IMG/VR virus record: IMGVR_UViG_2554235189_000008
Length of the DNA stretch: 4,227 nucleotides
Origin: a virus
Lineage: Duplodnaviria > Heunggongvirae > Uroviricota > Caudoviricetes
Direction: 5' to 3' (one strand)
Shown: positions 1-4,227 of the stretch, one piece after another
How the letters are laid out: every line of letters starts with the position of its first letter
How positions within the stretch are numbered: position 1 is the stretch's first letter
The notes under the pieces: generated by a model
Seen by the model: only the letters and a program-made list of their open reading frames with translations
The model's database searches: none
Told to the model about the DNA's origin: nothing
Position numbers and translations under genes: made by a program

Positions 1-19
1 GGATTCCCGGGGCGGTTCA
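1..19 (-). mobile_element. Terminal inverted repeat (left end) of an IS3-family insertion sequence, IS629/IS1203-like; the element body lies outside the window to the left
   Basis: Reverse complement of 1-19 is TGAACCGCCCCGGGAATCC, an 18/20 inverted match to 4168-4187. It starts with TG as IS3-family termini do, and the lambda-like O reading frame breaks exactly at 19/20. The IS629 name is from memory. Confidence 0.6.
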
Positions 20-223
20 GTCCATTGGTTTATTCCACCCATAGGTTTTACGCAGAATGGCAAGCAGCACTTTAAACTGTCGCTTGGTCAGATCTGCGCC
101 TGAATAAGCCTCAATCAGCATATTTGATAGTCTGGCGTAACCATCATCGAGATCTGCCACATTACGCTCCTGTTCGGCAAAGTTACCTCTGCCGAAGTTG
201 AGTATTTTTGCTGTATTTGTCAT
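17..223 (-). pseudogene. O: Replication initiator O, N-terminal 68 codons only, truncated by the IS insertion
   Basis: Translation MTNTAKILNFGRGNFAEQERNVADLDDGYARLSNMLIEAYSGADLTKRQFKVLLAILRKTYGWNKPMD matches my memory of the lambda O N-terminus almost residue for residue. The in-frame stop (revcomp of 17-19) is supplied by the IS terminus TGA. No ori or O C-terminal domain is present. Confidence 0.8.
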
Positions 224-226
224 AAT
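198..226 (+). promoter_or_regulatory. PO-like promoter for oop RNA (-35 TTGAGT 198-203, 17-nt spacer, -10 CATAAT 221-226)
   Basis: Sigma70-like hexamers with 17-nt spacing just upstream of the oop-like transcript, antisense inside the 5' end of O as in lambda. Confidence 0.4.
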
Positions 227-233
227 GACTCCT

Positions 234-309
234 GTGGATTGATCCAGTAATTCCCTCAGAATTCCATCTGGATTTGTTCAGAACGCTCGGTTGCCGCCGG
301 GCGTTTTTT
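234..309 (+). ncRNA. oop: oop-like antisense RNA (antisense to the 3' end of cII)
   Basis: Plus-strand sequence GATCCAGTAAT...CCATCTGGATTTGTTCAGAACGCTCGGTTGCCGCCGGGCGTTTTTTATT is close to the lambda oop/t0 region as I recall it. It ends in a GC-rich hairpin plus T6 and lies in the cII-O junction overlapping the cII 3' end. Confidence 0.55.
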
Positions 310-552
310 ATTGGTGATTCCATCAAGCGCATACTTAAAAGCCCTGCTAATCGGACTGATGTCTGATGCCATTCCGAAAGCACACAGGACCGAAGCAATA
401 AACCGCCAGTCCGTTCTGCTTATCTTCGATTCATGACAGCCAATCATCTTTGCCAGACCGCGCTGGGTAAGCGTTGACAGGTTGATGAGTAAATCAGTTT
501 CAGCGCGATCAATTTCTCGCTGTGATAGTTTGCTGTAACTTGTTTGTTCCAT
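256..552 (-). CDS. cII: cII-like transcriptional activator (mosaic: C-terminus matches lambda cII, N-terminal two-thirds diverged)
   Basis: 98-aa ORF. C-terminal ...TNKKRPAATERSEQIQMEF is identical to the lambda cII C-terminus as I recall it. Position between cro and O is syntenic with lambda. Confidence 0.85.
   Translation of the reverse strand: MEQTSYSKLSQREIDRAETDLLINLSTLTQRGLAKMIGCHESKISRTDWRFIASVLCAFGMASDISPISRAFKYALDGITNKKRPAATERSEQIQMEF
284..309 (+). terminator. Rho-independent terminator (oop terminator, lambda t0-like)
   Basis: Stem CGCTCGG (284-290) / CCGGGCG (297-303) with one G-U pair, loop TTGCCG, followed by TTTTTT (304-309). Confidence 0.7.
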
Positions 553-562
553 TTCTTAAGAT
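530..562 (+). promoter_or_regulatory. Possible PRE-like cII-activated promoter (TTGC-N6-TTGT at 530-543, -10-like TAAGAT at 556-561)
   Basis: TTGC N6 TTGT resembles the lambda cII recognition repeat TTGC-N6-TTGC flanking a -35. It sits at the cII 5' end and is oriented toward cro/cI as PRE is in lambda. Weak. Confidence 0.3.
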
Positions 563-637
563 TTCCAATAGTGAATAGCTAGTTGAAAGGTATGCGTGGA
601 AACGCATATGGCCTTAGTTGGTCAGATATATTGGGAC

Positions 638-652
638 TCGCTTTGTCAGCGA
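638..652 (-). promoter_or_regulatory. nutR boxB-like RNA hairpin (minus-strand transcript 5'-UCGCU GACAA AGCGA-3')
   Basis: 5-bp stem with pentaloop GACAA, between cro and cII on the PR transcript. The 13-nt core CGCTGACAAAGCG is identical to the hairpin upstream of N at 3594-3606. Confidence 0.45.
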
Positions 653-690
653 CGTAGGACGAATGTCCATTGTGAAAATAGCGGTGTTAC

Positions 691-924
691 TTATGCAGCC
701 GATGCTCTACGCGATACGAACACTAGGTTTTCCTTTTTCACAGGTTTATAACCCGTGAAATTACGAGTAGCTTCTTCGATTGCATTCGCTTTATCAGGGG
801 AAGCTCTTCGAAATCCATATGCAATCTGGTCAAGATAGCCAACTGAAGTTTTCGCTAATGCGGCGAGTCGCTTCCATTCCTCACTAGAAGCCTCTTTTCG
901 CCAGCGTAGTAGTTCATTACTCAT
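691..924 (-). CDS. cro: Cro-like HTH repressor, divergent from cI
   Basis: 77-aa ORF transcribed divergently from cI across the operator region. SD GGAGG (revcomp of 931-935) lies 6 nt before the ATG. Probable HTH in ...TSVGYLDQIAYGFRRASPDKANAIEEAT... Confidence 0.75.
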   Translation of the reverse strand: MSNELLRWRKEASSEEWKRLAALAKTSVGYLDQIAYGFRRASPDKANAIEEATRNFTGYKPVKKENLVFVSRRASAA

Positions 925-935
925 TAGTGCCTCCG

Positions 936-1019
936 TTTATCACACAGAACAACTTTACCATTTTGATAAATCAACCGCAATGTAAATTTATCATATTGCG
1001 TATTTATCCATTTGCTAAA
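936..1019. promoter_or_regulatory. OR operator region: four 17-bp sites built on TTTATC-N5-GATAAA half-sites (936-952, 954-970, 987-1003, 1003-1019)
   Basis: Read directly: TTTATCACACAGAACAA, TTTACCATTTTGATAAA, TTTATCATATTGCGTAT, TTTATCCATTTGCTAAA at roughly 17-bp periodicity between the divergent cro and cI starts. Confidence 0.6.
952..980 (-). promoter_or_regulatory. PR-like promoter toward cro (-35 TTGCGG = revcomp 975-980, 17-nt spacer, -10 TAAAGT = revcomp 952-957)
   Basis: Sigma70-like hexamers with 17-bp spacing on the minus strand, overlapping operator sites 936-952 and 954-970, about 25 nt upstream of the cro SD. Confidence 0.45.
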
Positions 1020-1037
1020 TAGAGGGAAAATTGTGAG

Positions 1038-1742
1038 ATGGAAAACAAAGATATTCGCAAATCGAATCTGGCGTTTTTGCTAGATGAGCATAAAAAAATC
1101 GCGGGTAACACTAATGCAAGCTTTGCCGATAAGCTTGGGGTTAGCCCTTCTCAACTCACGCAAGTCTCCGGTGAAAAAAGCACTCGAAACATAGGGGATA
1201 AACTAGCAAGAAAATTTGAAGCCGCGCTTGGGTTACCTAATGGGTGGCTTGATTTGGTACATGATGTAACACCAATTGCATCATGCTCAGATTCTTTAAC
1301 TTTTGTCGGTCAGGTAAGAAAAGGGTTAGTGCGCGTGGTTGGTGAGGCAATTCTTGGTGTTGATGGTGCCATCGAGATGACCGAAGAGCGCGATGGGTGG
1401 CTCAAAATTTATAGCGATGATCCAGATGCCTTTGGTCTTCGTGTGAAAGGAGACAGCATGTGGCCCAGAATAAAATCAGGAGAATATGTACTCATTGAGC
1501 CTAACACCAAAGTATTCCCGGGTGATGAGGTGTTTGTCAGAACCGTTGAAGGACACAACATGATTAAGGTTCTTGGCTATGACAGAGATGGAGAATACCA
1601 ATTTACAAGCATTAACCAGGATCACAGGCCTATAACGTTGCCTTATCATCAAGTAGCAAAGGTGGAGTATGTAGCTGGTATTCTGAAGCAATCTCGCCAT
1701 CTGGATGACATCGAGGCAAGGGAGTGGCTGAAAAGTTCGTGA
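1038..1742 (+). CDS. cI: CI-type prophage repressor, N-terminal HTH plus C-terminal S24 (LexA-like) autopeptidase domain
   Basis: 234-aa ORF. HTH-like segment ASFADKLGVSPSQLTQVSG, and the S24 catalytic-serine motif GDSMWP with a downstream Lys (MIKVL). Divergent from cro across the operators. Confidence 0.9.
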   Translation: MENKDIRKSNLAFLLDEHKKIAGNTNASFADKLGVSPSQLTQVSGEKSTRNIGDKLARKFEAALGLPNGWLDLVHDVTPIASCSDSLTFVGQVRKGLVRVVGEAILGVDGAIEMTEERDGWLKIYSDDPDAFGLRVKGDSMWPRIKSGEYVLIEPNTKVFPGDEVFVRTVEGHNMIKVLGYDRDGEYQFTSINQDHRPITLPYHQVAKVEYVAGILKQSRHLDDIEAREWLKSS

Positions 1743-1802
1743 CTTCATCGTCACATAGCTGGTAACCAGTGGCCAGAAGAAACGTTTGGGTGAGGAGGAT
1801 AG

Positions 1803-2144
1803 ATGGCGTTCACTGACCTTGAATATCAAGCGGTCAAAAAAGAAGTTCACCAATTCATTGAAAGCATAAGGCCGCCTGAACATATCCGCAATGAACTGGA
1901 TATTGTTTATAGCATCAATGACCAAACGATAGATATCGGCGAACAGCGCCCCGTGTGGCAGGGCAACCCAGGTGAAACAAACATCCTGCCATCAGCAAGA
2001 ATCAAGTACATACGTTCTCTGGATAGATGGAAAATCTATTGGATGCGGAAGGATATGAAATGGCATCAGTACAGTACTGAACTTTCGCTGACTGATGCGC
2101 TTGAGCTTGTGCGTGCTGACCCGGATTGCTGCTTCTTCGGATGA
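1803..2144 (+). CDS. Hypothetical protein (113 aa), first gene of the cI-downstream accessory cassette
   Basis: Strong SD GAGGAGG (1792-1798) 4 nt before ATG 1803. Co-directional with cI, 60-bp gap after the cI stop. Trp-rich C-terminal half and a terminal DPDCCFFG. I cannot assign a family. Confidence 0.75.
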   Translation: MAFTDLEYQAVKKEVHQFIESIRPPEHIRNELDIVYSINDQTIDIGEQRPVWQGNPGETNILPSARIKYIRSLDRWKIYWMRKDMKWHQYSTELSLTDALELVRADPDCCFFG

Positions 2145-2214
2145 GTGAAGAGACGTTTGGATGATGGATGATCGCAGAGATGCTCGTAGAGCATACAGCG
2201 ATGCAGGAGAATTT

Positions 2215-2649
2215 ATGGCACTTAATTTAGAAAGAATATCTTTTATAACCCCATTTGATAGCAGCGAAGAACCCAACCAACCGACGCTTAATTTTACATG
2301 CAATGAATTTCCTGCGCGGCTATCAATTGATTTCAGGGTTGGTATGATCGGGTTGAAACCAAATTCAAGATATAATTTGGGTATTATGGTAATCCCCGCG
2401 CACCTAATTATAAAAAAAGGTGAGGAAATTCAATTCCCTGACGGCTCTTCGGAATCAGTTTCACTTTTCATCGATACGAAAGATAGCCATTTTGAAACAG
2501 GGGTTGGCGGACAGGTAATAGTAACATTGAAAGAAATTAGGGTCCCAGCTAAAGGGCTGTATAGTGTTATAGGGATATTGCAAGATAATGAAGACCCTAA
2601 AAATGAACTTCATAAAAATGAATCATTTTTCACCGTAGAGCTATTATGA
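2215..2649 (+). CDS. Hypothetical protein (144 aa from ATG 2215; the longest ORF starts at 2161 and gives 162 aa), second gene of the accessory cassette
   Basis: ATG 2215 is preceded by AGGAG (2205-2209) at 5-nt spacing; ATG 2161 has no good SD. The stop TGA (2647-2649) overlaps the next gene's ATG (2646-2648). No recognisable motif. Confidence 0.7.
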   Translation: MALNLERISFITPFDSSEEPNQPTLNFTCNEFPARLSIDFRVGMIGLKPNSRYNLGIMVIPAHLIIKKGEEIQFPDGSSESVSLFIDTKDSHFETGVGGQVIVTLKEIRVPAKGLYSVIGILQDNEDPKNELHKNESFFTVELL

Positions 2650-3266
2650 GTGACGACAGTAATTTAAATAATCATGGAAAGCAAGACACCAACATATCTG
2701 AAAGCCGGAGGTTGAAGGTTGTTGGCGGTTCCGATTTTGAGGCTGAATTTGATAATTCTCCCACCAAGGTGCAAAATAATTACATAAAACCGCCACAAAC
2801 GGAGGAAGAAGTGGGAACGATCAGCAGAGAGGAACTTGATGCTCGCTTAGCTGCTAATAAAGCAGAGATGGAGTCTATTGCTTCTTCCATTAGGGCTGAC
2901 ATGGCTCTATCTCGTGAAAGCGTTAATGTCCAATTTGCATCACTTAATGCAGCCATAAGCTCTCTATCGTCCAAGATCGATGGAAAGATGGATAGCGCTG
3001 CTGGCGATATAAAAGCAATTAATGGGAGATTCGAAGGAATTCAAGGACAAATAACAGGGGTTAATACCGCAATTAGTGGTGTTCAGTCGGGTATTTCTAT
3101 ACGATTAGCCATTTTTAGTGTCATTATCGCTGTAATAGTTGCGATTCCCGGGCTGGTATCAGCTTTAAAGTCAGACCACGCACCTTTGCAACAGCCTTCC
3201 ACTTTGCAAGCGCCGCCACAAAATACCCAGCCAACAGACAACAAAAAAACCACTCCCCAGCATTAA
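2646..3266 (+). CDS. Hypothetical membrane-anchored protein (206 aa): N-terminal soluble region with predicted coiled-coil character, one C-terminal TM helix, Pro/Gln-rich tail
   Basis: Single hydrophobic stretch IRLAIFSVIIAVIVAIPGLVSAL (about residues 152-173, nt ~3100-3165). Preceding Ala/Ser/Ile-rich heptad-like sequence. ATGA start/stop overlap with the upstream gene. Confidence 0.75.
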   Translation: MSDDSNLNNHGKQDTNISESRRLKVVGGSDFEAEFDNSPTKVQNNYIKPPQTEEEVGTISREELDARLAANKAEMESIASSIRADMALSRESVNVQFASLNAAISSLSSKIDGKMDSAAGDIKAINGRFEGIQGQITGVNTAISGVQSGISIRLAIFSVIIAVIVAIPGLVSALKSDHAPLQQPSTLQAPPQNTQPTDNKKTTPQH

Positions 3267-3272
3267 CGCATT

Positions 3273-3300
3273 AACCCGGCCTCAGCGCCGGGTTTTCTTT
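3273..3300 (+). terminator. Rho-independent terminator ending the cI/accessory operon
   Basis: AACCCGGC (3273-3280), loop CTCAGC, GCCGGGTT (3287-3294), then TTTTCTTT through 3300. It starts 7 nt after the stop of the last cassette gene. Confidence 0.7.
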
Positions 3301-3404
3301 GCCTCACGATCCCCACACCTAAAAACACATAACCAATTGTATTTGTTGAAAAATAAATAGATACAACTTGCTAAACAACGCAATCCAGATCTCCCTCAAA
3401 TCTC

Positions 3405-3530
3405 TTTATTTATCCTGTCGAATTCCTACAACAAAATAAAACACCATAAGAATCAATACGATATTTGAAAACCAAGAGAATTTATCATTTTGCTATTGCC
3501 ATTAATTTATCATTCCGATAAAGTTCACCC
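3405..3530 (+). promoter_or_regulatory. OL/PL-like region: TTTATC operator sites (3409-3414; 17-mers 3481-3497 and 3506-3522) and PL-like promoter (-35 TTGCCA 3496-3501, 17-nt spacer, -10 TAAAGT 3519-3524)
   Basis: Site 3506-3522 TTTATCATTCCGATAAA is a perfect inverted repeat of the half-site seen in OR and overlaps the -10. The same -10 hexamer TAAAGT is used by the PR candidate. Confidence 0.45.
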
Positions 3531-3592
3531 ATCAGCAGGACGCACTACTCACCAGGGCGGTGAATATACAACGATTCGAATATGAATCTACG

Positions 3593-3607
3593 GCGCTGAC
3601 AAAGCGC
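3593..3607 (+). promoter_or_regulatory. nutL boxB-like RNA hairpin (5'-GCGCU GACAA AGCGC-3')
   Basis: 5-bp stem plus GACAA pentaloop about 60 nt downstream of the PL candidate and upstream of N. Core identical to the nutR candidate at 639-651. Confidence 0.45.
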
Positions 3608-3618
3608 AATAACCAAAG

Positions 3619-3759
3619 TGAACTTTGGGGTGTGGTGAAGGGTTCATGGACGGGAATATGTCGCACGTAAAGCGGCGAGGCCTGTAGGACTATTGCCGAA
3701 TTGAAGTAGGCCGAAACAGGTCGAAATGGGTCTCCCACCTACCACACCACCAAAGTTCA
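3619..3759 (+). ncRNA. Structured leader element upstream of N: 18-bp long-range stem (3619-3636 with 3741-3759, one bulged A at 3749) enclosing about 104 nt
   Basis: Revcomp of 3619-3628 (TGAACTTTGG) equals 3750-3759 (CCAAAGTTCA); revcomp of 3629-3635 (GGTGTGG) equals 3742-3748 (CCACACC). The 3' arm ends 3 nt before the N SD AGGAGG (3762-3767). Confidence 0.45.
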
Positions 3760-3772
3760 TCAGGAGGTCTAT

Positions 3773-4156
3773 ATGACACGCAGAACTCAGTTCAAAGGCA
3801 ATTCACATTCTCGTCGTCGTGAGCGTTTAAAGGCAAAGGCATTAGCTAACGGCGTGCTGGCCCGCGAAGAAGCAATAAGTTCAGAAGTATTACACCGCCC
3901 TACTCTAAGCAGAGCGCAGATTCAGGCTAAAGGTACTCACGAAACGCCTGAGCGCATAGAAGACGCTAAGCCAATTAAGTTCATGGCACAGGACGTGATC
4001 TGGCAGCAGAAAGAATACAGACGCAATCTGGAGCGAGCGGCCATTGTGTACGCGAATGAGTTTGGACATAAGCAACCAGAAACTGGTGTATGTCTTCCAA
4101 ACGTAGCCATTTACGCTGCAGGCTACCGGAAATCCAAACAACTGACAGCAAGATAA
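3773..4156 (+). CDS. N: N-like transcription antitermination protein (127 aa)
   Basis: N-terminal arginine-rich motif GNSHSRRRERLKAKALANG resembles the lambda N ARM (QTRRRERRAEKQAQW). Position downstream of OL/PL and a boxB hairpin. SD AGGAGG 5 nt before the ATG. From memory the sequence resembles N of H-19B/933W-type phages. Confidence 0.75.
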   Translation: MTRRTQFKGNSHSRRRERLKAKALANGVLAREEAISSEVLHRPTLSRAQIQAKGTHETPERIEDAKPIKFMAQDVIWQQKEYRRNLERAAIVYANEFGHKQPETGVCLPNVAIYAAGYRKSKQLTAR

Positions 4157-4168
4157 CTTGTGTTGGTC

Positions 4169-4227
4169 TGAACCGCCCCGGGTTTCCTGGAGAGTGTTTT
4201 ATCTGTGAACTCAGGCTGCCAGATCAT
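4169..4227 (-). mobile_element. Right end of an IS3-family insertion sequence (IS629/IS1203-like): terminal inverted repeat plus the last codons of its transposase on the minus strand; the element continues beyond the window
   Basis: 4169-4193 TGAACCGCCCCGGGTTTCCTGGAGA is the inverted partner of 1-19. The minus strand reads ...GAT GAT CTG GCA GCC TGA (stop = revcomp of 4211-4213), matching my recollection of the IS629 orfB 3' end. Confidence 0.65.

Follow-up and report, generated by a model that had tools for sequence, protein, structure and literature searches.

Two separate IS629-group insertions probably bound an immunity-region contig of a defective lambdoid prophage

Why does a stretch of lambdoid immunity region begin and end in the same type of insertion sequence (IS), with the same triplet, GTC, next to both IS ends? 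By "the window" we mean the whole stretch of DNA analyzed here, 4,227 nucleotides long. The first-pass annotation considered that the segment might be joined circularly through one IS copy, and it listed an IS-mediated rearrangement, tandem amplification, and an assembly boundary as possible causes. With a probability of about 0.75, we conclude that the window is an assembly-bounded contig from a defective prophage that received two separate IS629-group insertions, and that the matching GTCs are coincidental. The features of the window are given below (coordinates, strand, description); in the sequences that follow, slashes set off a triplet or mark a junction.

1 to 19, minus: IRL terminus of an IS629-group element (IS3 family), 19/19 against the IRL ends of the 1310-bp copies in L003 (E. 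coli JNE132847) and L135 (O157:H7); IS body left of the window
17 to 223, minus: truncated replication gene O (O'), from the list of open reading frames (ORFs); 68 codons plus TGA, covering positions 2 to 48 of 95 of the PF04492 profile
20 to 22, no strand: GTC adjoining the left IS end; native O sequence (codon 68, GAC, minus strand), reading TTCT/GTC/CATT in intact-O relatives
198 to 307, plus: putative oop-like antisense unit opposite the cII 3' end, with a promoter-like site (198 to 226) and a terminator-like hairpin (280 to 307), from consensus scans only
256 to 552, minus: cII (Pfam PF05269, E = 6.6e-35)
639 to 657, minus: nutR-like box between cro and cII, an inverted copy of 3588 to 3606 (repeat I3; 19 nt, 95% complementary)
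691 to 924, minus: gene in the cro position, 77 aa, from the ORF list; annotated as cro in related Stx phages, no Pfam match
951 to 999, no strand: oR operator/promoter region between cro and cI, with repeats I1, I16, and D7 common to 3479 to 3525
1038 to 1742, plus: cI repressor, 234 aa, with a LexA-like S24 peptidase domain (PF00717; RefSeq "LexA family transcriptional regulator")
1803 to 2144, plus: DUF3024 cargo gene in the rex position (PF11225, 2.4e-31; PADLOC PDC-S43, 7.2e-42)
2161 to 2649, plus: orf162, from the ORF list; no match in Pfam or PADLOC
2646 to 3266, plus: orf206, from the ORF list; sub-threshold Pfam match only
3479 to 3525, no strand: oL operator region, sharing repeats I1 and D7 with the oR region; promoter-like site at 3496 to 3524
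3588 to 3606, plus: nutL-like box, in inverted repeat I3 with 639 to 657
3773 to 4156, plus: antiterminator N, intact, 127 aa (Pfam PF25694)
4166 to 4168, no strand: GTC adjoining the right IS end; native, 10 to 12 nt past the N stop, reading GTTG/GTC/GCCAG in relatives
4169 to 4227, minus: IRR terminus (59 nt) of an IS629-group element, 59/59 against L003 12060 to 12118 and the O157 copy in L135; IS body right of the window

Between the IS ends, the window has the layout of a lambdoid immunity region, with divergent cI, cro-cII-O, and N units and paired operators and nut sites. Pfam matches cover O, CII, the S24-type cI, and N, and the gene order follows that annotated in Stx phages and prophages. 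Among phage records, the nearest are those of Stx1a and Stx2a phages, which share the N, cII, and O modules; the window itself carries no stx gene. A search of Rfam gave no credible RNA family within the window. Judging from its position, which is that of lambda oop, the stretch from 198 to 307 is probably an oop-like unit.

The outward-facing IS629-like (IS3-family) termini proposed in the first-pass annotation are present at both ends and are identical to the ends of full 1310-bp copies. A 1310-bp IS3-family element of E. coli JNE132847 (L003 12060 to 13369, in window orientation) ends in the same 19 nt as positions 1 to 19 (GGATTCCCGGGGCGGTTCA); on the other strand these read TGAACCGCCCCGGGAATCC, the IRL end. 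The first 59 nt of that element are the IRR end (TGAACCGCCCCGGGTTTCC...) that closes the window. This right-hand terminus had been placed at 4169 to 4193; its presence stands, but the identity extends over 59 nt to position 4227. The two window ends form an inverted repeat of 24 nt (88% complementary; repeat I2), and they show the IS3-family hallmark of imperfect terminal inverted repeats, 5'-TG...CA-3', matching a full-length element. With IRL on the left and IRR on the right, the ends correspond to two copies in direct orientation whose bodies lie outside the window. Reference copies that share these ends are annotated "IS3 family transposase, programmed frameshift." The terminal 19 and 59 nt are also identical in the O157:H7 copy (annotated "IS3-like element IS1203 family"), for which the overall identity is 94.9%; among copies 94.9 to 96.6% identical to one another, these termini are equal or differ by 1 nt. 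Because a copy of only 94.9% identity has the same ends, the window does not fix the isoform as IS629 proper, IS1203, or IS3411.

The left-hand copy had been said to cut O after codon 68 and to leave the prophage defective, and both statements hold. The remaining ORF has only a partial PF04492 match, and the three outermost bases of the IS supply its TGA stop; in the nearest relatives, the intact O product has 312 aa. Since O is split after codon 68, O/P-dependent replication cannot start, and the truncation thus supports the loss of lambda-type replication from this copy of the prophage. Because the repressor, N, and the cargo genes between cI and N are intact, the host has probably retained immunity to superinfection, along with any benefit of the cargo, even though the prophage no longer replicates. 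A mosaic boundary in O at nucleotide 206 was ruled out, as 1,336 records align straight through the site. In two scaffolds, ends in O are explained by N gaps across the ori-iteron region.

The GTCs were found next to the IS ends as first described. Relatives without the insertions read GGTGATTCT/GTC/CATTGG and TGTGTTG/GTC/GCCAGAAA; therefore, each GTC is native target sequence. The region from 16 to 4168 is uninterrupted in ten complete genomes (97 to 99.9% identity), with GTC at both places, and the distance between the native GTCs in uninterrupted relatives is 4.15 kb. An empty right-hand site is present in L006 (GCA_050225675.1), which carries the same 4.15 kb with 4 mismatches over the 4,149 nt compared (99.9% identical).

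We propose that two IS629-group copies, in direct orientation, were inserted in a lambdoid E. coli prophage and that the window spans the unique DNA between them. One insertion would split O after codon 68, and the second would sit 12 bp past the N stop, each a separate copy-out-paste-in event; both sites contain a native GTC, and 4.15 kb separates them. Simple insertions would leave the outer junctions ..GAGAATCGGTGATTCTGTC/TGAACCGCCCCGGG.. and ..CCCGGGGCGGTTCA/GTCGCCAGAAAATGAAATT.., and contigs across them would read ..TTCTGTC/TGAACC.. and ..GGTTCA/GTCGCCAG.... The predicted layout is ..GGTGATTCTGTC/IS and IS/GTCGCCAGAAAATG.., with the remaining O, P, and cIII-exo in place. The source genome would hold two copies at normal copy number, each keeping its own outer GTC.

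We looked for the junctions in 5,426 complete E. coli genomes and in the IMG/VR, metagenome, and GTDB collections. The left junction was absent from every one of these genomes and collections. The inner right junction was found in one complete genome only, JNE132847, and in none of the other collections; there it is identical over 118/118 nt and lies in a prophage with a different immunity region. The outer right junction, IS-IRL/GTC/GCCAGAAAATG, was found once, in IMG/VR contig 2554235189_000011 (L134). Together, the inner junction of JNE132847 and the outer junction of L134 are the products expected of a simple GTC-duplicating insertion at the right-hand site. No complete genome matched either outer junction contiguously, the expected outer-left junction (the 3' part of O, ..TTCTGTC/IS) was absent from complete genomes and IMG/VR alike, and no plasmid or phage record carried the whole structure.

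Two IS copies could also be present with one or both junctions as IS-associated rearrangement breakpoints, produced by adjacent deletion or by IS629-IS629 recombination. The copies would then be without matching duplications, the outside part of the prophage would be missing or moved, and the shared GTC would still be a coincidence. JNE132847 provides such a case: at the identical N-downstream junction, its IS has CCC on the other side, beyond which the sequence resumes 4.07 kb further on relative to the ESDR8 prophage, so that cIII-exo is deleted. The IS629 copies of ESDR8 and 14EC001 are flanked by duplications of 3 bp (CAT and ATA), and 13 of the 27 full copies in IMG/VR kept one, compared with 14 that had none. 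At O157 sites, IS629 duplications are 3 to 4 bp long and were kept at 21/47 sites and lacking at 26/47, with no target consensus (PMC3271280). Since about half of IS629 copies lack a duplication, either copy at the window may mark a breakpoint. The failure to find the simple-insertion outer-left junction in any collection points the same way, but its absence from public data carries little weight, since the inner-left junction is equally rare. The outer-right junction with its GTC, moreover, does exist (L134). We regard breakpoints as unlikely here, though as a possibility to be taken seriously.

At the other extreme, there may be only one IS, with the 4.15-kb segment and the IS forming a circle or a tandem array and the GTCs representing its 3-bp target duplication. 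The triplets are identical in the sense expected of one duplication; the ends are IRL and IRR in the correct relative orientation, and one isoform fits both. However, the GTCs are native, with 4.15 kb between them. For both to stem from one target duplication, the site downstream of N would already have to be joined to O codon 68, exactly at a 3-bp microhomology, before the IS landed exactly on that joint. The restored joint without the IS (..TGTGTTGGTC-CATTGGTTT..) was found in 0 of the 5,426 complete genomes, and its halves are 4.15 kb apart in all intact relatives. Each junction is also seen alone in other genomes, the right-hand site with its own outer GTC in L134, and the 99.9% identical L006 lacks the right-hand IS. 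Recombination of two flanking copies could produce a circle with one IS, but this explains nothing about the GTCs. Elements of the IS3 family transpose by themselves, via an IS circle, and are not known to form translocatable units. The suggestion that the GTCs are one target duplication is thus unsupported. It is very hard to credit that the immunity module (cI, N, the PDC-S43 candidate defence gene, and O') and a single IS629 form a circle or a tandem amplification; if they did, an IS3-family element would be acting like an IS26-type translocatable unit carrying phage immunity.

With two separate insertions, an assembler would halt at the multi-copy IS, and the whole short-read contig would end there. 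The window is very probably such a contig, stopping in a multi-copy IS on both sides. The assembly boundary listed among the original options therefore fits, as outward IS629-bracketed contigs are common in draft E. coli assemblies: a sample of 120 IMG/VR stretches held seven further whole contigs bracketed by outward IS629 ends (4.7 to 11.7 kb, with overhangs of 25 to 124 nt). The unequal IS overhangs of the window (19 versus 59 nt) count against the two-insertion reading.

How surprising is the shared triplet? Among 156 distinct IS629-end junctions from IMG/VR, two flanks share a same-sense triplet with P = 0.020, or 1 in 49, close to the initial estimate of about 1 in 64. Because sharing is this infrequent, there is no strong preference for GTC. 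The matching GTCs are best explained as a coincidence (about 2%), with weak target bias helping at most, and needing this coincidence counts against two insertions. Sequence-directed targeting would remove it if IS629 preferred both sites and the O site were a hot spot. The same GAC is followed by an IS end in Logan contigs L012 (an IRL variant) and L013 (IRR, in the opposite orientation), whose prophages have immunity regions that differ from that of the window. Scored with a weak flank matrix, the O site reaches the 96th percentile and the site downstream of N the 81st; GTC and GAC together account for 9/156 flanks, where about 5 would be expected, and TGG(A/T)C adjoins both ends (I2). The flanks nevertheless contain very little information (at most 0.21 bit at any position), their triplet spectrum is broad, and both sites have a disfavoured T at position -5 of the window-side flank. 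No target consensus was found in PMC3271280. In complete genomes, this O allele occurs in approximately 1,800 copies; 0 of them have an IS at the codon-68 site, whereas other sites in or near O do carry ISs. Contig ends in O, many at GGAC or GGACAG, were rejected as evidence of a hot spot: an exact look-up of the 68-aa product selects such ends and returns same-site events only, and there are equally frequent partial O products with many different lengths. Overall, we consider directed targeting highly improbable.

As a caution, a contig that has the same IS at both ends should not be read on that ground as a circle, an amplification, or a compound transposon, even where the triplets beside the IS ends are equal. 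Direct IS repeats do make the immunity module deletable or amplifiable via homologous recombination, which is a routine consequence of such an arrangement; recombination between the two copies would free a 5.46-kb circle with one IS.

Like a compound transposon or an IS26-type translocatable unit, the window is a segment between two directly oriented copies of one IS. Unlike a compound transposon, the segment shows no sign of having moved: no outer duplication was observed, and it is collinear with the native prophage, which argues against relocation. A likeness in form is also shown by IS-bounded short-read contigs, both ends of which lie some tens of bases within a multi-copy IS, although none of the seven other IS629-bounded contigs has the same inner triplet at both ends, as the window does. 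The window ends are those of full copies of the IS629/IS1203/IS3411 group (1310 bp; Shigella sonnei and E. coli), which have an orfA/orfB programmed frameshift; whereas full elements are known in this group, the window holds just 19 and 59 nt. IS629 insertions are reportedly present in the PA2/PA8 Stx2a phages. As in the window, an IS629-type element interrupts early-region genes in lambdoid prophages of enterohemorrhagic E. coli (O157 Sakai Sp prophages; PMC3271280), but the window's pair of sites (O codon 68 and 12 bp past the N stop) is in no complete genome searched. The known preference of the IS629 group for prophages (PMC3271280) is matched here by insertion in a prophage, and O::IS629 adds one more case to the inactivation of lambdoid prophages by this group.

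The window carries a complete lambdoid immunity region, oriented opposite to the standard lambda map. Its closest public relatives are prophages of E. coli together with Stx1a and Stx2a phages. The features are as follows.

17-223, minus strand: truncated O (O'), an ORF matching Pfam PF04492 at only profile positions 2-48 of 95
256-552, minus strand: cII (Pfam CII match)
639-657 with 3588-3606: nutR/nutL-like pair, 95% complementary, placed where nutR and nutL are expected
691-924, minus strand: ORF in the cro position
951-999 with 3479-3525: oR/oL-like paired operator repeats, placed where oR and oL are expected
1038-1742, plus strand: cI (Pfam S24-type repressor match)
1803-2144, plus strand: DUF3024 cargo ORF (Pfam DUF3024; PADLOC PDC-S43)
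2161-2649, plus strand: cargo ORF 2
2646-3266, plus strand: cargo ORF 3 (orf206)
3773-4156, plus strand: N (Pfam N peptide match)

The window bases at 472, 951 and 976 are unlike those of both nearest relatives (the 14EC001 locus and the GCA_050225675.1 prophage); 951 (A for G) and 976 (C for T) fall in the operator/promoter repeats of oR, in the cro-cI interval. The DUF3024 gene sits just 3' of cI, where lambda has rexAB, and gives a full-length match to the PADLOC candidate defense model PDC-S43 (E = 7.2e-42); the ORFs at 2161-2649 and 2646-3266 gave zero matches. Comparison with loci L004 to L013 and hits H14 to H40 shows that prophages which are otherwise related differ in the cargo of the cI-N slot (1750-3300): it may be a Ser/Thr kinase, a RuvC-family protein, SieB, a 332-aa ORF, or a HigB-like toxin accompanied by two ORFs. 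DUF3024 is often kept beside cI. The slot resembles a typical variable site for morons or defense genes. A promoter-like site with an extended -10 TG (198-226, plus strand), followed by a strong hairpin and T-run (280-307), runs antisense to the start of O and the 3' end of cII, the location of oop RNA in lambda; Rfam gave no match.

E. coli JNE132847 carries a 1310-bp element (locus L003, 12060-13369), labeled in RefSeq as an IS3-family transposase with programmed frameshift, whose two ends were identical to window positions 1-19 and 4169-4227. The left end is IRL (TGAACCGCCCCGGGAATCC on the opposite strand) and the right end IRR (TGAACCGCCCCGGGTTTCC...); both copies have the same orientation, their bodies lying beyond the window. 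The first-pass annotation was therefore right that outward-facing termini of one IS type bound the window and that GTC adjoins each (20-22 and 4166-4168). It also placed the start of the right end correctly at 4169, but the match extends over 59 nt to 4227 rather than the 25 nt claimed (to 4193). The window allows no assignment more precise than the IS629 group, because an O157:H7 copy labeled "IS1203 family," with only 94.9% identity overall, shares these terminal 19 and 59 nt and because IS629 subtypes are reported to differ by 4-5% (PMC3271280). The inverted repeat formed by the two IS termini (1-24 with 4164-4187) runs on into the flanks, and both ends adjoin TGG(A/T)C: TGGAC at the left end, in the direction of the IS, and TGGTC at the right end. 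Literature text matches to the 13-nt IS629 terminus TGAACCGCCCCGG came only from two papers on Mycobacterium IS6110.

As previously proposed, the left IS cuts O after codon 68 and supplies the TGA stop with its outermost three bases; intact O has 312 aa in the nearest relatives. Of the N-terminal DNA-binding domain, O' keeps only half, and the ori iterons (nt 348-470 of the intact O allele) lie beyond the IS as seen from the window. The prophage is replication-defective, with cI, N and the cargo genes kept.

The first reading had suggested that the GTC pair could be a single target duplication, with one IS copy closing the segment into a circle or tandem. Neither insertion is present in ten complete genomes that carry positions 16-4168, of which three are 99.6-99.9% identical. 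These relatives read GGTGATTCT-GTC-CATTGG at the left site and TGTGTTG-GTC-GCCAGAAA at the right site. Because GTC is present at both places, each triplet is native phage sequence, the sites being 4.15 kb apart. One duplication would need a prior joint of the N-downstream site to O codon 68, exactly at the triplet, into which an IS then landed, and this joint occurred in 0 of 5,426 complete genomes. A one-IS circle arising by recombination between the flanking copies merely inherits both inner flanks and therefore leaves the GTC match unexplained. We regard the circle or tandem with a single IS copy as highly improbable.

We favor, with a probability of roughly 0.75, two separate IS629-group insertions in an E. 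coli lambdoid prophage, with O disrupted and the GTC match coincidental. IS3-family elements move by copy-out-paste-in; by this route, one insertion would have disrupted O and the other would have landed 12 bp past N, the identical GTC arising by chance. At the N-downstream site, the inner junction in JNE132847 is identical (118/118 nt) beside a different immunity region, and the outer junction in IMG/VR contig 2554235189_000011 reads IS-IRL, GTC, GCCAGAAAATG. Between them, these junctions show both sides expected from a simple insertion with GTC duplication at this site. The site is empty in the GCA_050225675.1 prophage, whose 4.15 kb differs at 4 of 4,149 compared positions.

JNE132847 also offers a precedent for the main alternative, that one or both IS copies are rearrangement breakpoints, which we consider unlikely. 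Its IS (L003, 12060-13400) has CCC on the other side versus GTC and is thus without duplication; beyond it lies DNA located 4.07 kb further along the ESDR8 reference prophage. An IS-adjacent deletion has removed cIII, kil, gam, bet and exo.

An IS629-type end directly after the same GAC of O was found in two Logan contigs, L012 (4611-4638; an IRL variant, CCGGAAATCC) and L013 (4423-4448; IRR). Their immunity regions differ from that of the window, and the opposite orientation in L013 indicates an independent event. O codon 68 may be a recurrent IS target. We do not read it as a strong hot spot, because the look-up by the exact 68-aa O' product could return only same-site events, many other partial O lengths were equally frequent, and complete genomes with this O allele had ISs elsewhere in or near O and none at codon 68. 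Prophages with 99.9% identity to the window hold IS629-group copies at two further positions: between orf206 and oL in ESDR8 (L001, 9316-10625; window 3328-3330; duplication CAT) and 361 bp beyond the N-downstream site in 14EC001 (L002, 10514-11823; duplication ATA). One prophage lineage thus has four different IS insertion points in ~5 kb.

IS629-type ends gathered from IMG/VR (loci L014 to L133) gave 156 distinct junctions, among which two flanks share an identical triplet in the same sense with a probability of 0.020 (1 in 49). Read in the orientation of the IS, both window sites have the triplet GAC (2/156; its complement GTC, 7/156). Target-directed insertion, which would account for the match by site preference, is very unlikely: the flanks carried very little information, no position exceeding 0.21 bit, in agreement with a study of O157 IS629 that found no target consensus and a 3-4 bp duplication at just 21 of 47 sites (PMC3271280). 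In contrast to the lack of pattern reported there, C five bases out from the IS end (47%) and directly next to it (38%) constitutes a weak positional bias. Within the region, the O site scored at the 96th percentile of the flank matrix and the N-downstream site at the 81st. In the IMG/VR sample, 13 of 27 full copies had kept a 3-bp duplication.

It is well known that contigs end at ISs, the usual outcome when a multicopy IS collapses in short-read assembly. The earlier suggestion of an assembly boundary fits: the first 120 IMG/VR stretches include seven whole contigs (4.7-11.7 kb) that likewise have an outward-facing IS629 end at both sides, each end comprising 25-124 nt of IS, with equal inner triplets in none of the seven. 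No O' contig returned from the protein-to-contig index ran past the IS junction, and these instances are therefore fragmented draft assemblies.

This pair of sites was not found in any complete genome searched, and it represents a new allele but not a new kind of thing. In O157, 62% of IS629 sites lie within prophages or prophage-like elements (PMC3271280). For EHEC and related E. coli, prophages with IS629-group insertions are already well described.

Follow-up and report, generated by a model that had tools for sequence, protein, structure and literature searches.

The DNA analysed here is a 4,227-nucleotide viral stretch (IMG/VR record IMGVR_UViG_2554235189_000008), referred to below as the window. 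It carries complete open reading frames for cI, cro, cII and N, and two short hairpins on its early transcripts (Table 1). IS3-family elements flank the segment, and one of them truncates gene O at codon 68. The N protein is 97% identical to that of H-19B and 99% identical to that of 933W. The PL-like promoter was found by a promoter scan, and the start of its transcript (ATCAGCAGGACGCACT) is homologous to that of the lambda PL transcript. The promoter consensus scan missed the probable PR, which was read from the sequence and, together with the PL region, makes up an inverted repeat of 31 nt.

The minus-strand hairpin lies 39 nt past the cro stop codon, ahead of cII, and the plus-strand hairpin lies about 62 nt downstream of the PL-like promoter and 165 nt upstream of N. 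This is the early-transcript placement expected of lambdoid nut sites, and the layout is as in lambda, P22, H-19B and 933W. An earlier note, made from the DNA letters alone, had proposed a lambda-like arrangement with nutR between cro and cII and nutL between PL and N, which is borne out by the gene map and the PL-like promoter. The stretch from nutR to cII, which contains a hairpin AUGCG-UUUCCA-CGCAU at 593-608, is probably the tR1 zone, judging from its sequence identity to H-19B and 933W; the H-19B nutR/tR1 region serves as an overlapping nut/rut Rho-dependent terminator (PMC3526286). A large stem-loop is predicted in the leader from nutL to the N ribosome-binding site (−58.7 kcal/mol, z −5.3, 0 of 200 shuffles). 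Its base helix is also present in the lambda N leader and shows compensatory changes in epsilon34-type leaders, and by analogy with lambda it may be an RNase III site.

Table 1. Features of the early region, in window coordinates
Feature	Position	Strand	Remarks
Region downstream of nutR to cII	556-637	−	probable equivalent of the tR1 Rho-dependent termination zone of H-19B; same sequence (100%) in H-19B and 933W
nutR boxB, UCGCU-GACAA-AGCGA	638-652	−	5-bp stem and pentaloop; 3' end of the 933W-annotated nutR
nutR spacer hairpin, GGAC-AUUC-GUCC	657-668	−	present in MFE and centroid structures
nutR boxA-like element, CGCUAUUUU	675-683	−	7/9 match to CGCUCUUUA
cro, 77 aa	691-924	−	open reading frame between PR and nutR; annotated cro at the homologous place in H-19B and BP-4795
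Probable PR, TTGCGG-17-TAAAGT	953-981	−	inferred; overlaps operator-like TTTATC...GATAAA or GGTAAA repeats
PL-like promoter, TTGCCA-17-TAAAGT	3496-3524	+	promoter scan; 100% identical to H-19B
nutL as bounded in 933W and phage 27 annotations	3541-3607	+	67 nt; starts with nominal 'boxA' CGCACUACU
Leader hairpin, UCACC-AGGGC-GGUGA	3549-3563	+	from folding; lambda PL leader counterpart CACC-AUGAA-GGUG
nutL spacer hairpin, GAUUC-GAAUAU-GAAUC	3573-3588	+	from folding of the leader
nutL boxB, GCGCU-GACAA-AGCGC	3593-3607	+	5-bp stem and pentaloop
Large N-leader stem-loop	3620-3758	+	follows nutL and precedes the N ribosome-binding site; base helix CUUUGGGGUGUGGUG / CACCACACCACCAAAG
N antiterminator gene, 127 aa	3773-4156	+	Pfam PF25694 N_peptide, E 2e-15

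Structure and conservation of the boxB hairpins

The two hairpins share a 13-mer (CGCTGACAAAGCG) that occurs in exactly two perfect copies in the window, at 639-651 on the minus strand and at 3594-3606 on the plus strand. When up to two mismatches were allowed, three matches were observed and 0.07 were expected by chance, and none of 200 shuffles reached three; the third match (787-799, minus strand, two mismatches) lies within cro. The identity common to nutL and nutR runs 5' into CUACG, forming a 19-nt inverted repeat that is 95% complementary, and the loop, which is asymmetric, is GACAA on the early transcript strand at both sites. The folding energies were −6.4 kcal/mol (z −2.4) for the nutR boxB and −8.5 kcal/mol (z −3.0) for the nutL boxB. 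Folding of both full leaders, which the earlier note had proposed as a check, gave a 5-bp stem and pentaloop at each site with base-pair probabilities of 0.83-1.0. Coordinates, exact core and folds all agree with its description of identical boxB-type hairpins with a GACAA pentaloop.

The stems covary among relatives. Over 13 related nut sites, a small set of partly related sequences, 94.9% of the boxB cells are paired (67.7% in shuffles) and 12 are double-change cells, a count attained by none of 500 shuffles; registers slid from the boxB position pair at only 26-43%, and loop G and A positions are invariant alongside the changing stem. The loop also follows the arginine-rich motif (ARM) of N in the related nut sites: GACAA or GUCAA accompanies GNS(R/H)SRRRERLKAKA-type and P22-type motifs, and GAAA accompanies GSA(A/S)GRRRERRAALQ-type motifs. 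Neither boxB hairpin is followed by a U-tract, and the terminator scan reported neither of them.

Comparison with known phages placed both sites precisely. Window positions 556-700 match both 933W and H-19B (record AF034975.3) with 100% identity, and positions 3274-3632, covering OL, PL and nutL, are 100% identical to H-19B. The nutR feature of the 933W RefSeq record equals window positions 683 to 638 exactly, and its nutL feature equals 3541-3607 save for one mismatch (CGCAtTACT). Four published 'H-19B nutR' oligonucleotides match window positions 612-695 exactly; one of them, RS664 ('antisense to nutR boxB of H-19B'), covers the nutR boxB. The alignment to H-19B and 933W that the earlier note had recommended thus supports its proposal of an H-19B/933W-type pair with a non-lambda loop, as does the near identity of the N proteins.

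The boxA position and the spacer hairpins

The earlier note was also right that a canonical boxA is missing beside either hairpin: CGCTCTTTA has no match with fewer than two mismatches anywhere in the window, and its two-mismatch matches (9 observed, 12.1 expected) show no excess over chance. In neither nutR nor nutL is boxB preceded by a canonical boxA (CGCUCUU(U)A) at a distance of 8-11 nt. The H-19B type is known for this peculiarity, so the missing boxA does not exclude membership of that subtype. The nearest candidate had been placed at the reverse complement of 675-683, and the 933W-annotated nutR indeed begins with CGCTATTTT. This element (683 to 675, minus strand) lies 22 nt upstream of the nutR boxB with a conserved spacer hairpin between them; it forms the 5'-terminal 9 nt of nutR as annotated in 933W and is covered by oligonucleotide RS662 ('antisense to nutR boxA of H-19B'). 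In relatives this position is occupied by CGCTCTTTT or CGCTCTTTG, or lacks any resemblance to boxA, and a C variant with an 8/9 match occurs in about 38% of close relatives. At nutL nothing boxA-like was found at the homologous position, where GGUGAAUAU stands in place of the GCUCUUUAA of relatives. The boxA of relatives ranges from near-canonical to none, and it is absent in relatives that share this nut architecture, including those from Salmonella and Kluyvera.

Dyad symmetry in the boxA-boxB spacer, a mark of H-19B/933W-type sites, is present at both places (657-668 and 3573-3588). The nutR spacer hairpin, covered by the published oligonucleotide RS663 ('nutR spacer of H-19B'), is 100% paired in nine relatives, with A-U to C-G and G-U variants among them. 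In the nutL spacer hairpin the changes seen in relatives are all confined to the loop, and two relatives have an alternative stem, GUCGA/UCGAC, that still pairs. If the spacer hairpin folds, about 10 single-stranded nucleotides are left between the boxA position and boxB, near the spacer length of 8-11 nt in lambda and P22, and a spacing role for the hairpin appears plausible.

The N protein and competing explanations

Within the ARM, whose bounds we took as defined in PMC3526286, the window N reads 12-HSRRRER-18 and H-19B N reads RSRRRER. This R12H substitution in the RNA-binding motif is rare, with H12 in 1 of 80 IMG/VR relatives. H12 aligns with a P22 lysine that contacts loop bases G6 and A7, and boxB binding by the window N could therefore be weaker.

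That the hairpins are something other than N sites, namely inverted repeats that arose by chance, palindromes bound by a protein at the DNA level, or small terminators or processing signals, is extremely improbable. Short palindromes rich in GC occur often, and as DNA the stem is symmetric, but the chance expectation is far below the number observed, the loop is asymmetric and reads the same on the transcript at both places, and terminators are disfavoured by the missing U-tracts and the silent terminator scan. Covariation of the stem with invariant loop positions, the tracking of loop type with ARM type and an N footprint known on the identical sequence all speak against this explanation as well. 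A different doubt is that the nut sequences are genuine but inert relics here, in a fragment that cannot replicate and in which R12H weakens or abolishes boxB binding, so that antitermination no longer occurs. The cut in gene O by an IS3-family end, a second IS end after N and the rarity of H12 are compatible with decay; moreover, R12 is the first ARM residue, its aligned P22 lysine touches loop bases, and the nearby substitutions S11F, R15C/P and R18P abolish antitermination (PMC3526286). Nevertheless, we consider inert relics unlikely, since nutL, nutR, PL and the N frame show no damage and hardly differ from those of functional phages, the cI, cro, cII and N reading frames are complete, R12H is absent among the isolated defective mutants and histidine is still able to contact RNA.

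The degenerate nutR boxA could also still be a working NusB/NusE site that aids processivity, in which case the system would not be truly boxA-independent. Its 7/9 match, its location at the homologous place of the CGCTCTTTT or CGCTCTTTG of relatives, the frequent C variant and a lambda-like distance to boxB once the spacer hairpin is folded are in line with this idea. On an identical nutR, however, RNase H footprinting with N, NusA and NusG bound shows the spacer and boxB protected and boxA unprotected, and antitermination on the identical H-19B nutR is efficient in vitro with NusA and NusG alone, without NusB or NusE (PMC3526286). The title of Neely & Friedman (2000) likewise announces a reduced host-factor requirement. 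Relatives of the same architecture, and nutL itself, do without any boxA-like sequence, and two-mismatch boxA matches in the window are no commoner than chance. A working boxA at nutR is thus a rather doubtful proposition, and these studies, together with the erosion of boxA in relatives, suggest that H-19B-type nut sites may be independent of NusB, NusE and boxA.

We conclude, with a probability of roughly 0.94, that the two hairpins are the nutL and nutR boxB elements of an H-19B/933W-type lambdoid prophage, and none of the data speak against this assignment. On the identical nutR sequence, N-dependent readthrough has been demonstrated in cells with a lacZ reporter and also with purified components (PMC3526286), and we infer antitermination activity in this defective prophage too. 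Transcription rightward from PL on the plus strand and leftward from PR through cro would place a boxB hairpin in each nascent RNA. N tethered to this RNA would contact NusA on the spacer and RNA polymerase via its conserved C-terminus, and the elongation complex would then withstand later terminators as well as Rho at tR1, a terminator that overlaps nutR and continues beyond it. Unlike in lambda and P22, the boxA that recruits NusB and NusE is degenerate in nutR (CGCUAUUUU) and missing in nutL, and the spacer holds a small hairpin.

Relationship to known nut sites

Nut sites of this kind were already known, having been described for H-19B around 1998-2000 (Neely & Friedman 1998, 2000) and annotated for 933W (Plunkett et al.; RefSeq record); 'H-19B nutR/tR1' has long been a standard template (Sen laboratory) for studies of N and Rho, and the discovery value is accordingly small. 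The checkable parts of the earlier note held, and its reasoning from sequence was sound; it had missed the spacer hairpins, the identity of the nutL boxB with that of P22 and the prior annotation and study of these sites. The main value of the analysis lies in the firm assignment of the feature. A small addition is the comparative picture, in which boxA erodes, the spacer hairpin is kept and the loop type changes with the RNA-binding motif of N. Sites of this kind occur in about 8% of complete E. coli genomes. The N system governs delayed-early expression in Shiga-toxin phages, and N variants or disrupted copies therefore bear on whether prophage remnants are still able to respond to induction.

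A more speculative reading, to which we give little weight, is that nut sites with a spacer hairpin (H-19B, 933W, epsilon34 and their relatives) constitute a lineage of their own. In it, boxA would have been lost stepwise (from CGCUCUUUG/U through CGCUAUUUU to nothing), and a module of ARM and boxB loop, with either a GACAA pentaloop or a true GAAA tetraloop, would have been swapped on a constant N body. Were this true, these sites would offer a natural series on how the N complex turns processive without NusB and NusE, and the rare R12H could be a variant in affinity or specificity and not decay.

The window has its spacer hairpins, its degenerate boxA and the placement of the sites relative to cro, cII, PL and N in common with H-19B and 933W. 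These phages differ from it in the cargo genes between cI and PL and in having R12 where the window N has H12, and the window is a prophage fragment bounded by IS elements, in which gene O is truncated. The middle part of its N-leader hairpin resembles 933W and not H-19B. Epsilon34-type prophages of Salmonella and other Enterobacteriaceae share the leader scaffold (ACAACG, spacer hairpin, CUACG, boxB), and the central and C-terminal parts of their N proteins are 75-76% identical to the window N. Their boxB, however, has a GAAA tetraloop, one loop nucleotide shorter, on stems that differ by compensatory changes; the ARM differs (GSAAGRRRERRAALQ), and boxA is missing in most members.

Lambda has the same layout (PL-nutL-leader hairpin-N and PR-cro-nutR-tR1-cII) and a homologous PL transcript start. 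Its boxB likewise combines a 5-bp stem with a purine-rich pentaloop, but the loop is GAAAA or GAAGA, the stem GCCCU/AGGGC and the ARM sequence different. The lambda boxA (CGCUCUUA) lies 8-9 nt upstream of boxB across an unstructured spacer, directly 3' of the leader hairpin CACC-AUGAA-GGUG; the lambda sequence homologous to the nominal nutL 'boxA' (CGCACTGAC) is plain leader and not boxA. Lambda N needs NusB and NusE in vivo.

The P22 nutL boxB (GCGCUGACAAAGCGC) is identical to the window nutL boxB at 15 of 15 positions; the same 15-mer is the RNA in the P22 N-peptide complex (PDB 1A4T), and the window boxB probably adopts a P22-like loop geometry. The window nutR boxB matches GCGCUGACAAAGCGC at 13 of 15 positions, with a compensatory U-A closing pair, whereas in the P22 nutR boxB the GACAA loop is closed by C·C. 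In P22, each boxB follows a canonical boxA (CGCTCTTTA) at a distance of 10-11 nt, and a spacer hairpin is missing. Outside the ARM and the C-terminus, BLAST yields no alignment of the two N proteins; BLAST of P22 N against the window N did not report the ARM segment, and a PDB sequence search gave no match. A MAFFT alignment of the P22 N peptide GNAKTRRHERRRKLAIER with the window GNSHSRRRERLKAKALAN has 7 identities in 18 positions, the motif aligning as GN.x.RRxER...A, and the two N proteins are identical at 20 of the last 30 residues (67%).

The paired hairpins and the nut sites of H-19B and 933W

The feature is the same as the nut sites of phages H-19B and 933W and is already known. An H-19B/933W-type pair of N-utilisation sites on the early transcripts from PL (nutL) and PR (nutR) had been proposed in the earlier note, and the proposal is borne out by oligonucleotide matches, by the annotation of 933W and by identity of sequence and N. 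Four oligonucleotides antisense to parts of H-19B nutR (RS662-RS665; Muteeb et al. 2012, supplementary oligo table, PMC3526286) match the window exactly (see the table). Upon alignment to the two phages, window 556-700 was 100% identical in both. The 933W RefSeq nutR feature, CGCTATTTTCACAATGGACATTCGTCCTACGTCGCTGACAAAGCGA, is window 683→638 exactly, and its 67-nt nutL feature is window 3541-3607 save one base. The N of the window belongs to Pfam N_peptide; its identity to the N of H-19B is 97% and to that of 933W 99%. Among 5426 complete E. coli genomes, nutL was found in 443 and nutR in 435.

Every detail of the twin hairpins described in the earlier note was recovered, with CGCTGACAAAGCG exact at 639-651 (-) and 3594-3606 (+). 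The closing pair is changed on both sides between the sites, being U-A at nutR and G-C at nutL, and CUACG on the 5' side is also common to both. When the two leaders were folded, both boxB hairpins formed, alone and in leader context. The 89-nt nutR leader as a whole is no more stable than shuffles (z +0.2) and the nutL leader has a z of -2.05; the nutR leader being without excess global stability, the case rests on the local hairpins and on comparison. Within the cro coding sequence, at 787-799 (-), the boxB core recurs with two mismatches (CCCTGATAAAGCG), probably by chance.

Features of the window, H-19B oligonucleotides matched to it, and GAAA-type boxB hairpins in relatives' loci
Feature	Position	Strand	Remarks
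Truncated O	17-223	-	
cII	256-552	-	
RS665	612-637		'region immediately after nutR boxB' of H-19B
RS664	633-656		'nutR boxB' of H-19B
nutR boxB with closing pair	638-652	-	UCGCU-GACAA-AGCGA
RS663	653-674		'nutR spacer' of H-19B
nutR spacer hairpin	657-668		GGAC-AUUC-GUCC
RS662	672-695		'nutR boxA' of H-19B
cro	691-924	-	
cI	1038-1742	+	
Cargo ORF	1803-2144	+	DUF3024
Cargo ORF	2161-2649	+	162 aa, no family
Cargo ORF	2646-3266	+	206 aa; coiled-coil-like middle, hydrophobic C-terminal segment
Terminator	3273-3294	+	
PL-like promoter	3496-3524	+	
nutL spacer hairpin	3573-3588		GAUUC-GAAUAU-GAAUC
nutL boxB with closing pair	3593-3607	+	GCGCU-GACAA-AGCGC
N	3773-4156	+	
GAAA-type boxB, L087	4547-4560 and ~2190 (-)		
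GAAA-type boxB, L091	5811 and 3184		
GAAA-type boxB, L089, L092, L093, L094			

Variation of boxB and of the arginine-rich motif of N

A close set of 80 IMG/VR loci with N at >=98% identity was collected by BLAST. The boxB is invariant in this set (79 loci for nutL, 73 for nutR), changes in the nutL spacer hairpin are confined to the loop, and the nutR spacer has one change, A-U to G·U. A distant set comprised the Salmonella phages epsilon34, SPN9CC and BIS08P22, P22, and prophages of Kluyvera, Citrobacter, E. albertii, Lonsdalea and another Enterobacteriaceae genome; a one-genome-per-species scan with an N alignment gave 11 loci, too few for statistics. Pairing of the boxB stem reaches 94.9% across 13 distinct nut sites, compared with 67.7% in shuffles and 26-43% in slid registers, and 12 cells are changed on both sides, a number reached by 0 of 500 shuffles. 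This covariation is supportive rather than conclusive, the set being small and related.

The loop varies together with N's arginine-rich motif (ARM). A GACAA or GUCAA loop goes with GNS(R/H)SRRRERLKAKA and P22-type GNAKTRRHERRRKLA ARMs. A GAAA tetraloop goes with a GSA(A/S)GRRRERRAALQ ARM, the rest of N being 75-76% identical. This co-variation is the strongest sequence-only argument for the hairpin as the target of N, and the GAAA-type relatives look like a swap of the RNA-recognition module on a conserved N body. In Salmonella, Kluyvera, Citrobacter and other relatives the same scaffold of spacer hairpin, CUACG and boxB carries the true GAAA tetraloop, which is one nt shorter than GACAA. Enterobacterial-phage N genes also turned up in assemblies labelled Xanthomonas (L090, a 394-nt Xanthomonas pisi contig, 98% identical) and Segatella (L093 and L096, a Segatella copri MAG), labels that most likely reflect contamination or mis-binning.

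Other readings of the hairpins were weighed against these data. A chance repeat was rejected, since only 0.07 copies of CGCTGACAAAGCG are expected with up to two mismatches allowed and the observed count was reached in 0 of 200 shuffles. Terminators were rejected because the hairpins have no U-tract and are absent from the output of the terminator scan. The GACAA loop is asymmetric and has the same reading on the transcript at both sites, which argues for an element at the RNA level; on this asymmetry and the RNA-level covariation, a DNA palindrome or operator was rejected. An Rfam E-value search of the whole window returned three sub-threshold chance matches only, and no nut or boxB family.

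The boxA position and the spacer hairpins

The earlier note saw no canonical boxA beside either hairpin, and the absence extends to the entire window, which holds no CGCTCTTTA-like match with fewer than two mismatches; two-mismatch matches are at chance level (9 observed vs 12.1 expected). The candidate suggested for nutR, CGCTATTTT at 683→675 (-), lies 22 nt away from boxB, and this position is polymorphic in close relatives, which have CGCTATTTT or CGCTCTTTT, the C variant in ~38% of loci. The nominal nutL 'boxA' of 933W and phage 27, CGCAYUACU (CGCAYTACT) at 3541-3549 (+), was rejected because its lambda homologue, CGCACUGAC (= CGCACTGAC), is ordinary PL leader. The true lambda boxA comes after a CACC...GGUG hairpin downstream of that leader sequence, and at the homologous place the window has GGUGAAUAU (GGTGAATAT), so that nutL is effectively without a boxA. 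In the relatives' loci L093 and L094 the boxA position reads CGCTCTTTG or CGCTCTTTT at nutR and GCTCTTTAA or GTTCTTTAC at nutL; E. coli Stx-type phages have CGCT(A/C)TTTT, and nothing is recognisable in the epsilon34 group, L091 and L092. This pattern points to a relaxation of selection on boxA within the nut lineage concerned.

A small hairpin that did not figure in the earlier description separates the boxA position from boxB at each site. The nutR spacer helix is paired 100% in 9 sequences, one pair varying among A-U, C-G and G-U, and two relatives have another nutL spacer stem, GUCGA/UCGAC, in which pairing is kept. Formation of the hairpin would leave ~10 unpaired nt (CACAAU + UACG) from the boxA position to boxB, near the 8-11 nt of lambda and P22. 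Disruption in silico of one arm of the nutR spacer dyad, after published genetics, left the boxB pairing probability at >=0.82; thermodynamic folding therefore neither reproduces nor explains the 'alternative structure' effect. Mildly new material is confined to the comparative series of boxA, spacer and loop/ARM.

Gene context, N and antitermination

The window comes from a lambdoid E. coli prophage, of which it is the immunity and early-regulatory region. Its positions 16-1793 and 3274-3632 are 97.6% and 100% identical to H-19B record AF034975.3, 3532-4168 is 98.1% identical to 933W, and several complete E. coli chromosomes carry all of 16-4168 at >=99%. The three cargo ORFs (1803-3266, +) follow cI and precede the terminator upstream of PL, where lambda has rexAB. 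A DUF3024 gene adjoins cI in 933W too; the block is unlike H-19B and unlike 933W, which has stk there, and is present in ~11 complete E. coli genomes. Antisense to the cII 3' end, at the position of the lambda/P22 oop RNA terminator, a strong terminator-like hairpin and its T-run occupy 280-307 (+). Operator-like repeats (TTTATCA...GATAAA/GGTAAA) are common to the cI-cro intergenic and PL regions (951-981/3495-3525; 985-999/3479-3493), and PR (TTGCGG-17-TAAAGT), missed by the consensus scan, mirrors PL.

An IS3-family element of 1310 bp supplies both window ends (1-24 and 4164-4227). Compared with the copy in E. coli 14EC001 (L002 7514-8823), positions 1-19 correspond to its far end and 4169-4227 to its near end, both in the same orientation. 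At the left junction the replication gene O is broken off at codon 68 (stop at 17-19). Either two direct IS copies enclose the 4.15-kb immunity segment, or the segment is a circle or a contig bounded by repeats.

A very stable stem-loop, 3620-3758 (+), separates nutL from the N ribosome-binding site; its folding energy is -58.7 kcal/mol (z -5.3). At the base of the stem is a helix, CUUUGGGGUGUGGUG/CACCACACCACCAAAG, that recurs in the lambda N leader and has compensatory changes in epsilon34-type leaders (AUGCGAUG/CAUCGCAU), and the interior is replaced from phage to phage. The stem-loop is probably the counterpart of the lambda N-leader hairpin that RNase III processes and by which translation of N is coupled to nutL.

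Codon 12 of N (3806-3808) encodes His; it is Arg in H-19B, 933W and 79 of the 80 IMG/VR relatives. Residue 12 opens the ARM (12-RSRRRER-18; PMC3526286) and is aligned to the lysine through which the P22 N peptide touches G6 and A7 of the boxB loop, and the H12 protein may bind RNA less well or in another way. H12 together with the IS-cut O may mean that the nut system no longer functions in this genome, and we regard an inert relic as unlikely. At H-19B nutR, which is identical, N with NusA/NusG shields the spacer and boxB, not boxA, from RNases H and T1; antitermination at tR1 is lost when the nut-binding N-terminal region of N, the ARM included, carries point mutations; NusA and NusG alone suffice for efficient antitermination in a purified system; and Rho loads at a site that overlaps the nut spacer (PMC3526286). 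Given these results on an identical site, N antitermination would most likely proceed in the standard way, with boxB as its point of nucleation, NusA on the spacer, and boxA and NusB/NusE contributing little or nothing. Neely and Friedman in 2000 reportedly described full independence from NusB/S10.

The 15-mer of the P22 N-peptide/boxB NMR complex (PDB 1A4T) has exactly the sequence of the nutL boxB; a PDB sequence search with N gave nothing relevant, N peptides being too short or too divergent. P22 has its boxB in common with the window, whereas its canonical boxA is missing here. Lambda and the window agree in layout; in loop and stem, in the structure of the spacer and in boxA they do not.

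Follow-up and report, generated by a model that had tools for sequence, protein, structure and literature searches.

A lambdoid immunity region with operators and early promoters that very likely belong to the H-19B type

The window, that is, the whole stretch of 4,227 nucleotides analysed here, is a lambdoid immunity region that runs opposite to the conventional lambda map. O', cII and cro lie on one side of OR and cI diverges on the other; beyond cI are found three cargo genes, a terminator, OL with PL, nutL and N (Table 1). The open reading frame map, the annotated homologues and the Pfam matches concur on the arrangement expected of a lambdoid switch, with the repressor and cro genes diverging from an OR of several operators and with further operators, those of OL, upstream of N.

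The cI repressor is identical to that of H-19B over its whole length (234/234 residues, 100%) and falls in phrog_4 (transcriptional repressor). Its Pfam match to Peptidase_S24 has an E-value of 3.8e-16, and that of its N-terminal region to HTH_3 is weak (E = 0.0041, 17.6 bits versus a Pfam cut-off of 23). A sequence search of the PDB returned no solved relative of the repressor, only spurious matches to pseudoazurin. Cro, which is expected to be the second protein to occupy the same operators as cI, shares 76 of 77 residues with H-19B Cro. The N gene is so annotated in BP-4795, AU5Stx1 and H-19B. The window also contains a Phage_CII Pfam match; the lambda cII site TTGC-N6-TTGC is absent from it, and Rfam gave no match in it.

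Table 1. Genes, operators and promoters of the window; -10 and -35 elements are given in the direction of transcription.
Feature	Coordinates	Strand	Sequence or elements	Remarks
cro (77 aa)	691..924	-		phrog_35
OR0	936..952		TTTATCACACAGAACAA	Fourth OR site; downstream of PR -10, over predicted PR start
PR	952..980	-	-35 TTGCGG (980->975), 17-bp spacer, -10 TAAAGT (957->952)	Transcribes cro
OR1	954..970		TTTACCATTTTGATAAA	Overlaps PR spacer and -10; annotated in GQ499358
Annotated 'OR2' register	979..995		AATGTAAATTTATCATA	GQ499358; unsupported in this analysis
Third OR site, functional OR2 candidate	987..1003		TTTATCATATTGCGTAT	Register of the preliminary description
PRM candidate	1003..1031	+	-35 TTTATC (1003-1008), 17-bp spacer, -10 GAAAAT (1026-1031)	
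OR3	1003..1019		TTTATCCATTTGCTAAA	Nearest cI; overlaps PRM candidate; annotated in GQ499358
cI repressor (234 aa)	1038..1742	+		N-terminal HTH-like domain and S24 autopeptidase domain
OL3 (weak)	3449..3465		AGAATCAATACGATATT	Annotated in GQ499358; missed by the preliminary description
OL2	3481..3497		TTTATCATTTTGCTATT	Overlaps PL -35 by 2 bp; annotated in GQ499358
PL	3496..3524	+	-35 TTGCCA, 17-bp spacer, -10 TAAAGT	Transcribes nutL and N
OL1	3506..3522		TTTATCATTCCGATAAA	Perfect palindrome; overlaps PL spacer and -10; annotated in GQ499358
N antiterminator gene	3773..4156	+		First gene of PL operon; Pfam N_peptide E = 2.2e-15

A preliminary description of this DNA had proposed that 17-bp sites with TTTATC/GATAAA half-sites recur in two control regions. 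The counts bear this out, far above chance. TTTATC occurs 11 times on the two strands for 3.3 expected, a number reached by none of 200 dinucleotide-preserving shuffles, and 8 of the 11 fall within 936-1008 or 3409-3522. With up to two mismatches, TTTAKC-N5-GMTAAA has five matches (at 936, 954, 1003, 3481 and 3506), all in OR or OL, versus 0.93 expected and with 0/200 shuffles reaching that number. The site at 3506-3522 is indeed the perfect palindrome that had been described. The region thus holds several partially dyad-symmetric operators of one consensus, with O1 overlapping the -10 element of both PR and PL.

The individual sites were compared in 54 loci encoding the same N-terminal domain (32 loci at OL), with a held-out weight matrix ranking 4211 17-mers, and with Pantoea-type relatives, which comprise Pantoea prophages and the IMG/VR contigs L006-L008 and L059-L062. 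The cI N-terminal domain of these relatives is 60-65% identical to that of the window and their Cro 78%, the Cro of L006 being identical over the segment TSVGYLDQIAYGFRRAS. Common variants in the 54 loci avoid OR1, OR3, OL1, OL2 and the half-site 987-992. OR1, which has a single mismatch to the palindrome, shows one central-base variant only, and has an identity of 0.79 to its counterpart in the relatives (TTTAGCGTTATGCTAAA). OR3 shows one rare variant and an identity of 0.86. Variants of OL1 (counterpart TTTAGCATAACGCTAAA) are rare and limited to the central base, and OL2 is invariant in the 32 loci, with an identity of 0.96 to the relatives. OL3 ranks 24 with the weight matrix, for which 18.6 sites of equal score are expected per shuffled window; it has a positional counterpart in the Pantoea-type relatives, TAAATCATTCTGCTAAA, 33 bp from OL2 and with the same GATA->GCTA change.

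OR0 and 987-1003 rank 5th and 6th of the 4211 17-mers, with one good half-site each. The left half of OR0 is invariant in 53 of the 54 loci and its right half varies (949-951); no clear counterpart was found among the Pantoea-type relatives (identity 0.49). The site at 987-1003 has a perfect left half, TTTATC at 987, that is invariant in the 54 loci, and a poor right half; its common variants are found at 1000 and, in the centre, at 994 and 996. Thirteen of its 17 positions agree with OL2. Its counterpart in the relatives, TTTAGCATTTTGCATAT, has an identity of 0.82 and unchanged spacing, and its half-site shows the same T->G change.

The layout and spacing of OR1, the 987-1003-like site, OR3, OL1, OL2 and OL3 are the same in the Pantoea-type loci, as is the promoter architecture, and the half-sites at OR1, 987-1003, OL1 and OL2 have mostly changed from TTTATC to TTTAGC. 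Between the sites, spacer identity is only 35-45%. The balance tips slightly towards the view that the Pantoea-type operators have shifted from TTTATC towards TTTAGC together with their repressor.

PR and PL share one plan, consisting of TTGCxx, 4 nt, the 17-bp O1, and then GT to complete the -10 hexamer TAAAGT. Both had been put forward on the basis of TAAAGT and TTGCxx at 17-bp spacing, and they stand out in that TTGC-N19-TAAAGT has exactly two matches in the window, versus 0.01 expected. The overlap of -10 and operator was also found as described, the first four bases of the hexamer, TAAA, being the last four of 954-970 and 3506-3522. A consensus promoter scan found PL independently and missed PR, because TTGCGG matches TTGACA at only three of six positions. 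PR in the Pantoea-type relatives reads TTGCTT or TTGATT followed by TAAACT, with the TTG of the -35 and A2 and T6 of the -10 kept; PL keeps TTGCCA and TAAAnT. The transcription starts of PR and PL would lie where these hexamers predict them. Of the 32 OL loci, two carry T3524C, a change that would impair the proposed PL -10; these two may be defective prophages.

The hexamers of the PRM candidate are weak. This promoter would be leaderless, with a predicted start at A1038 of the cI ATG, which places 987-1003 at -43 and OR3 at -27. The Pantoea-type relatives (GAGAAT) retain GAnAAT-N6-ATG, as does the common A1028G variant. A further promoter-like match, TTAGCA-17-TATGAT on the - strand (1018->990), was rejected, as the common T994A variant abolishes its -10 and the match is not kept in the Pantoea-type relatives.

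The sites and promoters very likely constitute the operator regions and early promoters of the H-19B immunity type. The repressor is the same, Cro nearly so, and the OR and OL operator DNA is the same. The OL region (3274-3632) is 100% identical to H-19B and the OR/cI/cro DNA 97.6% identical; OR differs from that of H-19B (AF034975) at one base, 974, in a spacer, and the control regions are otherwise the same element. The window differs from H-19B in the cargo genes between cI and N (1794-3273) and in the N-leader segment (3633-3744). The same immunity module is found in phage ST2-8624 (GQ499358; KU238070) and in BP-4795 and Stx1a-converting phages. GQ499358 annotates OR0-OR3 and OL1-OL3, the first as 'OR0 repressor binding site', and a review, in its passage citing Shi & Friedman 2001, gives four OR operators for H-19B. 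The general reading of the locus as OR and OL operators with the PR and PL promoters of a lambdoid repressor agrees with this record, the review and the H-19B identity. Five of the six operators initially listed coincide with GQ499358 (OR0, OR1, OR3, OL1 and OL2), and the other, the third OR site at 987-1003, differs from it by 8 bp. GQ499358 and KU238070 disagree with each other on this module, all OR sites being shifted by 2-3 bp in the latter, and OR0 and the OL sites omitted.

It is barely credible that TTTATC/GATAAA recurs simply because promoter DNA is AT-rich, with no role in protein binding. The intergenic regions are AT-rich, loose matches to the palindrome with three mismatches are also found within genes, and TAAAGT alone is not over-represented (4 versus 2.3 expected). 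Yet the dinucleotide-preserving shuffles never reach the observed counts, the sites are kept with matching half-site changes across repressors diverged to 60-65% identity where the flanking spacers are not, and both GenBank and the review passage record repressor binding sites; this explanation is effectively refuted. It is also quite improbable that some of the elements with a single good half-site (OR0, 987-1003 and the TTTATC at 3409) are not cI dimer sites and instead are preferred by Cro or serve promoter functions, such as the TTGC inside 987-1003 or the TTTATC at 1003-1008 as PRM -35. Each does have one perfect and one poor half-site, and the window and the Pantoea-type relatives have the same HTH segment in Cro, so that Cro could account for the conservation. 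A second function is also hinted at by the right half of 987-1003, TTGCrTAT, which is both non-consensus and conserved. However, GenBank lists OR0 among the repressor binding sites, and four OR sites are counted in the review passage. The TTTATC at 3409-3425, rejected as a further OL operator, has a poor right half, is not conserved (0.32) and is not annotated; it is probably neither an operator nor functional in any other way.

The register of the third OR site has to be chosen between 987-1003 and the annotated 979-995. That the site is 979-995 as in GQ499358, a non-consensus operator filled through cooperativity, with the TTTATC at 987-992 as its cI-proximal half read in the wrong register, is rather unlikely. 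It gives a lambda-like OR1-OR2-OR3 centre spacing of 25 and 24 bp, the OL1-OL2 centre distance is likewise 25 bp, and the annotation was presumably transferred from the experimental H-19B paper. Were PRM to start near 1028, using TGn-TAAATA (1013-1021), 979-995 would centre at -41. This -10 is however the less likely one for PRM, as the conserved final T is missing and the relatives have TAAATG there. Moreover, 979-995 ranks 633rd of 4211 with the weight matrix and shares 4 of 12 positions with the palindrome; the left half (979-986) shows an identity of 0.40 to the relatives and is freely variable within the immunity type, 983 taking three alternative bases and 985 varying too. The transferred OR2 coordinates are unreliable, because the second annotation of the same phage (KU238070) puts oR2 at 982-998, and the 933W-type C-terminal domain that this repressor has is reported to be non-cooperative, according to a review. 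Comparison with the Pantoea-type relatives, variation in the 54 loci and the held-out weight matrix thus favour 987-1003. On balance, the functional OR2 of the H-19B immunity type would be 987-1003, sharing a base with OR3, and OR would be arranged in two close pairs, OR0/OR1 over PR with a spacing of 18 bp and OR2/OR3 over the leaderless PRM with one of 16 bp. The pairs would be separated by the PR -35, a non-lambda geometry conserved in Pantoea prophages.

Dimers of cI, with a probable N-terminal HTH and a self-cleaving S24 C-terminal domain, very likely bind the 17-bp TTTATC-N5-GATAAA sites, and Cro presumably binds the same sites. A G would be tolerated at position 5 of the half-site (TTTAKC). 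The strongest sites would be OR1 and OL1, which begin 4 bp after TTGCxx, fill the spacer and supply the TAAA of the -10, so that bound repressor would exclude RNA polymerase. OR0, over the predicted start, could provide further cover of PR, and PL would be flanked by OL2, overlapping its -35, and the weak OL3. On the cI side, OR is a continuous conserved block with the abutting sites 987-1003 and OR3, which may control PRM. Centred at -43 from the leaderless start, the position of lambda OR2, 987-1003 would allow activation, and OR3 over the PRM -35 and spacer would mediate negative autoregulation. Self-cleavage of cI, stimulated by RecA, would free PR and PL from repression. What the analysis shows directly is the identity to H-19B, the motif excess over chance, and the conservation of the motif in relatives with its matching changes; we infer the transcription starts, the occupancy by each protein and the activation geometry.

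As in lambda, cI and cro diverge from a multi-site OR, the operators are 17 bp long and partially symmetric, O1 overlaps the -10 in both PR and PL, and N follows PL; PRM, too, is probably leaderless, with a site for activation near -42/-43. The operators are unrelated in sequence to those of lambda, and the repressor has a C-terminal domain of the 933W type. Instead of three operators per region about 23-24 bp apart, OR has four, the extra one over the PR start, with centres at 944, 962, 995 (or 987 as annotated) and 1011, giving spacings of 18, 33 and 16 bp versus 24 and 23 bp in lambda. The four OR sites are a known peculiarity of H-19B and no reason to exclude it from the lambdoid group. 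933W and phi24B share the overall gene layout, and their repressor has a C-terminal domain that is 95% identical. Its N-terminal domain is unrelated, as are the operators (CGTAC/GAAC-type), and the annotated OL sites number only two; these phages are heteroimmune. In mEp043 the repressor also has a related C-terminal domain. The operators of mEp043, TTTACC-N4-GGTAAA, have a related half-site with a centre of 4 instead of 5 bp, and its N-terminal domain is much more diverged. That 933W-type phages and mEp043 use other operators is consistent with the proposal that the motif defines the immunity specificity of this repressor.

The observation is a correct re-discovery of operators and promoters already known. 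The repressor sites and early promoters of the H-19B immunity region were reportedly characterised experimentally by Shi & Friedman in 2001. As the operators have been described since that year, the finding adds no new biology, and even the arrangement of OR in two pairs is not new if the original footprints already show the 987-1003 register. The switch controls the induction of Stx1-converting prophages, so that these operators matter for the control of Shiga toxin expression. The practical value is modest: the operator grammar could be read correctly from the sequence alone, and the comparison speaks for a corrected register of OR2 and for a PRM model.

The window is a lambdoid immunity region, in an orientation reversed with respect to the usual lambda map (see table; genes from an ORF map and Pfam matches). 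BLAST searches of annotated phages and of E. coli genomes matched the cII-cro-cI and OL-N modules to BP-4795, ST2-8624, AU5Stx1 and many Stx1a-converting phages. The module is labelled "immunity region; similar to bacteriophage H19-B" in GQ499358, one of two annotations of ST2-8624. Upon direct comparison with H-19B (AF034975), cI was identical at 234 of 234 positions and Cro at 76 of 77. DNA identity was 97.6% over 16–1793 and 100% over the OL segment 3274–3632; OR contained a single difference, at spacer base 974.

Features of the immunity region, with identity to the Pantoea-type relatives
Feature	Coordinates	Strand	Source or description	Identity
Replication gene O, start	17–223	-	ORF map/Pfam	
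cII	256–552	-	ORF map/Pfam	
boxB-type hairpin (nutR)	638–652	-	TCGCTGACAAAGCGA; PR strand, between cro and cII	
cro	691–924	-	ORF map/Pfam	
OR	925–1037		intergenic, 113 bp	
OR0	936–952		GQ499358	0.49
OR1	954–970		GQ499358	0.79
PR	980→952	-	TTGCGG TTGA TTTATCAAAATGGTAAA GT	
oR1	956–972		KU238070	
OR2	979–995		GQ499358	
OR2, left half	979–986		GQ499358	0.40
oR2	982–998		KU238070	
Third OR site	987–1003		preliminary description	0.82
OR3	1003–1019		GQ499358	0.86
oR3	1005–1021		KU238070	
cI-type repressor, S24 peptidase domain	1038–1742	+	ORF map/Pfam	
Three cargo ORFs	1803–3266			
Cargo ORF 1	1803–2144		DUF3024/phrog_3467	
Cargo ORF 2	2161–2649		phrog_5893	
Cargo ORF 3	2646–3266		phrog_5820; hydrophobic C-terminal segment	
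Terminator	3273–3294			
Long intergenic region	between terminator and N		contains OL/PL	
OL3	3449–3465		GQ499358	0.54
OL2	3481–3497		GQ499358	0.96
PL	3496–3524	+	TTGCCA TTAA TTTATCATTCCGATAAA GT	
OL1	3506–3522		GQ499358	0.76
boxB-type hairpin (nutL)	3593–3607	+	GCGCTGACAAAGCGC; downstream of PL	
Antiterminator gene N	3773–4156	+	ORF map/Pfam	
Spacers				0.35–0.45

The hexamer TTTATC occurs 11 times in the window for 3.3 expected, a count reached in none of 200 shuffles, and eight copies lie inside the two control regions. With G or T allowed at half-site position 5 and at most two mismatches, the 17-mer matches only at 936, 954, 1003, 3481 and 3506 (0.93 expected; 0 of 200 shuffles as high). 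The repressor binding sites of GQ499358 were projected onto the window. All six TTTATC/GATAAA sites proposed at OR and OL in the preliminary description are present, as is its perfect palindrome at OL1, TTTATCATTCCGATAAA. Since five of the six coincide exactly with annotated sites, the operators and promoters are an already characterised element, correctly re-discovered; only the register of OR2 and the mismatch between public annotations are left to consider. The TTTATC at 3409, neither annotated nor conserved, is probably not an operator.

A half-site at 987 implies the third OR site of the preliminary description, 987–1003 (TTTATCATATTGCGTAT), whereas GQ499358 places OR2 at 979–995 (AATGTAAATTTATCATA); the three other OR sites agree. 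The second ST2-8624 annotation, KU238070, sets the OR operators (936–1021 equivalents) 2–3 bp apart from those of GQ499358, with 17-mers offset from the dyad symmetry, and includes neither OR0 nor the three OL sites found in GQ499358. Because of these discrepancies, database operator coordinates are only approximate. Filling of a non-consensus OR2 through cooperativity is argued against by the 933W-type C-terminal domain, common to H-19B cI, which according to a review gives no cooperative binding.

A half-site weight matrix was trained solely on OR1, OR3, OL1 and OL2, with OR0 and the third OR site held out. Among 4211 17-mers, OR0 ranked 5th and 987–1003 6th (about 0.9 sites scoring as high expected per shuffled window), the 979 register 633rd and the 982 register 4002nd. 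OL3 is weak by sequence, at rank 24. Among 54 loci with an identical cI N-terminal domain, OR1, OR3 and 987–993 are essentially invariant. Common variants occur at 943 and 949–951 (centre and right half of OR0, the left half of which is perfect and invariant), 972–976, 983 (three alternative bases) and 985 (left half of the GQ499358 OR2), 994 and 996 (centre of 987–1003), 1000 (G to A, as in Pantoea), and 1028, 1032 and 1036.

The diverged relatives are three Pantoea prophages and four IMG/VR contigs (L006–L008 and L059–L062; at about 3900–4000 and in the OL regions), with a cI N-terminal domain 60–65% identical and a Cro 78% identical to those of the window. The OR and OL of their H-19B-like immunity modules are collinear with the window, with the same OR centre spacings of 33 and 16 bp, but half-sites have mostly shifted from TTTATC to TTTAGC: OR1 reads TTTAGCGTTATGCTAAA, 987–1003 TTTAGCATTTTGCATAT, OL2 TTTAGCATTTTGCTATT and OL1 TTTAGCATAACGCTAAA, with OR3 unchanged (TTTATCGTATTGCTAAA). 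These modules are a natural example of joint repressor/operator change. In L006, OL1 (TTTAGCATAACGCTAAA) has exactly the sequence of OR1 read on the opposite strand. Across the relatives, the positional counterpart of OL3, TAAATCATTCTGCTAAA, lies 33 bp from OL2 and is a better match. As the aligned OR of the relatives has no counterpart of OR0, this site looks specific to the H-19B lineage. Diverged relatives, natural variation and the held-out matrix, as independent lines, all favour the 987–1003 register on sequence grounds. Immediately upstream of OL3, an A-rich block (AAAATAAAAC, 3436–3445) could be an UP-like or bending element; identity to the relatives is 0.73 over 3436–3448, and the flanking DNA is not conserved.

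The TAAAGT −10 and TTGCxx −35 hexamers with 17-bp spacing, suggested for both PR and PL, were borne out by exactly two matches to TTGC-N19-TAAAGT in the window (0.01 expected). Both promoters consist of a −35 hexamer, four bases and the 17-bp O1, the last four bases of which form the −10 with GT; the proposed overlap of −10 elements and operators thus holds. Repressor bound to OR1 and OL1, which fill the spacer and −10, would exclude RNA polymerase. OR0 would span about −7 to +10 of PR, and OL2 overlaps the PL −35. In two of 32 related loci compared at OL, T3524C would remove the final conserved T of the proposed PL −10; these may be defective prophages. The best-conserved PRM candidate is TTTATC (1003–1008), a 17-bp spacer and GAAAAT (1026–1031), and GAnAAT-N6-ATG persists among the relatives as well as in loci with the common A1028G change. 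It would start a leaderless mRNA at A1038 of the cI ATG, as in lambda. From this start, the centre of 987–1003 would lie at −43 (−42 for lambda OR2), suited to activation, and OR3 at −35 to −19, suited to autorepression. A rival candidate, TGn-TAAATA (1013–1021), does not have the T expected at the last position of a −10.

The proposal that the motif defines immunity specificity is supported by heteroimmune phages. The repressor of 933W/phi24B and the window cI have 95% identity in the C-terminal domain, and their N-terminal domains are unrelated; the operators annotated for 933W/phi24B belong to the CGTAC/GAAC type. The mEp043 cI, 50% identical overall, has TTTACC-N4-GGTAAA operators at OR and OL. 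In these sequences the operator set follows the repressor N-terminal domain, which supports the motif as definer of specificity.

The cII C-terminus is lambda-like (…NKKRPAATERSEQIQMEF; window 256–690). The lambda cII recognition repeat TTGC-N6-TTGC was not found in the window; a cII-dependent cI promoter must therefore rely on another repeat. The two boxB-type hairpins have a GACAA loop (two pattern matches, none expected). A long inverted repeat, 3619–3636/3741–3759 (TGAACTTTGGGGTGTGGT/ACCACACCACCAAAGTTCA), may form an RNase III-type leader hairpin just 5' of the N ribosome-binding site; it flanks an N-leader segment of about 112 bp (3633–3744) that matches AU5Stx1 and is different in H-19B and BP-4795. 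Among 5426 complete E. coli genomes, just 11 have at least 80% of the window together at a single site. The three cargo ORFs (within 1794–3273), which follow cI and precede the terminator on the upstream side of OL, differ from the cargo of H-19B, BP-4795 and AU5Stx1; their position, that of lambda rexAB, points to a possible module for exclusion or defence, expressed from the prophage.

Follow-up and report, generated by a model that had tools for sequence, protein, structure and literature searches.

Two motif copies in the immunity region of a lambdoid prophage are relics of the lambda-type cI 3' end and likely patches for cassette exchange

The 4,227-nt stretch of viral DNA analysed here (the window) carries a short motif twice, in gaps that precede accessory cassette genes. 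We conclude, with a probability of roughly 0.8, that this motif is the relic tail of a cI repressor gene, and that the conserved island to which it belongs, hereafter T, is both a recombination scar and a short homology patch for cassette exchange that has no regulatory role. T comprises approximately 27 nt, ..CAG TGG CCT GAA GAG ACG TTT GGN TGA, which encode Q-W-P-E-E-T-F-G-stop.

The list of open reading frames, Pfam searches and a promoter and terminator scan identified the window as a lambdoid prophage immunity region, oriented as lambda's leftward transcription, with the gene order O', cII, cro-like, cI, three accessory genes, terminator, pL/nutL and N. Its features are as follows:

17-223, minus strand: replication protein O gene, start only
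256-552, minus strand: cII gene
691-924, minus strand: cro-like gene
1038-1742, plus strand: cI-type prophage repressor of 234 aa with an HTH and an S24/LexA-like peptidase domain; its own stop at 1740-1742
1755-1793, plus strand: relic 1, a non-coding remnant of a lambda-family cI 3' end that holds most of copy 1 (1776/1777-1793)
1794-1802, plus strand: Shine-Dalgarno sequence GGAGG and spacer of the DUF3024 gene, read from the sequence
1803-2144, plus strand: DUF3024 protein of 113 aa, first cassette gene (Pfam DUF3024 at 2.4e-31, full length)
2147-2164, plus strand: relic 2, GAAGAGACGTTTGGATGA, E-E-T-F-G-stop of a lambda-type cI, non-coding, 17/18 identical to lambda
2165-2183, plus strand: remnant of the cI spacer and of the 5' half and loop of the terminator hairpin, from alignment with 'empty' loci
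2215-2649, plus strand: first gene of the second cassette, 144 aa, ATG at 2215 after AGGAG (PHROG 5893, 2e-50)
2646-3266, plus strand: second gene of the second cassette, 206 aa, with a hydrophobic stretch near the C terminus (PHROG 5820, 9e-77)
3273-3294, plus strand: intrinsic terminator found by the scan (8-bp stem, 6 G-C pairs, T-run)
3496-3524, plus strand: pL-like promoter, from the promoter and terminator scan
3773-4156, plus strand: N antiterminator gene

The window cI, which matched Pfam Peptidase_S24 at 3.8e-16 and PHROG 4 (transcriptional repressor), is an allele heterologous to lambda cI, and homologous loci annotate this type as a LexA family regulator. The three accessory genes occupy the slot that holds rexA and rexB in lambda, and the terminator at 3273-3294 lies where lambda has a terminator behind rexB. 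As in the cI-rexAB unit of lambda, the cassette genes would be co-transcribed with cI from the repressor promoter to this terminator. The DUF3024 gene also matched the PADLOC candidate defence family PDC-S43 at 7e-42 and PHROG 3467. In the second cassette, the start at 2646 overlaps the stop of the preceding gene (ATGA). The longest open reading frame for the 2215 gene starts at 2161, and PGAP annotates this long form in two other records. We judged an N-terminal extension at 2161-2214 unlikely to be real coding sequence because the PHROG 5893 profile begins at residue 3 of the 144-aa form and the PGAP start in one related locus (L001) corresponds to 2215. The extension consists of relic sequence, and 18 open codons arise by chance approximately 40% of the time.

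Copy 1 of the motif, AAGAAACGTTTGGGTGAGG, occupies positions 1777-1795, between the cI stop and the DUF3024 start at 1803. Copy 2, AAGAGACGTTTGGATGATG, occupies positions 2148-2166 and belongs to relic 2, which begins 2 nt past the DUF3024 stop (2142-2144), upstream of the 2215 gene. The two copies are identical at 16/19 positions, or at 17/20 when the common 5' G is counted (1776-1795 versus 2147-2166). A reading made earlier from the letters of the window (the sequence-only reading) had given the same identity and the same position for copy 1; it placed copy 2 at 2147-2165, one base too far to the left. It had also put each copy in the short gap before a cassette gene, which agrees with our map (copy 1 before 1803, copy 2 before the next gene at 2215), and had pointed to a palindromic core, AAACGTTT, which we found in copy 1 only. 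The last two bases of copy 1 (1794-1795) are part of the DUF3024 ribosome-binding site and lie outside the cI relic, and relic 2 (2147-2164) covers copy 2 except for its last two bases. A near-Chi sequence, GCTGGTAA, adjoins copy 1 at 1758-1765.

Within the window alone, the repeat is not beyond chance. A same-strand pair of 19-mers with at least 16 matches was present in 55% of dinucleotide-shuffled windows and a 17/20 pair in 25% of them; a test with a single pattern gives 0 expected matches, but this test is post hoc. A chance likeness of two unrelated intergenic stretches is, on the comparative evidence, already refuted, because both copies match the lambda cI 3' end and recur at the same positions in all related loci. 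The flanks are homologous too, with the QWP codons at copy 1 and the terminator hairpin at copy 2. In 426 kb, all 241 matches to the 14-nt core of the motif, with up to two mismatches allowed, lay on the cI strand, the opposite strand giving 0, and 65 loci contained two copies of it.

Lambda-type cI genes, that of lambda included, end in GAAGARACGTTTGGNTGA, which corresponds to the codons E-E-T-F-G-stop. At two related loci (L001 and L005), a 237-aa LexA-family cI ends in ...GKVIASQWPEETFG and the stop, exactly on the motif (...G-K-V-I-A-S-Q-W-P-E-E-T-F-G-stop), with GAA GAG ACG TTT GGG TGA as last codons; lambda cI ends GAAGAGACGTTTGGCTGA. In L001, as in L093, this intact lambda-type cI is followed directly by the window's 2215 gene, and in L005 GGAGGATAG-ATG and the DUF3024 gene come after the intact cI stop. 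An alignment of seven cI ends showed an invariant GAAGA-ACGTTTGG-TGA block. Copies 1 and 2 each match the lambda cI end at 17/18 bases, and copy 1 matches it at 24/27 when the Q-W-P codons are included. Relic 1 reads I-A-G-N-Q-W-P-E-E-T-F-G-stop (frame walk LHRHIAGNQWPEETFG and stop), and stands in the cI frame, with only the stop at 1740-1742 to part it from cI. This relic is present behind the window-type cI allele whatever is downstream (L002-L004); the allele occurs without the relic in L293, where similarity breaks at window position 1747. Because the frames that end on copies 1 and 2 have been open for only 16 and 14 codons since the previous stop, and because the real cI stops at 1740-1742, both copies are non-coding relics of a lambda-type cI 3' end and not functional gene ends. 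Behind copy 2 lie the 6-nt spacer TGGATG and ATCGCAGAGATGC (window 2165-2183). An 'empty' locus (L037) has the cI tail, TGAAAG, and GGTCGCACAGAAGTGCGGCC with a T-run, which was scored as a terminator. Likeness to other DUF3024 arrangements stops at the end of this remnant (breakpoint at query position 484, which is window 2183).

To survey T and its flanks, we ran megablast with window positions 1700-3300 against complete E. coli genomes and fetched the matching loci, and we scanned viral contigs for GAAGARACGTTTGGNTRA, which yielded at least 120 loci. With lambda, the window and the E. coli loci added to the scan matches listed, the survey set comprised at least 139 occurrences; about 180 related loci were compared overall. 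The megablast pieces start at window positions 1770 and 2146 and end at 1747, 1793, 1803 and 2183, so mosaic breakpoints hug both copies. Among the 139 occurrences listed, 75 end a cI-length open reading frame and 64 are relics behind heterologous cI alleles or cassette genes. T is flanked by at least 22 upstream and at least 45 downstream sequence clusters among the matches listed. Pairs of loci with the same upstream and different downstream sequence lose their likeness at a median of 0 nt past the stop codon, 95% of them within 5 nt; pairs with the same downstream and different upstream sequence lose it at a median of 9 nt to the left of GAAGAG, that is, at the Q-W-P codons. These breaks of similarity at its edges define the conserved island of approximately 27 nt. 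Most loci were collected using the motif as search pattern; an invariant core is therefore built into this set, and any junction in which T was destroyed is invisible in it.

As a sample independent of the motif, we used 80 loci found through the lambda cI protein, with a cI 98% to 100% identical to that of lambda. In these lambda-immunity loci, about 20 different sequences begin right at the cI stop, and lambda's own downstream sequence is found in 15 of the 80. Among phages with so similar a cI, crossovers could fall anywhere in the gene; only the heterologous contexts place them, to within about 39 nt. We also scanned 596 Gb of genome contigs with an 18-nt pattern, for which approximately 280 chance matches are expected by calculation. 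The scan showed T in Pantoea, Mixta and another Enterobacteriaceae genome, and 14 of 121 matches lay in a QWPEETFG context, several of them identical to lambda on very short scaffolds of unrelated organisms and probably vector contamination.

The DUF3024 gene allowed the second copy to be followed without selection on the motif, since these loci were collected by a 24-nt anchor inside the gene. Copy 2 lies two bases after the DUF3024 stop in 57 of 57 anchor loci. Upstream of DUF3024 we found three contexts (an intact lambda-type cI, the window's cI with its relic, and a third cI with a relic) and downstream four (a Ser/Thr kinase cassette, the window's two-gene cassette, a third type, and the cassette of locus L166), and 9 of the 12 combinations were seen. 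In L166, DUF3024 is followed by a hybrid T (GGGTGA versus GGATGA) with the break exactly at the hybrid stop, and the cassette downstream of it stands elsewhere directly behind an intact cI. The same downstream cassette is present with DUF3024 and T (L052 and the window) and without them (L001 and L093), a near-precise presence and absence. Other lineages show GAAGAGACATTTTGGTGA at copy 2, and a divergent, pseudogenised DUF3024 allele (L007 and L028) is followed by a badly decayed copy 2, GAAAAGAGATTTAGGAGA, and then by a complete terminator. This comparison of loci, the divergent allele included, shows that the order cI-T-DUF3024-T-terminator is old and that copy 2 drifts in the manner of neutral sequence.

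DUF3024, with 371 nt between the copies, is one of six kinds of unit in which T stands on both sides of an insert (T-X-T units). The other five, mostly built around tiny membrane-peptide genes, are, by the length between copies:

87 nt: 23-aa hydrophobic peptide gene (L064, L110)
125 nt: 32-aa peptide, MKIGYIF... (L119, L125)
192 nt: 52-aa membrane protein (L018)
213 nt: two peptide genes parted by a third, degenerate T, then a terminator hairpin (L115)
539 nt: peptide, lipoprotein and peptide genes (L092 and Pantoea L223)

The internal (second) copies of T keep only about 14 to 26 nt of cI, with left edges that vary by unit, and relics that follow heterologous cI alleles reach 39-50 nt. A possible explanation for the short internal copies is that longer direct repeats lying close together would be quickly lost by recombination, and that still shorter ones would cut the start signals of the next gene.

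Linkage on the two sides of the core points to exchange inside T. To the left of the 14-nt core, variable sites go with the upstream cluster; from the third Gly base and the stop codon (TGA or TAA) onwards, variation goes with the downstream cluster. The minor variants GGCTGA, GGTTAA and GGGTAA go with their cassette into different upstream contexts, relic contexts included; as a point against, the Gly/stop variant of a few cassettes (D4, D16 and D20) differs from context to context. Wherever the window-type cI is followed by its relic, the junction of the two is the same, with nine different cassettes behind it, and therefore the exchanges that brought these cassettes would have had their left end within the relic. 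T alone is common to many different upstream and downstream modules, with similarity breaking at its edges, and we infer that exchange takes place within it.

The position of the copies led the sequence-only reading to propose two roles for the motif, a shared regulatory or RNA-processing site or the footprint left by modular acquisition in which a gene-entry junction was duplicated. If the motif were a cis-regulatory element common to the cassette genes (an operator, an internal promoter, an RNase site or a device for translational coupling), one would point to the fact that both copies lie in transcribed gaps just upstream of genes, that copy 1 adjoins the Shine-Dalgarno sequence of DUF3024, and that copy 2 makes a 7-codon mini-ORF (ATG at 2141 to TGA at 2164), the start of which overlaps the DUF3024 stop and the stop of which overlaps the ATG at 2161. 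At neither copy did the promoter and terminator scan of the window detect a promoter-like or terminator-like site, the copies and their gaps folded no better than shuffled sequences (z -0.2 to -0.8), and an Rfam search at a permissive E-value returned no credible match at the motif; the sole overlap with copy 2, an archaeal snoRNA model with 20.5 bits versus a gathering score of 44, was taken as noise. The same lack of promoter-like and terminator-like sites and of a fold beyond shuffles led us to discard a regulatory cassette of the promoter-early stem-loop (PeSL) kind. We rejected the palindrome as a binding site since AGACGTTT stands in its place in lambda, in copy 2 and in most loci, the G-to-A change that creates AAACGTTT being restricted to some lineages. 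In addition, the common part of the motif is not a ribosome-binding site, and the 2215 gene has its own AGGAG 40 nt downstream of copy 2; copy 2 gathers substitutions in other lineages; elsewhere the window cI allele and the downstream cassettes are found with no relic before them, or with a T that is intact and coding; and the third cassette gene (2646) has no copy at all. The motif was present in every related locus examined, so the lack of conservation that the sequence-only reading had named as a refutation was not observed; this conservation, however, reflects descent from coding sequence and not regulation. With no promoter-like site, fold or Rfam match at the motif, a palindrome that is not conserved and a decaying copy 2, the first of the two roles was dropped; we consider it extremely unlikely, and the GAAGARACGTTTGG core would have no sequence-specific regulatory role. 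The second role is supported, since each copy is a relic of a lambda-type cI 3' end at a recombination junction.

Two other readings accept the origin of the copies and differ in how the junctions arose. T could be the site of a dedicated insertion mechanism that duplicates it, either integron-like (attC/attI) or by transposition with target duplication, in keeping with the single genes that lie between direct T repeats in all six units (87, 125, 192, 213, 371 and 539 nt), with repeats that are always in the same orientation, with a second copy that always measures about 14 to 26 nt, and with a locus (L115) in which three T-like copies separate two peptide genes. Yet the left edge of the second copy differs between units (GT|GAAGAG, TAG|GCCGGAAGAG, GTGGCCTGA overlapping the stop, and others), so that the duplicated length is not fixed, and neither an internal inverted repeat nor a stable fold is present in T. 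Given the variable left edge, the lack of a predicted hairpin, and the fact that neither the list of open reading frames nor Pfam revealed a recombinase gene within the window, we discarded an attC-type or other site-specific integron site; a transposon target-site duplication was discarded on the varying retained length and on the ends of the DUF3024 insert, at which no terminal inverted repeats were evident by eye. Such a mechanism is thus very unlikely. Alternatively, T may be purely a scar that takes no part in later exchanges, each junction being an independent illegitimate event and the clustering being due to selection for an intact cI and compact genomes. This agrees with the prevailing view that most phage mosaic boundaries arise by illegitimate recombination and selection (PMC3029335). 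The right-hand breaks do fall exactly at the gene boundary, where selection alone would place them, and at least one illegitimate join is needed in any case to set T behind DUF3024. However, independent illegitimate events would not remake the same left junction, and this disfavours the view of T as a scar alone: the junction of the window-type cI with its relic is the same everywhere despite the nine cassettes behind it, and several of these cassettes, Gly/stop variant included, are identical to ones behind an intact lambda-type cI. The switch of linkage across the core and the hybrid T of L166 weigh in the same direction, and we regard a pure scar as improbable.

A relic cI tail that serves as scar and homology patch is therefore the reading that we prefer, and the following course of events would explain the window. 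The ancestral order would have been cI-T-terminator. DUF3024 would then have joined in, with T ending up on both sides of it; this first event needs an illegitimate join or a duplication. Copy 1 would be the leftover of an older lambda-family cI whose gene body was replaced by the heterologous allele or, put otherwise, would date from the placing of the T-DUF3024 cassette behind that allele. Copy 2 would be a second cI tail with half of the cI terminator hairpin still behind it, and the two-gene cassette (2215-3266) would have joined later, inside this hairpin. General or phage-encoded recombination could cross over at T, the short patch of homology that the modules have in common, so that cassettes in the slot between the repressor and N may be swapped, stacked or deleted with cI undamaged. 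More tentatively, and as a possibility to which we give rather low odds, the genes of the T-X-T units (DUF3024 and the genes for membrane peptides of 23 to 52 aa) might be portable cassettes that pass between lambdoid prophages, accumulate and disappear through short-homology recombination at T, possibly as T-X circles comparable to the PeSL mini-circles of T4-type phages; the slot would then be an integron-like array, independent of a recombinase, of small genes expressed in lysogeny, and the internal copies of about 14 to 26 nt would mark a balance between mobility and stability.

The relics are ordinary phage mosaicism, and T has the value of a widely distributed site at which two sources of mosaic junctions, homologous exchange at linkers and illegitimate joins followed by selection, can be set against each other. 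Both routes seem to have acted at T and can be told apart: a fixed illegitimate join seems to have placed the relic after DUF3024 and after the heterologous repressor, and repeated exchanges in the island of about 27 nt seem to have reshuffled what lies downstream. T is also an anchor for mining the variable, lysogeny-expressed slot behind cI, which holds rexAB, bstA, toxin-antitoxin genes, a Ser/Thr kinase cassette and the candidate defence gene DUF3024/PDC-S43. The motif is not regulatory, and therefore annotation and reporter experiments should not treat it as such.

Susskind and Botstein's modular-evolution hypothesis proposes that lambdoid modules are joined at short, conserved 'linkers' on their boundaries, and boundary sequences were reportedly described for HK620 by Clark and co-workers. 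Like these linkers, T is short, is conserved between otherwise unrelated modules and lies at a gene boundary, and the patterns of linkage at T suggest internal exchange. Unlike dedicated intergenic linkers, T consists of the last codons of the repressor gene, and it persists as a non-coding relic behind heterologous repressors and cassette genes, sometimes several times in one locus. The slot itself is familiar: the passages of PMC8585504 and PMC7067206 that draw on Degnan et al. 2007 describe the region from cI to N as a hotspot of mosaic diversity with lysogeny-expressed accessory genes, a 'moron' slot that holds rexAB in lambda and bstA in BTP1. The cassettes of the window have the same position and orientation, downstream of cI and upstream of the terminator, pL and N, and the content is likewise highly variable, with DUF3024 and the two-gene cassette in place of lambda's rexAB. 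In contrast to the work on this slot, our finding concerns the junction sequence and not the cargo, although Degnan et al. 2007 may already mention the cI-tail relic.

In T4-type phages, promoter-early stem-loop cassettes flank variable open reading frames and mediate shuffling and the formation of mini-circles (PMC2839356). As with these, short direct repeats of T flank single non-essential genes in a hyperplastic region, and insertions, deletions and replacements are bounded by the repeats; unlike PeSL cassettes, which carry a functional promoter and terminator, T has neither promoter nor stem-loop and is derived from coding sequence. Integrated elements can be flanked by duplicated gene ends, as when the 3' end of a tRNA gene is regenerated at attL and a partial copy is left at attR. 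The arrangement at T resembles such duplicated gene ends in that the intact or original end is upstream and a short partial copy lies beyond the insert; it differs from them in that no integrase is associated, the inserts are single genes of 87 to 540 nt, and the duplicated length varies. The closest concept is the lambdoid linker (PMC3029335), and the closest mechanistic analogue is the PeSL cassette (PMC2839356).

The window is bounded on both sides by insertion sequence (IS) ends. Inverted copies of TGAACCGCCCCGGG(A/T)(A/T)TCC, which we take to be IS629 ends, were found at both of them (1-16 and 4169-4227), and the likeness to other prophages ends at 16 and 4168. E. coli records that match the sequence outside these positions number in the thousands, and strain 14EC001 has a gene for an IS3-family transposase at the right-hand limit. 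The O gene is shortened to 68 codons by an IS end. Between these limits, we detected a 19-nt inverted repeat with 95% complementarity (3588-3606 on the plus strand and 639-657 on the minus strand). It includes GCGCTGACAAAGCGC, in which a stem of 5 bp closes a GACAA loop; this is presumably the boxB hairpin of the phage P22 nut sites. The copies of the repeat are located where nutL and nutR are expected, in the pL-N interval and downstream of cro, respectively. Both divergent promoter regions (951-1019 and 3479-3525) contain AATTTATCAT(A/T)TTGC and related repeats of 15 to 31 nt, which presumably serve this immunity type as its OR and OL operators.

The relic of the lambda-type cI 3' end that follows the cI gene shares the cI reading frame, and the TGA at 1740-1742 is all that separates the two (window 1740-1793). 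Read-through of this codon would append 17 residues to the repressor and make it end as lambda's own C terminus does (QWPEETFG). The common frame could be a matter of chance (1 in 3). Among the loci gathered for comparison, a cI-rexA junction identical to that of lambda was found on scaffolds of 221 nt and 397 nt from Limosilactobacillus and Amphritea assemblies (L214 and L217, from genome_contigs), where it most likely represents cloning-vector or spike-in contamination. Separately, directly 3' of prophage repressor genes we observed families of tiny genes for hydrophobic peptides of 23, 32, and 52 aa (such as MKIGYIFPAVCGIAGIALLVWFIASGAWMPGA), and routine annotation would overlook most of these peptide genes. 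Each is followed by a copy of the cI tail that has decayed to a varying degree, and the regions are as follows.

Small-peptide gene regions in related loci
L119, 3481-3623, cI orientation
L064, 7552-7656, cI orientation
L115, 3991-4225, cI orientation
L018, 4261-4470, cI orientation
L092, 1153-1709, cI orientation

In the window, the lysogeny-expressed slot that harbors rexAB in lambda is the position of the DUF3024 gene (1803-2144). Its product matched the PADLOC candidate phage-defence family PDC-S43 over its full length (E 7e-42), and a single paper in the literature searched mentions DUF3024. Behind it lies a two-gene cassette.

Two-gene cassette of the window
2215-2649, PHROG 5893, no assigned function
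2646-3266, PHROG 5820, no assigned function; overlaps the preceding gene stop-to-start (ATGA)

Within 2141-2166, the second copy of the cI tail creates a mini-ORF of 7 codons, ATG AGT GAA GAG ACG TTT GGA TGA, whose ATG overlaps the DUF3024 stop codon (ATGA) and whose own stop overlaps the ATG at 2161, the start of a long form of the 2215-2649 gene. In PGAP annotations, two genomes have this long form, with 162 aa, and one other has the short form, with 144 aa. A possible hairpin in the leader of the gene (2169-2203, ATCGC..ATGCTC-GTA-GAGCAT..GCGAT) is built partly from the relic of the cI terminator; the fold of the whole gap before the gene was not better than that of shuffled sequences (z -0.56). 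The second cassette protein carries a hydrophobic stretch close to its C terminus and gave a weak, sub-threshold Pfam match to Baculo_PEP_C. By analogy of position, the cassette (2215-3266) might be a candidate two-component exclusion system similar to RexAB.

Follow-up and report, generated by a model that had tools for sequence, protein, structure and literature searches.

Defence or exclusion genes carried on the lysogenic transcript beside a phage repressor are a concept common to bstA (downstream of the BTP1 repressor), 434 hex and P22 sieA/sieB. In the Shiga toxin phage 933W, the operon reads cI, a DUF3024 gene, a RuvC-like gene and stk. The Stk kinase carried in this slot mediates abortive infection against HK97, and the operon, including the kinase gene downstream of DUF3024, is cotranscribed with cI (PMC3564112). 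RNA-seq of Phi24B shows cI, the DUF3024 gene, the RuvC-like gene and stk shifting together, with log2FC values of -1.19 to -1.43 (PMC10789677).

We analysed a 4,227-nucleotide stretch of phage DNA (the window, in its entirety) in which three co-directional open reading frames, ORF1, ORF2 and ORF3, lie between the cI stop and an intrinsic terminator. The initial annotation had described this layout correctly and had interpreted the three genes as one undescribed anti-phage or superinfection-exclusion cassette. Judging from DNA comparisons with related phages, the cargo is instead a series of two independently acquired, unrelated cassettes that do not form a single three-gene unit.

Boundaries and expression signals of the repressor-linked slot

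The genes are arranged in the order cro(-), cI(+), cargo, terminator, OL-PL and N(+), with Pfam matches to Peptidase_S24, Phage_CII and N_peptide around the slot (Table 1). The 91% match of the right flank to lambda spans lambda positions 35710-35827 and, according to the lambda annotation, begins at the rexB stop codon; the corresponding match to Stx2 phage 86 (Stx2-86) covers 3272-3349. Because the right flank is homologous to lambda from the rexB stop, and given the gene order, we identify window positions 1743-3300 as the accessory slot beside the repressor of a lambdoid prophage, equivalent to that of rexAB, as had been proposed. The slot would be bounded by the 3' end of cI on the left and by the conserved terminator segment on the right, and its cargo would be swapped via recombination at such shared boundary sequences. 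The repressor is itself a hybrid: protein alignment shows that residues ~93-234 are identical to the cI of Stx2-86 (933W type), and the N-terminal DNA-binding domain is unlike that of the Stx2-86 repressor.

The terminator, described in the initial annotation as clean, withstood closer analysis. It consists of an 8-bp stem with six GC pairs plus a T-run, and its RNA fold (-17 kcal/mol, z = -4.2) was equalled by 0 of 200 shuffles. We found no terminator-like site on the + strand from cI to 3272 and, within 1743-2215, no promoter site for the cargo reaching 9/12 matches. The sole internal + strand promoter match (2749-2777) falls inside ORF3, and total matches were fewer than expected from shuffles. 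In the lysogen, the three genes most likely share a transcript with cI, started from a PRM that presumably lies in the control region between cro and cI and serves repressor and cargo alike, with transcription ending at the terminator. A classical moron with its own promoter was rejected, given the missing 9/12 site and the low match total. Read off the sequence, the control region has ATTTATCA-type repeats in common with positions 3470-3530. An Rfam search of the window returned nothing at E <= 0.1.

Table 1 Features of the repressor-linked slot and its surroundings, in window coordinates.
Feature	Coordinates	Strand	Evidence
OR/PRM-PR control region between divergent cro and cI	925..1037	.	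Position
cI repressor, 234 aa, LexA-like S24	1038..1742	+	Pfam Peptidase_S24, E = 3.8e-16
Relic 1 of lambda-type cI 3' end, reads ...NQWPEETFG-stop	1766..1793	+	18-nt direct repeat 1776-1793 / 2147-2164
ORF1, 113-aa DUF3024 protein, PADLOC candidate PDC-S43, stand-alone cassette	1803..2144	+	GAGGAGG Shine-Dalgarno 1792-1798
Relic 2 of cI 3' end (GAAGAGACGTTTGGATGA)	2147..2164	+	Direct repeat; comparison with HK542 and Stx2-86 sequence
ORF2, 144-aa soluble all-beta protein (predicted), phrog_5893, upstream partner of ORF3	2215..2649	+	AGGAG 2205-2209
ORF3, 206-aa predicted tail-anchored membrane protein, phrog_5820	2646..3266	+	Family alignment, Kyte-Doolittle
Conserved right boundary of slot	3272..3393	+	blastn: 91% lambda, 98% HK542, 95% Stx2-86
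Intrinsic terminator, end of cI-cargo transcript; counterpart of the terminator after lambda rexB	3273..3300	+	

Mosaic cargo and the DUF3024 gene

Comparison by blastn divides the slot between two phage lineages. Positions 1315-2183 share 99% DNA identity with Stx2-86, whose homology ends at 2183 and restarts at 3272, and positions 2146-3393 share 98% with HK542. Two relics of a cI 3' end mark the joints. Relic 1, placed 3' of the real cI stop, forms the left boundary of the DUF3024 cassette; its sequence is the true end of the lambda-type cI in HK542, and Stx2-86 has the same arrangement. Relic 2 is the junction of the 933W-type segment (ending at ~2183) and the HK542-type segment (starting at 2146). 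The 18-nt relic is present in two copies in every three-gene locus and in one copy in every two-gene E. coli locus. One cassette would accordingly comprise the lone DUF3024 gene with cI 3' end relics on both sides, and the other the translationally coupled ORF2 and ORF3, the pair that replaces rexAB in HK542 and HK244. If so, the boundary relics reveal how repressor-slot cargo is swapped and stacked, and they supply a mining rule for the slot, by which everything from the cI 3' end (or a relic of it) up to the terminator segment is collected.

The two cassettes also differ in composition, with GC3 of 0.49 in ORF1 vs 0.32 in ORF2 and 0.37 in ORF3. The impression that the cargo is richer in AT than cI, cro and N is clearly borne out only for ORF2 (GC 37.5%, GC3 31.7%) and fails for ORF1, whose GC content of 45.9% exceeds that of cI (44.5%) and cro (44.4%); the values for ORF3 and N are 43.5% and 48.4%.

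A census of 5,426 complete E. coli genomes located ORF1 in 227, the ORF2-ORF3 pair in 51 (~1%) and the ORF1-ORF2 junction in 18. On the question of whether the three genes travel together, the answer is thus yes for ORF2 and ORF3, which co-occur in every locus examined, and no for ORF1 with the pair. The 4-nt ATGA overlap, correctly placed by the initial annotation (2646-2649), recurs in every retrieved locus with an ORF2-like partner. The pair follows at least eight repressor types among E. coli, Klebsiella, Cedecea, Citrobacter, Yersinia and IMG/VR contigs. Scanning with the ORF3 profile identified 46 loci in IMG/VR and one locus only, in Xenorhabdus, among species-representative genomes.

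ORF1 is a member of the DUF3024 family (PF11225; 108.7 bits against a cut-off of 24.9, residues 4-113) and matches PADLOC PDC-S43 (E = 7.2e-42, residues 1-113, model of 115 positions). The claims that no gene of the cargo belongs to a nameable family and that the system is undescribed therefore do not apply to ORF1, which is an already catalogued candidate. The genes behind PDC-S43 were nested within BREX, DISARM or type I RM loci, and the 145 PDC systems are predictions by guilt-by-embedding, according to the source paper of the set; beyond that paper, mentions of DUF3024 in the literature are lists only. We found no informative structural neighbour for the DUF3024 fold, and an AvrPto match from a PDB sequence search (E = 0.07) was set aside as chance. 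In 933W-type Stx phages, cI is followed by a gene with 99% identity to ORF1 and then by the RuvC-like gene and the Stk kinase. Most Stx phages of this type in pathogenic E. coli have DUF3024 in the cI operon, and knowledge of its role would matter for Stx prophage biology. DUF3024 stands first behind a repressor, and the cargo beyond it varies: Stk, or ParA-like ATPase or MqsA-like genes in other taxa. We surmise that DUF3024 acts independently, perhaps as a small protein-binding factor.

The ORF2-ORF3 pair and its relatives

ORF2 had been given a length of 144-162 aa. The shorter form is favoured, with the start at ATG 2215, by its AGGAG motif and by homologues of 143-144 aa; the longer form, starting at 2161, is not. 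ORF2 matches phrog_5893 at E = 3e-50 and has neither a signal peptide nor a hydrophobic segment, and should therefore remain cytoplasmic. Its predicted structure (pLDDT 63) is an Ig-like or carbohydrate-binding-module-like sandwich with generic fold matches.

ORF3 (phrog_5820, E = 9e-77) has a composite layout. A variable segment (aa 1-57) is followed by a conserved SREEL...NKAE helix, six heptads of the I-x-G-x-h-x-x type (aa ~109-150, nt ~2970-3095), a single predicted transmembrane (TM) helix (aa ~156-178, nt ~3111-3179) and a P/Q-rich tail. The Kyte-Doolittle profile peaks at 2.71 at aa 156 and contains one hydrophobic segment only. Insertions and deletions in the family alignment come in units of 7 residues, and a conserved QPIIIQVP motif is predicted to be periplasmic. 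The ORF3 profile recovers ~100 clusters at 50% identity with E < 1e-10.

No cargo protein resembled a validated defence protein. ORF2, ORF3 and all partner classes described below lack an accepted match in PADLOC, Pfam or NCBIfam, which upholds for this pair the view that no nameable family applies. ORF3 falls in no curated family and returns sub-threshold coiled-coil matches only; in PADLOC-DB v2, such matches for ORF2, ORF3 and the partners were to LmuB (E = 0.016), PbeC (0.0013) and PDC-S06 (0.004). Against alpha-pore-forming toxins, ORF3 scored E = 0.47 for SmhB and 15.6 bits for MakE, whose cut-off is 360. A Pfam search gave no XhlA match for ORF3, and PDB sequence searches with all three proteins gave chance-level matches only. 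Searches by accession or locus tag found no papers on the pair, and neither the pair nor DUF3024 was found in the accessible portion of the supplements of one language-model defence paper.

Every ORF3 relative across Enterobacterales has a small upstream gene, usually with a 4-nt overlap, and in nearly all cases the module immediately follows the repressor gene of a prophage. These upstream partners fall into at least four sequence-unrelated classes, among them one of ~97 aa in Yersinia and a Zn-ribbon class. The N-terminus of ORF3 varies with the partner class while the coiled coil and TM helix stay conserved, a covariation seen in ~ten independent lineages, many of the loci being near-identical copies from E. 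coli. The possibility that all partners form one divergent family was rejected, as classes 1 and 4 were the only ones that phmmer and hhalign connected.

Function and comparison with known systems

We assign a probability of roughly 55% to the reading in which the lysogen expresses two modules and the pair combines a sensor or adaptor with a membrane effector for phage exclusion. In such a two-component module, ORF3 would be anchored by its tail in the inner membrane, oligomerise through a long cytoplasmic coiled coil and dock ORF2 with its variable N-terminal ~60 residues. ORF2 would serve as the sensor or regulator, and ORF3 would act at the membrane, either compromising its integrity (abortive infection, following a Rex-like logic) or blocking genome entry. 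A defence or exclusion role for the slot cargo may reasonably be inferred because the 933W slot carries the Stk abortive-infection kinase and ORF1 is a PADLOC candidate. More tentatively, and with the balance tipping against it, the ORF3 family and its interchangeable partners might represent a modular anti-phage system of two components, so far undescribed, in prophages of Enterobacterales: a tail-anchored coiled-coil effector with a swappable docking N-terminus matched to unrelated small sensors, in a cassette mobile between repressor operons via boundary sequences. Should the pair exclude phages, it would be a new system without homology to catalogued ones and a natural counterpart to Rex, whose mechanism remains debated. 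Its design would be easy to dissect, since a constant membrane effector would be paired with exchangeable sensors through a short N-terminal segment.

Other readings account for parts of these data. That ORF1, ORF2 and ORF3 form one three-component defence system, a three-gene analogue of Rex, would suit genes that are co-directional, closely spaced and served by one terminator, in an arrangement that 18 E. coli genomes and 14 IMG/VR contigs share at 97-100% identity. We consider it very unlikely. ORF1 occurs without the pair in ~209 of its 227 genomes, and the pair without ORF1 in 33 of 51 and in the viable phages HK542 and HK244; the conserved linkage expected of a single system is therefore lacking, a sign that the initial annotation had itself named as contrary to its proposal. 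Recombination relics lie on both sides of ORF1, its codon composition is unlike that of the pair, its downstream neighbours elsewhere are the Stk, ParA-like or MqsA-like genes noted above, and no DUF3024 gene was found beside any ORF3 relative outside E. coli. We give still less credence to the view that the genes currently have no function and are neutral hitch-hikers or remnants in decay. The rarity of the pair (51/5,426) would fit, as would its decay through IS1 insertions in two genomes and an internal in-frame deletion (aa 11-112) in two more, but genera whose proteins share 37-79% identity have retained intact frames, Shine-Dalgarno sites and the 4-nt overlap, alignments of each of the three families show many conserved columns, and the ORF3 profile reaches its ~100 clusters.

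It is unlikely, if more conceivable, that the cargo serves the lysogeny-lysis decision or prophage maintenance, whether by modulating repressor cleavage or the switch or as a toxin-antitoxin-like pair in which ORF2 neutralises a membrane toxin, ORF3. Linkage of the genes to repressor genes is tight and recurs with many repressor types; 434 Hex and lambda RexA, for which modulation of this kind is reported, are precedents from the same slot (PMC3564112); and overlapping genes for a small soluble and then a membrane protein resemble some toxin-antitoxin layouts. Yet ORF3-partner modules or DUF3024 also occur away from repressors, with tail genes or dinI as neighbours, at the Yersinia locus L006, the Xenorhabdus locus L021, loci L057 and L060, and in Erwinia and Rahnella; modules away from any repressor fit a portable moron better than a switch component. 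The swapping of partner families with a matched hypervariable N-terminus is likewise more typical of arms-race sensing, and the similarity to PsiB is weak (5% identity). A lysogen-expressed membrane protein could equally serve envelope or virulence functions. The specific proposal that ORF2-ORF3 converts the host envelope in the manner of Bor or Lom (stress tolerance, adhesion, serum resistance), with no anti-phage role, nonetheless strikes us as improbable. Its membrane anchor, conserved periplasmic motif and P/Q-rich tail would equip ORF3 for such a role, the sandwich fold of ORF2 is of a type seen in adhesin domains, and the hosts include clinical and animal E. coli. Against this, ORF2 lacks a signal peptide and any hydrophobic segment, a cytoplasmic location is predicted for ~155 of the 206 residues of ORF3, the generic fold matches derive from a model with pLDDT 63, and the pair is also found in the free-living laboratory phages HK542 and HK244.

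Taking phage exclusion by the pair as the preferred reading, we compared the locus with its described counterparts. BstA, 434 hex and P22 sieA/sieB share the concept and no homology with the cargo was found, either for SieB (PF14163) and SieA, which gave no match at E <= 0.1 in Pfam, PHROGs and NCBIfam, or for other Pfam and PADLOC families. Lambda rexA-rexB occupies the same genomic slot, with its right flank shared from the rexB stop and the cI 3' end on its left; it is expressed with the repressor, as presumed for the cargo here, and, like the pair, encodes first a soluble and then a membrane protein. The proteins themselves differ, as the initial annotation had anticipated. In blastp, ORF1-3 gave only chance matches to RexA (E >= 0.2) and no match to RexB, and there was no RexA Pfam match. 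RexA has 279 aa, whereas ORF2 is a 144-aa modelled beta-sandwich. RexB is polytopic, with about four TM segments, and hydrophobic across aa 3-139, whereas ORF3 has one C-terminal TM helix and a long coiled coil. The lambda slot also lacks the extra DUF3024 gene. That gene matches PDC-S43 over its full length, but lies here in a prophage repressor operon and not inside a BREX, DISARM or RM locus.

The 933W-type operon shares with the window, at 99% identity, the cI C-terminal domain, the cI 3' relics and the DUF3024 gene. Downstream of DUF3024, Stx2-86 carries the RuvC-like gene, stk and a small ORF; here ORF2-ORF3 stands in their place, and the one validated exclusion gene of the 933W operon is therefore absent. 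The window contains no kinase, and blastp of ORF2 and ORF3 against Stk gave chance matches only. The closest counterpart of the pair itself is in HK542 and HK244 (HK542_035; GenBank EF120457, EF120458, JQ086373), at 100% protein identity for ORF2 and 98.5% for ORF3. There the overlap, terminator and position after cI are as in the window, but the pair directly follows a lambda cI without DUF3024 and is annotated as hypothetical proteins only; PRM and PL are annotated in HK542. Degnan and colleagues reportedly noted this pair in 2007 as a replacement of rexAB.

Immunity region and hybrid repressor

The window covers an immunity region of lambdoid type, with its + strand running in the leftward direction of lambda. 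Between cI and N lie three + strand ORFs, then a terminator and an operator/promoter region. The three ORFs lie at the coordinates given in the initial annotation; the ATGA overlap of ORF2 and ORF3 (2646-2649) and a strong intrinsic terminator were likewise borne out. ORF2 starts at an ATG preceded by AGGAG, yielding 144 aa; its homologues have 143-144 aa.

Features of the immunity region
Feature	Position	Strand	Remark
Partial replication gene	17-223	-	
Promoter-like site	198-226	+	TTGAGT-17-CATAAT with upstream TG
cII	256-552	-	
Terminator	280-307	+	strong; 12-bp stem and T-run
cro	691-924	-	
cro-cI intergenic region	925-1037		ATTTATCA-type repeats; probably OR
cI	1038-1742	+	
ORF1	1803-2144	+	DUF3024
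ORF2	2215-2649	+	
ORF3	2646-3266	+	
Intrinsic terminator	3273-3300	+	fold -17 kcal/mol, z = -4.2
Region upstream of N	3470-3530		ATTTATCA-type repeats; probably OL
Promoter-like site	3496-3524		PL candidate
N	3773-4156	+	

The repeats between cro and cI and those upstream of N are probably the operators of this immunity type. At the other end, the promoter-like site at 198-226 and the terminator downstream of it are both antisense to the cII 3' end, which is the layout of the lambda oop antisense RNA; an Rfam search of the window gave no match.

The repressor is a hybrid. Residues ~93-234 of cI are identical to cI of Stx2 phage 86 (933W type), with a break near 1315. That phage differs from the window in cro, in the operators and in the DNA-binding domain at the repressor N-terminus, which implies a different immunity specificity on a common cleavage/dimerisation domain.

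Two cassettes in the rex slot

The cargo does occupy the rexAB-equivalent position: window 3272-3393 aligns at 91% identity with lambda 35710-35827, a stretch that starts at the rexB stop codon and takes in the terminator. HK542 has this segment 3' of its cargo as well, and Stx2 phage 86 has part of it there. The proposal that the three genes form one system fared poorly, and we consider it very improbable. Window 1315-2183, spanning the cI C-terminal domain and ORF1, shares 99% identity with 933W-type Stx2 phage 86; in that phage a RuvC-like gene, the gene for the Stk kinase and a small ORF come after ORF1. Window 2146-3393 shares 98% identity with HK542/HK244, where ORF2-ORF3 (the pair) sit directly 3' of lambda cI. 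Among 5,426 complete E. coli genomes, ORF1 was found in 227 and the pair in 51, ORF2 and ORF3 together every time; the ORF1-ORF2 junction occurred in 18. ORF1 and the pair therefore occur separately without conserved linkage, the very pattern that the initial annotation had said would refute its proposal. HK244 and HK542 alone carry the pair among 50,697 phage records. Composition differs too (GC3 0.49 in ORF1 versus 0.32 in ORF2 and 0.37 in ORF3), and the AT-richness judged by eye holds for ORF2 (GC 37.5%), weakly for ORF3 (43.5%) and not for ORF1 (45.9% versus 44.5% in cI).

Lambda-type cI genes terminate in ...QWPEETFG-stop, and the window holds two copies of this end, which form an 18-nt direct repeat (1776-1793 and 2147-2164). 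Both copies are downstream of the real cI stop (1742), with ORF1 between them; the first, reading NQWPEETFG-stop, reaches back to 1766. In all loci retrieved, a three-gene arrangement contains two copies and a two-gene E. coli arrangement one, which is the real end of cI. Degenerate copies are found with Erwinia DUF3024 and with the ORF2-like gene of Cedecea. These relics are footprints of cassette exchange via recombination at the cI 3' end.

On the + strand, the stretch from cI to 3272 holds no terminator, and the two intergenic gaps hold no promoter-like site. For 933W, PMC3564112 (citing Tyler et al. 2004) reports the kinase downstream of DUF3024 as cotranscribed with cI, and in Phi24B transcriptomics cI, DUF3024, the RuvC-like gene and stk change in concert (PMC10789677). 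Co-transcription of the cargo with cI is therefore likely in this prophage. The best-supported reading is that two independently acquired, lysogen-expressed cassettes are stacked in the rex slot.

Portable ORF1 and a modular ORF2-ORF3 pair

ORF1, which had been assigned no nameable family, belongs to DUF3024 (108.7 bits), and the PADLOC PDC-S43 model matches it over its full length. PDC comprises 145 candidate systems, selected because homologues lie inside BREX, DISARM or type I RM loci. The AF2 model of ORF1, confident at pLDDT 89.7, has an antiparallel sheet of five strands with one helix before it and one after. Conservation in DUF3024 falls mostly on aromatic residues, together with a CFFG motif at the C-terminus, and shows no evident catalytic pattern. 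The gene comes first after the repressor in Salmonella, preceding a ParA-like ATPase, and in Kluyvera, preceding a 135-aa protein and an MqsA-like gene; in Rahnella it stands alone near dinI and tail genes, and in Erwinia its block is remote from any repressor. Because its neighbours vary in this way, DUF3024 behaves as an independent, portable gene.

The Erwinia aphidicola locus (L016, 5001-7130) keeps the four-gene 933W block of DUF3024, 153-aa 'RuvC-like' gene, Ser-Thr-Tyr kinase and small ORF beside dinI and tail genes, which suggests that the block can move as a unit. In Stx2 phage 86 (L002, 4470-4931), the 153-aa 'RuvC-like Holliday junction resolvase' between DUF3024 and stk scores 14.2 bits against Pfam RuvC, below the 22.2 cut-off and over its N-terminal 65 residues, so this label is weakly founded.

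ORF2 and ORF3 matched no Pfam, NCBIfam or PADLOC family, only PHROGs without assigned function, and the reported absence of resemblance to RexA/RexB was upheld. ORF3 begins with a variable N-terminus (~57 residues) and continues into a conserved SREEL...NKAE helix and six heptads with the pattern I-x-G-x-h-x-x, where indels within the family are in units of seven residues. A single TM helix (~aa 156-178) follows, then a short periplasmic motif, whose conserved family form is QPIIIQVP, and finally a P/Q-rich tail. As ORF3 lacks a signal peptide and has ~155 residues ahead of its sole TM, it is predicted to be N-in and tail-anchored. The family is small: against 1.84 billion cluster representatives, its profile retrieved 30 clusters at E < 1e-30 and ~100 at E < 1e-10.

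The tail carries a direct repeat, CTTTGCAACAGCC / CTTTGCAAGCGCC, at 18-nt spacing (3184-3214; 3501-3534 in locus L013). Several genomes have a 200-aa allele from which exactly the six residues between the copies, LQQPST, are missing, which looks like slippage. Some copies of the pair are decayed: among the 51 E. coli genomes with it, two copies carry IS1 insertions and two an internal deletion; the latter (locus L014 from E. coli 90-3040, 2932-3246) removes ORF3 residues 11-112 in frame and retains heptads and TM.

We compared ORF3-family loci from four genomic look-ups, 46 IMG/VR loci and one Xenorhabdus locus; many are near-identical, and independent lineages number only ~10. Each ORF3 relative has a small gene directly upstream, usually with a 4-nt overlap. 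These partners fall into at least four classes unrelated in sequence: ORF2-like (143-172 aa), ~95 aa (classes 1 and 4 interrelated), ~100 aa and a CxxC...CxxC zinc-ribbon protein (~115 aa). The ORF3 N-terminus varies with partner class while the remainder is conserved; L+VVGGSDFEAEFDNS goes with ORF2-like partners of E. coli, Klebsiella, Citrobacter and Cedecea. This covariation is our main reason for proposing the ORF3 N-terminus as the site where the partner docks.

In most lineages the module is directly 3' of a repressor; among these repressors are lambda cI, another ...QWPEETFG cI, the hybrid cI of the window, S24 types (Klebsiella, Cedecea, Yersinia and locus L052) and short HTH-only types. 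A minority occupy moron positions with no preceding repressor, beside tape-measure/tail genes or downstream of dinI (L021 from Xenorhabdus, 3355-4438; L057; L060; L006 from Yersinia, 4695-5699).

Candidate functions of the pair

Our favoured reading of the pair is an exclusion module of sensor/adaptor and membrane effector. We put an anti-phage role at roughly 0.5, given the record of the slot (Rex, Stk), the moron-like portability of the pair, the swapping of partners along with a matched variable segment, and the conserved membrane-anchored oligomerising core. The cargo might instead serve the prophage itself, in its switch, its induction or its maintenance; Hex and RexA offer precedents, and the layout is TA-like. 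An envelope conversion function and neutral cargo are rival readings of lower probability.

The slot concept and the candidate status of DUF3024 were already known, and GenBank has listed the pair, labelled only as hypothetical proteins, from the time of the records for the HK244/HK542 immunity region. What is new is the two-cassette architecture with boundary relics, the partner/N-terminus modularity across the ORF3 family and the conserved linkage of the module to the repressor. As an anti-phage system, the pair is a good, testable candidate; it would share the logic of Rex but falls outside the Rex family.

Follow-up and report, generated by a model that had tools for sequence, protein, structure and literature searches.

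The interval between the repressor gene cI and the antiterminator gene N of lambda-like phages is known to house RexAB, Stk, Hex and BstA and to be a mosaic hot spot (PMC8585504; PMC3564112). The hot spot behind the repressor was thus already known: lambda rexAB, 933W stk, 434 hex and BTP1 bstA all occupy this position downstream of the repressor gene and follow the same shared-promoter logic. Lambdoid phages are mosaics, in which short conserved sequences at the borders of modules are the places where homologous recombination reshuffles genes. Such linker or boundary sequences, and the idea of modular evolution, were reportedly set out by Botstein in 1980, Juhala in 2000 and Clark in 2001.

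Here we describe a further gene at this site, found in a 4,227-nt stretch of a virus of the Caudoviricetes (IMG/VR record IMGVR_UViG_2554235189_000008), hereafter the window. The gene and its family are already catalogued, as Pfam DUF3024, PHROG 3467, L0084 of phage 933W, in RefSeq and as PADLOC PDC-S43. Pfam DUF3024, PHROG 3467 and L0084 stand for the same gene family, and L0084 has the same place directly after cI; the window differs from 933W in its cargo, which is ORF162/ORF206 instead of L0083-stk-L0081. [quoted passage not shown] The window gene resembles PDC-S43 in a whole-protein HMM match and in being a single-gene unit, whereas, in contrast to these nominating loci, it lies in a prophage repressor operon. 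To rexAB, stk, hex and bstA it has no sequence or domain similarity: its product is much smaller than RexA and BstA, has no membrane segment as in RexB and no kinase domain as in Stk.

What we add is modest. The gene forms a module that is separable from its cargoes and is bracketed by a duplicated cI end; its Cys-Cys terminus is incidental, and some distant homologues are integron cassettes. The explanation that we consider on balance probable is that the DUF3024 gene is a shuffled single-gene moron module at the end of cI, expressed in lysogens and perhaps encoding an anti-phage binder.

The DUF3024 gene and its setting

The whole window is a lambda-like immunity region, in the orientation opposite to the lambda map (Table 1). 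Its repressor matches Pfam Peptidase_S24 (3.8e-16) and PHROG 4, 'transcriptional repressor'. The 113-codon plus-strand ORF behind it is present exactly as first predicted from the DNA and ends ...DPDCCFFG. A prophage in E. coli O55:H7 USDA5905 matches the segment 1743-3300 at 100% identity; its RefSeq annotation names ORF113 a 'DUF3024 domain-containing protein' and lists the two genes after it as hypothetical.

Table 1. Features of the 4,227-nt window.
Feature	Position	Strand	Remark
5' part of replication gene O	17-223	-	
cII	256-552	-	Part of lambdoid layout
cro-like ORF	691-924	-	Divergent from cI; part of lambdoid layout
cI-type prophage repressor, HTH and Peptidase_S24 autocleavage domain	1038-1742	+	First gene of PRM-type lysogenic operon
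Spacer between cI stop and DUF3024 ATG, 60 nt	1743-1802	+	Fossil 3' ends of two earlier cI genes
Linker copy 1 (left direct repeat), CCAGAAGAAACGTTTGGGTGA	1773-1793	+	Match and shuffle test
Shine-Dalgarno sequence GAGGAGG, 4 nt 5' of ATG	1792-1798	+	
DUF3024 gene (ORF113), 113 aa, 13.5 kDa, pI 5.3, soluble	1803-2144	+	
Linker copy 2 (right direct repeat), AGTGAAGAGACGTTTGGATGA	2144-2164	+	
ORF162	2161-2649	+	PHROG 5893 or 5820 (the pair matches both); annotation without function
ORF206	2646-3266	+	Coiled-coil-like region and C-terminal hydrophobic helix
Separate two-gene cargo module ORF162/ORF206	2161-3266	+	PHROG 5893 and 5820
Intrinsic terminator-like hairpin (3273-3294) plus T-run	3273-3302	+	3' of ORF206
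Antiterminator N	3773-4156	+	

The original prediction placed the gene tightly behind cI and credited it with the best Shine-Dalgarno sequence of the window. The distance of 60 nt is exact, but the spacer is made of fossil cI 3' ends and is no designed junction; no unusual RNA structure was detected between cI and the DUF3024 gene (z = 0.30). The Shine-Dalgarno sequence is likewise where it was predicted, but it ties for first place: AGGAGG occurs at two sites only in the window, at 1793 in front of the DUF3024 gene and at 3762, belonging to gene N. Also as predicted, no terminator-like site separates cI from the gene; on the plus strand none lies from 1742 up to 3273, where the first follows ORF206.

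A constrained single-domain protein

ORF113 is an intact gene under selective constraint, and its product is a small soluble protein of the DUF3024 family. A profile-HMM search, which had been suggested as a check, placed the protein in Pfam DUF3024 (PF11225) with an E-value of 2.4e-31 and 108.7 bits against a curated gathering cut-off of 24.9 bits; the alignment is full length, residues 4-113 lying on model positions 2-112 of 112. The match to PHROG 3467 is also full length (4.5e-67), and the PADLOC PDC-S43 HMM (PDLC05018) covers residues 1-113 with model positions 1-115 (7.2e-42). The protein is 98% identical to L0084 of the Shiga-toxin phage 933W, and annotated prophage genes are 98-100% identical to it. 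Against relatives of 63-88% identity, dN/dS is 0.08-0.16, showing that the gene is under purifying selection.

A profile search returned 1,322 family representatives at 50% identity, and the best 150 of these are nearly all stand-alone proteins of about 115 aa. In a second search, with 2,903 homologous clusters at 90% identity, all 120 of the 120 listed are single-domain. Among the longer representatives are one XRE-HTH + DUF3024 fusion and one DUF6933 fusion, both from putative gene models; two such cases are too few to build on.

Residue conservation was computed on 118 family representatives at 50% identity. The window protein has all of the family-wide residues (P24, R29, E47, R49, P50, W76, W80, R82, W87, Y90 and D106) as well as the C-terminal C-F-[FWY]-G of the family. 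The Trp-rich segment WKIYWMRKDMKWHQY that had been pointed out in ORF113 is the best-conserved block of the family, with W76 in 97%, W80 in 87%, R82 in 81%, W87 in 100% and Y90 in 88% of the representatives. The terminal Cys-Cys is present too, but it is not a family trait, only the second Cys being conserved. This residue is kept in 82% of the 118 representatives and is mostly preceded by G or A, so that the family C-terminus reads x-C-F-[FWY]-G and 'CC' occurs in about 12% of members. The homologue of a Morganella phage ends HRFFG, without any Cys.

The structure prediction suggested alongside the profile search gave a confident AlphaFold2 model (pLDDT 87.9, pTM 0.78) with an alpha+beta sandwich. 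The predicted elements are, in sequence, helix 5-22, a second, short helix, an antiparallel sheet of five strands and helix 96-105. The protein is hydrophilic in composition (GRAVY -0.57), lacks a transmembrane segment and shows no enzymatic motif or recognisable active site. Foldseek of the model against PDB and BFVD gave nothing significant, and a sequence and profile search of PDB found no DUF3024 match and no solved relative. The modelled fold is a generic alpha+beta sandwich, of a type typical of binding, inhibitor or immunity proteins. Against PsiB and CapZ-like alpha+beta sandwiches the model scores at the level of fold resemblance, without a sequence signal and with Foldseek nonsignificant. 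Many of the fold resemblances of the model are to proteins that act by binding other proteins. A match to the kinase inhibitor AvrPto (phmmer E 0.07) vanished with the family profile and was dismissed as chance.

Among 5,426 complete E. coli genomes, 390 carry DUF3024. Of the E. coli records, 228 are at least 95% identical and form the intact class, whilst 164 fall into a class of 80-90% identity. To the latter belongs the Sakai-type Stx2 prophage copy that was examined (L161), a pseudogene with two frameshifts and a stop next to an intact cargo ORF; DUF3024 is therefore dispensable there.

Independence from the downstream gene pair

The gene had been predicted to be either an independent moron or the regulatory or sensor part of a cassette with the two genes that follow. 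In the latter case DUF3024 would be a subunit of a three-gene system with ORF162 and ORF206, and the layout invites this reading: all three genes lie on the same strand, with 16 nt between DUF3024 and ORF162 and an overlap of 4 nt between ORF162 and ORF206, a single terminator follows all three, and the contiguous trio is present in 18 E. coli genomes at 98.5-100% identity. However, the ORF162/206 pair is found in 51 of the 5,426 genomes, 33 of which lack DUF3024, and only 18 of the 390 DUF3024 genomes carry the pair. Such numbers also differ from the obligate co-occurrence expected of a Rex-like two-component abortive-infection module with ORF162/206. Moreover, the pair directly follows a lambda-type cI in one further locus (L164), with the ATG of ORF162 overlapping the cI stop as ATGA, and it is likewise directly behind cI in the immunity regions of HK244 and HK542. 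The junction of DUF3024 and ORF162 in the window is itself a recombination linker.

DUF3024 thus regularly occurs without the other two genes, which the original prediction had named as a refuting observation and which here tells against the sensor reading. The gene is independent of the downstream pair and is not its sensor or regulator; the cassette-subunit reading is already contradicted by comparative genomics, and we regard it as very improbable. The idea of an independent moron fares well, since the gene is found with and without the pair and the pair without the gene. The three genes behind cI are therefore a DUF3024 module and an unrelated two-gene cargo, and their over-interpretation as one system is avoided. 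A further candidate identity, ORF162 as 434 Hex, was rejected.

Many repressors upstream, many cargoes downstream

The analysis also covered 80 IMG/VR loci picked by the presence of DUF3024 (L084-L163). Wherever the upstream region could be typed, DUF3024 directly follows a recognisable repressor. At least six repressor types were found, with 19-53% mutual identity and two of them without an S24 domain, and nearly identical DUF3024 alleles stand behind different types. Downstream the content varies just as much: the L0083-stk-L0081 block follows in 29 loci, ORF162/206 in 13 and a ParA-like ATPase in 4, and other loci have unrelated ORFs of 177, 173, 285, 246 and 351 aa. In Yersinia a 137-aa repressor is followed by DUF3024 and then by a HEC-04-like ATPase and a C5 methylase; in Kluyvera a Rac-type HTH repressor precedes DUF3024 and an MqsA-like protein. 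In Morganella phage IME1369_01 no gene but a homologue of 33% identity stands between cI and N. In the Rahnella and Erwinia prophages DUF3024 belongs to a group of morons close to the tail genes and lies downstream of DinI genes.

The stk block is found in 225 E. coli genomes, with a contiguous DUF3024 junction in 194, so this cargo, too, exists without DUF3024. Moreover, between an Erwinia prophage and 933W, DUF3024 is 59% identical whereas the adjacent block is 70-86% identical (L0083 86%, Stk 77%, L0081 70%), pointing to two parts with different histories. DUF3024 thus associates combinatorially with repressors and cargoes and is separable from the downstream cargoes that were checked.

The flanking repeat is a cI 3' end

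The DUF3024 gene is bracketed by an 18-21-nt direct repeat (Table 1), the linker, which has two matches in the window against 0.00 expected from 200 shuffles. The core of copy 2 lies 371 nt downstream of that of copy 1 and shares 16 of 18 positions with it. The repeat derives from lambda-type cI, being the 3' terminus of such genes (...CAGTGGCCTGAAGAGACGTTTGGnTGA = QWPEETFG-stop), and in L164 and at several loci with DUF3024 this sequence belongs to the coding region. In the spacer behind the present cI, positions ~1746-1766 match the 3' terminus of a different cI type (catcg(t)cacatagctggtaa) and positions 1767-1793 that of a lambda-type cI (CAGTGGCCAGAAGAAACGTTTGGGTGA = QWPEETFG-stop). This fossil is still in frame past the present cI stop (...KSS-stop-LHRHIAGNQWPEETFG-stop), the window cI stopping 51 nt earlier than the lambda-type end. 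The relic TGA of copy 1 overlaps the Shine-Dalgarno sequence of DUF3024, and the ATGA of copy 2 (2161-2164) holds the start codon of ORF162, like the native junction of a lambda-type cI with ORF162. The module consists of a Shine-Dalgarno sequence, the gene and flanking linker, and is a self-contained single-gene moron.

The same repeat flanks DUF3024 in 933W and in many IMG/VR loci. It is kept, with 0-3 mismatches in 18, on one or both sides of homologues that have reached saturation at synonymous sites. Of 118 IMG/VR loci picked by the linker alone, 75 have it as the coding end of a cI-like ORF and 43 as a relic, and DUF3024 comes next in 9. Other tandem linker pairs in this sample have spacings of 87, 125, 192 and 213 nt. 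Our conclusion is that recombination in the cI-N hot spot has a general joint at the cI terminus and that DUF3024 is one of the modules using it.

In its behaviour as a module-border linker, the cI 3'-end repeat is like the boundary sequences of lambdoid phages; it differs from them in that a duplicated coding end brackets a single gene, giving cassette-like behaviour. We infer that shuffling proceeds through this linker, homologous recombination at the repeat adding or removing the DUF3024 module and swapping the downstream cargo. Recombination of this kind would place the same gene behind many repressors and in front of many cargoes, and it would make DUF3024 the first gene after the repressor with no functional reason needed. 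The cI-end repeat would thus be a concrete mechanism for the shuffling of accessory genes in the cI-N hot spot.

Probable expression with the repressor

DUF3024 has the features of a moron of the PRM operon: it lies on the same strand as cI and downstream of it, with no intervening terminator and with its own ribosome-binding site. Co-expression with cI, as originally proposed, is plausible. It is suggested within the window by the common strand and the lack of a terminator between the two genes, and outside it by two phages. In 933W, whose 98%-identical L0084 stands between cI and stk, co-transcription of stk with cI has been reported (PMC3564112), and in cells infected with Phi24B the transcripts of four genes, namely cI, DUF3024, the one after it and stk, shift together, with a log2FC of -1.2 to -1.4 (PMC10789677). 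The 933W annotation has the terminator tM at the same relative position as the window hairpin 3273-3302, which is accordingly a predicted terminator, the likely counterpart of tM and end of a cI-DUF3024-ORF162-ORF206 transcription unit. DUF3024 would then be transcribed together with the repressor in lysogens, and its protein is probably made in every lysogen.

Possible roles in the lysogen

The role that we favour, tentatively and at somewhat under an even chance, is that of a self-sufficient, non-enzymatic binding protein that is made in the lysogen and protects it against other phages. The lack of an enzymatic motif together with the alpha+beta sandwich architecture suggests that the protein would act alone, by binding another protein. 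That it would most likely shield the lysogen from other phages is suggested by the company that the gene keeps, namely the cI-N site, the PDC-S43 match, and the defence genes among its cargo and some of its neighbours. Stk, which matches PD-T4-6 and mad6, and the HEC-04-like ATPase with its methylase both stand behind DUF3024. Several observations argue against a defence role: 113 aa without an effector domain would be an unusual complete defence system; in 80 non-phage loci taken from species-representative genomes the neighbours are mostly ordinary genes, with few toxin-antitoxin or Abi genes; and the gene is a pseudogene in the Sakai-type Stx2 prophage. Moreover, the linker mechanism by itself might account for the constant position behind the repressor, which would then have no functional meaning. 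A literature search found no phenotype for DUF3024.

The main rival to the anti-phage reading is that DUF3024 stabilises lysogeny, damping induction through interference with RecA-dependent repressor inactivation or with the SOS response, in the manner of 434 Hex, PsiB or DinI. Its place in phages would suit this, being the first gene behind the repressor down to homologues of 33% identity, and 434 Hex, a small protein encoded at the same position, prevents RecA-stimulated cleavage of the repressor (PMC3564112). The DinI genes just upstream of DUF3024 in the Rahnella and Erwinia prophages and the putative XRE-HTH fusion point the same way. However, DUF3024 and Hex are unrelated in sequence (hhalign probability 0.04, E 0.86, against Hex at L177:3127-3528), and homology was rejected; the similarity to the PsiB fold is weak. 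The repressors involved are of at least six unrelated types, with near-identical alleles behind different ones and two types lacking S24, which argues against a repressor-specific binder. Moreover, an S24 or LexA neighbour was found in 0 of the 80 non-phage loci, and the Sakai-type Stx2 prophage copy is a pseudogene. We consider a stabiliser of this kind unlikely.

Returning to the favoured binder, a broader formulation is that DUF3024 is a new single-protein lysogen factor, whether an anti-phage protein acting solely through binding of a conserved target in phage or host or a general damper of induction, which would be spread through a dedicated cassette-exchange site made of the duplicated cI 3' end. 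We hold this combined claim to be doubtful. If true, the lambda-like cI terminus would be functionally comparable, for defence genes, to an integron attachment site, and intact DUF3024 in 933W-type Stx prophages could affect Stx-phage induction or superinfection in EHEC. The place of the gene directly behind the repressor of 933W-type Shiga-toxin prophages, and its presence in 390 of 5,426 E. coli genomes, lend it some interest.

Homologues outside phages

The 80 non-phage loci span Pseudomonadota, Desulfobacterota, Bacillota, Verrucomicrobiota, Spirochaetota, Nitrospirota and others. Their 402 neighbouring ORFs fall into 369 clusters, and no conserved neighbour was found across the 80 loci; the only recurrent families are PIN, GNAT and YoeB, at two or three loci each. 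These data bear on a further alternative, that DUF3024 is an immunity- or antitoxin-like neutraliser which blocks an incoming interbacterial toxin or the toxic effectors of the variable cargo. Solitary small genes in integron arrays or beside toxin-antitoxin genes would fit orphan immunity genes, and in phages DUF3024 precedes potentially toxic cargo such as Stk or an ATPase-nuclease-like protein. However, the scatter of neighbours leaves no cognate toxin gene consistently adjacent. The cargo types checked, the pair and the stk block, also exist without DUF3024, and DUF3024 is also found with no cargo. A neutraliser is quite improbable in our judgement.

Integron gene cassettes are a minority context of the family. 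attC sites lie on both sides of the gene in one locus (L008) and directly after it in another (L066), whilst IntI is adjacent in a third (L004); the integron-cassette homologues are distant, with 41-47% identity. In a relaxed scan an attC-like hairpin was directly downstream in 2 of 78 non-phage loci, compared with 1 of 234 shuffled controls, and IntI was within 6 kb in 3 of 80. The proposal that the whole family consists of integron cassettes is thus only partly true. In the 80 phage loci with the same module no attC-like site was found, and in contrast to integron cassettes the window module is flanked by the direct repeats of cI origin. In Stutzerimonas, homologues lie in integron-like arrays together with a KAP NTPase and AbiC.

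Gene neighbourhoods of DUF3024

The DUF3024 gene is accompanied by different genes in other prophages (see table). Those of Rahnella and Erwinia carry one or two genes for DinI, a modulator of RecA, with DUF3024 directly downstream, the two sitting in a moron cluster that adjoins the tail genes. In the Erwinia prophage DUF3024 is then succeeded by the complete L0083-Stk-L0081 block, the cargo found behind this gene in Shiga-toxin phage 933W. The cargo in a Yersinia enterocolitica prophage consists of a HEC-04-like ABC ATPase (PADLOC match, 1.7e-36) and a type II C5 cytosine methylase, a defence-type pair inside the repressor operon. Moreover, one family representative of 254 aa (P0055) has an XRE-type HTH (residues ~50-105) fused to a C-terminal DUF3024 domain, which may be a real regulator or an artefact of gene calling.

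Distant homologues at three non-phage loci are integron gene cassettes, flanked by attC sites of Xanthomonas type and Treponema type. At one of these (L004) an IntI gene lies directly 5′ of the homologue and an array of seven attC sites lies 3′.

The Sakai-type Stx2 prophage carries DUF3024 as a pseudogene, in which two single nucleotides are deleted and a Trp codon has become a stop, whilst the 173-aa ORF downstream is still open. This copy shows ~82% nucleotide identity to the window and belongs to the 80-90% identity class, which comprises 164 E. coli records. The cI-end linker GAAGAGACGTTTGGGTGA, the direct repeat that brackets DUF3024 in the window, was also found in tandem with no DUF3024 between the copies, at a spacing of 87 nt in four loci (L216, L263, L265 and L268) and of 125 nt in four others (L256, L262, L280 and L292). 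These arrangements suggest that one and the same site bears either scars of repeated recombination or very small inserts.

Other features of the window

The present cI ends in TGA, after which the same frame is open as LHRHIAGNQWPEETFG up to the next stop codon. This stretch, a relic of the C-termini of other cI proteins, is in frame with the present cI by chance and is probably a recombination scar. Were the TGA read through, the product would have a lambda-type C-terminus.

ORF162 and ORF206 are a module of their own, present in the immunity regions of HK244 and HK542 and in 51 E. coli genomes. They match PHROG 5893 and 5820, both of unknown function, and the pair has no PADLOC match. The middle part of ORF206 is coiled-coil-like, and a hydrophobic helix lies at its C-terminal end (…LAIFSVIIAVIVAIPGLVSAL…). 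In arrangement, the pair resembles two-gene exclusion systems with a soluble and a membrane component, such as RexAB.

Lastly, repeated TTTATCA-containing motifs flanking cro/cI (…aatttatcatattgcgtatttatcc…) and further such motifs upstream of N (…aatttatcattttgctattgccattaatttatcattcc…) probably represent OR and OL, the operators of this immunity type.

Coordinates of features in the window and in compared loci
Locus	Feature	Position
Window	TTTATCA motifs, cro/cI	955-1015
Window	cI stop codon	1740-1742
Window	cI stop and in-frame stretch	1740-1793
Window	ORF162/ORF206 module	2161-3266
Window	TTTATCA motifs upstream of N	3480-3525
Window	Promoter-like site, putative pL	3496-3524
L161 (Sakai-type)	DUF3024 pseudogene	5940-6310
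L170; L174 (Rahnella and Erwinia)	DinI genes upstream of DUF3024	3089-3568; 3071-3316
L173 (Yersinia)	DUF3024 cargo	4599-7427
L008	Integron cassette	2743-3322
L066	Integron cassette	3581-4532
L004	Integron cassette with IntI gene and attC array	4797-10962

What the first reader, a model, noticed from the sequence alone, without database searches (positions are those of the whole stretch)
2646..3266. Membrane-anchored coiled-coil protein with a single C-terminal TM helix: plausible membrane-targeting effector
The 206-aa product has a polar N-terminal segment, then an Ala/Ser/Ile-rich region with heptad-like spacing (...LAANKAEMESIASSIRADMALSRESVNVQFASLNAAISSLSSKIDG...), a 22-residue hydrophobic helix (IRLAIFSVIIAVIVAIPGLVSAL) and a Pro/Gln-rich tail. 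This architecture recurs in small membrane-active phage and abortive-infection proteins, though I cannot place it in a named family.
Basis: partly seen in the sequence, partly recalled or inferred. Interest (0 to 1): 0.6.

Follow-up and report, generated by a model that had tools for sequence, protein, structure and literature searches.

The report
Membrane-anchored gene pair replacing lambda rexAB
The gene is real and encodes a coiled-coil protein anchored in the inner membrane by its C-terminal end; together with the small gene upstream it sits in an E. coli prophage exactly where phage lambda keeps its rexAB phage-exclusion genes, so it is probably an uncharacterised anti-phage module that could be tested in two cultured phages.

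Summary
ORF 2646-3266 encodes a 206-aa protein with a variable, disordered N-terminus, a long heptad helix (61-152), one strong C-terminal TM helix (153-175) and a Pro/Gln tail.

The window is a lambdoid prophage immunity region: O', cII, cro | cI, DUF3024, ORF144, ORF206, Timm terminator, OL/pL, N. In cultured phages HK244 and HK542, which have lambda cI, ORF144+ORF206 replace rexA-rexB base for base between the cI stop and Timm.

The family (phrog_5820, 68 clusters, Enterobacterales only, none named) has a constant coiled-coil/TM module. Its variable N-terminus co-varies with an exchangeable small upstream gene; here that gene encodes a cytoplasmic Ig-like beta-sandwich protein. The module nearly always lies directly behind a prophage repressor.

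Best reading (inferred, untested): a lysogen-expressed, Rex-like two-component exclusion module, with ORF206 as the membrane effector. There is no homology to RexAB, holins, virion proteins or any known defence family. Weak profile matches point to trimeric coiled coils and to the heads of ClyA-type pore-forming toxins.

Interest is moderate to high.

The parts
2646..3266 (+). ORF206, the target: a tail-anchored coiled-coil inner-membrane protein (phrog_5820, function unknown)
   Evidence: ORF. phrog_5820 E 8.8e-77 over the full length. 68 homologue clusters. Purifying selection.
2646..2825 (+). Residues 1-60: variable, predicted-disordered N-terminal adaptor region, class A (motif LKVVGGSDFEAEFDNS)
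   Evidence: Mean column entropy 3.11 against 1.05-1.35 in the core. pLDDT below 60. Its sequence class co-varies with the family of the upstream gene.
2826..3101 (+). Residues 61-152: long cytoplasmic helix / heptad coiled coil; residues 111-152 are Gly/Ser/Thr/Gln-rich heptads and are the most conserved part of the protein
   Evidence: AF2 helix 61-142. Indels of 7 or 14 residues only. Entropy 1.05, with non-core positions more conserved than a/d positions and GINTAISGIQSGIS nearly invariant.
3102..3170 (+). Residues 153-175: the single transmembrane helix (R-LAIFSVIIAVIVAIPGLVSAL-K)
   Evidence: KD19 of 2.71, reached by 0/5000 shuffles. One TM-like segment in 60/61 relatives. Flank charges favour N-in/C-out in 47/56 members and never the reverse.
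3171..3263 (+). Residues 176-206: Pro/Gln-rich tail, predicted periplasmic. Relatives carry a conserved QPIIIQVPQ motif that has degenerated here to QPSTLQAPPQ
   Evidence: Alignments A1 and A5. The tail is absent in some relatives.
2215..2649 (+). ORF144, the partner gene (listed as ORF162 from ATG 2161): a cytoplasmic Ig-like beta-sandwich protein (phrog_5893), translationally coupled to ORF206
3273..3294 (+). Intrinsic terminator, homologous to lambda Timm; marks the end of the cI operon
   Evidence: 8-bp stem with 6 GC pairs plus a T run. Window 3272-3393 is 89% identical to the lambda region that starts at the rexB stop. Annotated as Timm in HK244.
1038..1742 (+). cI repressor (HTH + Peptidase_S24), first gene of the operon that contains the target
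   Evidence: Pfam S24 E 3.8e-16 and PHROG transcriptional repressor. No terminator is predicted on the + strand between cI and 3273.
1803..2144 (+). DUF3024 gene (matches PADLOC candidate PDC-S43): a separate, independently mobile cassette stacked between cI and the pair
   Evidence: Pfam 2.4e-31 and PADLOC PDC-S43 7.2e-42. Present in 227/5426 E. coli genomes, against 51 for ORF206 and 18 for the whole three-gene block.
1767..1793 (+). Fossil of the 3' end of a lambda-type cI gene (QWPEETFG-stop) on the 5' side of the DUF3024 cassette
   Evidence: 25/30 nt identical to the lambda cI end; translation shown. BLAST hit.
2147..2164 (+). Second fossil of a lambda-type cI 3' end (EETFG-stop) on the 5' side of the ORF144+ORF206 cassette
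   Evidence: 22/30 nt identical. Window 2146 onward aligns with HK244 1403 onward, i.e. the last 19 nt of HK244 cI.
3480..3524 (+). OL operators (ATTTATCAT at 3480-3488 and 3505-3513) and the pL-like promoter that drives N
   Evidence: Exact motif copies at 986, 3480 and 3505. Promoter-like site at 3496-3524. N_peptide gene at 3773-4156.

Best explanation
ORF206 is the membrane component of a two-gene accessory module (ORF144 + ORF206) carried in the cI-N slot of lambdoid prophages. That is the slot where lambda carries rexA-rexB.

Shown or directly read from sequence:
- The pair is co-oriented with cI.
- No terminator is predicted before the Timm homologue.
- The two genes overlap (ATGA).
- In HK244/HK542 the pair replaces rexAB exactly.

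Predicted:
- ORF206 is tail-anchored in the inner membrane, with about 150 residues in the cytoplasm and about 30 in the periplasm.
- The cytoplasmic part is a long, probably trimeric, coiled coil. Its membrane-proximal Gly/Ser/Thr/Gln-rich heptads are nearly invariant.
- ORF144 is a soluble cytoplasmic Ig-like beta-sandwich protein.

Inferred:
- The module is made in the lysogen from the repressor promoters.
- ORF144 binds the variable N-terminal tail of ORF206 and acts as the specificity or sensor subunit.
- On infection by another phage, the constant coiled-coil/TM module is released or re-arranged and compromises the inner membrane (pore or depolarisation), aborting the infection as RexA/RexB is thought to do.

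My rough confidence by step: architecture and operon about 0.9; two-protein unit about 0.75; anti-phage function about 0.55; membrane-permeabilising abortive mechanism about 0.3.
For: Slot:
- HK244 is 99.3% identical to lambda up to the last base of cI. Similarity resumes at the rexB stop/Timm. In between, a 1106-bp cassette stands in place of lambda's 1398-bp rexAB.
- Window 2146-3393 is 98.2% identical to that cassette.
- The cI-N interval is a recognised mosaic hotspot that holds the abortive-infection systems rexAB and bstA, transcribed from the cI promoter (PMC8585504 and PMC7067206).
- The same cI as in the window is followed by a HigB-type TA cassette in BP-4795.

Conserved context:
- The order repressor -> small gene -> effector recurs in Klebsiella/Enterobacter-type, Rac-like, Morganella and Yersinia prophages.

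Modularity:
- Four partner families and seven N-terminal clusters; each N-terminal cluster occurs with a single partner family in all 24 distinct loci where a partner ORF was called (ARI 0.85).
- Solo forms start at the constant module; in the one whose context was checked there is no small upstream partner.
- Distant relatives of ORF144 are again followed by tail-anchored coiled-coil proteins.

Membrane effector:
- Strong single TM helix.
- N-in charge bias, and partners without signal peptides.
- Residues 111-152 are the most conserved region, and their non-core positions are more constrained than the a/d positions. That does not fit a passive stalk.
- Weak but recurrent profile matches to the membrane-inserting head of the ClyA-type toxins SmhB, AhlB, NheB and MakE.
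Against: - No experiment and no homology to any characterised defence, toxin or channel family. PADLOC gives nothing for ORF144 and only chance-level coiled-coil hits for ORF206. BLASTP to RexA/RexB gives E >= 0.059.
- The toxin matches have E 0.013-0.031 and fall far below the family cut-offs (15.6 bits against 360), so they may reflect composition only.
- The solo variants argue that the constant module is not intrinsically lethal. That fits a constitutive exclusion protein at least as well as a triggered pore.
- The partner/N-terminus co-variation involves adjacent DNA inherited as one block, so it is not independent proof of a physical interaction.
- Transcription from pRM/pRE is inferred from the layout, not measured.
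- The AF2 model of ORF206 has low overall confidence (pLDDT 58.9), and its oligomeric state is inferred from Ile-rich core positions.
Confidence: 0.45

Rival explanations
1. Non-abortive superinfection exclusion. The tail-anchored protein sits constitutively in the inner membrane and blocks a membrane step of incoming phages, such as DNA translocation or use of an inner-membrane channel, without killing the cell. This is the way HK97 gp15, T4 Imm or P22 SieA work. ORF144 and the N-terminal tail would modulate or stabilise it.
For: - Same lysogen-expressed slot.
- Solo forms without a regulator exist, which suggests the module is not toxic on its own.
- A juxtamembrane helix that is nearly invariant across all partner classes could be a binding site for a conserved host membrane protein.
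- Most members keep a conserved periplasmic motif, QPIIIQVPQ.
Against: - About 150 of the 206 residues, and the whole partner protein, are predicted cytoplasmic. That is more apparatus than known small Sie proteins need.
- The periplasmic tail is dispensable: it is missing in L067_159, in the 108/122-aa relatives and in the Xenorhabdus forms, and it has degenerated in the window protein.
- No similarity to any known Sie family.
Confidence: 0.2
2. A toxin-antitoxin-like addiction module, or a lysogeny-control module. ORF206 would be a membrane toxin held in check by ORF144, stabilising the prophage. Alternatively the pair would tune host membrane proteolysis (e.g. FtsH) or the lysis-lysogeny decision rather than acting on other phages.
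For: - Tightly coupled two-gene operon with overlapping stop and start.
- The same slot holds a HigB-type TA cassette in BP-4795.
- Xenorhabdus relatives sit beside RelB/YafQ.
- One E. coli genome has an IS1 insertion in the gene, and truncated alleles exist.
Against: - Solo effector forms with no small partner gene (in the one context checked) argue against an obligate toxin-antitoxin pair.
- No similarity to any TA family.
- Many TA-like modules in this slot are themselves abortive-infection systems, so this reading overlaps with the best explanation.
Confidence: 0.1
3. A lysogenic-conversion factor unrelated to phage-phage conflict, for example an envelope-stress, stationary-phase or host-interaction function. 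Tail-anchored coiled-coil stress proteins of the host are a precedent.
For: - Accessory slot expressed in lysogens.
- Architecture of a tail-anchored cytoplasmic coiled coil.
- Function unknown in every database searched.
Against: - Exchangeable sensor-like partners on a constant effector, strict association with prophage repressors and with accessory gene clusters in tail modules, and patchy distribution (51/5426 E. coli genomes, always single copy) are typical of conflict systems.
- No match to host stress-protein families.
Confidence: 0.1
4. A virion, lysis-cassette (holin/XhlA/spanin-like) or scaffold protein that has been misplaced, or a compositional artefact matched by baculovirus PEP/P10 models.
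For: Sub-threshold Pfam hits to Baculo_PEP_C (19.6 bits against a cut-off of 38), Phage_scaffold and XhlA in relatives. Some relatives lie inside tail-gene clusters.
Against: - All these hits are below the curated cut-offs and cover only the heptad region.
- The gene lies in the immunity operon, not the late operon.
- In tail clusters it sits among accessory genes (TA, Arc, ORF6N, DinI), not among conserved structural genes.
- Topology is the reverse of an i-spanin.
Confidence: 0.03

Closest known systems
Phage lambda RexA/RexB abortive-infection (exclusion) system
   Same: - Identical genomic slot: between the cI stop codon and the Timm terminator, co-oriented with cI.
- In HK244/HK542 the pair is an allelic replacement of rexAB.
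- Same gene order and logic: a soluble cytoplasmic protein first, an inner-membrane protein second.
- RexB is reported to be an ion channel activated by the sensor RexA (PMC8585504).
   Different: - No sequence similarity (BLASTP E >= 0.059).
- RexB is a 144-aa protein with hydrophobic stretches along its whole length (sequence printed; a four-TM topology is from my own knowledge). ORF206 has one C-terminal TM helix plus a 90-residue coiled coil.
- RexA is 279 aa; ORF144 is a 144-aa Ig-like sandwich.
- The modular N-terminus/partner exchange has no counterpart in Rex.
BstA of Salmonella prophage BTP1 and other cI-linked prophage defence genes
   Same: Located directly downstream of the prophage repressor and presumably sharing its promoter; mediates abortive infection (PMC8585504, PMC7067206).
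   Different: BstA is a single soluble protein that localises to sites of phage DNA replication. There is no membrane anchor, no partner gene and no homology.
ClyA-family tripartite alpha-pore-forming toxin components (SmhB, AhlB, NheB/L1, MakE, MakA)
   Same: The constant-module profile aligns its Gly-rich heptads plus TM helix with the membrane-inserting head region of four of these proteins (query 19-117 to chain about 116-219). NCBIfam MakE/MakA models also give weak hits.
   Different: - E-values are 0.006-0.18 and bit scores about 15-18, against family cut-offs of 320-360.
- Those toxins are secreted proteins of about 360 aa with a five-helix tail domain.
- The resemblance may be compositional. 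Membership is not supported.
Trimeric coiled-coil stalks with a membrane anchor (influenza HA2, reovirus sigma-1 tail, trimeric autotransporter stalks, archaeal S-layer SlaB)
   Same: These are the best PDB and NCBIfam profile matches (HA2 E 0.0012, sigma-1 0.0013, SlaB 4.9e-4 to its C-terminal coiled coil + TM). Ile-rich core positions are typical of trimers (inference from the coiled-coil literature, own knowledge).
   Different: Only the heptad pattern is shared. Those proteins are extracellular or virion proteins; here the coil is predicted cytoplasmic.
XhlA-type and other tail-anchored coiled-coil phage proteins (PF10779; phrog_9415, 3556, 6136, 6324)
   Same: Same architecture: N-terminal coiled coil with a C-terminal TM helix. 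phrog_9415 weakly links ORF206, L067_159 and L065_122.
   Different: XhlA hits are not significant (E 0.26-0.63), and XhlA sits in a lysis cassette (own knowledge). The PHROGs are all of unknown function.
Baculovirus polyhedron envelope protein C-terminus / P10 (PF04513, PF05531)
   Same: Heptad Ile/Gly/Ser-rich repeats. Several relatives are auto-named after this Pfam family.
   Different: 19.6 bits for the window protein against a gathering score of 38; the hit covers the heptad region only. This is a compositional match and not a family assignment.

Membership tests
phrog_5820 (phage protein family, function unknown) | Full-length match to the family profile | tested here: met
   E 8.8e-77, residues 1-201 to profile positions 1-199 of 200. 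The distant relative L067_159 also matches (2.7e-35).
Lambda RexB | Sequence similarity to RexB | tested here: not met
   No BLASTP alignment between ORF206 and RexB at E <= 100.
Lambda RexB | Polytopic inner-membrane protein (several TM helices) | tested here: not met
   ORF206 has a single TM-like segment, as do 60/61 relatives.
Lambda RexA | Sequence similarity of the soluble partner to RexA | tested here: not met
   ORF144 against RexA gives E >= 12. ORF144 is an Ig-like sandwich of 144 aa.
RexAB-like system (functional class) | Located between cI and Timm and co-transcribed with cI in the lysogen | tested here: inconclusive
   The position is met exactly, and no intervening terminator is predicted. 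Transcription itself cannot be measured here.
RexAB-like system (functional class) | Excludes superinfecting phages by loss of membrane potential | not testable with these tools
   Needs plaque and efficiency-of-plating assays and membrane-potential assays.
Tail-anchored inner-membrane protein (architectural class) | Single TM helix near the C-terminus, no signal peptide, large cytoplasmic N-terminal domain | tested here: met
   - TM helix at 153-175 of 206 residues.
- Polar N-terminus.
- Flank net charge +0.96 (N side) against +0.05 (C side); N>C in 47/56 members and never the reverse.
This is a prediction only.
Coiled coil | Heptad periodicity maintained in evolution | tested here: met
   Explicit heptads at 111-152. 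Indels of 7, 7, 14 and 14 residues. A continuous helix in AF2.
Pfam Baculo_PEP_C (PF04513) | Score at or above the gathering threshold (38 bits) | tested here: not met
   19.6 bits, E 0.001. Relatives score 25-30 bits.
ClyA-type alpha-pore-forming toxins (NCBIfam MakE/MakA; PDB SmhB/AhlB/NheB) | Significant sequence match to the family model | tested here: not met
   MakE 15.6 bits against a cut-off of 360; MakA 10.8 against 320. PDB profile hits have E 0.013-0.031.
Holin / XhlA / spanin (lysis cassette proteins) | Family match, and location in a lysis cassette | tested here: not met
   No Pfam, PHROG or NCBIfam lysis family at E <= 0.1 for ORF206. XhlA gives E 0.26-0.63 in relatives. The gene lies in the immunity operon.
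Known anti-phage defence systems (PADLOC-DB v2.0.0) | Match of ORF206, ORF144 or any alternative partner to a defence-protein model | tested here: not met
   - ORF206: only LmuB at E 0.016 (coiled-coil noise).
- ORF144: no hit.
- Partner classes B and C: no hit.
- Effector variants: only LeoC or PbeC at E 0.0013.
- The neighbouring DUF3024 gene does match PDC-S43 (7.2e-42), but it is a separate cassette.
Ig-like beta-sandwich fold (ORF144 partner) | Confident all-beta model with significant structural matches to Ig-like domains | tested here: met

The most novel reading that the evidence does not exclude
ORF206 defines a previously unrecognised, plug-and-play class of prophage abortive-infection systems. 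A nearly invariant tail-anchored coiled-coil module oligomerises into an inner-membrane pore, possibly as a distant mechanistic cousin of ClyA-type alpha-pore-formers. It is armed by interchangeable 'adaptor tail + small sensor protein' cassettes: at least four unrelated sensor families, one of them Ig-like. This lets lambdoid prophages swap trigger specificity while keeping the same killing device, and it functionally substitutes for RexAB.
Probability: 0.25. Interest if true: 0.8.

Novelty: new variant of a known kind. Interest (0 to 1): 0.6.

Why it matters
The cI-N slot of lambdoid phages is where RexAB, the oldest known abortive-infection system, was found. Its mechanism is still poorly understood (PMC8585504).

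This work identifies an unrelated two-gene cassette that replaces rexAB base for base in phages that are otherwise lambda-like in this region. Both phages are in culture (HK244, HK542), so isogenic comparisons are straightforward.

If the module is a defence system, it would add a new effector type (a tail-anchored coiled coil) and a clear example of sensor swapping on a fixed effector.

The cI-end fossils also show how cassettes are exchanged and stacked in this hotspot, namely by recombination at the conserved last codons of cI.

If the module is not a defence system, it remains a widespread (68 clusters across Enterobacterales), lysogen-positioned membrane protein of unknown function, also carried by prophages of pathogenic E. 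coli.

Tried and rejected
- **Profile libraries.** Pfam, NCBIfam, PADLOC and PHROGs scans of ORF206, ORF144 and the alternative partners gave only unknown-function PHROGs and sub-threshold coiled-coil hits.
- **Baculo_PEP_C / P10 / Rota_VP6 / SlaB / LmuB / LeoC / PbeC.** Rejected as compositional matches, all below cut-offs.
- **RexA/RexB homology.** Rejected.
- **remAIN, HepS and GiPD474** (Gifsy immunity-region defences). I read the two papers that mention them; the remAIN paper itself was not found. HepS and GiPD474 are described there as soluble HEPN-domain and ATPase proteins, and neither paper describes a membrane protein. tblastn of ORF206 against 50,697 phage records hits only HK244 and HK542.
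- **Literature.** Searches for the RefSeq accessions, DUF3024, PDC-S43 and HK244/HK542, plus the DefensePredictor supplements, gave no functional data. Degnan et al. 2007, the source of the HK244/HK542 records, is not held.
- **Fold searches.** A fold search with the ORF206 model was not attempted, because the model is a single long helix with pLDDT 58.9. The afdb50 library was unavailable. BFVD hits for ORF144 are all uncharacterised proteins.
- **The 162-aa start of the upstream gene.** Rejected in favour of ATG 2215.
- **DUF3024 as a third subunit.** Rejected: it has an independent distribution and its own cI-end fossil.
- **Minus-strand ORFs inside the target** (2780-2974, 3083-3253). I treated these as shadow ORFs, since the conservation found is all in the + frame.
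Full report
**1. What the window is**

The 4227-bp window is the immunity region of a lambdoid prophage of E. coli. The 1743-3300 stretch that was searched is 100% identical to the chromosome of O55:H7 strain USDA5905.

Gene order:
- Minus strand: the start of replication gene O (17-223), cII (256-552, Phage_CII 6.6e-35) and cro (691-924).
- Plus strand: cI (1038-1742, Peptidase_S24 3.8e-16), a DUF3024 gene (1803-2144), a 162/144-aa ORF (2161 or 2215 to 2649), the target ORF206 (2646-3266), an intrinsic terminator (3273-3294), operator/pL sequences, and an N-type antiterminator gene (3773-4156, N_peptide 2.2e-15).

The motif ATTTATCAT occurs exactly at 986 (OR) and at 3480 and 3505 (OL). The two OL copies flank a pL-like promoter.

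The target therefore lies in the operon headed by the repressor gene, in the position that rexA-rexB occupy in lambda.

**2.

- Its hydrophobic segment scores 2.71 on a 19-residue Kyte-Doolittle window. No shuffle out of 5000 reaches that value.
- Residues 111-152 are explicit heptads (I-x-G-x-I-x-x).
- In the family alignment, every indel block within the helical region is 7 or 14 residues long.
- AlphaFold2 with the family alignment gives one long helix (61-142), a second helix (150-174) and disordered termini. Overall confidence is low (pLDDT 58.9) but high for residues 61-110, as expected for a coiled-coil subunit modelled as a monomer.
- Between genera, synonymous sites are saturated (pS 0.72-0.91) while the core has pN 0.12-0.22. 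This is a real gene under purifying selection.

**3. Topology (predicted)**

- 60 of 61 relatives have exactly one TM-like segment.
- The 15 residues before the helix carry a mean net charge of +0.96, against +0.05 after it. The N side is more positive in 47 of 56 proteins and never less positive.
- There is no signal peptide, and none of the upstream partner proteins has one.

The protein is therefore predicted to be tail-anchored. About 150 residues lie in the cytoplasm and a tail of about 30 residues lies in the periplasm.

**4. The pair replaces rexAB**

tblastn of ORF206 against 50,697 phage records finds only HK244 and HK542 (98.5% identity), in records annotated as immunity regions with lambda-type cI, operators and Timm.

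- HK244 is 99.3% identical to lambda from the cII-cro region through the last base of cI.
- Similarity resumes (91.8%) at the rexB stop codon and Timm.
- The 1398 bp of rexA-rexB between those points are replaced by a 1106-bp cassette containing the two genes.
- Window 2146-3393 is 98.2% identical to that cassette and its downstream flank. Window 3272-3393 is 89% identical to the lambda Timm region.
- The pair shows no sequence similarity to RexA or RexB.

The literature treats the cI-N interval as a mosaic hotspot. It carries the abortive-infection systems rexAB and bstA, which are transcribed from the repressor promoter (PMC8585504 and PMC7067206). The same cI allele as in the window is followed by a HigB-type toxin-antitoxin cassette in phage BP-4795.

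**5. How the cassettes got there**

Two short fossils of the 3' end of a lambda-type cI gene lie in the window:
- QWPEETFG-stop at 1767-1793, just before the DUF3024 gene.
- EETFG-stop at 2147-2164, just before the pair.

Each cassette thus brought its own cI-end stub. They were evidently stacked by recombination at these conserved last codons.

This also shows that the first 18 codons of 'ORF162' are the old stub plus spacer. The true start is ATG 2215, preceded by AGGAG at 2205-2209. That matches the 140-153-aa homologues and the HK244 annotation.

DUF3024 (which matches PADLOC candidate PDC-S43, 7.2e-42) is independent of the pair. It occurs in 227 of 5426 complete E. coli genomes, ORF206 in 51, and the three-gene block in 18.

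**6. The family and its modularity**

ORF206 belongs to phrog_5820, a family of unknown function (8.8e-77). Searches with the protein and with a profile of its constant module find 68 clusters. All are in Enterobacterales, from Escherichia to Morganella, Xenorhabdus and Pectobacterium, and none has a functional name.

The family has two parts:
- A constant C-terminal module: S-R-E-E-L...coiled coil...TM, usually followed by a QPIIIQVPQ motif.
- A variable N-terminal region of 40-116 residues.

Immediately upstream, overlapping or within 18 bases, lies a small gene from one of at least four unrelated families:
- The 143-153-aa ORF144 type.
- A 112-120-aa protein with CxxC motifs.
- Two groups of 92-101-aa proteins.

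In 24 of the 25 distinct loci a small upstream ORF was called, and in those each N-terminal sequence cluster occurs with only one partner family (ARI 0.85). Short solo members (138-154 aa) begin at the constant module; in the one whose context was checked (L059, Xenorhabdus) there is no small upstream partner.

Going the other way, distant relatives of ORF144 are again followed by tail-anchored coiled-coil proteins (159, 122 and 108 aa). Some of these lack any periplasmic tail.

The usual context is repressor -> partner -> effector, seen in lambda-like, Rac-like, Morganella and Yersinia prophages. The exceptions lie among accessory genes inside tail modules, next to RelB/YafQ, Arc/ORF6N or DinI.

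Caveat: the partner gene and the 5' part of the effector gene are adjacent DNA. Their co-variation shows that they are inherited, and presumably function, as a block. It does not prove that the proteins bind each other.

**7. The partner**

The fold is a generic protein-binding fold. Viral structure matches are all uncharacterised.

**8. Clues to the effector mechanism**

Residues 111-152 are the most conserved part of the protein. Mean column entropy is 1.05, against 1.35 for the TM helix, 1.31 for residues 61-110, 2.33 for the tail and 3.11 for the N-terminus.

Within that stretch, the non-core Gly/Ser/Thr/Gln/Asn positions (entropy 0.70-0.90) are more constrained than the hydrophobic core positions (1.25-1.43). 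The juxtamembrane sequence GINTAISGIQSGIS is almost invariant. A passive stalk would show the opposite pattern. This surface either packs tightly in an oligomer, inserts into the membrane, or binds a conserved host component.

Profile searches of the PDB give only weak hits:
- Trimeric coiled coils: HA2 1.2e-3 and sigma-1 1.3e-3, plus trimeric autotransporter stalks and tail fibres at weaker E-values.
- Four related ClyA-type pore-forming toxin B components, aligned over their membrane-inserting heads: SmhB 0.013, AhlB 0.017, NheB 0.026, MakE 0.031.

I treat these as leads, not as family membership.

**9. Interpretation**

The best-supported reading is a lysogen-expressed, Rex-like two-component exclusion module. 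A cytoplasmic specificity or sensor protein (ORF144) would be coupled through the variable N-terminal tail to a constant tail-anchored coiled-coil effector acting on the inner membrane.

What I consider well established is the architecture, the operon structure and the exact substitution for rexAB. The anti-phage function is inferred from position, modularity and distribution. The membrane-permeabilising, abortive mechanism is the least secure step.

The solo forms and the invariant juxtamembrane surface fit a constitutive, non-lethal superinfection-exclusion protein almost as well. A TA-like or lysogeny-control role, or a host-fitness role, cannot be excluded. A virion or lysis role is very unlikely.

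**10. Novelty**

No paper, accession search or defence database that I could query describes these proteins. The kind of thing, an accessory exclusion cassette behind cI, is well known. The proteins, the tail-anchored coiled-coil effector and the exchangeable adaptor/partner arrangement are not. Because HK244 and HK542 are cultured phages, the hypothesis can be tested directly.

Noticed in passing
window 1767-1793 and 2147-2164: Two fossils of the 3' end of a lambda-type cI gene (QWPEETFG-stop and EETFG-stop). One sits in front of the DUF3024 cassette and one in front of the ORF144+ORF206 cassette, although the window's own cI ends differently (...REWLKSS-stop). This suggests that cassettes are exchanged and stacked by recombination at the last codons of cI.
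   Followed up: yes
window 1803-2144: A DUF3024 gene that matches the PADLOC candidate single-gene defence system PDC-S43 (7.2e-42). It is an independent cassette, present in 227 of 5426 complete E. coli genomes, and is far more common than the ORF144+ORF206 pair. Its function is unknown.
   Followed up: partly
window 2161-2214: RefSeq annotates the upstream gene as 162 aa from ATG 2161 (in another prophage this overlaps the end of cI). Those 18 codons are the cI-end fossil plus the former intergenic spacer. Homologues and the HK244 record start at the equivalent of ATG 2215, which has a good Shine-Dalgarno sequence.
   Followed up: yes
window 3773-4156 (L001 8031-8411): An intact 127-aa N-type antiterminator ORF (Pfam N_peptide 2.2e-15, Arg-rich N-terminus) is not annotated as a gene in the identical RefSeq record. 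That record lists only a 69-bp pseudogene fragment called 'regulator' at its 3' end.
   Followed up: partly
window 3171-3263 versus family alignments A1/A5: Most relatives carry a conserved hydrophobic motif, QPIIIQVPQ, about 10-15 residues after the TM helix. In the E. coli protein it has degenerated to QPSTLQAPPQ, and it is missing altogether in the Xenorhabdus and short forms. Its role is unexplained.
   Followed up: partly
L059 4001-5306 and L060 (Xenorhabdus bovienii); L061 (Yersinia): Solo or partnered family members also occur inside tail-gene clusters, among accessory genes (Arc repressors, an ORF6N protein, RelB/YafQ toxin-antitoxin, DinI). This is a second kind of accessory-gene location for the family.
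   Followed up: partly
L002 3364-4705 (phage BP-4795): The same cI allele as in the window is followed in BP-4795 by a HigB-family toxin gene, an HTH regulator and a hypothetical gene instead of the window's three genes. This illustrates cassette turnover in this slot.
   Followed up: partly
E. coli genomes NZ_CP195467.1 (H57) and NZ_CP027445.1 (H59): One genome has an IS1 element inserted in the ORF206 region, and another retains only the 3' 47% of the gene. Truncated 111-128-aa products also appear among the protein clusters (some are flagged partial in the source, so they may be contig-end fragments). This could reflect loss or counter-selection.
   Followed up: no
window 963-994, 3408-3416, 3480-3513: The repeated motif ATTTATCAT occurs exactly at 986, 3480 and 3505, with one-mismatch copies at 963 (minus strand) and 3408. 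These mark the OR and OL operator regions of this immunity type.
   Followed up: partly

Follow-up and report, generated by a model that had tools for sequence, protein, structure and literature searches.

A probable counterpart of the lambda N-leader hairpin between nutL and the N ribosome-binding site of an H-19B/933W/HK97-type lambdoid phage

The leader of the N messenger RNA of phage lambda contains a stem that we take to be a mapped RNase III site modulating N translation. Steege et al. are said to have identified this hairpin in 1987 as the place where RNase III processes the N leader, and Kameyama et al. reportedly found in 1991 that RNase III cleavage stimulates N synthesis. N together with Nus factors bound at NUTL is reported, by Wilson et al. 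in 1997, to repress the translation of N itself; a second study by Wilson et al., from 2002, is said to show that an RNase III cut between NUTL and the start lifts this repression and that the level of N is tied to growth conditions. The N-leader region of lambda is described as highly structured and as involved in the translational repression of N from nutL (PMC5725501). The review by Nicholson of 2014 makes no mention of lambda N.

Related arrangements are found in other systems. Nut regions consist of boxA, a spacer, boxB, and boxC (PMC2724277), and in the rrn operons boxC belongs to the RNase III stem on either side of 16S rRNA, in a Nus-modified complex (PMC8632103). In phage P22, a 96-nt RNA termed P22B accumulates in infected cells and in vesicles (PMC13397905). 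This RNA maps to the equivalent leader of gene 24, the P22 homolog of N, and the layout of the P22 leader is the same as that of the leader analyzed here. The NUT site of H-19B reportedly contains a 'reducer', described by Neely and Friedman in 2000 as a short hairpin inside nutL that affects antitermination. The reducer is a helix that shortens the linear RNA and brings flanking sites together; it is short and lies inside nutL, whereas the stem described below is much larger and lies downstream of boxB. No experiment on a leader of the type analyzed here was found in the literature.

The stretch of DNA analyzed here, referred to as the window, is 4,227 nucleotides long and is a lambdoid immunity region whose plus strand runs in the direction that is leftward in lambda. 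The following features were assigned.

17-223, minus strand: N-terminal part of an O-like protein, judged by eye from its location and sequence
256-552, minus strand: cII, from a match to Pfam Phage_CII
691-924, minus strand: cro-sized open reading frame, named cro by eye from position and sequence
1038-1742, plus strand: S24-peptidase repressor, from a Pfam match
1803-3266, plus strand: three accessory open reading frames
3273-3294, plus strand: terminator-like hairpin, from a scan
3496-3524, plus strand: pL promoter candidate TTGCCA-17-TAAAGT, from a promoter scan, with pL/oL annotated there in mEp234
3773-4156, plus strand: gene for the N antitermination protein, 127 aa, of the H-19B/933W type, from Pfam and PHROG

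The N protein matches Pfam N_peptide (E = 2e-15) and PHROG 271, the anti-termination protein N-like family (E = 2e-38). The counterpart of its gene is annotated as N in the records of H-19B, AU5Stx1, and mEp234, and the H-19B gene is 98% identical to that of the window at the DNA level. Two exact copies of an operator-like repeat, AATTTATCATT, flank the pL promoter candidate (3479-3489 and 3504-3514), and a third copy with one mismatch is present in the oR region (985-995).

The leader of N corresponds exactly to positions 3531-3772 because its first 15 nt, ATCAGCAGGACGCAC, are those of the lambda pL transcript start, because the equivalent of position 3531 is annotated as the 5' nucleotide of the pL transcript in the GenBank record of mEp234, which is 98% identical over the leader, and because the TTGCCA-17-TAAAGT promoter match lies just upstream of that start. 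The earlier note on this DNA had put about 240 nt between the pL candidate and the N start, in agreement with a 242-nt leader and the pL match at 3496-3524. Its description of the leader as unusually long has to be dropped, since the lambda N leader measures 222 nt by the same measure and such a length is normal for lambdoid phages. The leader contains the following elements.

3531-3772, plus strand: pL leader of the N mRNA, 242 nt, with +1 placed by homology
3541-3549, plus strand: putative nutL boxA, CGCACTACT, transferred from mEp234, a weak match to the consensus
3573-3588, plus strand: small hairpin GATTC-GAATAT-GAATC between boxA and boxB, present in the minimum free energy (MFE) and centroid structures
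3593-3607, plus strand: nutL boxB, GCGCTGACAAAGCGC, the N-binding hairpin of the P22/H-19B type, from the mEp234 annotation
3618-3637, plus strand: 5' arm of the long-range stem, GTGAACTTTGGGGTGTGGTG, GT-rich and boxC-like, with no segregating site in 52 variants
3638-3739, plus strand: multi-branched interior domain, from the consensus fold of 29 distinct variants
3740-3760, plus strand: 3' arm of the stem, TACCACACCACCAAAGTTCAT, with A3749 bulged, covarying with the 5' arm, one segregating site in 52 variants
3762-3767, plus strand: AGGAGG, the Shine-Dalgarno sequence of N, with 2 nt between it and the Watson-Crick stem upstream and 5 nt between it and the AUG

The small hairpin at 3573-3588 has an invariant stem and a loop (3578-3583) that varies among relatives, and it sits presumably where the reducer stem-loop of H-19B lies. 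The nutL boxB is invariant in the 52 variants. A second copy of boxB with two mismatches, on the minus strand at 638-652, is that of nutR (chance expectation 0.07). Together, nutL and N of the window are of the H-19B/P22 specificity type, unlike those of lambda.

The two arms form a single long helix. In both the MFE and the centroid structures, T3619-T3636 pairs with A3741-A3759 through 18 Watson-Crick pairs with A3749 bulged, at precisely the coordinates that the earlier note had given for an 18-bp stem with one bulged A. The pairs G3618·T3760 and G3637·T3740 lengthen the stem to 20 bp; the energy of the duplex is -31.1 kcal/mol. By comparison, the longest long-range helix among 300 dinucleotide shuffles of the leader reaches a maximum of 15 bp. 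The leader as a whole folds with an MFE of -86.4 kcal/mol (z = -3.67), and none of 200 shuffles is equally stable, which bears out the claim that it is highly structured. Two inverted repeats that use bases upstream of +1 were left out of account. The domain enclosed by the Watson-Crick stem had been described as GC-rich and about 104 nt long; its length is indeed 104 nt (3637-3740), whereas its GC content is only moderately raised, at 54% compared with 44% across the window. On its 3' side the Watson-Crick stem stops 2 nt short of the AGGAGG sequence. A reading of the stem as an intrinsic terminator was rejected, as the terminator scan is empty in 3531-3772 and the stem is followed by TCAGGAGG, with no U-run.

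The stem was compared directly with that of lambda (NC_001416). The transcript order is the same, running from the pL +1 position through nutL, the stem, and the Shine-Dalgarno sequence to N. The lambda arms, GGCTTTGGGGTGTGTG...CACACACCACCAAAGC, are located directly upstream of the Shine-Dalgarno sequence of N, and their counterparts in the window, GAACTTTGGGGTGTGGT...ACCACACCACCAAAGTTC, occupy that same position. Over 12-13 nt each the arms of lambda and the window are nearly identical (CTTTGGGGTGTG/CACACCACCAAAG), and both helices carry the bulged A. The helices are of similar length and enclose about 89 nt in lambda and 104 nt in the window, in interiors that are unrelated in sequence. Where the helices differ, they do so by compensatory change: the base of the stem is G-C in lambda and A-U rich in the window, and its top is GUG/CAC in lambda and GGU/ACC in the window. 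The distance from the 3' arm to the Shine-Dalgarno sequence is about 8 nt in lambda and 2 nt in the window. RNase III of Escherichia coli usually requires a minimum of about two helical turns of double-stranded RNA, a length that the 18 Watson-Crick and two G·U pairs, interrupted by one bulge, provide. Position, arm homology, compensatory change, and helix length, which are all the marks of a lambda-type N-leader hairpin that computation can address, are thus present in the window. The stem is, with a probability of roughly 0.8, the H-19B/933W/HK97-type counterpart of the lambda pL-leader hairpin between nutL and the N ribosome-binding site, and the view that it belongs to a known control element and is not a new one is well supported. 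Cleavage and regulation are demonstrated for lambda only and would extend to the window phage by homology.

Conservation of the arms was assessed on leaders gathered independently of the stem, by homology of the N protein (three N types) and by an 18-mer of the interior. When the 85 distinct 220-nt leader sequences from the N-homology loci alone are folded, a long-range helix of at least 12 bp ending at most 30 nt before the start codon is found in 75, compared with five of 85 shuffled sequences. The ten leaders that lack such a helix include eight accounted for by the type with a 229-nt interior, which exceeds the 220-nt limit, by one insertion of an extra open reading frame, and by one rearranged prophage; the remaining two (L049 and L077) have leaders of the window type, whose helix fell below the parser's threshold. 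When 24 distinct arm pairs are aligned, standard pairs make up 95.2% of the cells, a percentage that is somewhat inflated because the arm pairs were mostly picked by a script that demands a stable duplex. The compensatory changes and the count of 75 in 85 are independent of that filter. Both sides have changed in 11 of the 19 pairs, pairing falls to 38-47% when the partner strand is slid by one to three columns, and among 500 shuffles of the arm pairs none matches the observed values on four of five measures and one does on the fifth. Covariation, proposed in the earlier note as a check on the stem, is therefore present. The upper stem is wholly rewritten, with pairing retained, in Salmonella phage SPN9CC (GATGCGATG/CATCGCATC), in the L326 type (GATTGGATG/CATCCAATC), and in the lambda relatives of the L317 type (UGUGUGUG/CACACACA). 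The L297 type (AGTAGCGCG/CGCGTTACT), which is without the bulge, was left out of the covariation count.

The helix is also strand-specific. On the plus strand it is 1-7 kcal/mol more stable than its complement (for example, -29.6 versus -23.0 and -33.5 versus -26.5 kcal/mol), because G·U pairs become C·A on the other strand, and such asymmetry marks a structure under selection in the pL transcript, as opposed to a palindrome in the DNA. Nucleotide diversity (pi) across 52 indel-free variants of the leader and N is 0 in boxB, 0 in the 5' arm, and 0.002 in the 3' arm, compared with 0.0070 at second codon positions of N and 0.061 at its four-fold degenerate sites. The arm sequence is kept far beyond the needs of pairing, which hints at an additional, sequence-specific role. 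Proximity to the N start is not universal, since in phi80 about 40 nt separate the 3' arm from N and the same module has no N gene downstream in VT2phi_272.

The position of the stem suggests how it may act on N. Opening of the Shine-Dalgarno sequence and AUG (-12 to +2) is predicted to cost 4.8 kcal/mol in the intact leader and 5.4 kcal/mol in the cut one, whereas opening of the 30S footprint (-20 to +13) costs 16.4 kcal/mol in the intact leader and 7.6 kcal/mol after a cut in the 3' arm. The corresponding values for the lambda 30S footprint are 11.8 kcal/mol intact and 6.8 kcal/mol cut, so that the predicted effect is the same in both phages. In these models the Shine-Dalgarno sequence itself is free of the stem, which overlaps only the upstream part of the 30S footprint. 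As neither the Shine-Dalgarno sequence nor the AUG appears to be sequestered, direct occlusion would be partial at best.

By analogy with lambda, the most likely mechanism has two parts, in which N and Nus factors bound at nutL near the start and a partial block to the ribosome would act together and would be lifted by RNase III. Transcription from pL at 3531 would yield nutL with boxB at 3593-3607, after which the arms at 3618-3637 and 3740-3760 would close a helix of about 20 bp over the folded 102-nt interior. The helix would take about 140 nt out of the linear path, placing the N/Nus-loaded nutL beside the start site of N, and would bring a duplex up to the 5' edge of the site where the ribosome lands. 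The proximity of nutL and the adjoining helix may both hold N translation down. RNase III would then cut both strands of the helix and detach nutL and the structure from the RNA coding for N, so that N synthesis would rise and the output of N would follow the RNase III activity of the cell. The earlier suggestion of a structure-dependent control of N translation gains support from the covariation and from the homology to the lambda stem, and it is this homology that would extend the function to the window phage.

The interior of the stem is variable between phages and nearly invariant within the window type. The consensus fold of the 29 distinct variants contains the following helices.

3642-3645/3654-3657, plus strand: predicted interior helix P2
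3661-3668/3672-3678, plus strand: predicted interior helix P3
3679-3684/3717-3722, plus strand: predicted interior helix P4, the sole interior helix with a covarying pair
3727-3730/3734-3737, plus strand: predicted interior helix P5

The complementarity to ACAGG that the earlier note saw within the domain is that of helix P4, formed by CCTGT...ACAGG. Its covarying pair is UA in 19 of the 29 variants, CG in five, and UG in five, and the rest of the interior is nearly invariant. The window itself carries a rare variant, CCTGTAGG, found at three loci, which has one more pair in P4 than the commonest variant, where a C/A mismatch is present. A small plus-strand open reading frame starting at ATG 3647 was considered and rejected after the variants had been read by eye; it is not conserved because its length differs, with 13 codons in the window (TAG at 3686), about 19 in phi80, and a frame that reads on in the common variant. 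In a search of 185,579 species-representative genomes, the only matches to the interior 18-mer that mark the module are those in E. coli, Enterobacteriaceae bacterium LSJC7, and a 251-bp contig; the contig, labeled Xanthomonas pisi, does not differ from the common E. coli phage sequence. The other six of the nine matches are chance occurrences in unrelated GC-rich genomes. The window-type interior is thus confined to Escherichia-type prophages.

One frame harbors at least seven unrelated interiors, namely those of the window, lambda, H-19B, SPN9CC, L028, L326, and L297 types. The interior measures 133 nt in the window type (from CTTTGG to CCAAAG), 96 nt in H-19B, 71 nt in SPN9CC, 229 nt in the L028 type, 147-159 nt in the L326 type, and 71 nt in the L297 type. 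The window-type interior is combined with H-19B-type nutL and N in this window, 933W, HK97, and mEp234, and with lambda-type nutL and N in Louie and 683R2; it is also present in phi80, in VT2phi_272, and with several further flank types. The L028-type interior is likewise found with both lambda-type and H-19B-type nutL and N. The lower stem tracks the type of the flank and the upper stem that of the interior, while the core CTTTGGGG/CCACCAAAG is common to most leader types. Exchanges between interiors and flanks evidently take place within the arms.

This interchangeability raises the question of whether the enclosed RNA has a role of its own. The stem could be mainly a frame from which RNase III frees the interior of about 100-130 nt as a stable, phage-specific RNA, in addition to its role in translation; such an RNA might serve, for example, as a trans-acting regulator or as a protein decoy, and its function would differ by phage. 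On the same footing, the arms could be pictured as a fixed 'cassette holder' for structured RNAs of about 40-230 nt that are swapped by recombination in the arms and excised by RNase III as rRNAs are, in which case the interior of the window (3638-3739) would be a functional RNA specific to the phage and no mere filler. Both proposals are considered doubtful, although several observations favor them. Unrelated interiors occupy the same frame, with the window and L028 types on both kinds of flank. The diversity of the window interior (3637-3740, pi = 0.0079) is about that of second codon positions of N and far from that of four-fold degenerate sites, so that the interior does not behave as a neutral spacer would. 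In P22, a part of a related leader made up of interior and 3' arm accumulates as a stable fragment: P22B spans both of these (...GUACCAAAGCCAUUUCA), stopping 16 nt short of the gene 24 start codon, as placed by sequence search, the coordinates in NC_002371 disagreeing with the numbering of the paper. P22B differs from the window, however, in the sequence of its interior, and it is not a clean product of a double cut, since its 5' end lies outside the 5' arm. Other evidence also speaks against an excised RNA. Some interiors enclose just 40-60 nt or so, and H-19B, with the same nutL and a nearly identical N, carries a different interior, so that the interior is dispensable for the function of the leader. 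Covariation within it is limited to one helix, and its low diversity could stem in part from recent horizontal spread and not from selection. The small RNAs detected by Hfq RIL-seq in lambda lie elsewhere and not in the N leader (bioRxiv 10.1101/2024.10.31.621285). None of the known small RNAs of lambda and Stx phages that were checked is located in the N leader, with PreS/LPR1 at tL2a and LPR2 and 6S in the late operon. No interior is matched by an Rfam family: Rfam 15 gives no match with E up to 10 anywhere in 3531-3772, and none with E up to 1 in the leaders of lambda, H-19B, phi80, Louie, SPN9CC, L028, L297, L326, and P22. In VT2phi_272, the sole Rfam matches are isrK and C4, which lie downstream of the module.

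Improbable, too, is the reading in which the stem with its boxC-like 5' arm forms part of the antitermination signal and aids the complex of N, Nus factors, and RNA polymerase, and not translation. The GT-rich 5' arm presumably occupies the position of boxC in lambda nutL, and the composition of nut regions and the location of boxC in the RNase III stem of the rrn complex, as described at the outset, are in line with such a role. The proposed likeness to rrn is that a GT-rich, boxC-like strand beyond the Nus-loading site pairs with a distant complement and encloses structured RNA as a substrate of RNase III. The rrn stem, however, encloses a functional rRNA of 1.5 kb for maturation, whereas the N leader encloses about 100 nt and its output is translation of the downstream gene. 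Antitermination at nutR, which has a boxB in the window, works without a frame of the N-leader type. The rrn operons need neither boxB nor boxC for antitermination (PMC2724277). The conserved 3' arm and its place beside the N start point instead to the start of N as the target.

Slightly less probable still is that the inverted repeat is primarily a feature of the DNA and does nothing as an RNA structure; it would then be a conserved joint for recombination where mosaic segments meet, or would represent the terminal inverted repeats of a small, mobile MITE-like insertion. Interiors and flanks assort independently, exchanges must fall in the core, and a comparison of H-19B with the window amounts essentially to a replacement of the segment between the arms, all of which would suit a repeat acting at the DNA level. 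The retention of pairing by compensatory change is nevertheless unexpected for a recombination site or for a repeat bound by a transposase, and the G·U pairs make the structure strand-specific. The arms are present in every leader type, lambda included, and were therefore not brought in by one element; this, the tracking of flank and interior by the lower and upper stem, and the lack of a target-site duplication flanking the arms, as read from the sequences, led to the rejection of the MITE reading. Recombination within the arms is better taken as a consequence of their conservation.

That the 68-codon minus-strand open reading frame at 3532-3738 codes for a protein, with the structure being secondary, has a negligible chance of being correct: it is open in 123 loci of the commonest variant, and some automated annotations place a 'hypothetical protein' over the region, but it matches no Pfam or PHROG family, its substitutions are distributed 7/7/10 by codon position as against 15/16/40 in N, one variant gains a stop, its frame and length shift with every combination of flank and interior, and on the antisense strand it would extend across boxB and boxA as far as the pL start. 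Antisense runs of 43-81 codons without a stop are found in most leader types, and that of the lambda leader has 71 codons. These similar stretches, the lack of third-position bias, and the lack of a family match uphold the earlier view of the frame as an artefact, and a spurious gene called by some automated annotations is thereby removed.

This leader structure is widespread and has no match among Rfam families, and its stem illustrates how mosaic exchange can fall within a functional RNA helix. The frame with interchangeable interiors is an aspect that was not found described in the literature. N is the first gene expressed by a lambdoid phage, and its amount influences whether early transcription proceeds. 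In the Shiga-toxin phages with such a leader (933W and H-19B relatives), N-dependent readthrough also feeds the pathway of toxin expression. If the control element of lambda has been conserved in its relatives by compensatory change, their output of N is probably tied to the RNase III of the host.

Besides the nutL boxB (3593-3607, plus strand), the window contains two further elements that resemble components of nut sites.

638-652, minus strand: TCGCTGACAAAGCGA, a second boxB that differs from the nutL copy by two mismatches
3573-3588: GATTC-GAATAT-GAATC, a hairpin flanked by the putative boxA and boxB

The second boxB is located between cro and cII, the position expected for nutR. The stem of the hairpin is constant among relatives, with variation confined to the loop (GAATAT, AGAGAT, AGTGAT, and AAGCAA), and its site is that described for the 'reducer' of the H-19B NUT.

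Downstream of the hairpin, the domain enclosed by the long-range stem of the N leader carries in the window a rare variant at 3685-3686, CCTGTAGG, which is present at three loci, the commonest form being CCTGCGGG (83 loci). The CCTGTAGG variant adds one U-A pair to the interior helix P4 (3679-3684/3717-3722) and introduces a new TAG that shortens a plus-strand mini-ORF called by some annotators.

The same stem also frames other interiors and adjoins other neighbors. In three viral contigs (L028, L236, and L289), the arms enclose a GC-rich interior of 229 nt, which has no match to an Rfam family and is found with both lambda-type and H-19B-type flanks. A lambda-type leader, L293, harbors an additional short ORF with its own SD and a start reading ATGAATAACGAAGCG...; this ORF is an insertion upstream of N and downstream of the stem, which is thereby separated from the N start. 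In the 701-1140 region of phage VT2phi_272 (L005, HQ424691), the stem-framed module has no N gene downstream; the module is followed by two RNAs and then by a Rha-family gene.

L005 889-964: isrK RNA, 58.7 bits
L005 989-1076: C4 antisense RNA, 77.1 bits

Three viral contigs display rearranged copies of the module, which probably represent decayed prophages. In L107, the 5' arm and the initial two-thirds of the interior are fused to unrelated sequence, and in L142 and L365 the 5' arm is missing. A 251-bp contig labeled 'Xanthomonas pisi' DSM 18956 (NZ_JPLE01000293.1) is identical to the common Escherichia coli phage N leader across the 185 nt inspected, from the nutL boxB into N, and most likely reflects contamination in that assembly.

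Beyond the repressor gene, the window contains three accessory ORFs on the plus strand.

1803-2141, plus strand: DUF3024 protein, encoded by the accessory ORF nearest the repressor gene
2161-2649, plus strand: ORF with no significant family match
2646-3266, plus strand: ORF with no significant family match; C-terminal segment of the product apparently hydrophobic, as judged from its sequence

The first occupies the position held by rexAB in lambda, and its product is a match (E = 7e-42) to PDC-S43, a candidate defence family in PADLOC.

A small RNA, the 96-nt P22B, has been reported for phage P22 and was described with no link drawn to the N-leader hairpin or RNase III (PMC13397905). Positions 451-546 of L370 (the P22-like phage As3) are identical in sequence to the published P22B, and this small RNA coincides with the interior and 3' arm of the leader of gene 24, the N homolog.
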